Part shown: positions 1 through 64,000 of the stretch, piece after piece
Numbering within the stretch: position 1 is the stretch's first letter
Layout: every line of letters starts with the position of its first letter
Assembly (NCBI GenBank): GCA_951406725.2
Contig: OX597834.1
Coordinates: forward strand, 22,940,001-23,004,000
DNA length: 64,000 bases
Origin: Octopus vulgaris
Lineage: Eukaryota
Direction: 5' to 3'
Translations under genes and position numbers: made by a program
Notes under the pieces: model-generated
What the model saw: the letters and a program-made list of their open reading frames with translations, nothing else
Database searches by the model: none
What the model was told of the DNA's origin: nothing

Positions 1-99
1 TAAGGTTATGAAAATCACAGAATTATAGTACAATCGATTTGTGACAGGCTGTAACTAGATAAAAAGCAGTGTGGCCTTCAAATTGGAAGAGGTACAGCA

Positions 100-1310
100 G
101 ATGCAATCTTCCGAGAGAGGCAACTGCAAGAGAAATGCTTGCCTAAGAGTAGACAATTATACTTGGCTTATGTTGATATGGTGTTTGTCAAGGTACCACA
201 TATAGTAATCTCGTGGTCACTAAAGAAGCTAAGTGCTGACTTGTGAGAGGTGTACAAGTTATTTATAAAGATGCACTCAGTAGAGTGAGAGTCAACAATT
301 ACTTCAGTGAGTAATTTAGTGTGAGGGTTGGAATCAATCAAGGCACAGTCCTTAGTCCTCTGTCCAGGCCAGCACAGAGGAGTTTATGCCTGGCTGACCA
401 TGGGAACTCCTGTATGCTGATAATCTAGTTCTCATACCTGAATCTAGAAAGGAATTGGAGGGCAAAAAATCTCCATATGGAAGCTGAGATTAGAATCAGT
501 AAGCCTTACATTTAGGACAGAATGTTTTAGAAAGTAGAAATGATGATAGGACCCTCCAGGAATTGGTCTGATTTCATATGCAAAAAATGCATAAGATATA
601 GTGTAGCCAATGGAAGCAAGAGAAGTGAAATCACAAGCAGACTACCATAGAACCTATGTTTCGTATGTGATAGATGAACTGGAGCAGTATGCATTACAAA
701 CACTCTGGAAATAGAAAGTCTCAAATACCTAGATAGCTCACTAAAATTAGTTGATAAGGTTTTATATATCTATAGGCTGTAATTTGCAAGTGAGGTGGTT
801 GCTACAAAAGAAATTATATCCTAAGTGAGACCAGTTAAAGAAAGTTCAAGGAGATACTACTACTGTTTGTGGGTATGAAAACTAGTGTTTTACCCACAGA
901 GTGAAGAGCTGATTGTATGAATCTTACATCAGAACTACAATAATGCATGGTAGTGAGAGACAAGCTTTGATGGTAGAGGACTTGGGAAGACAAAAAAAAA
1001 ATTGTGCATTCTTTACTGGTTCTGCAATGTAAGTGTGCTTCAATGACAAACTATAAAGAGAAAACTTGTCACAAGATGAATCACATGTGGTGTGCAAAAA
1101 AACAAGATGGCACTTGTATGAATATGATCCATATATGGACAGTTGTATGAAGAAGTACCAATCACATGATTGGAGCTTGTGGAAGAGGCAGAAACAGTAA
1201 GACATGGGAGGAAGTGGTGTAAGGCTAACTTCAAGACCTTGAGCCCCATGGAAAATATGTCAAAGGAACAGGAAGACTGACAATTTGCAGTTCTTCAGAA
1301 AACCAGCCCT
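100..1310 (+). mobile_element. Decayed RTE-clade LINE fragment (family A, with Cys-rich insert in RT)
   Basis: Frameshifted RT motifs VGINQGTVLSP (~326-358) and YADNLVLI (~414). Collinear with the better-preserved copies at 32272-33742 and 62525-63900. Confidence 0.8.
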
Positions 1311-1729
1311 GCTTAATGAAATTGAGTTTTGAAAGCGGTGTGTGTGTGTATGTAAACATATATATATACATGTGTACAAATGACCACCTTGACCTGTCTC
1401 CTCATATCATTTCCCTCCTCTGTACATGTCCTTCACTGCAGCTCTCCCTTGATACCACTTTATTTTTTTTCTCACTATCTGGAACCATATCTTTTGTTCA
1501 CCATTTTTCACCCATTGCTATTGTTATCTCCACTCATATTAAACTGATTCATCACTCACCACAGAACCAAACAATCTCTCATTATGTACTATGTCTCCCT
1601 CCAAAATACTCCAGCAACCTACCAATTTAGATGAAGGTGCAGGAAGTAGGAGTAGGTCAAGAAAGTAATAGGAGTATTGTACAAGAGCACCAATAACTTT
1701 CTCCAATGTTAAAGCCAAAAATATTTAGC

Positions 1730-1735
1730 TTTATT
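1730..1735 (-). terminator. Putative poly(A) signal of ZF1
   Basis: AATAAAGCTA on the minus strand, in a 3' block homologous to the ZF6 (53081) and ZF7 (60070) signals. Confidence 0.5.
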
Positions 1736-2197
1736 CCATTATTTAAATCATGACCCATTCCATTGTTGAGAAAAATACGTAACATTTGACACAGAATATA
1801 GAATATAGGAACGAATTTCAAAAAGATAGATTATGTACATACACTGTTTGTTGAAGAATATACAAGATTGAATGTATAAAAGACAAACACTATATACAAG
1901 ACATCATAATTTTATCCTGATGTGTTCTGCACTTTTATTTCTCAATTATTTTCACACAACATCCAATAAATTCATTCTATGTCTTTCCTTAGGAAATATG
2001 TTAGTTGCAATATATATGTATACTTTCTGAAACAATACTTTTATTTAAATAATCAAAGTGGTAAGATATCTCAAGACTCTAGATATTAGTTGTCGTCACA
2101 TAAATTATAATCTTGAAAGAGAGAGCTAGCTCTCTCCATGAATACATTTAAGGTTAGATATTTTGTTTACAGCACATCGTACAGTGACTTGACACAG

Positions 2198-3385
2198 TTA
2201 TTTTTCTCTATGAACCAATGCATGGGCAGTGAAATGACGTTTCTGAGAAAATGATTTGCCACAGATATCACAGTGATATGACACATCTCGTGTGTGAATG
2301 TGTTTGTGTTTAGTCAAGTAACTTGTTGTAGTGAATGATTTACCACAGGTATCACAGTGATATGGTTTCTCTCCTGTATGACTGCGCTTGTGTATAGTTA
2401 AGGTAGTTGACACTGTGAATGATTTACCACAGATATCACAGCGATATGGCTTCTCACCTGTATGTATACGTTTGTGAATAGGTAATGATTCTCTACGAGG
2501 AAATGACTTACCACAGATATCACATGAATATGGCTTGTCTCCTGTATGAATATGTTGGTGAACAGTTACTTCACCTGTGGTAGTGAATGCTTTACCACAA
2601 ATTTCACAGTGATATGGCTTTTCTCCTGTGTGAATGCGTTTGTGAGTAGTTAAACGACCACTGTGAGAAAATGATTTACCACAAATATCACAAAGGTATC
2701 GTTTCTCTCCTGTATGAATACGTTTGTGACTAGTTAAGTTACCTGAATCAGATAAGGTTTTGCCACAGATGTCACAGTGGTATGGCTTTTCTCCTGTATG
2801 AAGTCGTTTGTGAGTATTTAGGTTACTCCCTACAGAGAATGATTTACCACAGATATCACAGTGATATGGTTTCACTCCTGTATGAATATATTTGTGAGTA
2901 GTTAAGTGACTACTAATAGAGAATGATTTCCCACAGATGTCACACTGAAATGGCTTCTCTCCTGTATGGAAGCGTTTGTGCACTTTTAATTTACTGTTTG
3001 AAGACATTGATTTACCACAGATATCACAATGGTATGGCTGCCCTCCTGTATGAATATATTTATGTACAGTTAAGTGAGTACTATGAGCAAATGATTTACC
3101 ACAGATATCACAGTGATAAGGCTTCTCTCCTGTATGAGTACGTATATGAGTAGTTAAGTGACAACTTGAAATAAATGATTTGCCACAAATATTACACTGG
3201 TGTGGTTTCTCCCCTGTATGAATACGTTTGTGAGCAGTTAAAGAGTTTCTGTGTGCGAATAATTTACCACAGATATCACAGTGGTTCGATGCTTTTCTTG
3301 TCCCTTTCAACATTTCATCTGCAAAATTAATGTTTTCAGACTCTATCTGAAGCGTAAATGATTTGTCACATAATGTGTTTTCCAT
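2198..3385 (-). CDS. C2H2 zinc-finger protein ZF1, 395 aa, 13 fingers, no KRAB
   Basis: Intact ORF with 13 CxxC-x12-HxxxH units and TGEKPY linkers. aattATGG start context is shared with the paralogues. Confidence 0.95.
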
Positions 3386-3626
3386 AATTTTTCGTTTCTC
3401 ACTATTTCCATGAAAGAACTAGGACCTCTGTTGATTTCTGAAGATTGTAGGAACTCCTTTAGAAAGATGTCCGAGTTTAGTTAGAATGCAAATCACTCTT
3501 GAAATTATTAGACAGTGAAGTAGAAAAATTAGAATCCAATAATATAATAACCTCAGTCTTTAGATGATAAATGATGATGAATGTAAAGGGAAAAAAATTC
3601 TTTTATGCAGATACCATCTGTTATAT

Positions 3627-4493
3627 CTGAAATAATAGAGAAACAGTTTAAGATATAAGTGAAGCTGAATATCTTGAACAACAGAAAATTATCAACCTTT
3701 CTCTATCCATTAAGCTGTATATCTAACCATTTATCTCAATCACTGAACAGTAAGTTAAATTAATTTCTAAAATTACAACATACAACTTTGTGTAAAGTCT
3801 ACATATGTACAAATATTGTGTTAGTGTAACATAAGAAAAATACGGAGTAGCGTAGAAAGACTTCTAACAATATGAAAAGTGGAATTTGAACAACCTTTAT
3901 ATATTGGAGGCATAAGGTTCATCATAGAGAACTATGCTATTCTGTCATTTTTATTGCCGAAAGGGCAGTGAGAGTCATCAATGTCACATCATCTACACAA
4001 ACTCCCATTTTTAGACAGTTCGCTTCTGATGAGCTTTTTTGCATGAATTATGAAATGCTTACACAACTTACCCTTTCTGCATTGTTAGAAGCTTGCCTTC
4101 ATTATTTGTTGCCTACTTTTATATCATATGTTAAACTATAGAAAGTCGCTTTTGAAAGAGTAACTTACAAGCCTTAACAAGGCCCATAACTGATAACGAC
4201 TACACAAAACCAAAAACAATATTAATAGAAATACATCACAGCCTCACCATCACATTGTCTAACATTATGTATGTTGAACTACACAATGGTAGGCGATAAC
4301 ATTCGGTTGTATTCAAACCGGCCATTCGTTGTTGTTTACATCCCTAGGTCAGTTCTGACTGTTGTGGCATGTGATAAAAATTAGTTTCTTTTCAGGAATG
4401 TCACAATTTTATATGAATCAAACAAAAGAAAGCACTCAGATTATGAGAGTAGAAATGACGTTTGATTGTGAAAAATCAATAAAAAAAAAATAC
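3627..4493 (-). other. Predicted 5'UTR intron of ZF1
   Basis: Donor aaaag|gtattttt and acceptor ctctattatttcag| on the minus strand, homologous to those of the other six genes. Confidence 0.7.
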
Positions 4494-4680
4494 CTTTTAT
4501 GAATCATAGCTTGTTAGGAAGTATGAGACGGTGGTCGTGTTGATCAAGAGAAAATTTCCCCCACTATATATATATACATATATCATTGATAAATATATTA
4601 TAACATGGGAAATAAACAGTCGCTTCGTCAATTCATGCATCAACCTAGTATGTTTTTATGTTTGAAGGCCGAATTCAGGT

Positions 4681-4700
4681 TCCGGCTGAACATGCGCATC
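4681..4700 (-). promoter_or_regulatory. ZF1 promoter box (NRF1-like TGCGCATG + CCGGA)
   Basis: Minus strand reads gatgcgcatgttcagccgga, ~190 nt upstream of the donor, as in the paralogues. Confidence 0.65.
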
Positions 4701-5057
4701 GTGGAATGTTAGCATCGATTGAGAGATGTTGAGCATCTCATATATGTAATATATTACTTAAGACATCGATATTAGTCTTCGCACATTGTAAAACTGAGAA
4801 AGAAGCCAACTTCCACCATCGTCGTTGACATCTTGTAGTAGTTTGTTGCTGGATGTATACATCAACCAGGTGGATGAAATGATTGAATAAGTCCATCTTG
4901 AGGGCCCCGGGGAGTGAGGTGATAAGAAATCATAGATTTTCATAAAACCCTATCCCCATCATTTTGAAATGTTAATGTATACACAGACATATTTGTGTAC
5001 ATGTGTCTATACACACACCGATCCAGGATATAACCTTTGCTAATAACTATCTCTGTA

Positions 5058-5092
5058 TGCGCATGCTCCAACTTACAGACTGCAATTGACAA
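5058..5092 (+). promoter_or_regulatory. ZF2 promoter box (NRF1-like)
   Basis: tgcgcatgctcc...tgcaattgac, ~250 nt upstream of the donor at 5311. Confidence 0.65.
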
Positions 5093-5310
5093 AGGAACAT
5101 AGATTATATTTTGATCGAATAAAGGCTTTCTAAAGAATAGTATACTTAGCTTGAAATATATAATTATCAAGAAAAAGTAGACATATTAACCTACTATACA
5201 TGTACACACACACACATTTAACGGTATGACACACCATTCATCAACGCTATTGCCTTCCTACCAATGACCACCACCACTGACTTCCTAACAATAGCTGTGA
5301 TTTATACGAG

Positions 5311-6773
5311 GTATTTTTTGTGCATATAGTTTTCTTTTTTCAGCCGTCTTTTCTTCTCCCATCAATATTATGTTTGGTGGTCCTTGTATTTAACATGTCA
5401 CTTCCATATTTTTCTTTTGACCCTGCGCAGTGTCCACCTTGTTTATAATTAGGGGGTAGTTTTTTTTAATACGCTTAACATTCAGTTTTAGGGTTATTGC
5501 TGTTAATTATCTTCTAGTTTAAAGCTTTAAAAATTCTGTGTATTAACTGAATATTTTGTGTTTTTGCACGAAGATAACTATAAGATTTATCGATATTGAT
5601 TTTGAAAACTATTTTGAAATTTTGGATGCAAAAGGTAAGAGTGAGATTCGTAATGTCCACATTACATTATAACAATCAAAAAACATTTCCATGGAAAGAC
5701 AGTGATTGAAATATGAGGTGGGGGAGGGGTTGTAGAAAAATGAAACTGAAAATTGCTTTCGGTTTTTCTCGAACGTTCAAAGTCAAACTGCGGTTCGCGG
5801 GACTTTCTGAATGGCATGTCAATGAAAAATTACCTTGAATTTTTTCTTTTTAGTAGTGAGGCCCACTTCTCAGTAAAGGTTGCCCATGCCAGATCTAAAA
5901 CGTGAGGTGTCCAAAACACAACACACCCTGTATCGTTTTAGTTTTTAAAAAAATTATAGTTATTACTAGCATACCCGTATCGTCAAAGTCTTGTTACTAA
6001 TACCGTAAGATTGCAAACAGTGGAATAAACCATTGATTAGTGTTAGCAATCGCATAAATATATGTACATTCACATAATTGAAGTACTTCAACAATCAGAT
6101 ATGGTTGTGACGTCTCGGTTGAAAATATCATCCATATATATGGTAATCCTTCAGTATGGGAGATTAAGAAAAGTAAATAAAAATTAAAGGGGAGATAAAT
6201 AAGTCAATTTACTGTTAACGTATACACTGGATATAGCAGCCAAAACATGAACAAATGTCTTTCTCTTCAGTATAGAATTCCTCAGAATAAATTCGTGTAA
6301 ATATGACATGAAAAATTATCTGACGTACCAAATTGACTTTATGTTTTCCACATTTTACATATGGACGTCCTTATTTGCTGGATCAACAAAATTCTCTTGA
6401 TGCACAATCACTTTGCAAATGTACACACCACCATTTAGGCTTCCAATGTTTTTTATAGGCTTGCCAGCCATCGCTCACTATGTGACACTATTGTTTATCA
6501 TTCTGTTGGTTTTGTGTCATTGTGAGTTTAAAGTATTTGATAAGCCTCTTTCCGCATGTAACGAATTACAGCAGTTTAACAAATATAGTGTTACACAATC
6601 TCAAATTGCTGTAATCTGTAAATATGTAGACTTCACACAATGTTGTAGGATGTAATTTTAATAGAAAATTAAGAAGTAAATGTTAATTGATCATATAAAA
6701 GATTGTATTTGCAAATATATGAATATTTTCTGTTGGATCTCCTATATCTTATGCTATTTTTTTATTATTTCAG
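5311..6773 (+). other. Predicted 5'UTR intron of ZF2
   Basis: Donor tgatttatacgag|gtattttt and acceptor tttattatttcag|. Confidence 0.7.
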
Positions 6774-6789
6774 ACAATCTTTAGATGAA

Positions 6790-6905
6790 TCCCTGAAAGG
6801 ATGGACAGCTAAGTCGATCGCAGTGGAATTTAAACTCAGAATGTAAAGACAGACGAAATGCCACTAAGCGTTTTGCTTGGCATGCTAATGATTCTGCCAG
6901 CTCAC
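6790..6905 (-). mobile_element. tRNA-derived SINE fragment inside ZF2 exon 2
   Basis: ccctgaaaggatg...gtggaatttaaactcagaatg...attctgccagctc matches the SINE copies at 45186 and 47898. Confidence 0.8.
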
Positions 6906-6940
6906 TGTTTTAACACCAATTATAATTGAAAATCAATTAT

Positions 6941-8320
6941 ATGCAACACAAATTCAAATTAAAACAGTCTGAAAGGATTGATTTTCGTAACAATATGGAG
7001 CAAGAGACAGAAGAAACGTATAGACACAGTGATATTGTTAACATTTCAATTAAAAAAAATGAAACATCAATTGAAATTAACACTGAGTCTGAAAGGATTG
7101 ATTTTCCTAGTAAGACACTGCAAGAGAAAGGAGAAGCATCTACGCACAGTGATAACTTTAGTATGTCAATCTCTCAAGCAAGTCCCAGAACTGCTCACAC
7201 TACTATCCATACAGGAGAGAAACCATATCATTGTGATGTCTGTGGTAAATCATTCTCTAAAGTGTATGCCCTAACTAAACACATACGTGTGCACACAGGT
7301 GAGAAACCATATCGCTGTGATGTCTGTGGTAAATTGTCCTCTACAAAGAGTGGCTTAGATGTACACAAGCGCATTCACACAGGTGAGAAACCATATCAAT
7401 GTGATGTTTGTGGGAGATCGTTTTCTGGAAGAAGTAATTTAACAAAACACAAACATATTCATACAGGAAAGAAGCCATATCCCTGTGATATTTGTAGCAA
7501 ATCATTCACCGAAAGAAATGCCTTAACTGTACACAAAAGCACTCATACAGGGGAGAAGCCATTTCAGTGTGAAATTTGTGGTAAATCATTCTCTCATGTT
7601 GATCTCTTAACTATGCATAAAAGCATTCATACAGGAGAAACACCATATCATTGTGATATTTGTGGTAAATTATTCTCTCGAAGTGGTGATTTAACTACTC
7701 ACATACGTGTTCATACAGGAGAGAAACCACATCACTGCGATATCTGTGGTAAAACATTCTCTCATAGTAATGCCTTAACTATACACAAACGCATGCATAC
7801 GGGAGAGAAACCATATTCTTGTGATATTTGTGGTAAATCATTCACTTCAAAGAGTAAAGTAACAGTACACAAACGCATTCATACAGGAGAGAAACCATAT
7901 CACTGTGATATCTGTGGTAAATCATTCTCTCAAAGTAGTGACTTAACTACTCACAAATATATTCATACTGGTGACACACCATATCACTGTGATATCTGTG
8001 GTAAATCATTCTCTAGAAGAGGACACTTAACTACTCACAAATATATTCATACTGGGGGAAAACCTTATCTCTGTGATGTGTGTGGTAAAGCTTTTGCCTT
8101 ACGTAGTGATTTAACTATACATATACGTACTCACACAGGAGAAAAACCATATCACTGTGACATTTGTCCTAAATCATTCTCTCAAAGTAGTGACTTAAAT
8201 ACACACAAACGCATTCATACTGGGGAGAGGCCATATCCCTGTGATATCTGTGGTAAATCATTCTGTCGAAAAAGTGGCTTAACTAAACACGAACATATTC
8301 ATACACGAGATAAACCATAA
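6941..8320 (+). CDS. C2H2 zinc-finger protein ZF2, 13 fingers, rearranged N-terminus
   Basis: Intact finger ORF. The track start at 6926 is TTG; the first in-frame ATG is 6941 and an alternative ATG is at 6995. Confidence 0.9.
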
Positions 8321-9364
8321 TTCTGTGATATCTATGGTGAATCATTTATTAGAAAGTATGTTACACAGGAAATGTTGAATAATGAAAGAAGAGGTCACAA
8401 CAGAGATGGTTTCTTGCAGTAGAGAAGCTATGTAGCCACTCACATTATAAATGAGTGGAGTGACCAGGATGGAAATGGAAAGGGAAATAAAATAGTGATG
8501 ATTAAGTGTTGGAATGGAACTTTAAGGTATGAGGTGAGTTGAAGGGATGCGAACAGATGAACAGGGAGAACAACTGTTGAGGGATGATAAATGTATGTTA
8601 GATAAAAGGTAGGCAATGACTATAGAAATTGAGTAATATTGAGGTGGGTGGATGTAGTGAAAAATGGATAAGGGGTGGTTATCAATGATGCATCTATGTT
8701 TAGGTGAAGTAGGTGTGGAGAGATGACAAATAGTACAGAAAATAGTGAAGACCAAAACAATAATAATAATGATACAAGAGACAGGGTAAGGATGAATGAA
8801 AGAGAGATTACATGTGCTTGGGTTGTCAACAAGGGAAGCAAGTGTAGTTTATTGGGGGATTGAGAAGTGTATGGTGGTGTATAAAATGAGATAATTTATT
8901 TGCACAGAAGGGTGATCCTTATAAAATGTGGGTACCGAAGGACAGTGCTAAGTACAAACAATGGAAGTCAAATGAATTGGTTCTGATTAATACAAAATGT
9001 AAATGGTATGAGAGTAAAGCTGCTGATGTATGTAGTTCTGCTCATGTTTAATTACAGCAATTAAATGCTGCTGGTTGTTAGGTAGTTGATAGGAGGATTG
9101 GTGATCAAGAGGTGGTGGGGATGGCCTGTAGAGGAAATTGCAAGTGAATTCTATGTATCTGTCTCATAATTCCTTAACTTCAAAGTTATATTTAATCCTG
9201 TCTCAGGTTCTAAAAGCTGCCAGTTCTAAGGAAACCAGTTCTATTATATATATATATATACTAGATTACCCAAGCCATCAATAATGACAGTGGGTGTGGT
9301 ACTAAACTTTGAAATAATTATCACATATTGACTTGTATGAGTGAATATAAAATTTTTCTTAGTG

Positions 9365-9367
<3 letters not shown>

Positions 9368-9400
<33 letters not shown>
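9368..9400. repeat. (TA)n microsatellite
   Basis: Directly visible. Confidence 0.95.
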
Positions 9401-9403
<3 letters not shown>

Positions 9404-10479
9404 TTGAAAAATGTGCATGATGAATGTTGCTAGTTTGAGTATGAGGACATCAATAAAAATGCCAAAATAACTAGTAAAGAAGAAAATTATTCTCCAGATA
9501 TACAGGCTTTGATTACTTTTAATATGTATGTCATAGTCAATGATTTACTCGTTATTCTACATTGTCATTTTCTATAATAAATGCTGCACCTAATTTCACA
9601 AATGTTCTATATGAATTCAAAACTACTATAATATATGCATATTTACCCATGAGTACATGATCTTACAAACAGGTTACGTACAACTTCTAGAAGTTTTCAA
9701 GGGACAGAAGGTTTAGTTTAAGCAAAATCAGCCCATTTACAATATTTATGACACATTCTGTGCAAGAGCTACAAAGGTATTCACATTCACTGCTAAAGTT
9801 CCTGAACATTAATATTTCTTATATAGATATGAGGAAGTACCAAAACACCTTATCCGTCTAAATTCTCAACCTGTTATTAAAATATTTCTGATTTTTGTTC
9901 CACTTAAATCAAGTGTAAATAGGCTAAAGTTGAATATATGATTACTTTCAGTAAGTTGACTATAAAAGGTAGTAGTGGAATATATGAAATAAAGTGGTTG
10001 ACAGTAAAATGACTATGAATACAAATACGTATAGTATTTTAAATATATATTGTTGACACATAGCATATTTCATATAATGATTAGATTTACTAGTGAGAAA
10101 AAGGAGAAAATCCAGTCAGAATTTATGAACATAAAAACTTTAGTTGAGCATTGTGAAACAAAGAAGAGCAAAATGAATTTCTGAATACAAAAAAAAATAA
10201 ACATAATGACTCTAGCCTATGAGAATGATTCAGAAAGTAAATTATATATAACGTGAGACAAGCTCAACAACTTCAAATGATTAAGTATTACTCAAAGTTA
10301 TACAGACAAATGACACAAAACAAGGTTATGTCTAAGCCCCAGTTGTTGCACAAGTATACCTTTAGTGAAAATAACACAGGTGTTAAATTCCAAATTTTGA
10401 CCAGTGGTGGATTCTTCAACCATCAAGAGTTCAAAGCTAATCACATATACAGCCTAGCATCATTCAAGATCTTTTCACA

Positions 10480-11200
10480 GACGATACTGCTCCTGTAGAA
10501 ACATCTTTTTCTTGAAGCCCAGAAAATGTAAATCACTTTCTCTCTAGAGCAAGCAAATCTTTCAGGCTTACCATCAACAGGAGAAACAAAATGGCAGTGA
10601 TCCACCAGTTGTGCTCTATGCCCAAAGAAATACCAGCTCCAAAACAAAATCCACCAATTCCCAGACACCTCTATAAAGGTTGACAAAAAGGATCTCATGT
10701 ATGTGATATCATTTACAAATCTTGATAGTATGGTGAGTTCAAATGCCTCTACTGATGAGATAATTAATCATATAGGGAAAGCTACCAGTGCATTTGGCAA
10801 ACTTCATTATTGCCTATAGAATGATAGGGATATAAAAGTAGACACAAAAGATACGGGTCTACAAAGCTGTTGTACTGATCACACTTAAAAATTAGAATCT
10901 TAGACTACATATAGATTGCACATCAACCAACTAGACATCTTTGCTGAACGTTGTCTTCAGGCAATTTGTGGTTACACTGGGGGGCAAAATATCAAATGCC
11001 AACCTCTTCAAATAGTGTAAAACTAGAAACTGAAACTTTTCTTATGCAATCACAACTATGCTGGTCTGGTCATGTCATCAGAATGACTGACAAAAGAATA
11101 CCTAAAGTTTTCATGTATAGCCAGCCAGCTTGATAATGTACACAAATGTTGGACAACCATGGCTTAAGTACAACCTGAAGAGTTATCTTTCAACAATCGA
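10480..11200 (+). mobile_element. Decayed RTE/BovB-like LINE fragment (family B)
   Basis: Remnants HIGKATSAFGKL and QSQLCWSGHVIRMTDKRIPKVFMY, typical of the RTE RT C-terminal region. Confidence 0.8.
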
Positions 11201-11689
11201 TATACCTACATGGTATTTGTAGAAAATTTTGTTAAAAAGTATTCATTTTTCTGGATGTTATAAGTAACAAAGTCAGAGACATATGCATCTGTAGTAATGT
11301 CCTTTTATTTATACATTTTTTTCATTTCATGTTTATTTCATTCATTCTTTGCAATGTTCTTAGAGAGAGTGTGTGTGAGAGAGTCTCACACACACAATGC
11401 AAAGCTTACAGATGGGCTGCTGAATTGAAATCTCTATGTTGCTTTGAGGGGAAGGTAAAACTTAAACTGCTTCCCCCTCTGTTGTTGGACTACTGTCATG
11501 TTTGTTTAAAAAAGAGAGTTATGACTGATAAAATAATGAAAGCAATATTTGCTAAGCATGTGAGCACTATTATACAAATAAATAATTAGACATAAAATAT
11601 CATAAAAATTAGAATTGGGAATCAAATGTGAAAATATCAAATGGCTAGCAGAAAACCGCCAGGTGAGTGGTCTTTCTGCTAGTAATAAT

Positions 11690-11910
11690 AATGGTTTCAA
11701 ATTTTGCCATAAGGGCAGCCATTCTTTTTTTGGGTGGGTGGGGGGATGAGTCAATTACATCGACCCCTATGTTCAACTAGTACTTATTTTATTGACCCCA
11801 AAAGAGTGAAAGGTAAAATTGACCTTAGTGGAATTTGAACTCCAATCGGAGCGACAGGTGAAATACTGTTAAGCATTTCATCCAGTGTGCTAACAATTCT
11901 GCCAGCTCAT
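11690..11910 (-). mobile_element. tRNA-derived SINE
   Basis: acatcgacccc...attgaccccaaaagagtgaaagg...gaatttgaactc...ctgccagctc, a diverged copy of the 47898 family. Confidence 0.8.
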
Positions 11911-12679
11911 CAACAACTTTCGCTTCCAGGCAGATAAGGTGTTAGAGCAATGAAGGCTGGATATAGTAACCTTTAGGAGGGACAAACAAGAGTGCTTAAT
12001 AACTGACGTGGCAGTGCCAGGAGATATTATCATGAAAGACAGAGAAAAGCGAAGTTTCAAAAAAAGGGTTCCAGTATATATAAAAACATGTGCGTGTGTT
12101 CAAGAGGTGTCAATAAATTAGGTACAGACTACAAAGGAGAAGAACGAGAAAGAACACAAATTTGATTTACGATCTAACACTAAGACAACACAAGACGAAT
12201 ATAGACTAATAGGCATCAGGGATCACATTAAGCATCTATCAAAATACAGAGCGAATGATTCCAGTCACTTCAATGGAGAAAAAGCATCCAGTTTAGCCTC
12301 AAATAGTTATTAAAAAAAAGATTATTAATAGTAAAACAACAATGATAATTCTAGTCTACACACAAATTGGCATCCTTACGTTCTCTTCCATACCACTTGT
12401 ACGCAATATGTTTACACACTGGTAACAACACAGACCTATACGTGAGATACAGATGCAGGTAAGAATACATACACGGTCCCACACATGTATAAGCCCATGG
12501 ACATGGTTACAAAATCAAAAAAATAGCACAGCTCTCATGACTTTAGGAAAAGTTTTTTCACACCTAGAAATACTGAAGCAGGGAATAAACTAACGCCAAC
12601 ACTGCACTTGATATTCCCCCTTTTTTTAAAATTTAATATCTCATTCACTTTTCTGTCTTTTTATACATTACTCTATGTA

Positions 12680-13466
12680 CTGGGGTCTTTTCTTTTTGAA
12701 CGGCAGTTTTCAACACAATTTCTAGTTAACTAAACACTTTTAAACTTCGTATACTGGTAGAATGTGTCAAAATAAAACATTTTTTTCTTGGCTTTCTTGA
12801 GAAAATTGTAATTTATAAGTTTAATGTTGTTTAATTTTTCGAATTTTAACCAATCCTATGGCCTCTATTGAGCTAAAATCAGTTGCTGCGTCTAAAACAG
12901 ACACTAACCCTAACCCTAAATTTTAGCCTTTCGTTTTTTTTTCTTAATTGTTAAATTAATTTAAGGATAACAATTAAGAAAAAAAACGAAAGCAATGGAA
13001 AATAATTTTAATTTAACAATTAAGAAAAAAAAAACGAAAGCAAAAACAAAAACAAAACGAATAATTTTAGACACGCGTAACAATTAAACTGATTTAACAT
13101 TTAAGAAAAAAAAAAAAACGAAAGGCTAAAATTTAGGGTCAGGGTGAGGGTTAGTGACAATGTTGTCTCAGTTTTAGACGCAGCAAATGATTTTAGCTCA
13201 ATAGAGGCCATAAAGATCCCATATTCATTATGCACAGAATGTTATTTATGTCAATGGAGGTAATTGATTGGTCAAAATTGCCGAAATGCAAGAAATTTTA
13301 GACGAAATATGTTACAACCTATAGAATTTTCGGCTCGCCGAATTGCTCAATAAAGCCAAGAGAAAATGATGTTTTATAAACACATTCTACCAGTATACGA
13401 AGTTTAAAACTTTTTGGTTACCTAGAATTATGTTACAAAGTGCCGTCCAAAAGGAAAAGATCCCAG
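12680..13466. mobile_element. Non-autonomous foldback-type element with nested inverted repeats and telomere-like motifs
   Basis: Outer IR ~12680-12800 / 13345-13466 and inner IR ~12857-12950 / 13090-13212. Contains ctaaccctaaccctaa and its diverged complement. Confidence 0.85.
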
Positions 13467-13889
13467 ATTCGTATTCCTCGTAGCCGAAAAGTGGGGAATT
13501 GTATCGAAAAAAAAGAATCTTTTTAAACGGGTGGTTTTAGTGGGGGACAGAAGTCTTACCAATAGCATGTTCCTCTATTAAAAAAAAAAAAACCCCAAAA
13601 GGTCGCAAAGGATTTTTACTTTCGCCTAACAGTAAATTTTGTAATATGGAAATAAGAAAAGTGTACGTATTCTACGTATCTTTTGCCTTTTAATCCTCAA
13701 TCTCGAATTAAAATCAAAATACCTAATTTCATCTCAATATTATGAAGAAATGGTTACCTCCCTTGTAAGAGCTACCATCACTAAGGAAACAACGTGTACA
13801 TGTATTTATATGTGCGCGTGATTATTAAAATAATAATCATAATAAACAAAGAAAGATAGTTGGCGTTTTCAGCTTTAAAAAATATGCAC

Positions 13890-13939
13890 GGCGATCTTTC
13901 GTTTGTACGGAAACGTGCTACTACAAACGAAAGATCGCC
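13890..13939. mobile_element. 50-bp micro-MITE, perfect 18-bp TIR, 8-bp TSD
   Basis: ggcgatctttcgtttgta / tacaaacgaaagatcgcc, flanked on both sides by atatgcac (13882-13889, 13940-13947). Confidence 0.7.
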
Positions 13940-14085
13940 ATATGCACGTGTTCCAGTAAAATGACTGACATTATTATGGAATGCAAATCTGTATAGATGT
14001 GTGTATATATATATATATGCACGTTTACATATATGTATGTTTACGTGAAGGTGTTTCAGGACATTTGCTAACGAACATGCCTTTA

Positions 14086-14118
14086 CGCGCATGCTCCGAC
14101 TTCAGCCTGCCATTGTCT
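14086..14118 (+). promoter_or_regulatory. ZF3 promoter box (NRF1-like)
   Basis: cgcgcatgctcc...tgccattgtc, ~240 nt upstream of the donor at 14325. Confidence 0.65.
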
Positions 14119-14662
14119 AAGAAAGATAGTCAATAATATTTCAATCGAACAAAGTCTTAAGAATAATATATTAATTTGAAATAATAATCGAAAAAGAATA
14201 TTTACCTATCATATATTCATACACTCAGATATATATATAACGGTAAGACTTCTCTGTTGATTAACTCCATTGTCTACCTACCAGTGACCACCACCACTGA
14301 TTCGTAATAACTGATTTATACGTGGTATCTTTCATGTTTTCTTCATTCAATCGAGTTTTCTCGACCTCTTACTATAATGTTCTGTGATCTTTGTACTTAA
14401 TGTTTTGTTATTGTTTTAATACTATGTAGTATTCACTTTGTTTATAATTTGGGGGATATTTTAAATTCAATTAACATTTATTTTTAGTGTTGTTGCTGTT
14501 AACTTATCTTCCAATTTAAATAATTCGTACTGTTTTCGGTTACTGTTTACAATATTACCTGGAAACGAAATTTTAAAAAATGTAGTGCAACGGGTGCAGA
14601 AAAAAAATATCTAGGAAACAAATATGAAAACAAAGATGCGCGGAAAGCAATGAGATGAGGAG

Positions 14663-14895
14663 AGGACTTCGGAAAATTCACAACATCCGAGTTTCTCCCC
14701 CCATAACTTTTAGGAAAATGGGTTTTTTAAATGAATTTCACATAAATACCTTTCAAACGACATACATTAGTTATAAAATCTTTTCTGAGGAGGTAGGGAG
14801 AGGAAGGACTTGGGAAAATTCACAAGATCCGAAGTTTTCGCCCTTAAATTTGAGGAAAATATCTTTTAATACCTTTCAAATGACATGCATTACGG
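14663..14895. repeat. Two tandem ~140-bp units of a dispersed repeat
   Basis: ggact(tc/tg)ggaaaattcacaa...aatacctttcaaa occurs twice. Related reverse-complement copies lie at ~43897-43990 and ~46485-46740. Confidence 0.6.
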
Positions 14896-15075
14896 ATGCC
14901 TAATGTGTCGTAAACCCCTTATTTTTGTTCGGAAAAAAGGGTGGGTGGGGGCAAAAAATGCGTTTTGAAGGTGATGTGCGAAACTGCGTTAGTTTCTTTT
15001 CTTTACCCATAGTTTAAGATAACATTTTGCAGAAATACATTTTCTAGAGTGTAGATTACACTAGATTACAAATTT

Positions 15076-15494
15076 AGGATCTTTTCGGTTTGAACGGCAG
15101 TTTTTTCTAGCGGTGTCATATGAAATTGTCACCCATAATTATGACCCTAGTATCGATCTATTGCATTTCAATCTATTTTAGGGTTAGGGTTAGGAGTGGG
15201 GGGAAGGGTATATTTTTTCTTCACAAATGTAAATAAGCCAAATCTGTTTCTTAAACGAGGGACATATTCATACGGCACAAAATGTGTTCACCTCAATAGA
15301 CGTCAGTGATTGGTTGAGATTGCAGAAATTGAAGAAAAAAAAGACAACAGATATCTTACAAACAATAGAATTTTCTCAATAAAGCCAAGAGAAAAAGATG
15401 TTTTATAAACACATTCTACCAGTATACGAAGTTTAAAATTATTTAGTTACCTAGAAATTATGTTAAAAACTGCCGTTCAAACCGAAAAGATCCT
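15076..15494. mobile_element. Second, shorter copy of the inverted-repeat element, in the ZF3 intron
   Basis: TIR aggatcttttcggtttgaacggcagttttt / aaaaactgccgttcaaaccgaaaagatcct, internal ttagggttagggttagg. The right end matches 13345-13466. Confidence 0.85.
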
Positions 15495-15604
15495 CAATTC
15501 AAACATGTTTGAAAAGAATAATAAGTGAAAATGCTAAAGTTATAAAAATCAGTGGTAACGACGTCTGGACAAGAGAGAGAGAATGACAGCAAATCTTCAC
15601 AAAA

Positions 15605-15712
15605 ACCACATGGTTCTCGGTTCAGTCCCACTGCATGGCACCTTGGGTAAGTGTCTTCTATAGCCTTGGGCCAACCAAAGCCTTCTGAGCGGATTTGGTA
15701 GACGGAAACTGT
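15605..15712 (+). mobile_element. Second tRNA-derived SINE family (partial)
   Basis: B-box-like ggttcagtccc followed by ggcaccttgggtaagtgtctt. A reverse copy lies at ~38620-38740. Confidence 0.7.
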
Positions 15713-16374
15713 GCAAACTTTAAAAGCTATTAACTTCTTATTTATTAATTAATGGCAAGAATGAATTTCATTTCCATAATTAGCCTACAAAACTACATCA
15801 ATACACCAAATTGAAATCAGTGGGAACAAACCTGAATAAATTGAAAAGTGAAAGCCAAACAAAAGATCCATAATCTATAAATATGTAGACTTCACACAGG
15901 ATTGTATGATGTAATTTTAGTAGAAAATTAAAAAGTAAATGTTGATTGGATCATGTAAAAGATTGTATTTACAATATATCAATATTTTCTGCTGATGAAT
16001 GTCTACATTTAATTAACTCGTATATCTTATACTATTTCTATATTATTTCAGATTATCAAAAGTCATTGGTCTGAAAGAATTTGTTTAGATGCATCACCAA
16101 TATTTATTTATCATTTAAAGACTGAAGGAAGTTGTGATACCAAATAAATATGGTTCTGTTTGGATAAATCTGTGGTGGAATATCTGGGAAATGTATTTTC
16201 CAAAGTGAGATTAGTAGCTTAGAATATATGCAGAGATTTGCATTTTCATTGAACTTGGAGAAGTGAACAAAGAAGTGCAAACCATCTCCATATATAAACA
16301 AAGATCAAAGTTGATGGAAATATCGAAGAAACAGTAAAAAATAAAATATAGGAACTGGTGAGAGAAAAAGAATT

Positions 16375-19300
16375 ATGGAAAATGAATTCTATGAGACACC
16401 AATTAAAATTGAAAATGAATTATGCGGGACACCGATTATAATTAAAAATGAATTATATGAGACACCAGTTAAAATTAAAACAGAGTCTGAAAGGATTGGT
16501 TTTCATAATGAATTGCAGCAAGAGACAGAAGAAACCTCTACACACAGTAATATTTTTGGTATATCAATCTCTGAAACAAGTCCTAAAGCTGCTCACAGTT
16601 CTATTCATGCAGAAAACAAACCACATTGTGATATCTGTGGTAAATCATTCTCTAACAAAAATGCTCTAACTGCACACAAACGCATCCATACTGGAGAAAA
16701 GCCATATCACTGTAATATCTGTGGTAAATCATTCTCTCAAAATAGTGCCCTAACTGTACACAAACGTACTCATACAGGGGAAAGGCCATATCACTGTGAT
16801 ATCTGTGGTAAATCTTTCTCTCAAAGAAATAATTTAACTATACATAAAAGCATTCATATAGGACAGAAACCATATTGTGATATCTGTGGTAAATCTTTCT
16901 CTCAAAGAATTCATCTAACTTTACATAAAAACATCCATACAGGTGAGAAGCCATATTCTTGTGATGTCTGTGGTAAATCATTCTCTGCAACAGTTCACTT
17001 AACTTCACACAAGATTGTTCATACGAAAGAAAAACCACACCACTGTGAAATCTGTGGTAAATCATTTTCTGCACTAGCTCACTTAACTACACACAAAATT
17101 GTTCATACAGGAGAAAAACCTTATCACTGTGAAGTCTGTGGGAAATCCTTCTCTCAAAGAATTCACTTGACTTTTCACAAAAGCATACATACAGGACTAA
17201 GACCATATTCTTGTAATTTCTGTGGTAAATCATTTTCTCGAAATCAAGACTTAACTAAGCATAAACGCATTCATTCTGGAGAAAAGCCATTTCCCTGTGA
17301 AATCTGTGGCAAATCATTCTTTACAAGGAGTGATTTAAATAAGCACAAGCGTGTTCATACAGGGGAGAAGCCATATCAATGTAATATCTGTGGTAAGTCA
17401 TTTTCTGGAAGTAGTCACTTAATTACTCACAAACGTACACATACAGGAGAGAAACCATATCACTGTGATATCTGTGGTAAATCATTCTCTGAAGGAAGAA
17501 CCTTAACTACTCACAAACGTATTCATACTGGTGAGAAGCCTTATTCATGTACTATTTGCAGTAAATCCTTCTCTGATAGAAATGCATTAAATAAACACAA
17601 ACAGATTCATACAGTAGAGAAGCAATACCAATGTGATATCTGTGGTAAATCGTTTTCTGGAGATAGTAACTTAATTGAACACAAATTTATTCATGCAGGA
17701 GAAAAGCAATATTCATGTGATATTTGTAGCAAATCATTCACTGATAAAACTGCTTTTACTACACACAAGGGCACACATAGTTATGAGAAGCCATATCATT
17801 GTGATATCTGTGGTAAATTTTTTTTGGAAAGCCGGAACTTAACTACCCACATACGTATTCATACTGGAGAAAAGCCATATCACTGTGATATTTGTGGTAA
17901 ATCATTTTCTGGAAGGAGTAACTTGACTACTCACAAAAGAGTACATACAGGTGAAAAGCCATATCGCTGTGATATTTGTGGAAATTCATTCTCTCGTAGA
18001 GATGTTTTAACTACACATGAACGAATTCATACAGGAGAGAAGCCATATCATTGTGATATCTGTGGTAAATCATTCTCTCATCGAAATGTCTTATCTTCAC
18101 ACAAACGTATTCATGCAGGACAGAAGTCATATAGCTGTGACATCTGTGGTAAATCATTCTCTCATGCAGGAACCTTAACTAGTCACAAACATATTCATTC
18201 TGAAGAGAAGCATTATCCATGTGATAAATGTAGTAAATCATTCACTGATAGGAATGCCTTAACTATACACAAATTCATTCATAGGAACGAGAAGCCATAT
18301 CATTGTGATATCTGTGGTAAATTATTTTTAGAAAACCGTAACTTAACTACCCATATATGTACTCATACAAGGGAGAAGCCATATCACTGTGATATTTGTG
18401 GTAAATCATTTTCTGGAAGGAGTAACTTAACTACTCACAAGCGTATACATACAGGTGAGAAGCCATATCGCTGTGATGTTTGCGGTGACATGTTTGCTCG
18501 AAGAGATGTCTTAACTACACATGAACGAATTCATACTGGAGAGAAGCCATATCATTGTGATATCTGTGGTAAATCATTCTCTCATAGAAATGTCTTAAAT
18601 AATCACAAGCATATTCATGCAACAGAGATACCATATAGTTGTAATATCAGTGATAAATCATCCTCTCAAACAGAAACCTTAACTACTCAGAACCATACTC
18701 ATACAGAACAAGAACAATATCAATGTGATATTTGTGGTAAATCATTCCATAGAAGTAGTTACTTAATTTCTCATAAACGCAGTCATACTGGGGAGAAACC
18801 ATTTTCATGTGCTATTTGTGGTAAATCATTCTCTCATAGAAATGTCTTAAGTAGACACAAGCGGATTCATACAGGAGAGAAGCCATATCACTGTGATATC
18901 TGCAGTAAATCATTTTCTAGAAGTAGTAGTTTAACAAAACACAGCTATATTCATACAGGAGATAAACCATATCCTTGTGACATCTGTGGTAAATCCTTCT
19001 CTGGAGGTAATGACTTAAGTACTCATATACGTATTCATACTGGAGAGAAACCATTTCAGTGTGATATTTGTAGTAAATCATTCACTCGCAAACATATCTT
19101 AATTATGCATAAAAATATTCATACAGGGAAGAAACCATATGATTGTAATATCTGTGGTAAACCATTCTCTCGAACAGGTGATTTAACTAAACATAAACGT
19201 ATTCATACAGGAGAGAAACCACATCACTGCGATATCTGTGGTAAACCATTCTCTCATAGTAATGCCCTAACGATACACAAACGCATGCATACAGGAGAGA

Positions 19301-19812
19301 GACCATATTCTTGTGATATTTGTAGTAAATCGTTCACTTCAAAGAGTAAATTAACTGTACACAAACGCATTCATACAGGAGAGAAACCATATCATTGTGA
19401 TATCTGTGGGAAATCATTCTCTCAAAGCAGTGACTTAACTACTCACAAATTTATTCATACAGGTGACACACCATATCACTGTGATGTCTGTGGTAAATCA
19501 TTTTCTAGAAGGGGTCACTTAACTACTCACAAGTATATTCATACTGGAGGGAAACCATATCTCTGTGATATCTGTGGTAAATCATTTGCGCTAAGTAGTG
19601 AGTTAGCTAAACATATGCGTACTCACACAGGAGAAAAGCCATATCCCTGTGATATTTGCGGTAAATCATTTTCTCGAAGTAGTTACTTGATAACACATAA
19701 ACGCATTCATACTGGAGAGAAACCATATGCCTGTGATATCTGTGGTAAATCATTCTCTCAGGGAAGTAGCTTAACAACTCATAAGCAAATTCATACAGGA
19801 GAGAAACAATAA
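16375..19812 (+). CDS. C2H2 zinc-finger protein ZF3, 1145 aa, 38 finger units (1 degenerate)
   Basis: Long intact single-exon ORF; three N-terminal 11-aa repeats. Confidence 0.95.
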
Positions 19813-21194
19813 TTCTGTGGTGTATCATTCTCTTGTAATCATTTCTTACTTACATCTGTATTTCTTCATGCAAAAAAAGTAATCCCCTGAAAAAGTATCT
19901 AACCATAAGTGTATTCACATAAGAAAGAAAATAAAGCAGTGTGATAAGCTCCCAACACTATCATCATCATCATGAACATCCATTCAATGCTGGCATGGAT
20001 TGAAGAGTTTGAGGGGATTTGATCAGTTTGGGACAGCATCATGTGCCAATGTTTGCTATGGCATGATTTTTCTGCTGGATTGTCTTTTTAATGCCATGCA
20101 CTTTACAGAGTATACTGTGTGCTATTTTCATGACACCAGCTCTTGTCAGATTTCCACACACCCTGCAAGACCAAAATCCTTTTTAATTGAGTGGAGCTAC
20201 AGTTGAGAGAGAGGAGGAATAACTTTATGCTAGGATATGAGGGAGCAGAGCAGAATGAGTTTGTTGCTGTGAAGGAGATCTCACGTTATAGAATACTAGG
20301 TGGGAATGATTGGATGGAACTGGAAAGTGATAAAAATAATGGTAATGAGGTGCTAGGGTAGATTTTTTTCAATACAAAATGAGTAGAAATGAGTGGGGTC
20401 AGAAATATAGGGAATGTTAATGGTTACAGCTTGCAATATGGAGAGTAAGAGACGGTTGCAGATTTGTGAATGGATAATGGTATGAATGTAAGTGTTGTGG
20501 AATGATGTGTCGGAAGGAAGAGTTTGGTTAAGTTGGAGAATGTATGTAGAGTATGGCACTTAAGTGGTGGGGATAATCAATGATATATATCAGTTTAGGG
20601 GAGATAAGTGAAGAACAGCACAATAATAATAGACATGGGTAGGGTGTGAGATGACATCTTGTTGGGTAGGTTGCAAGAATGTGACAAGAGAAGCAGGTGT
20701 AATGCATGGGGAGAGTGTAGGATATATAGTGGTGGAGAAGGAGAGATAATTTGGTGGCACAGAAGGGTGATCAATGTAAAATGTTGGTGGAGAAGGACAG
20801 TATTAACAATGAAAATGGACATCAAGTGAAATGATTCTGGGTAGTGAGAAAGATAAATGGTTTCAAGAAAAAGCTTAAAGCATGCAGTTAAGCAGGTGAT
20901 AGTGGAGTGAGGTCTGTGATTGAAAATGATGAGTGGTGGAAGTAGCTTGAGAAGGAAATTGGGTGAGGGGCCTAGTTGTGCTTCTATATACATTGTCTTC
21001 AGAGTTTCAGTTTCATTGGGATGGGTTGGGGTTTTTAAGTATTGCATGTTGCCAGTCATTCTAGTATTCTGTCATCTCTGCCATAAGGTTAAAGATCCTG
21101 GTACCAGCTTTCATTATCTTCCTCTTCTACAGATTCTATTCTCATGAAGTGATTGGCACTTCTGTCCTCATTCATATGCATCACATACCTATAA

Positions 21195-21520
21195 AAGTAC
21201 TCTTTTCTTTCTTGCACACCATATCTGCTTCTCATGCCCAGTTTTTTTTCTCAATACATTTGTACTTTGTCATTCATGTACACTTAACGTTGCACATTTA
21301 ATGGAGCATACTAGCTCAATTTAAAGCCCATTTCTCACTACATTGTAATTCTGTCACAAGCATCATATGCTTTTGCCTTCATTCTGAGGAAAAAATACCT
21401 TTGTTGCTAGCAGTGGTAGTAACTCACTCAAGTTTTTTCAACCTTTTCTTACTCTGAATACTACACTTTAAGAGCAACCACCTCCCCTGCTAATTATGTT
21501 TCCTTAGTAAAAACATATAT
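21195..21520 (-). mobile_element. Highly decayed RTE family A fragment
   Basis: Reverse complement resembles 32590-32900. Confidence 0.5.
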
Positions 21521-23369
21521 ACTCAATATATTTGATGTCTAATTTGCTTATCCCAATAATTGCTTCTATACCTGCTCAACCTGATGCCTCTTGCAGCCTT
21601 TCTTTAACCTTGTGGAATGATCCCCTGTAAAGACATCAGAATCTAAGTTGAATACTACTAAGTGTCTTCTATACAGAGAATACCTGGATCTCATCTATGA
21701 ACTATATATATATATATATTAACAAAGAAAATGGAATAACACTTTTTATTGCATAATCCTCTAATCGTTTCATCACCATTCTACCAGAAAATCATTGCTT
21801 AAATATTATATAAATGAAATAATACATCATATCAATATTATTCCAGCGGTACTGGCAAGTGATAGTTCTTCAGGTGTATCAACTAACAACTTGCTGTTTG
21901 CTCAACCAAACCTTATTCCACAGAATATATGCCTCACATTGATAATGTTATAATTATTTCATTAGCATATAACAGAACAATGACACACACACAAACATGG
22001 ATACAAATGCATGCGCAGATAAGGATACACATCTTAGAAGAACAGAGAGGAGCAAGAGCACACAAAAACAAAAAGTGTCGCTGAAGAGGTCACAGATGTG
22101 TGAAGAAAGCTTTCCGGACATATACAAGCAAAGCCATTGCTGGAAAGATTCATTGTAATGAGTCATTGACAATGCAAAGTGAGGCCGTTGCTGAAAAGAA
22201 TCATTGATAAAGCAACACACAAGCATACACACACACCATCCTACCAAATATTAAAAACACAGACACATTTACATACACCACAATAAACCCTGGGACCAAT
22301 CAAAAACAACCCACACAGAGAAACAAACACATGTATATACACACACACACCATTCTGACCTTTCAGACCAGTCCCAAAAAACACTGAACCGTGAAAGACT
22401 AGAGGGAAACAGTAAAAATTTCCTTTCAATTCCACATTGCTCCTCCTTCCCTCCACCCAAACCAATCTCCTACACTGTCCCCTACAATAGTAGTCTGCCT
22501 TTATTTAGCTTCACAGAAAACAAAAAATGGTAAAACAGGTCATTTCATCTCAAATTCTTTGTAAACTAAGTATACCACCAAAATATGACCTTTTTGAACT
22601 TACAATTTTCTGTGTATGTATATATATAGATACTTCCAAACAAACATGATTTTTAATGAAATCCTAATATTTTCAATGAATTTTTTAATATTTTCTCAAG
22701 ATTTTTCCTTGTAAACTGTTTTAACATTTTTCTTATTATTATCGAAGAATGTATATATATATTGTAATAATTTGTGACAACCTGTACTTAACACAACAAA
22801 GCTTTTACATTTTACTTTTGACAATCTTCTTCTAAAAAAGTGAAACCAGTCAAATGAATAAACACCTTTAAAATTACATTTTCAAACCTTCTTTCATTTA
22901 TATTTCCACTCATGCAGTATCCTACAACCTCACTTTGTTGTATATATATAAATGGTAAGAAATTCTTGGGATAGCTCAACTGTAGGTCTTCAAAGGGGAA
23001 ACCACCCTCAGGTAAGTGTTTCAGCAGTTAACTTTTTACACTGAAAGGGAAACAGGCCACATCCTAGTCATTACTCATGGGTGTCCTTCTGCTAACACTT
23101 TTTAACAACTTGAATGTCAGAGACAAGTTGTGCATTTACATATATATGCATATACACATATATAGTTTACTGTTCAATTATATGTAGGATAAACTAAAAA
23201 AGTACTCCATCCGGTGAGAGAGAAATATAATTGAATATAAACGGTATGAAAATGTGAGCTACTTATAGTTTCATGCCATGTAGATATGGTAATTTGGTAG
23301 ATTTATATAATGTACCTTGAATATTCAAGCAATCTTTCAGGATGCTGATATATGAGAAAATACATTTTC

Positions 23370-24205
23370 ATAGTTGGGCAACTGCAAGAAAGCTATTTAG
23401 CGAAGAATAAGCTGTTGTTCTTGGTATTTGTTGATCTAGAGAAATCCTACAATAAAGTACCTTGCTGTGAGATATGGTGGCCTCTAAAGAAGCTAGGGAT
23501 AGATTAACAGTCTGTGAAAGTGGTACAGGCCATGTGCAGGGGCACTGTGATTAAGTTAAGTGTTAATCACAAGTACAGTGATGAATTTAGTATACAGGTA
23601 GGTGTACATCAAAGCCTGGTTCTTGGGACCCCTCCCATTCATCATCATCATTCAGGTTATAACAAGAATGGAAACTACCATATGCCGATTTTCTTGCTCT
23701 CATACCAGAATCTCTAACCAAACTGGGAAAGATATTCCAGGTGAGGAAGCAAAAGCTGGAATTGAAGGGTGTTAAAGTTAACTTAGAGAAGACCAAGGTC
23801 TTAGTAAGCAAGAAAACAGACAGGAATCTATCCACTTCAGGTAAATGACCCTACTTGATATGTAGGAATGGTGCAGGCACGAATTCCATGTAGTGCACCC
23901 AGTCCAAGCTATGGACACACAGGAAGATTATCAGAAAGAAGTGCTCATGTGTGGAAGATGTACAGGATCTATAAAGTCTACAGATACATGGGAAATTCGT
24001 TTTCACAAATGCCCCAGAGGTTCTCTAAAGGTTCTAGCTAATTGCTGTTAACCTCATTAGCAGTGGAGGGGTGTTCTGAAAGTGTAATTGCTAGAACAGA
24101 ACCAAAGAATTCATAGAGCTTTTACCTCTGTTGGCAACCAAAGGTCTCTCTTTCTACAAACAGCAATGTTAAATGGTAGTGACACATGGGCTTTAAATGC
24201 AAAGA
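23370..24205 (+). mobile_element. RTE family A LINE fragment
   Basis: LVFVDLEKS, VGVHQSLVLG and KVNLEKTKVLVS, plus remnants of the Cys-rich insert. Confidence 0.85.
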
Positions 24206-24622
24206 CTAGTATTGAAGGCCAATCTTAAGCTACTGAGTCTTAAGGAGAGGATGACAAAGGACCAAGATATCTAATGTCTTGCTTTGCTTAAGAAAATCTG
24301 GTCACCACAACTATCAATATCCTAAAACCTTGGTAAGTGTTTGTATTCCATTTTCCTTGCCTGCTCGAGAAACCCGGGTCCGTGTGTATCACACCAGGCT
24401 AGAGATGGGAACAATGATTTTCCCTTCGCAAATACTGATCGGACACAGACAGTGTGTCGTTAGCCAGCTGGAGATGTCTTACTGGGGTTACAAACTCCAG
24501 TAGCATCATCCCATATGAGTCTGTCACATTTATGTGGCAAATATACTTCATGATGTTGTGCTGCTACTAGTTACATCTCGCCCAGAGATTTAATATTGAT
24601 ATATATATATATATAAATATAA

Positions 24623-24883
24623 GGGGGAGATAAATATGACTTCACTCAAAAAATGAACGGTAACAAACAGATTTGCTCTTTTTACAACGCTTGCAGTAAT
24701 GTCTTGACGTGTTGTAAGGCCACATGGCGATTTACAATTTTCCCAGGCGTACATATTCATAAATAGTCGATACCGTGCCGACCACTGAAGAATGTTGTCT
24801 CCAGCGTTTCCTAATTGAATGACAGTCCACGAGTCCTCAAAGATTGATTCATCCCTTGCTGCCTTTTACTACTTATCTCCCCC
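24623..24883. mobile_element. MITE, Kolobok-like termini (GG...CC at a TTAA-type target)
   Basis: ataa|gggggagataa ... ttatctccccc|ttaa. Located ~160 nt upstream of the ZF4 promoter box; a related end sits at ~6184. Confidence 0.65.
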
Positions 24884-24950
24884 TTAATTATTTACTTTTT
24901 TAACGAAACTGAAAACTCATATATATATATATATATACATATTTTATATA

Positions 24951-24987
<37 letters not shown>

Positions 24988-25043
24988 TTCATACGCAGTT
25001 TTACATGACAGTAAAAATGACTATCTCTACTAATACATCGTTA

Positions 25044-25086
25044 TGCGCATGCTCAACCGGATATTAATTTAGGACGGCCATCGATA
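25044..25086 (+). promoter_or_regulatory. ZF4 promoter box (NRF1-like + CCGGAT)
   Basis: tgcgcatgctcaaccggatat...ggccatcgat. Confidence 0.7.
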
Positions 25087-25273
25087 AAGGAAATTTAGTT
25101 TATACTTAGCTCGAATCGAGTCTTTCTAAAGAATAATTTATGTAGCATAAATTTAAATGATTGAAATGCTGTAATATTTGCCTCCTATATATACACGATA
25201 TAAATATACTTATAACAGAAACCCTTCTCCATTGATGAACATACATGACCACCACCAATGACTTTCTAATAAG

Positions 25274-25791
25274 GTATTTTTTTCCCATATTTTCTTCCTT
25301 GAATCGCCTTTTCTAATATCAATATAATGTTTGGTGATCTCTAAATGTAACATGTCACTTCTATATTTTCATGTCTGCCACCTTTACAGATTGTAAGTTG
25401 GCTGATATTGATTTTTTCAAAATGATGCCTTTTATGGTAACCTAAGTCCATGAAGCTTGTCATGCCCTTTATGGAAATATGATTAGGCTGTGGTTTCTAA
25501 ACTAGGTATCTATAAAAGGTTATTCTAATCTAGACAGAACTTGCTACAAGCTTAACAACAGACCAATAACGAGTGATTTTTTTTTTTTGCAGAGAACTAA
25601 ATGTTATTGTTTACTATTGTAAATATGTAAATTTCATAGAATGTTGTAGGGTGTATTTTGTATAGAAATTTAAGAAGTAAAGATGAATGCATATATTTAC
25701 AATGTATCAATTTAGAAATGTGTATTTTCTTCTGTTGAATCTCTATTTTTGACTATCCCTGATATCTTATACTATTTCTTTATTATTTCAG
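25274..25791 (+). other. Predicted 5'UTR intron of ZF4
   Basis: Donor ctaataag|gtattttt and acceptor tttattatttcag|. Confidence 0.7.
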
Positions 25792-26107
25792 AATACTAGA
25801 TGTCATTGTCATAAAAGAATTTCTTTAGATGCATCATCAGTATTTATCATTTAAAGACTAAAGAAAGTTGTGATACCAAACAGATATGATCCTGTTGATA
25901 TAATCTGTAGTGGAATATCTGGGAAATATTTTCTCTGAAGTGAGATTAGTTTCGCATACAAACAGAGATTTGCCTTCTTAATAAACTTTTGAGAAATTAA
26001 TAAGCAAGTATGAACCATCTTCAGATATCAACAAAAATCCAAATTGATGGAAATATAGAAGTGGGAGTTAAGAATAACTCAATGTAAGTAGTGGTGAGAG
26101 AAGAATT

Positions 26108-28876
26108 ATGGAAAATGAATTCCATGAGACACCAATTGTAGTTAAAAATGAATTATGTGAGACACCGATTATAATAAAAAATGAAGTATGTGAGACACCA
26201 ATTAAAATTAAAACAGAGTCCGAAAGAATTGATTTTCCAGATGATCCTCTGCAAAAGACAAGAGAAACATCTTGCCATAATGATATCTTTGGCATATCAA
26301 TCTCTCAAACAAATCCTATAACTGCTCACAGTACTATCCATACAGGAGACAAGCCATATCATTGTCATATCTGTGGTAAGTTATTCTCTAACAAAAGTGC
26401 CCTAACTGTTCACAAACGCACACATACAGGAGAGAAGCCATATCATTGTGATATCTGTGGCAAGTCATTCTCTAACAAAACTCCCTTGACCGTACATAAA
26501 CGCACTCATACTGGAGAGAAGCCATATCACTGTGAAGTCTGTGGTAAATCGTTTTCCACAAAAGGACACTTAACTTCACATAAAATCATTCATACAGGAG
26601 AAAAACCATATCATTGTGATGTTTGTAGTAAATCTTTCTGTACAACAAGTCACTTAACTGCACATAAACTCATTCACACAGGAGAGAAGCCATATGACTG
26701 TGATATCTGTGGCAAATCATTCTCTGCAACAGCTGATATAACAAGACACAAAATTATTCACACAGGAGAGAAGCCATATCACTGTGAAGTCTGTGGGAAA
26801 TCCTTCTCTCAAAAAATTCACTTGACATTTCATGAGAGCATTCACACAGGGGTAAGACCATATTCTTGTAATTTCTGTGGTAAATCATTCTCTCGAAATC
26901 AAGATTTAACTAAACACAAACGCATTCATACTGGAGAAAAACCATTTCACTGCGATATCTGTGGTAAATCCTACTCTACAAGTAGTGATTTGAATAAACA
27001 CAAGCGTGTTCATACTGGGGAGAAGCCATATCACTGTGATATATGTGGTAAATCATTCTCTGGAAGTAGCAATTTAAATACTCACAAACGTATACATACA
27101 GGTGAGAAACCTCATCGCTGTGATATCTGTGGTAAATCATTCTCTGGAACAGGATCTTTAAATGTACATACACGTATTCATACGGGGGAAAGGCCCTATC
27201 GCTGTGATATCTGTGGTAAATCATTTTCTGGAACAGGAACTCTAACTATTCACAAACGTATTCATACAGGTGAGAAGCCATATTCATGTACTATTTGCAA
27301 TAAATCATTCACTGATAGAAATGCCATAACTCAACACACAAGGATTCATACTGGAGAAAAACCATTTCATTGTGAAAGCTGTGGTAAATTTTTCACTACT
27401 AGTAGTAGCTTAAATAAACACAAACGCATTCATACAGGAGATAATTTATATCACTGTTATATCTGTGGTAAATCATTCTCACATAGAAATGCCTTGACTA
27501 TACACAAACGGAGTCATAAAGCTGAGAAGCCATATCATTGTGACATCTGTGGTAAATTATTTTTACAAAGTCGTAACTTAACTATCCACATACGTACGCA
27601 TACAGGAGAAAAGCCATATCACTGTGATATTTGTGGTAAATCATTCACTGCAAGAAGTAATTTAACTACTCACAAACGAATTCATACAGGCAAGAAGCCA
27701 CATTGCTGTGATGTGTGTGGTAAGTCATTCTCCCGTAGAGATGTCTTAACTACACACCAACGAATTCATACAGGAGAGAAGCCATATCATTGTGATATCT
27801 GTAGTAAATCATTCTCTCGGAAAAATGTCTTAACTAATCACAAACGAATTCATACAGTGGGCAGGCAATATCACTGCAATATCTGTGGTGAGTCATTCTC
27901 TGGAAATAATGACTTTACTACTCACAAACTTATTCATACAGCCAAGAAGCCACATTCATGCACTATTTGTGATAAATCATTCACTAATAGAAGTCTCTTA
28001 ACTAATCACAAACGAAGTCATAATGGAGAGAAGCCATATTGTGATATCTGTGGTAAATCATTTTCTACAAGTGGTAGCTTACATATACACAAGCGCACTC
28101 ATACAGGAGAGAAGCCATATCACTGTGATGTGTGTGGTAAATCTTTCTCTTTTAGTGGTAATTTAACAAAACACAAATTTATTCATACAGGAGACAAGCC
28201 ATATCCATGTGATGTGTGTGATAAATCATTCTGTCATAGAGCTGCCTTAGTTATACATAAATGCGTTCATACAGGTGAGAAGCCCTATCACTGTGATATT
28301 TGTGGTAAATCATTCTCCCGAACTGGTGATTTAACTAAGCACAAACGCATTCATACTGGGGAGAAACCACATCATTGTGATATCTGTGGTAAATCCTTCT
28401 CTCATAGTAATGCTTTAATTATACACAGACGCACACATACTGGAGAGAAACCATATGCTTGTGATATTTGTGGTAAATCATTCATTTCAAATTGTAAATT
28501 AACTATACATGTACGCATTCATACAGGAGAGAAACCATATCACTGTGATATCTGTGGTAGATCATTTTGTAAAAGTAGTGACTTAACTACTCACAAATTT
28601 ATTCACACAGGAGACACACCATATCACTGTGATATCTGTGGTAAATCATTTGCTAGAAGAGGTCACTTAACTACTCACAAATATGTTCATACTGGAGGGA
28701 AACCATATCTCTGTGACAGCTGTGGCAAATCATTTGCTCTAGCAAGTCTATTAAGTAAACATATGCGTACCCATACAGGCGAAAAGCCATATCACTGTGA
28801 TATCTGTAGTAAATCATTTTCTCGAAGTAGTTACTTGGTAACACACAAATGCATTCCTACTGGAGAGAAATCATAA
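26108..28876 (+). CDS. C2H2 zinc-finger protein ZF4, 922 aa, 30 finger units
   Basis: Intact ORF; the last finger lacks its second His (HKCIP); three N-terminal 11-aa repeats. Confidence 0.95.
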   Translation: MENEFHETPIVVKNELCETPIIIKNEVCETPIKIKTESERIDFPDDPLQKTRETSCHNDIFGISISQTNPITAHSTIHTGDKPYHCHICGKLFSNKSALTVHKRTHTGEKPYHCDICGKSFSNKTPLTVHKRTHTGEKPYHCEVCGKSFSTKGHLTSHKIIHTGEKPYHCDVCSKSFCTTSHLTAHKLIHTGEKPYDCDICGKSFSATADITRHKIIHTGEKPYHCEVCGKSFSQKIHLTFHESIHTGVRPYSCNFCGKSFSRNQDLTKHKRIHTGEKPFHCDICGKSYSTSSDLNKHKRVHTGEKPYHCDICGKSFSGSSNLNTHKRIHTGEKPHRCDICGKSFSGTGSLNVHTRIHTGERPYRCDICGKSFSGTGTLTIHKRIHTGEKPYSCTICNKSFTDRNAITQHTRIHTGEKPFHCESCGKFFTTSSSLNKHKRIHTGDNLYHCYICGKSFSHRNALTIHKRSHKAEKPYHCDICGKLFLQSRNLTIHIRTHTGEKPYHCDICGKSFTARSNLTTHKRIHTGKKPHCCDVCGKSFSRRDVLTTHQRIHTGEKPYHCDICSKSFSRKNVLTNHKRIHTVGRQYHCNICGESFSGNNDFTTHKLIHTAKKPHSCTICDKSFTNRSLLTNHKRSHNGEKPYCDICGKSFSTSGSLHIHKRTHTGEKPYHCDVCGKSFSFSGNLTKHKFIHTGDKPYPCDVCDKSFCHRAALVIHKCVHTGEKPYHCDICGKSFSRTGDLTKHKRIHTGEKPHHCDICGKSFSHSNALIIHRRTHTGEKPYACDICGKSFISNCKLTIHVRIHTGEKPYHCDICGRSFCKSSDLTTHKFIHTGDTPYHCDICGKSFARRGHLTTHKYVHTGGKPYLCDSCGKSFALASLLSKHMRTHTGEKPYHCDICSKSFSRSSYLVTHKCIPTGEKS

Positions 28877-29020
28877 GATTGTGTTCTCTGTGGGGTATCA
28901 TTCTCTCGAATTTGTGACATAATTCATAAATATATTCATATAGGAGACCAGCCTTAACCCTGTGCAATGAATGGCAAATAATTCTCTCATAAGTATCACT
29001 GAATTATTCATATGAAAGAC
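28877..29020 (+). pseudogene. Decayed zinc-finger remnants in the ZF4 3'UTR
   Basis: gattgtgttctctgtggggtatcattctctcga...cataaatatattcatataggagaccagcct continues the finger pattern past the stop. Confidence 0.75.
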
Positions 29021-29158
29021 TAATATTTTGATGTAAAATGTTATAAGATATGTAACTATAAATGTATTGGAAAAAGAAAGAAAGTACAGTAGTGTGATAA
29101 CCACCAATAATTATGTGATACATAACTAGAAATAAGTACATTAATGAGATAAATTGTC

Positions 29159-29164
29159 AATAAA
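29159..29164 (+). terminator. Putative poly(A) signal of ZF4
   Basis: ttgtcAATAAAagcatt, homologous to ZF5 ttgttAATAAAagtatt at 38208. Confidence 0.45.
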
Positions 29165-30249
29165 AGCATTCTTTCAAAATATTTATATTCCATGTGGAAT
29201 ATTTCCAGAATTGCCCCAACCCATTTTCATATTTCAGTTTTGACTTACTTTCAAAATTTCAGATTTATGTTAAACATCTGAAATTATGGATCTTCAAAAA
29301 TAATCACGACCTAATATATTTTCATAAAAAGTAATAATGCCTGCAGAATCAGTACTGGCTGATTTGTCGCCAAGGAAGTGTGGAACTTTTCTCATCAAAT
29401 AGATTCTAGAATCTTCTGAGCCAACAGTTATTTAATAGAAAGACAATGCAAATTAGGGTAGAGGTATCCCCGTGTATGAATATTCTCTCAACTTTATCAC
29501 CTATTTTGGCAAATTTAATCTGACCATAGAGCTGTACCAGGACTTGTACAAGTCGATTGTTTTTCCACTATGGTACTCTCTTAAGTCATCTTTCCTATTC
29601 ATATGTCTTAACTAGAAAAGGAGTGTCAAATAAATGAATATTCATTATATGCAATGATTCATATACCCTCTACCACTTACAAAGTATTAATTTATTGAAT
29701 GTACATACATATAGTGTGGTGGTAAATAAAATATTTGGGAATTCAATCAACTTTTAGTATTATTATTGTCAACATATGCAACCTAACAATCTACCTGGCA
29801 TTAATAACAGCAAGAGAAGATAGGACTAACAACCATACTAAAGTTGCAACTCGGCCATCTTGTTAAATGAGATTTCATATGCTGACATGATACAAAGAAA
29901 AAGAGTTCAGTAGATAAAGGTATCCAACTGTAGAAATCAAGCCAAAATAAACTGTTATAGCCTGGAGGACTATGATGAAAAAAAGGGAAATGAGAACTGA
30001 TCATCTAGCTTCCTCATTGCCCACCAGATAAGGGAGTGGGGGACCCTGTCAAAGCCAAGCACAGAGGTTTATTTTTGGCTAAGTACTTCTCCTGCAGCTG
30101 CCTTACCAAGAACATAGCATCAGTTGGCTAGATGTTGGGATGTGTTCCTTGCATTGTTAAGGGTATGGTTTTGCAAGGATGATCTTCAGTGGTTGTTAGA
30201 TACAATTGGAGTGTTTGTGATATCTCCAGTTGAGTATTTTTCATATTTA

Positions 30250-30880
30250 AGGTAGTTGTGATGATGGCTTCTTAGCACAAGTACTGATTTTATTTCTTGC
30301 CTTTGAAAAAGACATGTTCATAGTGTCAGTGTGGTGCCTAGGTTGAGGATGGATGAGGCATGGTTGGAGAATGTTAGAGAAGGATGAAGGGTTGTGTGAT
30401 CTGTGTGAGAGTGGCAGCCGAATGTGGTGACAAGTTATCGATGTATAGAAGGAAGGTAGTGTTGGGGCCGACAAAACTCAATCTTGAAGTACCTTAGTGT
30501 TGATAGAATGGGAAACTGAAAGAGCTTCATGAACATATATACTGATATGGCAATCTGACAGGAAGCTATTGATTCAAGTGATGAGGGACAGGTGGAGCCG
30601 ATAGGTGAGCAATTTCAATAGACTTGCATGCCAAATACTTTGAAAAACTTTACTGATATGAAGGATGGCAACATTGCTTCCACCAAATTTCTCCAAGGCA
30701 AGAAACTGGTGGTGGGTCACCAATGGATTTAGCTTTACAGAAACTACTTGCAGTCTTAGGGAGAAAGAAATATACAAAGTGTTGTAAGATGTCATTGTTA
30801 ATGGCTGGCCCCATTACCTAAAGGTGAGTGCAAAAGAGCAATTGTTGACAGAGTTAGAAAAATTGCCATTTGGGGGAATG
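30250..30880 (-). mobile_element. CR1/Jockey-like LINE RT fragment
   Basis: ALEKFGGSNVAILHISKVFQSIWHASLLKL resembles the ALDISKAFDxVWH motif; VLSAPTLPSFY resembles the GSVLxPTLF motif. Confidence 0.7.
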
Positions 30881-31169
30881 AAATAGTGTGGTGTGTTTCC
30901 AAAGACCAATTTAGGTCCCTGTAGAGAATTTAAAGAGCAGGTAAGTGGGCTAGTTCTGAGACCCAAATTTCAGGTGAATGGTAGGGACATTGTTTGGACA
31001 CATAGCTTTATTTGCATTAGACACCTGAAAGTACTTTTGTACTTGTTTTGTTTGGATATAATTACTCTACATAACATAACCTGGAACATTTTCATTAACA
31101 GGTCTATATACTTAGTTTTTCTAATATATGATGATTGTACATAAATATTTATTAACTATCCAATAACAC

Positions 31170-31795
31170 TACTGACAAATGTATGGTATACAACTTTATC
31201 TGATGCCTGTGTTCATATGGTTATGCTACATGGCAGTGAAGACCAGAAAGAAATGAAGCTAGCATGCTCCACTGATTGGGTAATGTCAGTGTGCACACAC
31301 AACAAAGTTTAAGTGATTTAAGAGGAAAACTGAGTGTAAGAGAGAAGACTCAGCTGATTTGGTTGCATGTGGATGGGGACAAATAAGGAAGTGCTGAGCT
31401 CTAATTCTGGAGGGAATCTGTGGAAGGCATTGACAAGGAACTTGTGAAAGGATCTTCAGACACTGGACCTCACTGAGGAAATGGCAAGGGACCAGGAATT
31501 GTGGTCATTTACTGTACTTGAGAAGACACGTCAAGCTAAGTAAAATTGCTGTCATCCATACATACAGGCTTGTCCTTTACAATGCTACATAAAATGCAGT
31601 TGTACTGGTGCTGCATAAAAGCACTTGTGCCAGTGGCACATGAAAGTCAGTCAGCACACTCTTAAAATGGTATTAGGAAGGGCATCCAGTTACAAAAACC
31701 ATGCCACAACAGACAATTGGAGTCTGGACAGCTCCTGTCAAACCATCCAACTCATGCCAGCATGGAAAATGGACATTAAATGATGATGATGATTA
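31170..31795 (+). mobile_element. 5'-truncated RTE family A copy with (TGA)n tail
   Basis: Collinear with 32700-33740; ends catgccagcatggaaaatggacattaaatgatgatgat. Confidence 0.8.
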
Positions 31796-32271
31796 CAGCT
31801 AAGTTATGTTCGATTTAAATAGTGGTTGCAATAAATTTCTCTGAAGGATGAGAAAATTGTTCTCCAATGCACAGTCAATGAATTATGAACCATGTTTGAA
31901 AATTTCCTTTGAAGTATATAACATACACACAAACATTTGTACATATATCTATGAACAAATATACAAGCCCACATTTTTACATATATGCACAACCTGTTTG
32001 TCCTTAATTTGGCAAATATATATATGTAGAGAGATATTGATAGGCATGCACTCCACACTTTTTGTAAGTTATATGTTTGTGTTAACTGTTTGACCCAGAT
32101 TTGCTATACTTTTCAAGTTTCACAGAATTGAGAGAAACTGTTGTGAAATAGTTGATACCTACTTCTGAGTAACAAGACATTCACATCCCCTTTGGTTAAT
32201 TTTGGTTGTCATTGAATTGATGGGACTCATTCTAATTGGCTGGTTCAGTTCACAGGGTTAGTTTCTTAACT

Positions 32272-33742
32272 ACCTAGCTAAAACCAAAGTCCTAATAAGT
32301 AGGAAGGGAGGCAAACCACATATCCCTTCAGGTAAATGGCCCTGCTCAATCTGTAGTAGAGACGTAGGTAGAAACTCTATAAGATGTACCCAGTGTAAGC
32401 TATGGACACATAAGAGGTGCAGTAATATCAACGGAAAGCTAACTGGGAAGATAGTTTTTGTATGTGGCAGATGCTCGGGAGCAATAAACACTGAAAATGT
32501 GCAAAGAACAACTTCCACCACATTCTAGAGAGAAAAACTAAAAGTAGTTGATAGCTTCCGTTACCTAGGTGACCAAGTCAGTAGCGGGGGAGGGTGTGCT
32601 GAAAGTGTAGCTGCTAGAATAAGAATAGCTTGGGCAAAGTTCAGAGAGCTCTTACCTCTGCTAGTGACAAGGCCTCTCGCTCAGAGTAAAAGGTAGATTG
32701 TATGACGCCTGTGTACGAACAGCCATGCTACATGGCAGTAAAACATGGGCTGTGACTGCTGAGGACATGCGTAAGCTCACAAGGAATGAGGCCAGTATGA
32801 TCCGATGAATGTGTAATGTCAGTGTGCATACTCAACAAAGTGTAAGTACCTTGAGAGAAAAGTTGGACCTAAGAAGCATCAGATGTGGTGTGCAAGAGAG
32901 ACGACTGTGCTGGTATGGTCATGTGGCGAGAATGGATGAGGATAGCTGTGTGAAAAAGTGCCACACCCTAGTGGTTGAGGGAACCTGTGGAAGAAGTAGA
33001 CCCAGGAAGACCTGGGATGAAGTGGTGAAGCACGACCTTTGAACTTTAGGCCTCACCAAGGAAATGACTAGTGATCGAGACTTTTGGAAATATGCTGTGC
33101 TTGAGAAGATTGGCAAGCCAAACGAGACCATAAGCTCATGACCTATGTCAGGAGCGTAATCAACCCACTTATGCGTACCTTTTCCTCCTTTGGACACAAA
33201 ACTCTGCTTGCGAAGACCTGTTGAGGGAAATGAAATCAAAATCGATGACTGGCATCAATGCTAGCAGGGTGCAAAGAGCACCATACGAGTGTGATCATTG
33301 ACAGAGCGGCTAACCGGCTTCCATTACAGTGGCACATAAAAGACACCATTCAAGTGTGATCGTTACCAGCATCGCCTTACTGGCACTTGTGCCCGTGCTA
33401 GTAAGGTGCCAAAAGCACCATCTGAGCGGCTAACTCGTTTCCGTGCCGGTGGCATGTAAAAGGCACCATTCGAGCATGATCTTTACTAGCGTCGCCTTAT
33501 TGGCACCTGTACCGGTGGCATGTGTAAAAAGATTTGAGCGTGGTCATTGCCAGTACTGCCTGACTGGCCCTGTGCCAGTGGCACGTAAAAAGCACCCACT
33601 ACACTCTCGGAGTGGTTGGTGTTAGGAAGGGTATCCAGCTGTAGAAACTCTGCCAGATCAAGATTGGAGCCTGATGCAGCCATCAGTCAAAATCGTCCAA
33701 CCCATGCTAGCATGGAAAGCGGACGTTAAACGATGATGTTGA
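32272..33742 (+). mobile_element. 5'-truncated RTE family A LINE, best-preserved copy
   Basis: LAKTKV, a C4HC3 insert, VVDSFRYLGD, RRLCWYGHVARM, GRSRPRKTW, a repetitive 3'UTR and a gatgat tail. Confidence 0.9.
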
Positions 33743-34374
33743 TGCAGGGAATGGTGACTATAGAGAGCTTTAGTTGAAGGAATTCTAACTGTTGCAGTAT
33801 GTGTAACTTCTCACTTAGAGGTGGCTTTGTCAGAAATTCATCAGGTTATATTTGACAGGATTATTCATAGATCCAGAAACATCTACCTAACATGTAATAG
33901 AGGAGCAAAATTTTTCCTGTCTCTGCACCTGAAAGAGCATATGCCCTAGCTATCATCATAATCATCACTGTTTTGATATTCACTTTTCTACAAGGATTTG
34001 ATGTTAACCAATTTCTAAGCAAATAATAGTTTTTCTTGGCCACAAATATTTTTATGTAAGACTGGAAACATAATGCTGCTTGTATGATAGTAGCACAGGT
34101 ATTATGCTATGTCAAGACAAGTAGACACAATAACAACACACACACAGAGCTTCTGAAGAAGTTATAAAATATGGTGCAAGCACTCAGCTGTGTGTGTTGC
34201 TCATAGCAGAAACAACTGTGAGTGAATATAAGTGACTATGGTGATTATGTAACTCCTGTTTTTGTTTTATTTTTAAAATCTAGCGTACGCTCTTTTACAG
34301 AAAGGAACGAGAAGAAAGAACAGATGGAAAAAGAGGAAAAAAATATGTAACAACAACAATAATAATAGAGGGGT

Positions 34375-34462
34375 TTCGTCGATTACATTGACTCCAGTGC
34401 TTATTTAGCGACCCCAAAAGGATGAAAGGTAAAATCGATCTCGGCGAAATGCGAATTCAGAG
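34375..34462 (-). mobile_element. tRNA-SINE fragment
   Basis: gtcgattacattgactccag...gaccccaaaaggatgaaagg. Confidence 0.7.
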
Positions 34463-34588
34463 TATGAAAAAGTATTTTTGGAGACAAAATTTTAACTTTT
34501 GTTGTTGGCGACAAAAATGCGAAGAAACTTTTAAAAATATAAATCAAGTATCTCTATTCTAAATGATATAAGCTTTATAACATCGCTA

Positions 34589-34610
34589 CGCGCATGTTCA
34601 ACCGGATATC
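34589..34610 (+). promoter_or_regulatory. ZF5 promoter box (NRF1-like + CCGGAT)
   Basis: cgcgcatgttcaaccggatatc. Confidence 0.7.
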
Positions 34611-34754
34611 GACATCAGGTTTTCATTAACAATGAAAATCGAAGATATTTAATTCCAAACGGCAATATCGCCTATATTTATATATTCATATATTCCTTTA
34701 ATTAACACACATAACCACCATCACTCATTCCGAACAACAACTGTGATTTATGAG

Positions 34755-35598
34755 GTATTTTTTGTTCATCTTTTCTTCATTCAATCGTCTTTTTTCCTTC
34801 TTCCATCAGTATAATGTTTAGTAATTTCTATATTTAATACGTCAATTCCATATTTTTTTGCTCACCTTGTTTATAATTTAGGATATTTTAATACAATTAA
34901 CGTTTATCTTTAGTGCTTTTGTTGCTGTTAACTGTTTTCTGATTTAAGCTTCAAACATAGTAGTTTCTACCCGGGGAGTCGTCAACCTTTGTACATCTTA
35001 CACATCAGATAGAGTATTAAATGAGTTGACAGATGACCACAAATTCGATGGAATAGGAGAGAATTATCTTTTCAGATGCATATTTTGGTTAGCGATGGAT
35101 GTTATTTTACTTTGATAATGAAATAGGTAATGTTTTGAAAGGTCTCTTAACCTGCGGATGAAAAACAACGATAATAAATTTGTCGACGATGACTGGCGAT
35201 GTAATTACAATTCGTAACAATGAAATCCCGATATGTTTGTGATGAATTTACAATCAAATAAGTTATCTTTACATCTACTTAGAAATGACGTGGAGCTAAA
35301 CTATAAATGACTGACGCTGAATGACTTTTCTGGACGGAGAACCAAATTTTATCGTCCCTAATTGTGTTCTGTAATATATTTGTTTGCCAATTTGAATGTG
35401 TAACTGTAGTTTGTAAATTTTTAGGCATAACTTATGCCAGTATATAAACATCACAGAATGTTATGTAATTTGTAATAGCAAATTGATAAGTAAAGTGGAA
35501 TCAAATTACAGTTAACTGATATAGAAATATAAAGTTTCTGCTGAATTTCTACTTTTAAGTATGCCCCTACATCTTACACTGTTTCTCTACTGTTTCAG
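34755..35598 (+). other. Predicted 5'UTR intron of ZF5
   Basis: Donor tgatttatgag|gtattttt and acceptor ctctactgtttcag|. Confidence 0.7.
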
Positions 35599-35930
35599 AA
35601 TATCAAATGGTTTTGGCAGAAAAGAATTTTCTAAAAATTCAGATTCATCATAAATATTTATCGTTTAAAGACTAAAGGAAGATATTATTCCAAATAGAAA
35701 TGCATGATGGAATTTCTGTGAAATACTTGTTGTGAGCTGAAATTATTAGCGAAATTTTCTGTTTCACTGTCTGGATTATATTAAAGAGTGATTAGCATTC
35801 GAATGAAATTTCGACGATTTTACTAAACTAGTTTCTATTATTATATATCAACAAAGATCGAAGCTGAAAGAAATTTCTTGGTAGAAAATAAAAATAAACT
35901 AATTAAAGAACTGGTGAAAGAAGAATAATT

Positions 35931-38042
35931 ATGGAAAATGAATTATGTGAGAAATCAATTATAATTAAAACAGAGTCTGAAAGTATAGCATTTCCGAATG
36001 ACATGCAAGAAGGAATGGGTAAAACACCAAACCACTGTGATATCTGTGGTAAATCGTTCACGCAAAGAAAAGCTTTAACTGTACACAAACGTATTCATAC
36101 GGGGGAGAAACCATATCACTGTGATATCTGTGGTAAATCATTCATTTCAAGTAGTTACTTAACTAAACACAAACGTATCCATACGGGTGAAAAGTCTTAT
36201 CACTGTGATATCTGTGGTAAATCATTCTCTGCAAAAACTCATTTAACTAGGCACAAAATTACTCACACAGGAGAAAAGCCATATTACTGTGAAGTCTGTG
36301 GGAAATCCTTCTCTCAAAGAATTCATTTGACTTTTCACAAAAGCATACATACAGGGATAAAACCATATTGTTGTGATTTCTGTAGTAAATCATTCTCTCG
36401 GAAATATGATTTATCTAAACACAAACGAATTCATACTGGAGAAAAACCATTTCATTGTGACATCTGTGGTAAATCCTTCTCTGCAAGTAGTGACTTAAAT
36501 AAACACAAGCGTGTACATACAGGTGAAAAGCCATATCACTGTAACATCTGTGGTAAATCATTTTCTGGAAGTAGTGACTTAACTACCCACATACGCATTC
36601 ATACAGGTGAGAAGCCATACCGATGTGACATCTGTGGTAAATCATTCACTCATAAAAATTCCTTAACAATACACAAACATATACATACAGGTGATAATTC
36701 ATATCAGTGTGATATCTGTGGTAAATCATTCTCTAGAACAGGAACTTTAACTATTCACAAACGTATTCACACGGGTGAGAAGCCATATCACTGTACAATT
36801 TGTCGTAAATCATTCACTTATAGACATGTCTTAATCAAGCATAAACATATTCATACAGGAGAGAAGCCATATGCATGTGATATTTGTGCAAAATCATTCA
36901 GTGACAGAAATGTCTTAGCTATACACAAATGCAGTCATACAGGTGAGAAGCCACATCGCTGTGATGTCTGTGGGAAATCATTTCTCCATAGTCGTAACTT
37001 AACTACCCATATACGTACTCATACAGGAGAGAAGCCGTATTGCTGTGATATCTGTAATAAATCATTTTCTTGTAGAAGCACCTTAACCATACACAAACGC
37101 ATTCATACCAGTGCGAAGACATATCCATGTGAAATCTGTGGTAAATCATTCTCTCGAAGCAGTTACTTAACTAAACATAAGCATATTCATTCAGGAGAAA
37201 AGCTAATTTCACCTGATGTTTGTGACAAATCTTTCTCTCGTACAAATGCTTTAACTATACAAAAACAGATTCTTACAGGAGATAAGCCATATCATTGTGA
37301 TATCTGTAGTAAATCATTTTCTCGAAATAGTCACTTGACCACTCACAAATATATTCATACAGGAGAAAAACCATATCACTGTGATATTTGTGGTAAATCT
37401 TTCTCTCATTCAAGTACTGTAACTGTACACAAACGAATTCATACAGGAGAAAAGCCATATCATTGTGAAATCTGTGGTAAATCATTTTGTAAAAGTAGTG
37501 ACTTAACTACTCATAGATATATTCATACAGGTGAGAAGCCATATCACTGTGACATCTGTGGGAAATCATTCAACAGAAGATGCCATTTAACTACTCACAA
37601 ACGAATTCATACAGGAGAGAAACCTTATCTCTGTGATATCTGTGGTAAATCATTCTCACAAAGTAGTGAGTTAACTACTCACATTCGGACTCATACAGGA
37701 GACAAGCCATATCACTGCGAGATATGTGGTAAATCATTCTCTCAGAGTAATGACTTAACTATACACAAATATGTTCATACAGGAGAAAAGCCATATCATT
37801 GTGATATTTGTGGTAAATCATTCTCTTATAGAAATTCCTTAACTACCCACGTACGAATTCATACAGGAGAGAAGCCATATCACTGTGGTATCTGTGGTAA
37901 ATCATTCTCTCGATCTAGTGACTTGACTTGTCACAAGTATATTCATGCTGACGAAAAGCCATATGAATGTTATACCTGTGGTAAATCATTTTCTCGGAAA
38001 CATCTCTTAGCTACACATGTATGTATTCATGCAGAAGTATAA
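35931..38042 (+). CDS. C2H2 zinc-finger protein ZF5, 703 aa, 24 finger units (1 degenerate)
   Basis: Intact ORF with a single N-terminal repeat unit followed by IKTESE. Confidence 0.95.
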
Positions 38043-38359
38043 TTTTGCATGAAAATGTACGAACATTTGCTCTGAAAAGATATCTAAACATAAATTTATG
38101 AATGCAGTAATAAAGACACAACTGTGTTAAAATAAGACAATGCTACCTTTTATATAACTCCTGATAATAACTATATTGGTGCCATAACTTACCAGTGTGA
38201 TATTGTTAATAAAAGTATTTATTTGTATATATTCAATGTAATGTATTTCCAGAAAGGAGAAAAGATACTATTGGTTATGTGACATTATGGTTAAATGACT
38301 GAATAATGATTTTATCAGATATCAAGGACTACTTCATTGTACAGTTATCATTGTTGTTA

Positions 38360-38745
38360 TAACATTCATTTTTACATGCTCACATAATTTGGATAAAATT
38401 TGTTGAGGCAGATTTTCTATAGCTGGATATCCTTCCTGTCACTAACACTCTCCTATTTCCATGTCGGGTAATATCTTCCCATGGCCAGAAATGTTTTTGC
38501 ATTTTGGAAACAAAGGACACTGCTGGCACAACTGTCACTCATTTAAAATTATCACATGATGTCAAGGCAAGGAGACTGTAGTACATACACAGTCTCACAC
38601 ATACAAGTATACAATAGACTTCCACAGAATTTTCCTCTACCATATTTACTCATAAGGCTTTGGTTGGCCTAGGGCTATTGTAGATGATAATTGCCTAAGG
38701 TGCTATGCAGTGGTACTGAACCTGAATGTATGTAGTTGCCATACT
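38360..38745 (-). mobile_element. Decayed SINE (second family) with LINE-like tail
   Basis: cataaggctttggttggcctagggcta...gcagtggtactgaacc is the reverse complement of 15605-15712. Confidence 0.6.
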
Positions 38746-39579
38746 GCTCTGTCTGCACCAATTGATAAGTGAGAAATAATTAGTGAAATGATTGAATATT
38801 TCATTACACATCAGGTACCTTCATACCACACCAAATATCTGTCCCCTCTTTGCTTTGGTGATTCCTCAGTTTCATGCCACATGCCACTGCAAATGATGTA
38901 TCGATAGTTCAATGGCTTCTTGTAGGATGCAAAAATTTGCAAAATATAACATCTGATATGGTTTACTGTGCAGCTTGATAGCAAAAGCTACTCTGTTGAA
39001 CAACAGCAACCACTGGATGAAGGAGCAAGGAACTCTGTCAAAGGCTCTCTCCATATTGAAAAGAACTAAGCACAGCAGTTAATTTTTGGCTAAATGCTTC
39101 TCCTGAAATTGCCTTACTAAACTGCATCTAATTTATGCTAGCTCTCTTCCTTATTCGTTGAGTTATGACCTTTCTCAGATGAAATACCAATATACACAGT
39201 TGTAGAAGTAATCTCAAAAATAATAATGATAATTCTTTTTAATCTTGGCACAAAGCCAGCAAGTTAAGGGGAAGGGGTGAATCATTTATATCAACCCCAT
39301 TGCTCAACTGATACTTATATTATCAACCCCCTAAAGGATGATAGAAACAAGCAACTAATGTGTCAGACTTAATCTCATTTGAGATTATTTAATTATTGAG
39401 GTTTGAATATCTCATGTTTAAAGTTAATATTACCATGAGGTGGCATTTGCTAATTCTGGCTATTGTATGTTGCCAGTAACTGGTGGTCTGGATATGGAGG
39501 TGGACATGAACACCAATATCATTATTCATATGTGGGAATCCAGAATCAACAGTATCTGTTTTAGATATAAAACCTCATA

Positions 39580-39639
39580 TTCACTATTTTTGATAAATGT
39601 CTCAACAGCAAATGCACAATATTCACTGGTCCAAACCAT
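39580..39639 (-). mobile_element. Tc1/mariner-type transposase N-terminal remnant
   Basis: Minus strand translates MVWTSEYCAFAVETFIKNSE, resembling the DUF4817-type HTH start (MxWxxEHRAFxVExxxKNxES) as recalled. Confidence 0.5.
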
Positions 39640-40769
39640 GATGGTGACTAAAAAAAAATCATTAGCTATAGAATACACTATCACCATCTATGTAATTTCA
39701 TTAGCACCACACCAATGGCTGGGCAAAATAATGGGAGATTTTTCTGCTGTACTCTGTATATTCTGGGATATGACTAGTAACCAGGATTCATATCTCTTAA
39801 TTTAATCTTTTTCAATAAAGGTTTACAGTCATTAACAGTTGCAGACTAGCTAAAACAATATAAGCAAATCATTTTGTGAAAACCAATGTACAGTTAACAA
39901 AACTTAATATTTACATTTCTGATCTTAAAACCAAAATAAAATACTTTTGGCTTTCCCAACAATAAATATATTTGGACATCAAATGAAAGTTTTATGATCA
40001 ATAAATAGAAGGATTTCTTTTTTCATTTGATTGAAATTAATAAAAAAAAATAAATTTCATAAATTTTTTCAATGATTGCCTTGGTAAAAAATGTAATAAT
40101 GAAAAAATGTCCACTTTTCTATGTTTGCATGTGCCATATGGAGTTTATTGAGGCAGATTATCTATGGCAGGATGCTCTTGTTTCTAAGTGAAGTAATATT
40201 TTTCCTTGGCTAAATAATGCCTTTGCACAATATTGGAAATGAGCAGCACTGCTTGTATGACAATGATGCTCTTTTACAACTATGAACTTTTACAAGATAT
40301 GAACTCCTTGAATAAGACAAGGAGATATGAACTCACACCTATGTAGACATATACATATATAATCATCTGGACGTCATACTTAATGTAGATACAGTGCAAA
40401 TTTACATCAAAACCCTTCTCTTGATGTACATAAACATACACACAAACACAACTGCTCCATCTTCAGATAATTGCCATCTCCTTGTGCTTCCTTGTTGGCA
40501 TTTCTAACTTTCTATCCATGACCTGTCAGATGACAGTTGTAACTTACTATGTGTTTCCCACTGGATAGGTGTGCATACATTGCTTTCTTCTATTGCTTTA
40601 GGATTTCAGTAGATGGGATGAGAAATGAGGTTACCATGAAGAAACATTTAGACATCATTGGAATATACTAATAAATGCTTCTACAACACATGAGTTTCTG
40701 TGATTAATACCTAGTGACAGACAGGTAATCTCACAAGTTGCTTGATTTCTCCCAGGTTCATGAGAGTAC

Positions 40770-42050
40770 AGGTGGTTGACCAATCCAGCTCTTGACAGAA
40801 GAAATCATCCACACTCATTTCAGCTGAATTTCTGCTGGCACTGCACTGAAATATTCACTGCTTCAGAGCAGTATAATCCACTCACTCTTGCTCATAGACA
40901 TTATATCTATTCCTGACAAACCTCCATGATGCAGTTTTCAACCAATGCCTCCCACTTATCCACATCCATCTCCAAAGCTTTCAAATTGCCTTTTATTATA
41001 TACTTAAACCAGTTCCTTGGTTTATGCTGAGACCTCTTTCCTCTGATCAGCTCCCTATAAAAATTTTGTTTAAGCATCTTTCTATCCTCCATTCTGACAA
41101 CATAGCTAGCCCAGCACATTTGATCCAAAATTATTCTTTTCTCAATACTGCTGCTGCCCATCCTCTCAAGTATAACAGTATTAAATGTGTAAGAGAACCA
41201 CTTGGTGTGTACAGGATGCATCAGTTGCAAAACTGGTGAAACCTCTCCAGCTGCTTGATATGATGCATATAGGCTGTCCATATTTTGCACACTTATGCTA
41301 ATATTGGATCCAAAAGTAGTGCACGTAGAGAAAATCCCCACTTTCATCTACATAACAAGCCACAAGATATATATCATCAGCATAAAGCTCTCTGATAAGA
41401 GTGCTGAACGTTTTTGACTTGGTGTTGCATTGCAGTCCTGGAAAGCATGCAGCAGTATCATGGTAAAGTATATGGGGAACAGTATCGGCGCTAGTATTCA
41501 CCCTATTTGACACCATTTTTGGTTCTGAAAGTGTGCCATTAAATTTCACTCTTGCCTTCATATGATGAGGCTCCTTAATTATCTTGACAAATTCAGGAGG
41601 GCATCTAAGCTTCTACAATATGTCTCACAATACACTAGGGTTAACAGCATTGAAAGCTTTGGTAAGATCCACATATATTCGATTGAGTGGCAATCATTAT
41701 TCAGTGCATTCTTCCATAAGCTGGCAGGTTGAAAAAATCATGGAATCTACATTGGGTGTCAGGGATGACAAAAGGACAGAAACATGTCAGAGGATTCACC
41801 AGACCTTAGACATAACTCTTCCCATTGATTCAAGCAGGCTTATACCACTATAGTTACCACATTCAGACTTGGTGCCCTTGCCTTTGTACAAAAAAGGCAC
41901 AATAAGGAAAGTTTTTGGACCACAGCCCTCAAAAATAACTCGAAAGGAACTTAGCTATCTCGTCTCCATGAGGCCTGTTCGAAAGGTACTCAGCCACTTT
42001 GCCTCTGTGAGGCCCAACATTCAAAGGTTGACTTTTTTCTTTATGCGTCA
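40770..42050 (-). mobile_element. Decayed RTE/BovB-like LINE (family B)
   Basis: IRELYADD, CWASYVVRMEDRKMLKQNFY and a C-terminal SRAGLVNHLYSH zinc-finger remnant. Confidence 0.85.
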
Positions 42051-42059
42051 CCAGCATGG

Positions 42060-42912
42060 ATGCACTTCGCTTGATGGGTCTTAAGTAGAGCACATTGCCA
42101 AAGGCCTCAGTCACTAGTCATTGCCTCTGTGAGGTTCAAAGGTCATGATGCTTCACTGCTTCATTTAATGTCTACCTCTACCACAGGTCCCTTCCACAGT
42201 TAAAGATTGGCCCTTCTTTACACAGCTGTCCTTATCCATATGCATCACATAACCATACCAGTGGAGTCTCTCTTGCACACTGCATCTGATTCCTCTTATA
42301 CCTAACTTTTCTCTCAAGATGTTTACACTCTGTTGAACATGCACATCCAGCAAGGCACACTGGCTTTATTTCTCTCAAGCCTATGCATGTCCTCGGCTGT
42401 TACAGCCCATGTTTCACTGCTATGCAGCATAGCTGTTCACGCACAGGCATCAAACAATCTGCCTTTGACTCTGAAAGGCCCTTTGTTGCCAGCAGGGGAA
42501 GGAACTCTAATCTTATACTTATGGCTACACTCTCGGAACAACCACCTTCACCACTAACCTAGTCACTTACATACCAGAAGCTAACTACTACCTCTAGCTT
42601 GCCCCCCTGGTAGTTGATGGAGTCTATTTTCCGCACTTGATCAGCATTTATTATGCCTGTGCACATTCCATTATAGAAGTTAGTTTTTCTGTTAATCTTC
42701 CTTTGATGTTGCTGCATCTTTTGTGTGTCCAAAGCTTACACTGGGTACATCTTATGGAGTTTCTACCAACACCTTTTCTACAGATTGAGGTGAGCTATCT
42801 ACCTGAGGGAATTTGTGATTTATCTACCTTCCTACTTACTATGACTTTGGTTTTTGCTAGGTTAACTCTAAGGCCCTTTGATTCTAGACCTTGTTTCCAT
42901 ATCTGGAACTTC
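42060..42912 (-). mobile_element. RTE family A LINE fragment
   Basis: FQIWKQGLESKGLRVNLAKTKV, the Cys insert, and QERLHWYGYVMHM. Confidence 0.9.
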
Positions 42913-43290
42913 ATATATATATATGTGTGTGTGTGTGTATATGGGATGGAATGTGTTTTAAAATCTTCACAAAGTTGCAAGCTGTCAGGAAGAGAGGGAT
43001 TTAACGAAATTGGAAATTTCTAAAAAAATTTTTTCAAACTTGCAGTCTTTGAGTTTATGTACACGTCTGCTTTGACTATCAGTCAGTAATTCCCACAGAC
43101 ATGCAAATATATGTAGATAAAAGCAAAAATTGCCTTTAAATTTGTAATTTAAAAAAAAATTTAATAATCAAAAATTTAAAAAAGATTGTGGTAGTGGAAA
43201 TTAGACTTAAATTTCGAAATAATTTTTTAAAAAATAAAGATTTTTTCGTTGTTAATAAAGAATCGTCTGCTAATTGCTTAGCATGTATCT

Positions 43291-43308
43291 ACGCATGCGC
43301 AAGTGACG
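43291..43308. promoter_or_regulatory. NRF1-like site plus CRE-like half site, not linked to a ZF cassette
   Basis: acgcatgcgcaagtgacgt in a locally CpG-retaining region. Confidence 0.45.
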
Positions 43309-44962
43309 TTTTTAAAAGTTTTCAAGTTGAAAGAAGCGAGAAGACGAGGGGGGTGGGTTATTTCAGAATCGTAATGTCTTATATTATAAAATATGGACCT
43401 TACGGAGTAGCTGTCCAACATAAGCCGGATTTTCGAAATAGGTGTCCCACAATTTTCTTCGTTTTAGTCGGGATTTTTTCAATTGTTTCTTTACCGCACA
43501 TTTCAAAAAAAGAACAGGGAGAAGCTCTTGAAAAAATTAAAATCCTTGTTTTAAAACGATTGTCTCCCCCCCCCCCTCACCATTATTGTGACACTGGAAG
43601 GGCAATCACCATTAAAATGATATTTTTCTCGGTATAGCACACACAAATGTACCTTCTCCCACTAGACTTTGACTCCTCATAACTTCAAGAAAAAACTGAT
43701 ATACTTGAAATGAAACTCACTAGAAATACCTTACAGGTAATGTTGATTACGATCATGTCGGAATTTAATGTTAATAAAAAAATTAATTGGGAGGCGCGCA
43801 CACAAAGAATGAGACATGAAATGTTGATAAAAGTTATGTAACGTGTATCTATGTATGTGTGTACAGCCAACAATTTCTTTTCACCACAGTGAATTCCGTT
43901 ATAATCGTAATCTATACCTGAGAGGTATTTGCAGAAAATTTCAGTAAAAAAGATAACAATTTTTCTGAAAGTTTTGGGGAAACAAAGTTGGAGGCAGACT
44001 TGTATAATTATGACATTTTTGTTTCTTTATTTATAGTTATTTTATTGTATTCTCCTTTTTGCAACAATTGCAATTCGTATTATTTAAAGAGAATGTTCTA
44101 AACCTTCCAATCCTTTTCATCGTACTTTTCACAATCAAAATTTATTCATTGTTTTAGTTTGTTCTTTTTTCATACTTTTGCCACTCTATAAAACCATTCT
44201 TCGATACAATATAAAAATTAAAAGGAAAAAATAACAAGAATGCATTAGTACTTACCTGGTTTGAGTATCAGGCATAATTTCCAACAAATTTAATCCTGTT
44301 TTTCATCACACAACACAACACAAAGAGAAACATAAACTGTTTTACTCAGAACAAACTGTTGTTATCGTAGAGAGAGGCGAAAATGAGATATTTTTCGTCC
44401 CATTACACTTTTCTTCGATTAACAGAAATATTCTTTTCAACATTTGAAACGACTGACATTAATGTTTTACCAATACTTCTTTCAAAATTCTAAACTTCTT
44501 TTTCACCCATCCATTCGTGGAGAATGTTTCATTTTAATCGTAAAAAGCTACGACAAAAGAGTTATTTATAATAACTGCTGCAGTACGTTGGTAAAGTTTT
44601 AACAAATCTTAATACGGTCATTTGAAAAAATTGCGGCTTTCTTCAACAAAAAACAATAACAACATATAACAAAAACATCTTTAAATGATTATTCCGGAGC
44701 ATATTCACCATGAACTTCAATTACTGCTTCCTATTTGCTTGTCAGACGGTCATTTAAAAATGCTTCTGTTAAATATTGTTACTGTTTTTGTTGAATAAAA
44801 TTTGTTGAAAAAAGCCGCAATAATTATACACTAACCAAATTAAAAACCATGACAACAACTTACCTTAAACCTTCTCTTGTTTGCTAACATCGTGTTTTTG
44901 TAATCCATGTTTCATTAACAACTTTAAGCGTTGACTGAGCAGACGACAATGAATTCACTAAG

Positions 44963-44972
44963 GCGCATGCGT
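44963..44972. promoter_or_regulatory. NRF1-like site upstream of candidate minus-strand exons
   Basis: gcgcatgcgt, ~100 nt from a consensus minus-strand donor AAG|GTAAGT at 44863. Confidence 0.45.
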
Positions 44973-45185
44973 TAAGTGAAGGGCAATATAAAGTAACAAA
45001 AAAAACTACAAATAACGTCGTGCAACCACCACCACCAGTTCTACCTTCTTTAATGAAAATCCCAACTGACACCACCACCACCTCCTTCAACCAATATCCC
45101 TATAACCGCAACCGCCGCCACCACCACCTCCATTAACTCGTACCCATAGCACTACCACCATTATCATCATCATCAATATACCTAT

Positions 45186-45400
45186 TTCTTTATTACCCAC
45201 AAGGGGCTAAACATAGAGGGGACAGACATAGGTATTAAGTCGATTACATCGACCCCAGTGCGTAACTGGTACTTAATTTATCGACCCCGAAAGGATGAAA
45301 GGCAAAGACGACCTCGGCGGAATTTGAACTCACAACGTAACGGCAGACGAAATACTGCTAAGCATTTCGTCCGGCGTGCTAACGTTTCTGCCAGTTCGCC
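45186..45400 (-). mobile_element. Young tRNA-derived SINE with ~9-bp TSD
   Basis: Minus strand has A-box-like tggcagaaacg and B-box gagttcaaattcc. Flanked by tatacctat (45177-45185, 45404-45412). Confidence 0.9.
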
Positions 45401-45804
45401 CATTATACCTATCAGTAACATACTTCAATGGCGCGCTATTTTTTCTCCTTCTCACTTTGTTTCGTTTTCATTTTGTTTGTTTAACAAAGAAAACCAGTGT
45501 ATTTCGGGGGAATATGACCGAGCGGACGGTAAAAGGCCTAACTGTATAATAGTTTTCCCTTCCCATGGTGGTAGGCCTCTCATCTGGGATGTCACATGCT
45601 ATGAATCTATCTATCTATCAATCATCTTGTCTACTTTTCTTTCTGTCGATGTATCTTTCAAGATTGACATGGACAGGCATTTAAGACCTAATCAAATATA
45701 AGATAGAACCCTGTAAAAGGCGGTGCCCTTGCATGATCACAACCGTTGGAATAGAGTAACATGCATAGCTATTTGCTAACTAAAGTTATTTCACTTGAAT
45801 TTTA

Positions 45805-45806
<2 letters not shown>

Positions 45807-45875
<69 letters not shown>
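45807..45875. repeat. Compound (CT)n(AT)n microsatellite
   Basis: Directly visible. Confidence 0.95.
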
Positions 45876-45878
<3 letters not shown>

Positions 45879-45957
45879 CCGTCCATGTTTCTACCATCCG
45901 ACGTTGTAGATACGACTCCACACCCCTGGAGTAAAACATATATGCACCCTCTCTCTC

Positions 45958-46281
45958 TGGGGTTAAAAAAAAGGGCAAATAGAGAGAGAGATGGTAAAAA
46001 GGATTGGTGCTGTGGATAGGTGTAGACTGAGGAAAGGGGACTTTGGGTGGCTGGAAGATCTTTGTAACATCAACTTTTTCACCTATACTGCAGAGTTTAG
46101 CAAATGAAGACCATAACTAAACCCTTTATTATGGTCTTCATTTGCTAAACTCTAGGTGAAAAAGTTGATGTTACAAAGATCTTCCAGCCACCCAAAGTCC
46201 CTTTCCTCAGTCTACACCTATCCACAGCACCAATCCTTTTTACCATCTCTCTCTCCATTTGCCCTTTTTTTTTTAACCCCA
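45958..46281. repeat. Near-perfect ~150-bp-arm inverted repeat (hairpin)
   Basis: Left arm 45958-46116, right arm 46129-46281, 12-nt spacer, one 7-nt bulge. Confidence 0.95.
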
Positions 46282-47508
46282 CCATCACTGCAATAAACAC
46301 GTTCTTTCTTTTCTTTTGCCTACTCTTTCAACTAAACAACTTTCCTCTGCTCTCGCACTTTTGGTCTCTCCTTTCAACTATAAGACTTCCCTTGCACTAA
46401 ACACGTTCTCCTTCTCTCTCTCTTTCTGTCTCTCTGTTATATGCGTGCCCTGTCACAATTTTTTCCCTCCATATTAAATTACGATATAATCGTAATCTAT
46501 ACCATCTGAAAGGTATTTGAAGAAAATTTCCTTAAAAATTACCTATTTTCCTGTGAAAGTTATGAGGAAAGAACGTGTCGGCCGTGTGAATTATCCTGTT
46601 CCTCTACACACTCACGAAAAAATATTTTTCACAGTAAATTCAATGTCATTGGGACTGACACCATATGGAAGTTATTTGTAGAAAATTTCTATGATAAATA
46701 TCTATTTTTCTGTAAGTTACAAGAAAACAAAATCGGGAGTCGGGTACATTTGTGTGGTTATAGCAAATAATTTTATTACATAATACAATAAGATTTTATT
46801 TTATTGTAATACAGTAGTAGAATCATGAGCACGCCTGACAAAAAAAAAAAAAAACTTAGTGGTATTTCTTCCTGCTTTATGTTCTGTATTCAAACGCAGT
46901 CTTAGTTAGCTTTGCCTTTTAGGACGACAAAACAAGTACCCCTTAAATTCCTGGTCTAGAGCCAAAATTTGAAACCATTTTCATACAATAGCTTAAAATT
47001 AATTCCAGTCTTTCAAGGCTTACCACATCTTTAATTCGATTTATTAATAAAAAAAGTTATAATTTTTGTAATCGACATGAAAAAACTAAGTTAAAAAAAA
47101 AAAAAAAGACCGTATCTCAAGTGTGAAACCGAAACTTTCTAGGAAAACAACAAAAGAATTTTGAAGAGGCAGTTCCACTGGTAAAAGGTTGTCTTTTGAG
47201 GGGATGCAAAATGACTTTGGTTTTTGAAAACGGAAATCCAAAGGGATTTTTGGAGACAAAAACAAAGATGGGGTCAGTTCTGTATTCACATTGCAGCATC
47301 ATATTTGGGTGAGTAACTTAACTGGACATTAAGTTTAAGGCTTTTTTGGTTCCTTCGTTGGAGGCCATTCTGTTGCAAGGATTCGGACCTCGATCCTGAT
47401 TTCAAGATACTGTCCTCCCTCTCCCTTACTTGTCTCAGAAGCCCTGTCCTCACGCCCCCTCTACATCTTATGTATGTATGCATGCATTTTTCAGATGACA
47501 TAATTTCC

Positions 47509-47552
47509 TGCGCATGCTCAACCGGATATGGCTTTTATACTGCCATTGACAA
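47509..47552 (+). promoter_or_regulatory. ZF6 promoter box (NRF1-like + CCGGAT + GCCAT)
   Basis: tgcgcatgctcaaccggatatgg...tgccattgac. Confidence 0.7.
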
Positions 47553-47897
47553 ACAAACTAAGATTTTAAAATCTTGCTCACCAAAATTTTATTTAGCTTG
47601 AAAAAAAATAGTTATATTTACCTACTATATATACATACATATATATATGTGTGTGTGTGTGTGTATACATGTAGCAGTAAAGAATTTTCCAACGATCAAC
47701 ACACATAACGAAACTGACTTCTTAATACATGTCATTTTTATGAGGTATTTTTTCTTCATGCAATCATCTTTTCTTCTATCAATATAACTGGTGATCTTTG
47801 TATTTAACTTGTCACTTGCATCATATTTTTATTGTGTCGTCCCTTCTGCAGGGTCCACTTTGTTTATAATTGGGTGATATTTTTAATACAATTAATA

Positions 47898-48127
47898 ATT
47901 TCTTTACTACCCACAAGGGGATAAACACAGAGAGGACAAACAAGGACAGACAAAGGGATTAAGTCGATTACATCGACCCCAGCGCGTAACTGGTACTTAA
48001 TTTATCGACCCCGAAAGGATGAAAGGCAAAGTCAACCTCGGCGGAATTTGAACTCAGAACGTAGCGGCAGACGAAATACGGCTACGCATTTCACCCGGCG
48101 TGCTAACGTTTCTGCCAGCTCGCCGCC
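47898..48127 (-). mobile_element. Full-length young tRNA-derived SINE with 17-bp TSD
   Basis: Minus strand starts ggcggcgagctggcagaaacg, with a B box and the central gcctttcatcctttcggggtcgataaa domain. TSD ttttaataca(a/g)ttaata. Absent from the paralogous ZF7 intron. Confidence 0.92.
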
Positions 48128-48559
48128 TTTTAATACAGTTAATATTTGTTTGGTATTGTTGTTACTGTAGATTATTCCAATGTAAGTTTTAAAAAAATAA
48201 TATTGAATATTTTATATTATTTACTCCAACACCACTTATGAAGTTTCTATGCCGGTTTTCAACCTTTATGCATTTACAGACCAGTTAGAATATTAGTAAG
48301 TGGACAGTGGGCTACAAACTTGCTGAAATATGACAATTACCTATTCAGATGTATATTTTGGATTAGCGGAGGATGTTATTTATTTTAATGTGCAATGTCT
48401 CTAATCTTTTAATGAAAAACACATACGATTATAAATTCCATGACCATATATTTATTGGCTCTCACTGTAATTACGTTTTGTGACAAGTTACACACCATGT
48501 ATTTAAGTCTACTTAAATCAGGTGCCTTTGATATTATGTGCTCACTCAGAACTAACATT

Positions 48560-49320
48560 TTGTTAGTTCGCCCGTCTGATCGACGAGTACCATCTACCCA
48601 TAGAGGGTTTGGAGTTGGGTTTTGAGGGCGCTTTGGTGACTGATCAGGCCAAGACACATCCAGAAGGTTGTCTGGCAGTATGGACAGAGAATTATGGTGG
48701 TAGTTTGATTTTCTTGGCATACATATGTTGCTCAGCTGCAGCAATCTTTTTGGCTTCTCAGGTCTGTATGATCTTGACAACAGCTGCTCGCCATTCGCAT
48801 CAGTTAACTCGAAATCTTTACACTAAACTTTCCATCACTATTAATGGTCAACGACTGAATACGGTGGGTAAGTTCACATACATTGCGAGCACACTGTCCA
48901 GCGATGTCATTCATTACAAGATAAATGCCAGATTCTAAAGCGAGACTAAATAGAAACTTGTGGAACAGGAGAGCATCACCCCGGAAACAGAAAAAAGATA
49001 AAGATGTAGTGGATCATAGTTGTCACATCTATACTCTGGCTGTGAAACGTTGACAGTTTAGCAACATTATGTTGAGAAAATTGAACCACCTTCGCAACAG
49101 CTTCCTCAAAAAACTTCCTTGCATAAAGTGGCAAAACAAAATCACAGAGGTTGAGATATTCACCTGTTCTAGACTACCCAGCATCTGCATTATCCATATG
49201 CAGTCGCAGCTTCTCTGGGCATGTCATGTACCTTGCTTACCAAACCATTGGCTTCCACAGAAACAATTATATAGCAAACTCCAACAAAATAAACACTTCC
49301 AGGGAAGCCAGAAAAGAAAT
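48560..49320. mobile_element. RTE/BovB-like LINE with internal inversion
   Basis: 48560-48810 is the 3' end on the minus strand (CPYCQTTF..GLISH). 48820-49320 is the upstream RT region on the plus strand (SITINGQRLNTVGKFTY..QLLWACHV..GSQKR). Confidence 0.8.
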
Positions 49321-49778
49321 AGTGGGGCTAAACTAGGAATGACAAATGACTTTACTGGATAGAGAGCTGAATGTTATCTTCAACTATTCTTTAGTTTAAC
49401 ATAGATAATGTTAGACAATGTAAAGATGTAGCCGTAGTCTGTGATATATGTGCAGATCAAGTAGGTTTTGTGTAGTGATTATGATTTAAGGTAGCAGATT
49501 AAAAAGTGAAGCTGTTGAGCTAAATAGCTATATTTGCCATTCATCACTGTTTTTTACTGTTGAATCTCTGTTTTAAGTATCACCTATATGTCTTATTGTT
49601 TCTCTATTATTTCAGAAATATCAGATGACATTGGCACGAAAGAATATTTTACTTGAGATTCATCGTCAGTATTTATCATCTTTTAAAGAGTGAAGGAAGA
49701 TTAATTCAATACAACAAAGATCACAGCTGATGGAAATATAGAAGTAGACAATAAGAGTTAAAAGTGAGAAGAAGAATT

Positions 49779-52175
49779 ATGGAATATGAATTACATGAGA
49801 CACCAATTGTGATTAAAAGTGAATTATGTGAGACACCAATTCATATAAAAACAGAATCTGAAGACATTGATTTTCCTAATGATATGCTGCAAGTCAAGGG
49901 AGAGATATCTACACATAGTGATACCATAGGTATATCACTGTCTGAAACAAGTCCCATAACTGCTCAGAGTAGTACCCATACAGGAGACAAGCCACATCAT
50001 TGTGATATCTGTGGCAAAGCAATCTCTAACAAAAATGCCCTGACTATACACAAACGGATACATACTGGCGAAAAGCCATATCATTGTGATGTCTGTGGCA
50101 AATCATTCTCTGCAAGAGGTGACTTAACTAGACATAGAATCATTCACACAGGAGAGAAGCCATATCACTGTGAAGTCTGTGGGAAATCCTTCTCTCAAAG
50201 AATTCATTTGACTTTTCACCAAAGCATACATACAGGGATAAAACCATATTGTTGTGATTACTGTGGTAAATCTTTCTCTCGGAAAGATGATTTATCTAAA
50301 CACAAACGGATTCATACTGGAGAAAAACCATTTCATTGTGACATCTGTGGTAAATCCTCTTCTACAAGTAGTGACTTAAATATGCACAAACGCATTCATA
50401 CAGGTGAGAAGCCATATCACTGTGATATCTGTGGTAAGTCATTCTCTGGAAGTAGTGATTTAACTAGACACAAGCATATTCATACAAAAGAAAAACAACA
50501 TCTATGTGATATCTGTGGTAAATCATTCTCTGGAAGTACTGAGTTAGCTGAACATAAACATATTCATACAGGAGAGAAACCATATCACTGTGATCTCTGT
50601 GATAAATCATTCACTCAGAAAGGTAACTTAATTAGACATAAATGCATTCCTACAGGTGAAAAATCTCATCATTGTGACATCTGTGGTAAATCATTTTCTC
50701 GAAGTAGTAATTTAACTATTCATGTACGTATTCATACAGGCGAGAAACCATATCAGTGTGATATCTGTGGCAAATCATTCTCTAATAGGAATTCCTTAAC
50801 TATCCACGGACGCATTCATACAGGTGAGAAGCCATATCACTGTGATACCTGTGATAAATCATTCTCTGCAAAAAGACACTTGAATAAACACAAAATCATT
50901 CATACAGATGAGAAGAGATATCACTGTGATATTTGTGATAAGTCATTTTCTGCAAGTAGCGAGCTTTCTAGACACAAACATATTCATAAAGTAGAGAAGT
51001 CGTTTCCTTGTGAAGTCTGTGGTAAATCGTTTTCTAGAAATAGTGAGTTAACTAGGCACAAACGTATTCATACAGGAGAGAAACTATATAAGTGTGAGAG
51101 CTGTGGTAAATCATTTAGTCAGAGAGGTCCCTTAATTCGACATAAATGCATTCATACAAGTAAGAGGTCATATGATTGTGATATCTGTGGAAAATCATTT
51201 TCTAAAAGTAGTATCTTAACTACTCATATACGCTCTCATACGGGAGAGAAGCCATATCACTGTGATATATGTGGTAAATCATTCTCTCGAAGTGGTCACT
51301 TGAATATACACAAATATATTCATACAGGAGGACAGCCATATCACTGTGACATCTGTGGTAAATCAATGTCTTCGATTAGTAAATTAACAGTACACAAACG
51401 CTTTCATACTGGGGAGAAGCCATTTCAGTGTGATGTCTGTGGTAAATCATTCTCTATTAGTAGTCACTTAACTGCTCACAAATATATTCATACAGGAGTA
51501 AAGCCATATCCCTGTAACATCTGTGGTAAATCATTTGCTGTTAGAAGTAAGTTAATTACTCACAAGCGTATTCATACAGGAGAAAAGCCATACCACTGTG
51601 ATATCTGTGGCAAAACATTGTCTGATCCAGGTAACTTAACGAGTCACAAACGTATTCATACAGGTGAGAAACCATATCTTTGTGACATTTGTGGTAAGCC
51701 ATTCTCTCACAGTGGTGATTTAACTGCTCACAAACGCATTCACACAGGTGAGAAGCCATATGACTGTGATATCTGTGGTAAATCATTTTCACGTAGAGAT
51801 GCATTAACAGTGCACATACATATTCATACAGGTGAGAAGCCGTATCACTGTGATATCTGTGGTAAATCATTCTCTCAAAGTAGTGATTTAACTAGACACA
51901 AATACATTCATACTGGAGAGAAACCATACAGTTGTGATATCTGTGGTAAATCATTCACAGTATCAAATAACTTAACTATACACAAACGCAGTCATACAGG
52001 GGAGAAGCCATATCACTGTGATTACTGTGGTAAATCATTCACTTTAACAAGGAGCTTAACTAAACATAAACGTATTCACACAGGAGAGAAGCCATTTGAC
52101 TGCGATGTGTGCGGTAAGTCATTTCCTCAGAAATGTCACTTATCTGCACATCTGTTTATTCACACAGAAAAATAA
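49779..52175 (+). CDS. C2H2 zinc-finger protein ZF6, 798 aa, 26 finger units
   Basis: Intact ORF. The track start at 49764 is GTG; the conserved aattATGG start is at 49779. Confidence 0.95.
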
Positions 52176-53080
52176 TTGTATCACTGTATGAGGATATTAG
52201 CATCATTATCATTAACATCTGCTTTTCCAGGCGGGCATGGGTTGGATGGCGAGACAGGAACTGCAGAGCCGAGGCCATACCATGTTTCCTAGTCTACTTT
52301 GGCATGCTTTCTGCTGCTGGATGACCTAATGCCAATGACTTTGCAGAGTGTGCTATGTTCTTGTATGTGACACTATCACTTGTGTTTTGTACAAGAACCA
52401 ACACCAGTGCTTATTACATGGTACCAACACCAATACTTTGTATTCGGCACTTTGGTTGTAGGATATCGTTCCTATTGTTGTGAATGGGTCTTCTTGTAAC
52501 AGCAATGCACCACAGCAGTCTGTGAAAAACTACCTAGCTATAAATGATTGACAAAGGAAGGTACACAGAACTATCTCCAAAAGCTATATTTTACATAACC
52601 ACAACTAATATCTACATTCACATAACTTAGCACTTTGATAGTTTTAAGAAAAATATTGTTTCAGAAAAAATATATAAATTGTAGCTAATATATTTCCTGT
52701 GGGAAAGCAGGATATAATAAATTTATTGAACATTATGGGTAAATAACTGAGAAATATAGTCTCATAATTCATGGATAACATCATTGTACAGTTATTGTGT
52801 TTGAAGTACAAATTGCAAACGATAAAAGAAATTATTTCATCATACCACATTGGGCTATAAGTATGATGTCTTATATACTTTCTCTTTTATACATTCATTC
52901 GTGTATATACTCCAGCAAATTAATGAAAATAATGAGTCTTCAACAAACATTTTCTATCAAAGATAATTTTTGGTGTTTGTATAAAATCGATCTTCTCTTC
53001 ATTCATATTTGTATCTATTCTATATTCCGTGTTAAATTTTATGTATTTAACAATGGAAAGATTTGTGATTTAAACAATAA

Positions 53081-53086
53081 AATAAA
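53081..53086 (+). terminator. Putative poly(A) signal of ZF6
   Basis: AATAAAgcta followed by a U/GU-rich tract; conserved in ZF1 and ZF7. Confidence 0.5.
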
Positions 53087-53379
53087 GCTAATTAATGAAA
53101 TCTTTTTGGTTTTTACTTTGTAAAAAATGTTCATTCTATTCATCAAGGAATTTCTGTCAAAGAATTGTGTTTGGGTGGATCAAAATATATTTTTCATGCT
53201 GATTTGAAAACTCTTCATTTTCCTCATAGCATGTATTCTTTTTAAGAAACTAATAATTTTTTTAAATAGTGAACTTTTAAACTAGCTGGAAGACGCTCCA
53301 AATCCAGGATGAACCTGGATAAGCTGTGGTTGATGAGCGAACCTGGAAAGATGAGATGAACAACTTAGATACAAATAAT

Positions 53380-53532
53380 CCTTTCTACTATAGGCACAAG
53401 GCCTGAAATTTGGGGGATGGGGACTAGTCGATTACATCGACCCAGTGTTTCACTGGTACTTAATTTATTGACCCAAAAAGGATGAAAGGCAAAGTCGACC
53501 TCAGCAGAATTTGAACTCAGAACATAGCCGCC
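53380..53532 (-). mobile_element. tRNA-SINE with internal deletion and ~15-bp TSD
   Basis: Family match; flanks ttagat(ac/gt)aaataat. Confidence 0.85.
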
Positions 53533-55249
53533 TTAATTTAGATGTAAATAATGCCAACAAAGTTAGCACAACTGCAGGGGTGAGGTACAATGAGTAATTT
53601 CTAATTTTTCCTTACTTCCCCCTACTTCTTTGAATCTATTACATTGCAAGTACTGTATCCTCATTATTTGCTATTCCACCATATTTGGGTGTTAAAATTA
53701 GACAACATAATTGTTATTGTTGAAGCTGAGAGTCTGAAATATAGTCAGGTGACAGGTACTTTTATTTCAAGATGCAACTTTGACACGATTGTAATTGAGG
53801 TTGCTAATAAAATATGTGGATAATTTTTAGTGTTTTGCAATCAATATTATTTTCAGATCTAGTCTTTTTCATATGCAAAATATGCAATTTTTAAAAAGGA
53901 AATAAAAAATCTGAAAATTGGCTATAATAATGTAGCCTTCCAGTCTCATTGCTTTGAAGGTGTGATGTTGTGGAGAAAAAAATTGGGGAAAAAGTTACAG
54001 AGGTTTAAAAATAAAAAAAAACGGTATCTTTATCCAATAGCAAGACAAAAATTTTCTGCCTTTAGTAGAGCAGTGTCAACTTTAAGGTTGTATCCTGTGA
54101 AATTTATAGTTTAGTGTCTTACCTGTTCATTGTAGGTTTCTAAATAAACAGAAATACTTAATAAAATCAACATGGATCATCTCACTGTTTCTTTTGTCTC
54201 TTCATTGATTGTATGGTTTTATCACTTTTAAAACTTTGTTCTTTAATATATTTATTTGCATGTGTTTACTTAATGCATAATTCAGTGTCATGTATATACC
54301 TGTCATATATTTATGTATAATATATAAGTGCATGTGTGTGTCTGTGAAAATGGGGTGTCTGTCTTCAAAACTCCAAAATTGAATAACATTTTCATGCTTG
54401 GATTTCTAAATTACAATAAGAATAACACTGATCAACAACAAATTTGTCCCAAGGAAAAGAATACCAGTATCTTATATGTTTATGCATGCAGAAATCAACA
54501 ATAATGTCAAATTATCTGTATCACCCACAGTTACTGTGTTCCACAATATCCCTCTCGGTTCCTGTTATGTGGGCTAAATTTCAGTTAAGCTGTTGAAATG
54601 TGAAGCTAATAATGGTTTAAGAAATACCCCTAATTTAATTTCTTATGAATAGTGAAATCATAAATCCAGCTATCTGAGTCAATGAGTCCCCAAAATATAT
54701 GAAATGAAAAAATCTGTAAAAATACTAAGTGTGAAAAATATACACAGACAACAGCAAACCACAACACATTGTGCAGTTGTCATGGTAACAAGCTGCTAAT
54801 ACCACATTGTCTGTTCGTTGGCCAAAATTACCCAAATTTCCCAACTTTAATTCCAAATAACATCAGATTCTTAAATTTACGAGATAAAGTAATTGGTTGG
54901 TCGTAATAAAAATTCAGAGTTGCATTTATACACCAAAATTGAAAGCAATCTGAGCAAAATTAGGGGGCTCAATTTGCAAATGAGAAATATTAAATCCTTT
55001 TTTTTGTCTGTTGTATTCCACACTAATGTGTAATTTGATAATTTTCTGATTTCACAAGCACTAATTCCAATAATTATATCATGAAGAGAACCACTCCTGC
55101 AGTTCGTAAAGAAGCTATAGAGAATATATCATGTTGAGTCTCATTAATTTCATATCATGTGTCATTTATCCATGATCCTCTTTTATTTGACCCGGCTATT
55201 TAAAGCTTTTGGTGCATTTATGATCTTCCTGATATCTAAGGATGGATAA

Positions 55250-55470
55250 CCCTTTCGTTACTGTATTTATTTTGAGATGTTCTGTGTTTCTTTCAATTAC
55301 TTTAAATATAACAAAGAATTTAGTAAAATAACTTAGTTATCATTCAGCTAGTGTTATGAACATAAATTGTGACTGAGGTTTGGTGGAAGATTTTTAATTC
55401 AAAACTTTTGAAAACAGGACATTTGTACTCAGAACCAGAGCCGGTTTCAGCCGGGTTGGTAACGAAAGGG
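55250..55470. mobile_element. MITE with piggyBac-like CCCT...AGGG termini
   Basis: 12-bp TIR ccctttcgttac / gtaacgaaaggg; the TTAA target sites are degenerate. Confidence 0.65.
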
Positions 55471-55766
55471 TGAGTATTTTTGAAATGTAATTCTGGACAA
55501 CTGAAGATGTAAATCTATGCTATCCTGTCCTACTAATTTTGCCCCGCCTAAATTCGTCTTTTAGATATCTAAGAGAAGGGAGATAACTTTTTGAAACAGT
55601 GTTCTGAATATGCCATAGTGTTTTTAATACATTTAGAGGTCATTTGCTTAGCTGATATAGTTTTGTTAGGTAATAAACATTTGTAAAAATTTCTTTTTTT
55701 TCCCAAAGTCAACAATACAGTAAATATTACTCATTCTAACCTACTCATCCAACCCTAACTACCATT

Positions 55767-55900
55767 GGCGAGTCGGCAAAATCGTTAGCGCTGAGTTCAA
55801 ATTCCGTCGAGACCGACTTTGCCTTTCATCCTTATAGAGTCGATGTAATCGATTTACCCTTCCCACAAAATCGCTGGTTTTGTGCCAAAATTTAAAATCA
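55767..55900 (+). mobile_element. Deleted tRNA-SINE copy just upstream of the ZF7 promoter
   Basis: ggcgagtcggcaaaatcgttagcg-ctgagttcaaattccg...gcctttcatcc. Confidence 0.75.
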
Positions 55901-55944
55901 ATATTTGAGACGACACGACGTAGAAGTTTTATTACATGATTTAC

Positions 55945-55988
55945 TACGCATGCTCAAGCGGATATGGATTTTACACTGCCATTGACAA
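55945..55988 (+). promoter_or_regulatory. ZF7 promoter box (NRF1-like variant)
   Basis: tacgcatgctcaagcggatatgg...tgccattgac. Confidence 0.65.
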
Positions 55989-56273
55989 GTATATCTTGTT
56001 AAACACTTTTGAATCTTGTGAAAAGAAAATTTATTTAGCTTGAAAAATAGAATCATATTTACCTACATTCATATTTATGTGTATGTATACATGTAGCAGT
56101 AAAGACTTCGCCGTCGATCAACACACATAACAAGACTGACTTATCGGTAGTTGTGATTCATCACAATATCGATCAGGCAATTAGATCGCTGATCGTAATG
56201 CGCTTTCCACTGTTTTAGCTTTGGAATAATGCCATCCCACTGGCTAGCTGAGTAGGCTAGTGATTTATACGAG

Positions 56274-57627
56274 GTATTATTTTTCTTCATGTTGCCCTCT
56301 TTCCTTCTATCAATATTTTGTGATTTTTGTATTTAACACGTCACTTACATGCTTTTGTTGTTTCGACACTATGCAGTGTCCCACCTTGTTTATAATTAGG
56401 GGATATTTGTAATACTGTCAACATTTATGTTTTGTGTTGTTGATCGTGTTAATTATCTTCCAGTTGGAGTTTTAATAATATATTACCTGAATATTTTGAA
56501 TTATTCTCCCCCCCCCTACCGCGTATGAGTTTCTATGTCGGGAGTTGTCAACCTTTGTGCTTCTACAAACAATTTAGGACAGTGATTTCCAACATTGGGC
56601 ATGTCCCACCTGTGGGGGCTTCGGAACCAAATTTTTTCTTTTAGTGGGACATGAAATTGTGAAAATCTTCTCTTTTACACAGCAAACATATTACACAAAT
56701 ACTCAGCCTAGCCAAATCAATATATCCAGCCAAGTATTATCGTGTGAACTCTTGTATGCTATAGTATAGCGCTTTCCTCATGCGCTAGTGTGGATAATTC
56801 TTTCAGGAAAGTATATAATTATTAGAAGTTGATAAATTATCAATCTTTTTACGTATGCCACCAGTGGGGCATACATTTTCCTGGAAAGTTATAGTGGGGC
56901 GTGGTGGAAAATAGGTTGTGAAACACTAAGAGTATTAGTCATTGGACAGTGGGTCACAAACTTGGTGAAATATGACAATTTTTTTATTCAAATGCATATT
57001 TTGGATCAATGAAGGATGTTATTAATTTTGATGAGCAATGTCACTTTTCTTAAACTAATTAAGAAAATGTTTCGCTTCACGTTTTTTTCAACTGAGTATA
57101 AATAAATATGCATTTCTGTAATCATTAAATTATATTTTCTTTATAGCGGTTCAATGAACACGAAGAAAATATTATACATACATGTCGTTAATATTCATAG
57201 CGTTCCATAAGTATATTTCTCTATGGCGTTATATACTGTAGTTCGGATTTGTGTATAATGATAACACTTAAGTTATTAGTGACGTTTTAATCATTATATT
57301 CACCCTTACTGAAAAAAGCCAAATAAAATAATCTATTTCCCAATAAAAAACAATAAATAACATTACATTACTGTAACAAAACTAAATAGAGAATATACTA
57401 TAATAATATAAGCTAAGAGAAAGCTCAAGGTAGCTTAATACCGCTATAGACTGTGATATATGTGCAGATCAAGTAGGTTTTGTGTAGTGATTATGATTTA
57501 AGGTAGCAGATTAAAAAGTGAAGCTGTTGAGCTAAATAGTTATATTTGCTATTCATCACTGTTTTTTACCGCTGAATCTCTGTTTTAAGTATCACCTATA
57601 TGTCTTTTTGTTTCTCTATTATTTCAG
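56274..57627 (+). other. Predicted 5'UTR intron of ZF7
   Basis: Donor tgatttatacgag|gtatt and acceptor ctctattatttcag|. Confidence 0.7.
56580..56928. mobile_element. hAT-like MITE in the ZF7 intron
   Basis: cagtgatttccaac ... gttgtgaaacacta. The flanks are contiguous in the ZF6 intron (~48280-48310). Confidence 0.65.
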
Positions 57628-57947
57628 AAATATCAGATGACATTGGCACAAAAGAATCTTTTTTATTTATCATCTTTGAAAAAAATGAAGGAAGATGTTA
57701 TACTGAACAGATACAACCCGACGTCTATAATCTGTGGTGGAATTTCTGTGAAAAATTTTTTTGAACTGAAATTATCATCATAACAATTTTACTACATCTC
57801 TGTCTGTAATGTTAAAAAATGATTGGAATTCTACATAAACCTGGAAAAATTTACAGAGGAGTTTCATTTTATTCAGATATCAACAAAGATCACAGTTGAT
57901 GGAAGTATAGAAGTAGAAAATAGGAATTAAAAGTGGTAAGAATAATT

Positions 57948-59333
57948 ATGGAACGTGAATTACATGAGACACAAGTTGTGATTAAAAGGGAGTTATGTGA
58001 GAAACCGATTCATATAAAAACAGAGTCTGAGGACTTTGATTATCCTAAAAATATGCTGCAAGACAAAGGAGGAACATCTACACACAGTGATATGTTTGAT
58101 GTGTCAATCGATGAAAAAAGTCCCATAACTGCTCAGAGTAGTATCCATAAAGGAGACAAGGCACATCATTGTGATATCTGTGGCAAAGCACTCTCTAACA
58201 AAAATGCACTGACTATACACAAACGCATACATACTGGGGAAAAGCCATTTAACTGTGATGTTTGTGATAAATCTTTTTCTAGAAATAGTGTGTTGACTCG
58301 GCACAAACGTATTCATACAAGAGAGAAACCATATCAGTGTGATACGTGTGGTAAATCATTTAGTCAGAAAGGTCCCTTAATTCGACATAAGTGCACTCAT
58401 ACAGGTAAGAAACCATATGAGTGTGATATCTGTGGAAAATCGTTTTCTAAAAGTTGCATCTTAACTAATCATGTACGCTCTCATACAGGAGAGAAGCCAT
58501 ATCACTGTGATATCTGTGGTAAATCATTCTCTCGAAGTGGTCACTTGAATATACACAAATATATTCATACAGGAGGACAGCCATATCACTGTGACATCTG
58601 TGGTAAATCAATGTCTTCGATTAGTAAATTAACAGTACACAAACGCTTTCATACTGGGGAGAAGCCATTTCAGTGTGATGTCTGTGGTAAATCATTCTCT
58701 ATTAGTAGTCACTTAACTGCTCACAAATATATTCATACAGGAGTAAAGCCATATCCCTGTAACATCTGTGGTAAATCATTTGCTGTTAGAAGTAAGTTAA
58801 TTACTCACAAGCGTATTCATACAGGAGAAAAGCCATACCACTGTGATATCTGTGGCAAAACATTGTCTGATCCAGGTAACTTAACTAGTCACAAACGTAT
58901 TCATACAGGTGAGAAACCATATCTTTGTGACATTTGTGGTAGACCATTCTCTCACAGTGGTGATTTAACTGCTCACAAACGCATTCACACAGGTGAGAAG
59001 CCATATGACTGTGATATCTGTGGTAAATCATTTTCACGTAGAGATGCATTAACAGTGCACATTCATACTCATACAGGTGAGAAGCCGTATCACTGTGATA
59101 TCTGTGGTAAATCATTCTCTCAGCGTCGTGAGTTAACTACTCACATTCGGACTCATACAGGAGAGAAGCCATATCACTGTGAGATATGTGGTAAATCATT
59201 CTCTCAAAGTAGTGATTTAACTAGACACAAATACATTCATACAGGAAAGAAGCCATATAGTTGTAATATCTGTGGTAAAACATTCACAGTATCAAATAAG
59301 TTAACTATACACAAACGCAGTCATACAGCATAG
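57948..59333 (+). CDS. C2H2 zinc-finger protein ZF7, 461 aa, 14 fingers; truncated duplicate of ZF6
   Basis: ORF from the conserved aattATGG (the track start at 57933 is GTG). Ends at a GAG>TAG change in a linker. Confidence 0.9.
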
Positions 59334-59500
59334 AATCCATATCACTGATATCTGTGGTATATCATTCATTTTAAGAAGGAGCTTAACTAAAAACAAACAT
59401 ATTCACACAGTAGGGAAGCCATTTGATTGTGGTATAAGTGGTAAGTGATTTACTCAGAAATGTCACTTATCTACACATCTGTTTAATCATACTGGAATAG
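59334..59500 (+). pseudogene. Two dead fingers (equivalents of ZF6 fingers 25-26) in the ZF7 3'UTR
   Basis: Collinear with ~52005-52175, with a 2-nt deletion (cactg--atatc), Cys/His losses and a stop. Confidence 0.85.
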
Positions 59501-60069
59501 TAACTGTGTCAGTATTTGAAGATATGGTGTGAAAAATACCTCACTGTAAATGTGTTAGTAGAGGATGATACACAGAACTGTCTTTGAAAACTATATTTTA
59601 TATAACCACAACCTATATCTATATTCATGAGATAACGTACCATTCTGGTAAGTGTAATAAAGTATTAATTCAGAAAGTGCTCATATTTATTGGACCTAAC
59701 ATATTTCCTGAGGGAAAACAGGATATAATGAATTTATTGAACATTATGGGTAAATAACTGAGAAATTTATTCTCATAATTTAGGGACAACATCACTGTAC
59801 AATTACTACGTTAGAAATACAAATTGCAAATGATAAAAGAAATTATTTCATCATACCACATAGGGCTATAAGTATGATGTCTTATACACTTTCTCTTTTA
59901 TACATTCATTCATGTATATACTCCAGCAAATTAATGAAAATAATGAGTCTTCAACAAACAGGTTCTTTCAAAGATAATGTTTGACATGTGTAGAATCGGT
60001 CTTCTCTTAATTCTTTTTTTTATTTATTCTATATTCAATAATAGAATGATTTGTGATTTAAATAATAGA

Positions 60070-60075
60070 AATAAA
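60070..60075 (+). terminator. Putative poly(A) signal of ZF7
   Basis: AATAAAgcta plus a U-rich downstream element. Confidence 0.5.
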
Positions 60076-61197
60076 GCTAATTAATGAAATCTTTTTGTTT
60101 TTTACTTTGTAAAAAATGTTCATTCTATTCATCAAGGAATTTTTCTGTCAAAGAATTGTGTTTGGGTGGATCAAAATATATTTTTCATGCTGATTTGAAA
60201 ACTGCCTTCATTTTCCCCATAGCATGTATTCCTTTTAAGAAACTAATAATTTTTTAATGCGTATAATTCAAAATTTTTATTCAATATTTACTCATACCAT
60301 TGCTATTTTAATAGTATGTGTTATGAACATAAAAATCATCTAGACATTTCCTTTTATGTGGTGCAAAGGCACAATAGTGAACTATTGCAACAGATCTTAG
60401 GAAATATTCTAGATCTGATTTTGCTATCTGAGTGACTAAGACAAATTGTGGTCACCACATTGAATCTGTTTCCTGTTCAAATAGACTATGTGACTGGTTG
60501 AAGAACTAGAAATATAATCAGTGTCTTTAGCTTAATCCATTTTATCGAGAAAATTCTAGACATAACTGATGCCTATTTCTTATAACTATGTGTGTTTGTG
60601 TCTGTTTAAACTTGTATTCAGCACGTTTATATGACATCACCCCCAACACCTAAAGCACAAACACAAAACTAGGGTGAGGCTTAGCATTGCAACTGATTCA
60701 GGTTGAACTGATAAATACTCTGAACATTTCTCATCAGCGTTTTTGTTTTTGGAAGTGGGTGTGATACTCATAGGTAAGGCATTTACCCCACATAGACAAA
60801 GGCCATCACCTCTGAATTTGTTTTGGCATTATCTGTGTATATCTTTGTTGTTTTGCTCAATTCACCAAATGAAAATTTTGGATGTTGTCATCTCTGCCCC
60901 TTACATTTCTTGGGTTTTAGTGTAACTAGGTCAGTTGGAGACCTTTTTTAATCCCGCATAAATTTCTGTTGCATATCATTTGTACCTATACATATACAAA
61001 TGTGTTGGGGCAACAGTAGTCCATAGTAAACATTTCCTATAGATCAATAGTGAAATGAAATGCAACGTTGAGGTTGACTGGTAGGATTTGAAGTTCCTCA
61101 TTAATCAATAAAATTAATTACTGCTCAGTACATTACCATCTGTGTCACACTTACAGAACTGATAATAATACCACACTAAATTATATTGTGGTATTTC

Positions 61198-61505
61198 ATC
61201 ATCATCATTTAATGTCCGTTCTCCATGCTAGCATGGGTTGGACGGTTCGACCGGGGATCTAGGAAGCCAGAAGGCTGCACTAGGCTCCAGTCTGATCTGG
61301 CAGTGTTTCTACAGCTGGATGCCCTTCCTAACGCCAACCACTCCGTGAGTGTAGTGGGTGCTATTCACATGCCACCAGCACAGGTGCCAGGCGAGGCTGG
61401 CAACGGCCACAATCGGATTGGTGCTTTTTACGTGCCACCGGCATAGAAGCCAGTCTAGGCGGCGCTGGTATCGGCCACATTCGGATGGTGCTTTTTACGT
61501 GCCGT
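61198..61505 (-). mobile_element. 3' end of an RTE family A-related retroelement
   Basis: (ATC)n tail, ccatgctagcatgggttggacg and gtgctttttacgtgcc units; reverse complement of 33430-33740. Confidence 0.8.
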
Positions 61506-62249
61506 GGTATTTGTAATTATCAATATCAGTTTCAAATCTTGGCACAAGGCCAGTAATTTTAAGGAGTGGGGATTATTTGCCTGATTATATATTTTATGAT
61601 TTAAGTTTGTATGTTTTTGAAATAACTAAGGATTCAAGTTAAATGAAGTTTCATATCATGTATGTGAGAGTATTAATAAATTTCATTTATGTTATTATTA
61701 TCTGTCTTCGTGTAACATCTTGCAAAATGGAAATTGATTCTACAAATGTTTTCACAGCACAGCATAGCAAACAAGCCTGTTCCTATTTAAGCTACAACAG
61801 CTGTTCTTTTTATACATAGGTGAAGGGTAGGAAACAATACTTATGATTCTCATTCCATAGAAAGAAAAAAGACTGATCCTCTTAAATTTTAAGTTTTAAA
61901 TGACTATAGATGGACTAACTGTTGATTACAATGTTCAGTCAAGTTGGGCTGATGAACCCTAACGAAGGCAGTATGGAACGATACGCAACTATTCTATTAA
62001 TAGGAAATAAATTGCATGAAAAAACAAGTATACTCTCTTCATTTTCCACTTCTGCCTAGAGCTGATCAACTGAAAATTAAAAAACAAAAAGCATACTCGT
62101 GATTCTCTCGAACGCTCACTCATCCATTTACTCTCTCTGCCATTATAAGGCAGCCCCCCTCACACAAACCACGTATAAATAATACTTGCATGGGACATTA
62201 TTTTATTCCTGTGGGATTGGAACTTCGAAGTACATTGATAAATGCATGC

Positions 62250-62500
62250 CACCTGACTGGTCCCGTGCTGGTGACATGTAAAAAGCACCACTGAAGTGTG
62301 GCCGGGACAGTACCGCCTGACTGGCCCTCATGCTGGTGGTACGTAAAAAGCACTCACTACACTCTCGGAGTGGTTGGCATTATGAAGGGCATCCAGCTGT
62401 AGAAACATTGTCAGATTGGATTGGAGCCCAGTGCAGCTCTCAGTCAAAACCGTCCAACCCATGCCAGCTTGGAAAGCAGACGTTAAACAACGATGATCAC
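62250..62500 (+). mobile_element. 3' end of an RTE family A retroelement
   Basis: Matches 33430-33740. Confidence 0.8.
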
Positions 62501-62524
62501 AATCAATGTCTACAAGAGAAAAAC

Positions 62525-63900
62525 GAAGTTTAAGAACAGTACTGGAGTATGCTAGCCTCCTTCCTCTCTAACCTTTGCATGTCCTCTGCATTCAGGGCCC
62601 ACATTTCACTGCCTTGTAGAATTGCTGTCTATATACATGCCTCAGACAAGCTTCCTTTCACTCAGACAGAGAAACCTTTTATTGCAAACAAAGGTAACAG
62701 CCCTCTGAATTTTCTCTATCCTATTCTTATTCTAGCTATCATGTTCTCTGTGCATCCTCCCACACTACTAATATGGTCCCCTCGGTAGTAGAAATTATCT
62801 CCTACCTCTAATGAGTCATTAGGGCATTTGAGAGAATCAATTTCCTGAGTCTCTACGCTTTTATGGATCCTGTGCATCTTCCACGTACACAAACTATCTT
62901 CTCTGATAACCTTCCTATTAATATACTGCACCTCTTGTGTCCATAGCTTACACTGGGTACACTCTACGGAGTTCCTACCTACACTTTTCCTACAAATCGA
63001 ACATGGCCTCCTAACTAAGGTGGATAGAGTCCTGTCAGTTTTCTTACTTACCAAGACCTTAGTCTTTGCTAAGTTAACCTAAAGGCCCTAAGATTAGAAG
63101 TTTTGCTTCCACACCTGGAATTTCTCATGTAGCTCTGATACAGAATCCACTATGAGGGCAGGATCATCAGTATATGGCAATCCCAAGAAGCTTTTGGTCT
63201 TGAATTCTTCTGTTATGGCCTGGAGGACAATGATGAAAAGGAGGGGACTAAGGATTAGGCCTTGATGAACCCCTACCTCTACACCAGATTCTTCACTGTA
63301 CTCGTGGTTAACTCTCACACTACTGACAGTGTCTTTGTACATGGCCTATACAACTTTCACCAGCCACTCTTCTATCCTTAGCCTCCTCAGTGACCACCAT
63401 ATCACACAGTGGGCACTCTATCGAAGGCTTTCTCTTGATCAACAAATGCGAAGTATAATGGTTTATTCTTAGCTAAGTATTTCTTTTGCCATTGCCGGAA
63501 TATAAAAATAGTGCTTCTTCCCTGGACATAGTCAAACCTCATTTCAGCTAGCCTAATTCTTCTCCTAATTACATGAGAGAGACTCCCTTTATCCCATTCA
63601 TTCTCTACACTCAACAGTCTTGCATAGAAACTTTTCTACACCTCTTTCTTGTCCACATCACTAAGTGCAAGCATACCATTATCCATCTGCACACACTTAT
63701 CTCCCACAACATCTCGATCCTCACTGACACAGTCTAACAATCAGGAACACTTCAAGTCTGATCTTGGCAAACCTATTCTTTTCAGCTTCTATCCTAGCTA
63801 GATACACTTGACGTCTAGCCTCACTTTTAGCCTTCTGACATGAATCTTTGCTGCCACCCACACTTTTCCATTCTTTCCAGATCCATCTCTTCTATTCTTT
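62525..63900 (-). mobile_element. RTE family A LINE fragment (RT region)
   Basis: LYFAFVDQEKAFDRVP, VGVHQGLILSPLLF, YTDD, and PCSICRKSVGRNSVECTQCKLWT. Confidence 0.9.
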
Positions 63901-64000
63901 ATGGCATTGTCAACAAAACATTAAACAAAAGTGTGCTCAACACAAATATATTAACAAGTGAGAAAACAAATACGAAATCACAAATAAAAACAGGCCACAA

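Follow-up and report, generated by a model that had tools for sequence, protein, structure and literature searches.

The window analysed here, a stretch of 64,000 nucleotides (C21:22940001-23004000) from the 2.8 Gb genome of Octopus vulgaris, contains seven C2H2 zinc-finger open reading frames (ORFs), each with 13-37 fingers and tandem TGEKP linkers (7/7), hereafter ZF1 to ZF7 (Table 1). ZF3 to ZF7 open with 33-bp units in the copy numbers that the initial annotation had given: three in ZF3 and ZF4, two in ZF6 and ZF7, and one in ZF5. The unit corresponds to codons 3-13 of an N-terminal segment of ~35 residues, here called the leader, and Tandem Repeats Finder recovers it as 33 bp x 3.2 at 16378-16480 in ZF3 (80% matches) and as 33 bp x 3.1 at 26112-26213 in ZF4. 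The leader cores of ZF3-ZF7 hold 11 [IVL]-K-x-E sites, those of ZF1 and ZF2 none. Every psi-K-x-E site previously listed for ZF3-ZF7 is present, but the accompanying statement that unit junctions create them does not hold for the first junction of ZF3, where the null sequence I-E-N-E is found; IKIE lies two residues upstream of it. Internal junctions thus keep a site in 5/6 cases, and ZF3 has the shifted site instead of the sixth.

Table 1. Features of the window and related loci. Positions count from the first nucleotide of the window unless prefixed C21.
Feature	Position	Strand	Basis or remark
ZF1 leader, one unit	3281..3385	-	without lysine, L-Q at psi-K
Dispersed repeat directly upstream of ZF2 remnant	6790..6910	.	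60-98 blastn hits per position in 1.14 Mb searched
ZF2 decayed multi-unit leader and second in-frame INTE copy	6913..7087	+	first part out of frame, start lost
ZF3 non-coding upstream exon	14119..14242	+	contig alignment; 5' end is the limit of the contig
ZF3 intron, GT..AG	14243-16051	+	contig alignment
ZF3 coding exon, 5' untranslated part	16052..16374	+	ahead of ATG
ZF3 N-terminus	16375..16491	+	start codon and three 33-bp units at 16381-16479
ZF3 psi-K-x-E sites	16402-16413, 16441-16452, 16474-16485	+	sequence reading
ZF3 coding sequence	16375..19812	+	leader and 37 C2H2 fingers, single open frame
ZF4 N-terminus	26108..26224	+	three units, VKNE, IKNE, IKTE; ORF end 28876, 29 fingers
ZF5 leader, one unit	35931..36035	+	IKTE at 35964-35975; ORF end 38042, 23 fingers
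ZF6 N-terminus	49779..49856	+	two units, IKSE, IKTE; ORF end 52175, 25 fingers
ZF7 N-terminus	57948..58025	+	two units, IKRE, IKTE; ORF end 59333, 14 fingers
Second-register loci	C21:23007911-23037813, 23124570, 40711784; L060, L090; P0008		sequence reading

ZF1 and ZF2 had been taken for natural lysine-null variants. This description fits ZF1, whose lysine loss is common to a neighbour gene upstream of the window. ZF2, in contrast, is a broken sister of ZF3, with 81% identity to 16429-16568; the dispersed repeat occupies its former start, its remnant units are out of frame, and its in-frame copy is INTE. In ZF4, ZF6 and ZF7 the linker that separates the leader from the first true finger is a decayed one, scoring 33-55 bits in register as opposed to 101 for true units; in ZF3 only part of the linker scores as a finger, and out of register. 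That the leader is itself a decayed finger was ruled out, as it shows no consistent register.

The gene structure of ZF3 is documented by two contigs from two studies (X1 and X5, from runs only guessed to be RNA), which pass from 14241 directly to 16051, skipping a GT..AG intron, and extend to 16653 with 0 differences, covering the repeat. Two differences are seen in a run labelled organism B, which covers 16142-16632. Within 16375-16491 the contigs do not differ, a result that is hardly informative on RNA editing. No ATG occurs in the upstream exon, and leader and fingers share one exon and one open frame. Between 16052 and 16374 the ZF3 mRNA also carries five upstream ORFs of 5-12 codons, none overlapping the main ORF, which could possibly damp translation.

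To place these genes in their family, a census was taken of 944 kb in four clusters, in which ORFs with at least three fingers were chosen regardless of the motif. Among the 85 ORFs found, 60 have a leader with an in-frame Met, 14 have a leader without one, and 11 have no leader (74/85 with leader). In the 14/74, the in-frame Met was lost via small frameshifts or stops and the finger ORF is still open (for instance, C21:22937025, 40720612 and 40847148); deletions are present in several census leaders. A further 33 leaders on other stretches were selected by likeness to the leader or to its first six codons, for a total of 93. Several other arrangements were observed along the way. L010 (C3:57.69 Mb) and L011 (C21:16.86 Mb) have the same leader protein, equal ORF length and different upstream sequence, and are a recent dispersed copy. 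L019 and L030 (C24:3.0 Mb) are leader copies without zinc fingers after them, probably truncated pseudogenes. At C28:5182746 and 5189666, two finger ORFs of a leader-type cluster begin with a longer N-terminal region of another kind and have no leader, and C21:17.19-17.39 Mb holds one finger gene.

As far as the searches reach, the leader is confined to Octopus. When 1.84 billion representatives were searched with a profile of 21 leaders, 12 hits were returned at E<=0.001, of which the 10 named ones are all Octopus zinc-finger proteins (O. sinensis, O. vulgaris and O. bimaculoides) and two are unnamed; no squid, fish or insect protein is among the named hits at this threshold. A protein search with the leader alignment returned 3 O. 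sinensis proteins among 7997 scored candidates, a word-indexed protein search with ZF5 residues 1-40 and ZF4 residues 1-78 gave no matches, and the six intact window proteins have no exact-sequence match in the protein collection searched. In keeping with the initial annotation, which saw no KRAB, SCAN, ZAD or BTB in the window proteins, no Pfam family rises above cut-off in six N-termini, nor in any of 22/22 leaders (ZF1 included). A KRAB search of the genome gave 0 matches, but its control was also undetected, so that this result is no evidence of absence. The best PDB match to the leader has an E-value of 0.38. AlphaFold, given only 7 aligned sequences, gives a pLDDT of 50.6 and one 5-residue helix outside the repeat, the repeat itself showing no structure. 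In the ESM Atlas, which gives leads only, the segment with the decayed finger included finds ten chordate zinc-finger clusters at 0.90, and the repeat alone reaches 0.86 at best, with a KRAB cluster at 0.79. No paper on this leader turned up in the literature searched, which largely omits subscription journals, and the leader appears to be unannotated.

Across the whole family the leader is poorly conserved and the motif sparse. Over the 60 census genes the leader has a dN/dS of 0.78 as opposed to 0.07 for finger core residues. The core psi-K-x-E occurs in 29/93 leaders (25/60 from the census and 4/33 search-found) and in 1/12 database hits. The modal residue frequencies in the 60 leaders are 0.30 for Ile at psi (Cys 0.35), 0.63 for K and 0.57 for E, lower than those of Glu7 (0.85), Phe21 (0.78) and Glu4 (0.73). 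The best-kept positions family-wide are Glu2, Glu4, Glu7 and Phe21, Glu2 partly via data selection. In the 38 genes outside the subfamily described below, leader dN/dS is nearly neutral (0.88-0.96), and psi, K and E show no significant constraint (p 0.05-0.32). A shuffle test finds the motif anywhere in 29/60 leaders against a mean of 7, which we do not count as support because the genes are kin. The proposal that the leader substitutes for KRAB throughout the family is therefore not supported: K and E are kept no better than the residues around them and fall below Glu7 and Phe21, an outcome that the initial annotation had itself named as refuting, and most of the wider family lacks the motif, so it is no general KRAB stand-in. 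In a second register, (I/V)-K-(C/V)-E, lying two residues upstream, the motif occurs where the usual Lys is Glu; this form is present in 7/38 other genes and in one O. bimaculoides protein (P0008).

A different picture emerges in a subfamily of 22 census genes to which the window genes belong. In a tree of the 5' UTR only, 19/22 form a clade (SH-aLRT 96.2), and on a UTR-plus-finger tree all 22 group together with four others (81.1). Their leaders are acidic, with a mean net charge of -4.7 and 25% Asp/Glu, as opposed to a charge of -1.0 in the other 38. The motif is kept in 18/22 and lost in 4/22. By codon, dN/dS is 0.11 at psi, 0.11 at K and 0.17 at E, 0.39 at x, and 1.31 and 0.97 at the flanks. 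In a home-made codon model with fixed nucleotide parameters and a fast tree, applied to a family in which gene conversion is possible, the motif evolves at 0.14 and the remainder of the leader at 0.71 (LR 16.6, p 4.6e-5), a signal carried by about four replacements across three codons, and the motif ranks first of 30 triplets of the same shape. When the six window genes, from which the hypothesis came, are dropped, the remaining 16 genes give 0.22 against 0.73 (p 0.004), with a close runner-up triplet at 0.27. Left out of the model were the 14 leaders without Met, including three broken local-cluster leaders without lysine, and the 11 leaderless ORFs; L008 and L010, search-found subfamily genes that both carry the motif, also lie outside the modelled set.

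This constraint persists on a tree from the 5' UTR alone. Because x and the flanks are freer and synonymous changes occur at all three motif codons, it acts on the protein. UTR triplets read as pseudo-codons served as a neutral control: the median over 115 of them is 1.07, with 2/115 at or below 0.2, and nine Lys-type triplets range from 0.52 to 1.78. Simulation from an I-K-x-E ancestor yields a mean retention of 4.3/22 under neutrality or 6.5/22 at a dN/dS of 0.7, and none of 3000 runs (0/3000) reached the 18 observed; for the 16 genes, 13 are observed against 4.8 expected (P 0.005). The earlier claim that psi, K and E stand out above their flanks thus survives within this one subfamily and not family-wide. 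Other positions are also held there: Glu7 is equally constrained (0.13-0.21), and the remaining Lys/Glu columns are on the low side (0.40-0.59). Met25 of the leader, too, is fairly constrained here (dN/dS 0.26) and could serve as a second start that bypasses the motif.

The repeat units invite a mechanical explanation. The M-E-N-E start codons match the I-K-T-E codons at 7/12 bases in the 33-bp register, one of the better registers, and at 9/12 in the best register, and a duplication joins I-K to N-E, so that a new site arises mechanically. More generally, 398 of 1386 possible in-frame duplications would add a site (29%), and 31/69 would do so at 33 bp. Unit distances suggest one duplication common to ZF3, ZF4, ZF6 and ZF7 and a second common to ZF3 and ZF4. 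The four genes are monophyletic only in a leader-including tree without support values, and leader-free trees do not group them. Constraint at the extra junction sites (0.33 as opposed to 1.34, p 0.019, tenth of 165 triples) is a weak and circular signal. Multi-unit leaders number 4/93, all in the window, beside the ZF2 remnant; because copy number varies only in these four, the description of the module as tunable is unsupported. The extra sites are probably tolerated or mildly favoured and no designed dial.

Taken together, these data lead us to favour, with modest confidence and on the strength of sequence comparison, a reading in which a likely single SUMO acceptor is under selection in one subfamily, would damp transcription at finger-bound DNA, and was multiplied by about two slippage events. 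The segment is predicted to be unfolded, so that Ubc9 could reach the lysine. As known pathways would have it, Ubc9 would attach SUMO to the motif lysine, and the attached SUMO would recruit corepressors bearing SUMO-interacting motifs (SIMs), damping transcription at the bound DNA. Further sites would arise automatically by slippage between the M-E-N-E and I-K-T-E codons, which resemble each other, and about two such events may have taken place in the ancestors of ZF2, ZF3, ZF4, ZF6 and ZF7. Octopus is expected to have SUMO; a SUMO gene search of the genome returned 14 matches, 11 of them in one tandem array. The two matches that were checked are ubiquitin, and SUMO was not located. At C3:117301610-117304102, 11 polyubiquitin-like units spaced 228 bp apart form an ordinary array within a single frame of 902 codons.

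Several precedents bear on such a mechanism. [IVL]KxE is the commonest SUMO site according to the accessible part of PMC3395311. In human screens, as given in the available portion of 10.1101/2022.08.26.505496, a SUMO motif matters for repression in 149/166 repression domains bearing one, and a 10-residue IKEE tile is reported sufficient; the motif is also found in 12.3% of non-repressing tiles. In Drosophila, a single N-terminal SUMO site of Bonus is required for repression via SetDB1 and NuRD, as stated in the part of PMC10672805 consulted. The PIII/PIVV runs of the units had been likened to a SIM. The patterns set out in the same part of PMC3395311 are a V/I-x-V/I-V/I core, or P-psi-x-psi then three D/E/S, and the runs fit neither, being followed by K-N-E and having a hydrophobic middle position in 1/22 terminal units.

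Three other readings were weighed against this one. The leader could be weakly constrained and dispensable, its motif being accidental in AT-rich sequence rich in Lys, Glu and Ile or kept for a purpose unrelated to SUMO (as a short binding site or for another modification), and the arrays being products of neutral slippage. Its family-wide and near-neutral dN/dS, the 14 leaders without Met, the deletions, and ZF2, which lost its leader although contig coverage persists immediately downstream of its ORF, are all consistent with dispensability, and the share of duplications that add a site by themselves is consistent with neutral arrays. Retention in the subfamily, however, is far above simulation, and the slowly evolving codons are spaced as in psi-K-x-E, x and the flanks being free, so that we regard this account as rather unlikely. 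Alternatively, SUMO on the site could serve to control the solubility, turnover or nuclear localisation of these long finger arrays, for instance by way of SUMO-targeted ubiquitin ligases, and not to recruit corepressors. The same constraint and retention data would agree with this, relocalisation is named as an alternative mechanism in the accessible text of 10.1101/2022.08.26.505496, and long arrays (37, 29 and 25 fingers against a median of 12) are present in three of the four multi-unit genes. The fourth, however, has 14 fingers, arrays of 27 and 35 occur without extra units, and the four genes are kin; we consider this explanation improbable. A family-wide KRAB substitute with strength tuned by copy number and built-in SIMs is highly improbable, for although most cluster genes have the leader, the second register adds a few motifs and internal junctions mostly keep the site, the core motif is sparse and without significant constraint outside the subfamily, the multi-unit leaders are all neighbours, and the SIM patterns are lacking.

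Returning to the putative SUMO acceptor of the subfamily, its closest parallels are SUMO-motif repression segments such as SP3 IKEE, the MGA tile and synergy-control motifs, which likewise place psi-K-x-E in a predicted unfolded acidic segment beside a DNA-binding domain. For the flanks of synergy-control motifs, a spacing of 0-4 applies. Several internal octopus sites are likewise Pro/Gly-flanked, and Pro/Gly-flanked SUMO sites restrict transcriptional synergy as described in the accessible part of PMC3554661. The octopus motif differs in that it sits on the leader of a duplicated subfamily, has been multiplied by 11-codon slippage and is known here from sequence alone. The octopus leader may act as such repression segments do in ordinary transcription factors. 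Selection on a SUMO consensus in one subfamily is new for these genes, and the element itself is of known kind.

The FiNZ-ZNF genes of cyprinid fish (PMC10547256, as far as its accessible text goes) also carry a short, acidic, lineage-restricted N-terminus on an expanded and clustered C2H2 family without KRAB. According to that text, however, FiNZ is a 28-residue domain with high conservation and an exon to itself, whereas the octopus leader is weakly constrained and shares the finger exon. Knockdown evidence for transposon repression by FiNZ is given in the same source, and a possible TRIM33 interaction in the available part of PMC11603059; the word 'SUMO' has 0 occurrences in the main texts of both. 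Neither the FiNZ motif IKEESE given in the initial annotation nor the 28-residue FiNZ profile was found in the searched text of PMC10547256 and 7 of its supplement files. Like KRAB zinc-finger proteins, the octopus proteins combine an N-terminal segment with a long C2H2 array and occur in tandem clusters. They nevertheless lack a KRAB match, a predicted fold and a separate coding exon, and their leader is dispensable in many paralogues. The window genes are not KRAB-ZNF genes: they have no such domain and no separate exon. In all likelihood, they are members of the Octopus-specific C2H2 expansions of PMC12513265; in the parts of that paper examined, 'N-term' and 'motif' have 0 occurrences, and the leader and its motif are undescribed.

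A bolder and quite doubtful extension would make the leader a cofactor-free silencing handle: a bare SUMO acceptor that arose by point change in a drifting leader, was fixed by selection and then slipped into two- and three-site forms, so that repression would be graded and need neither KRAB nor TRIM28. The parts of the cephalopod literature examined name no effector for the large C2H2 expansions. The motif marks one subfamily and not the whole expansion. For this subfamily, the Octopus-restricted leader holds a three-codon selection signal that points to specific lysines, and its natural zero-, one-, two- and three-site forms are a ready series for SUMO valency.
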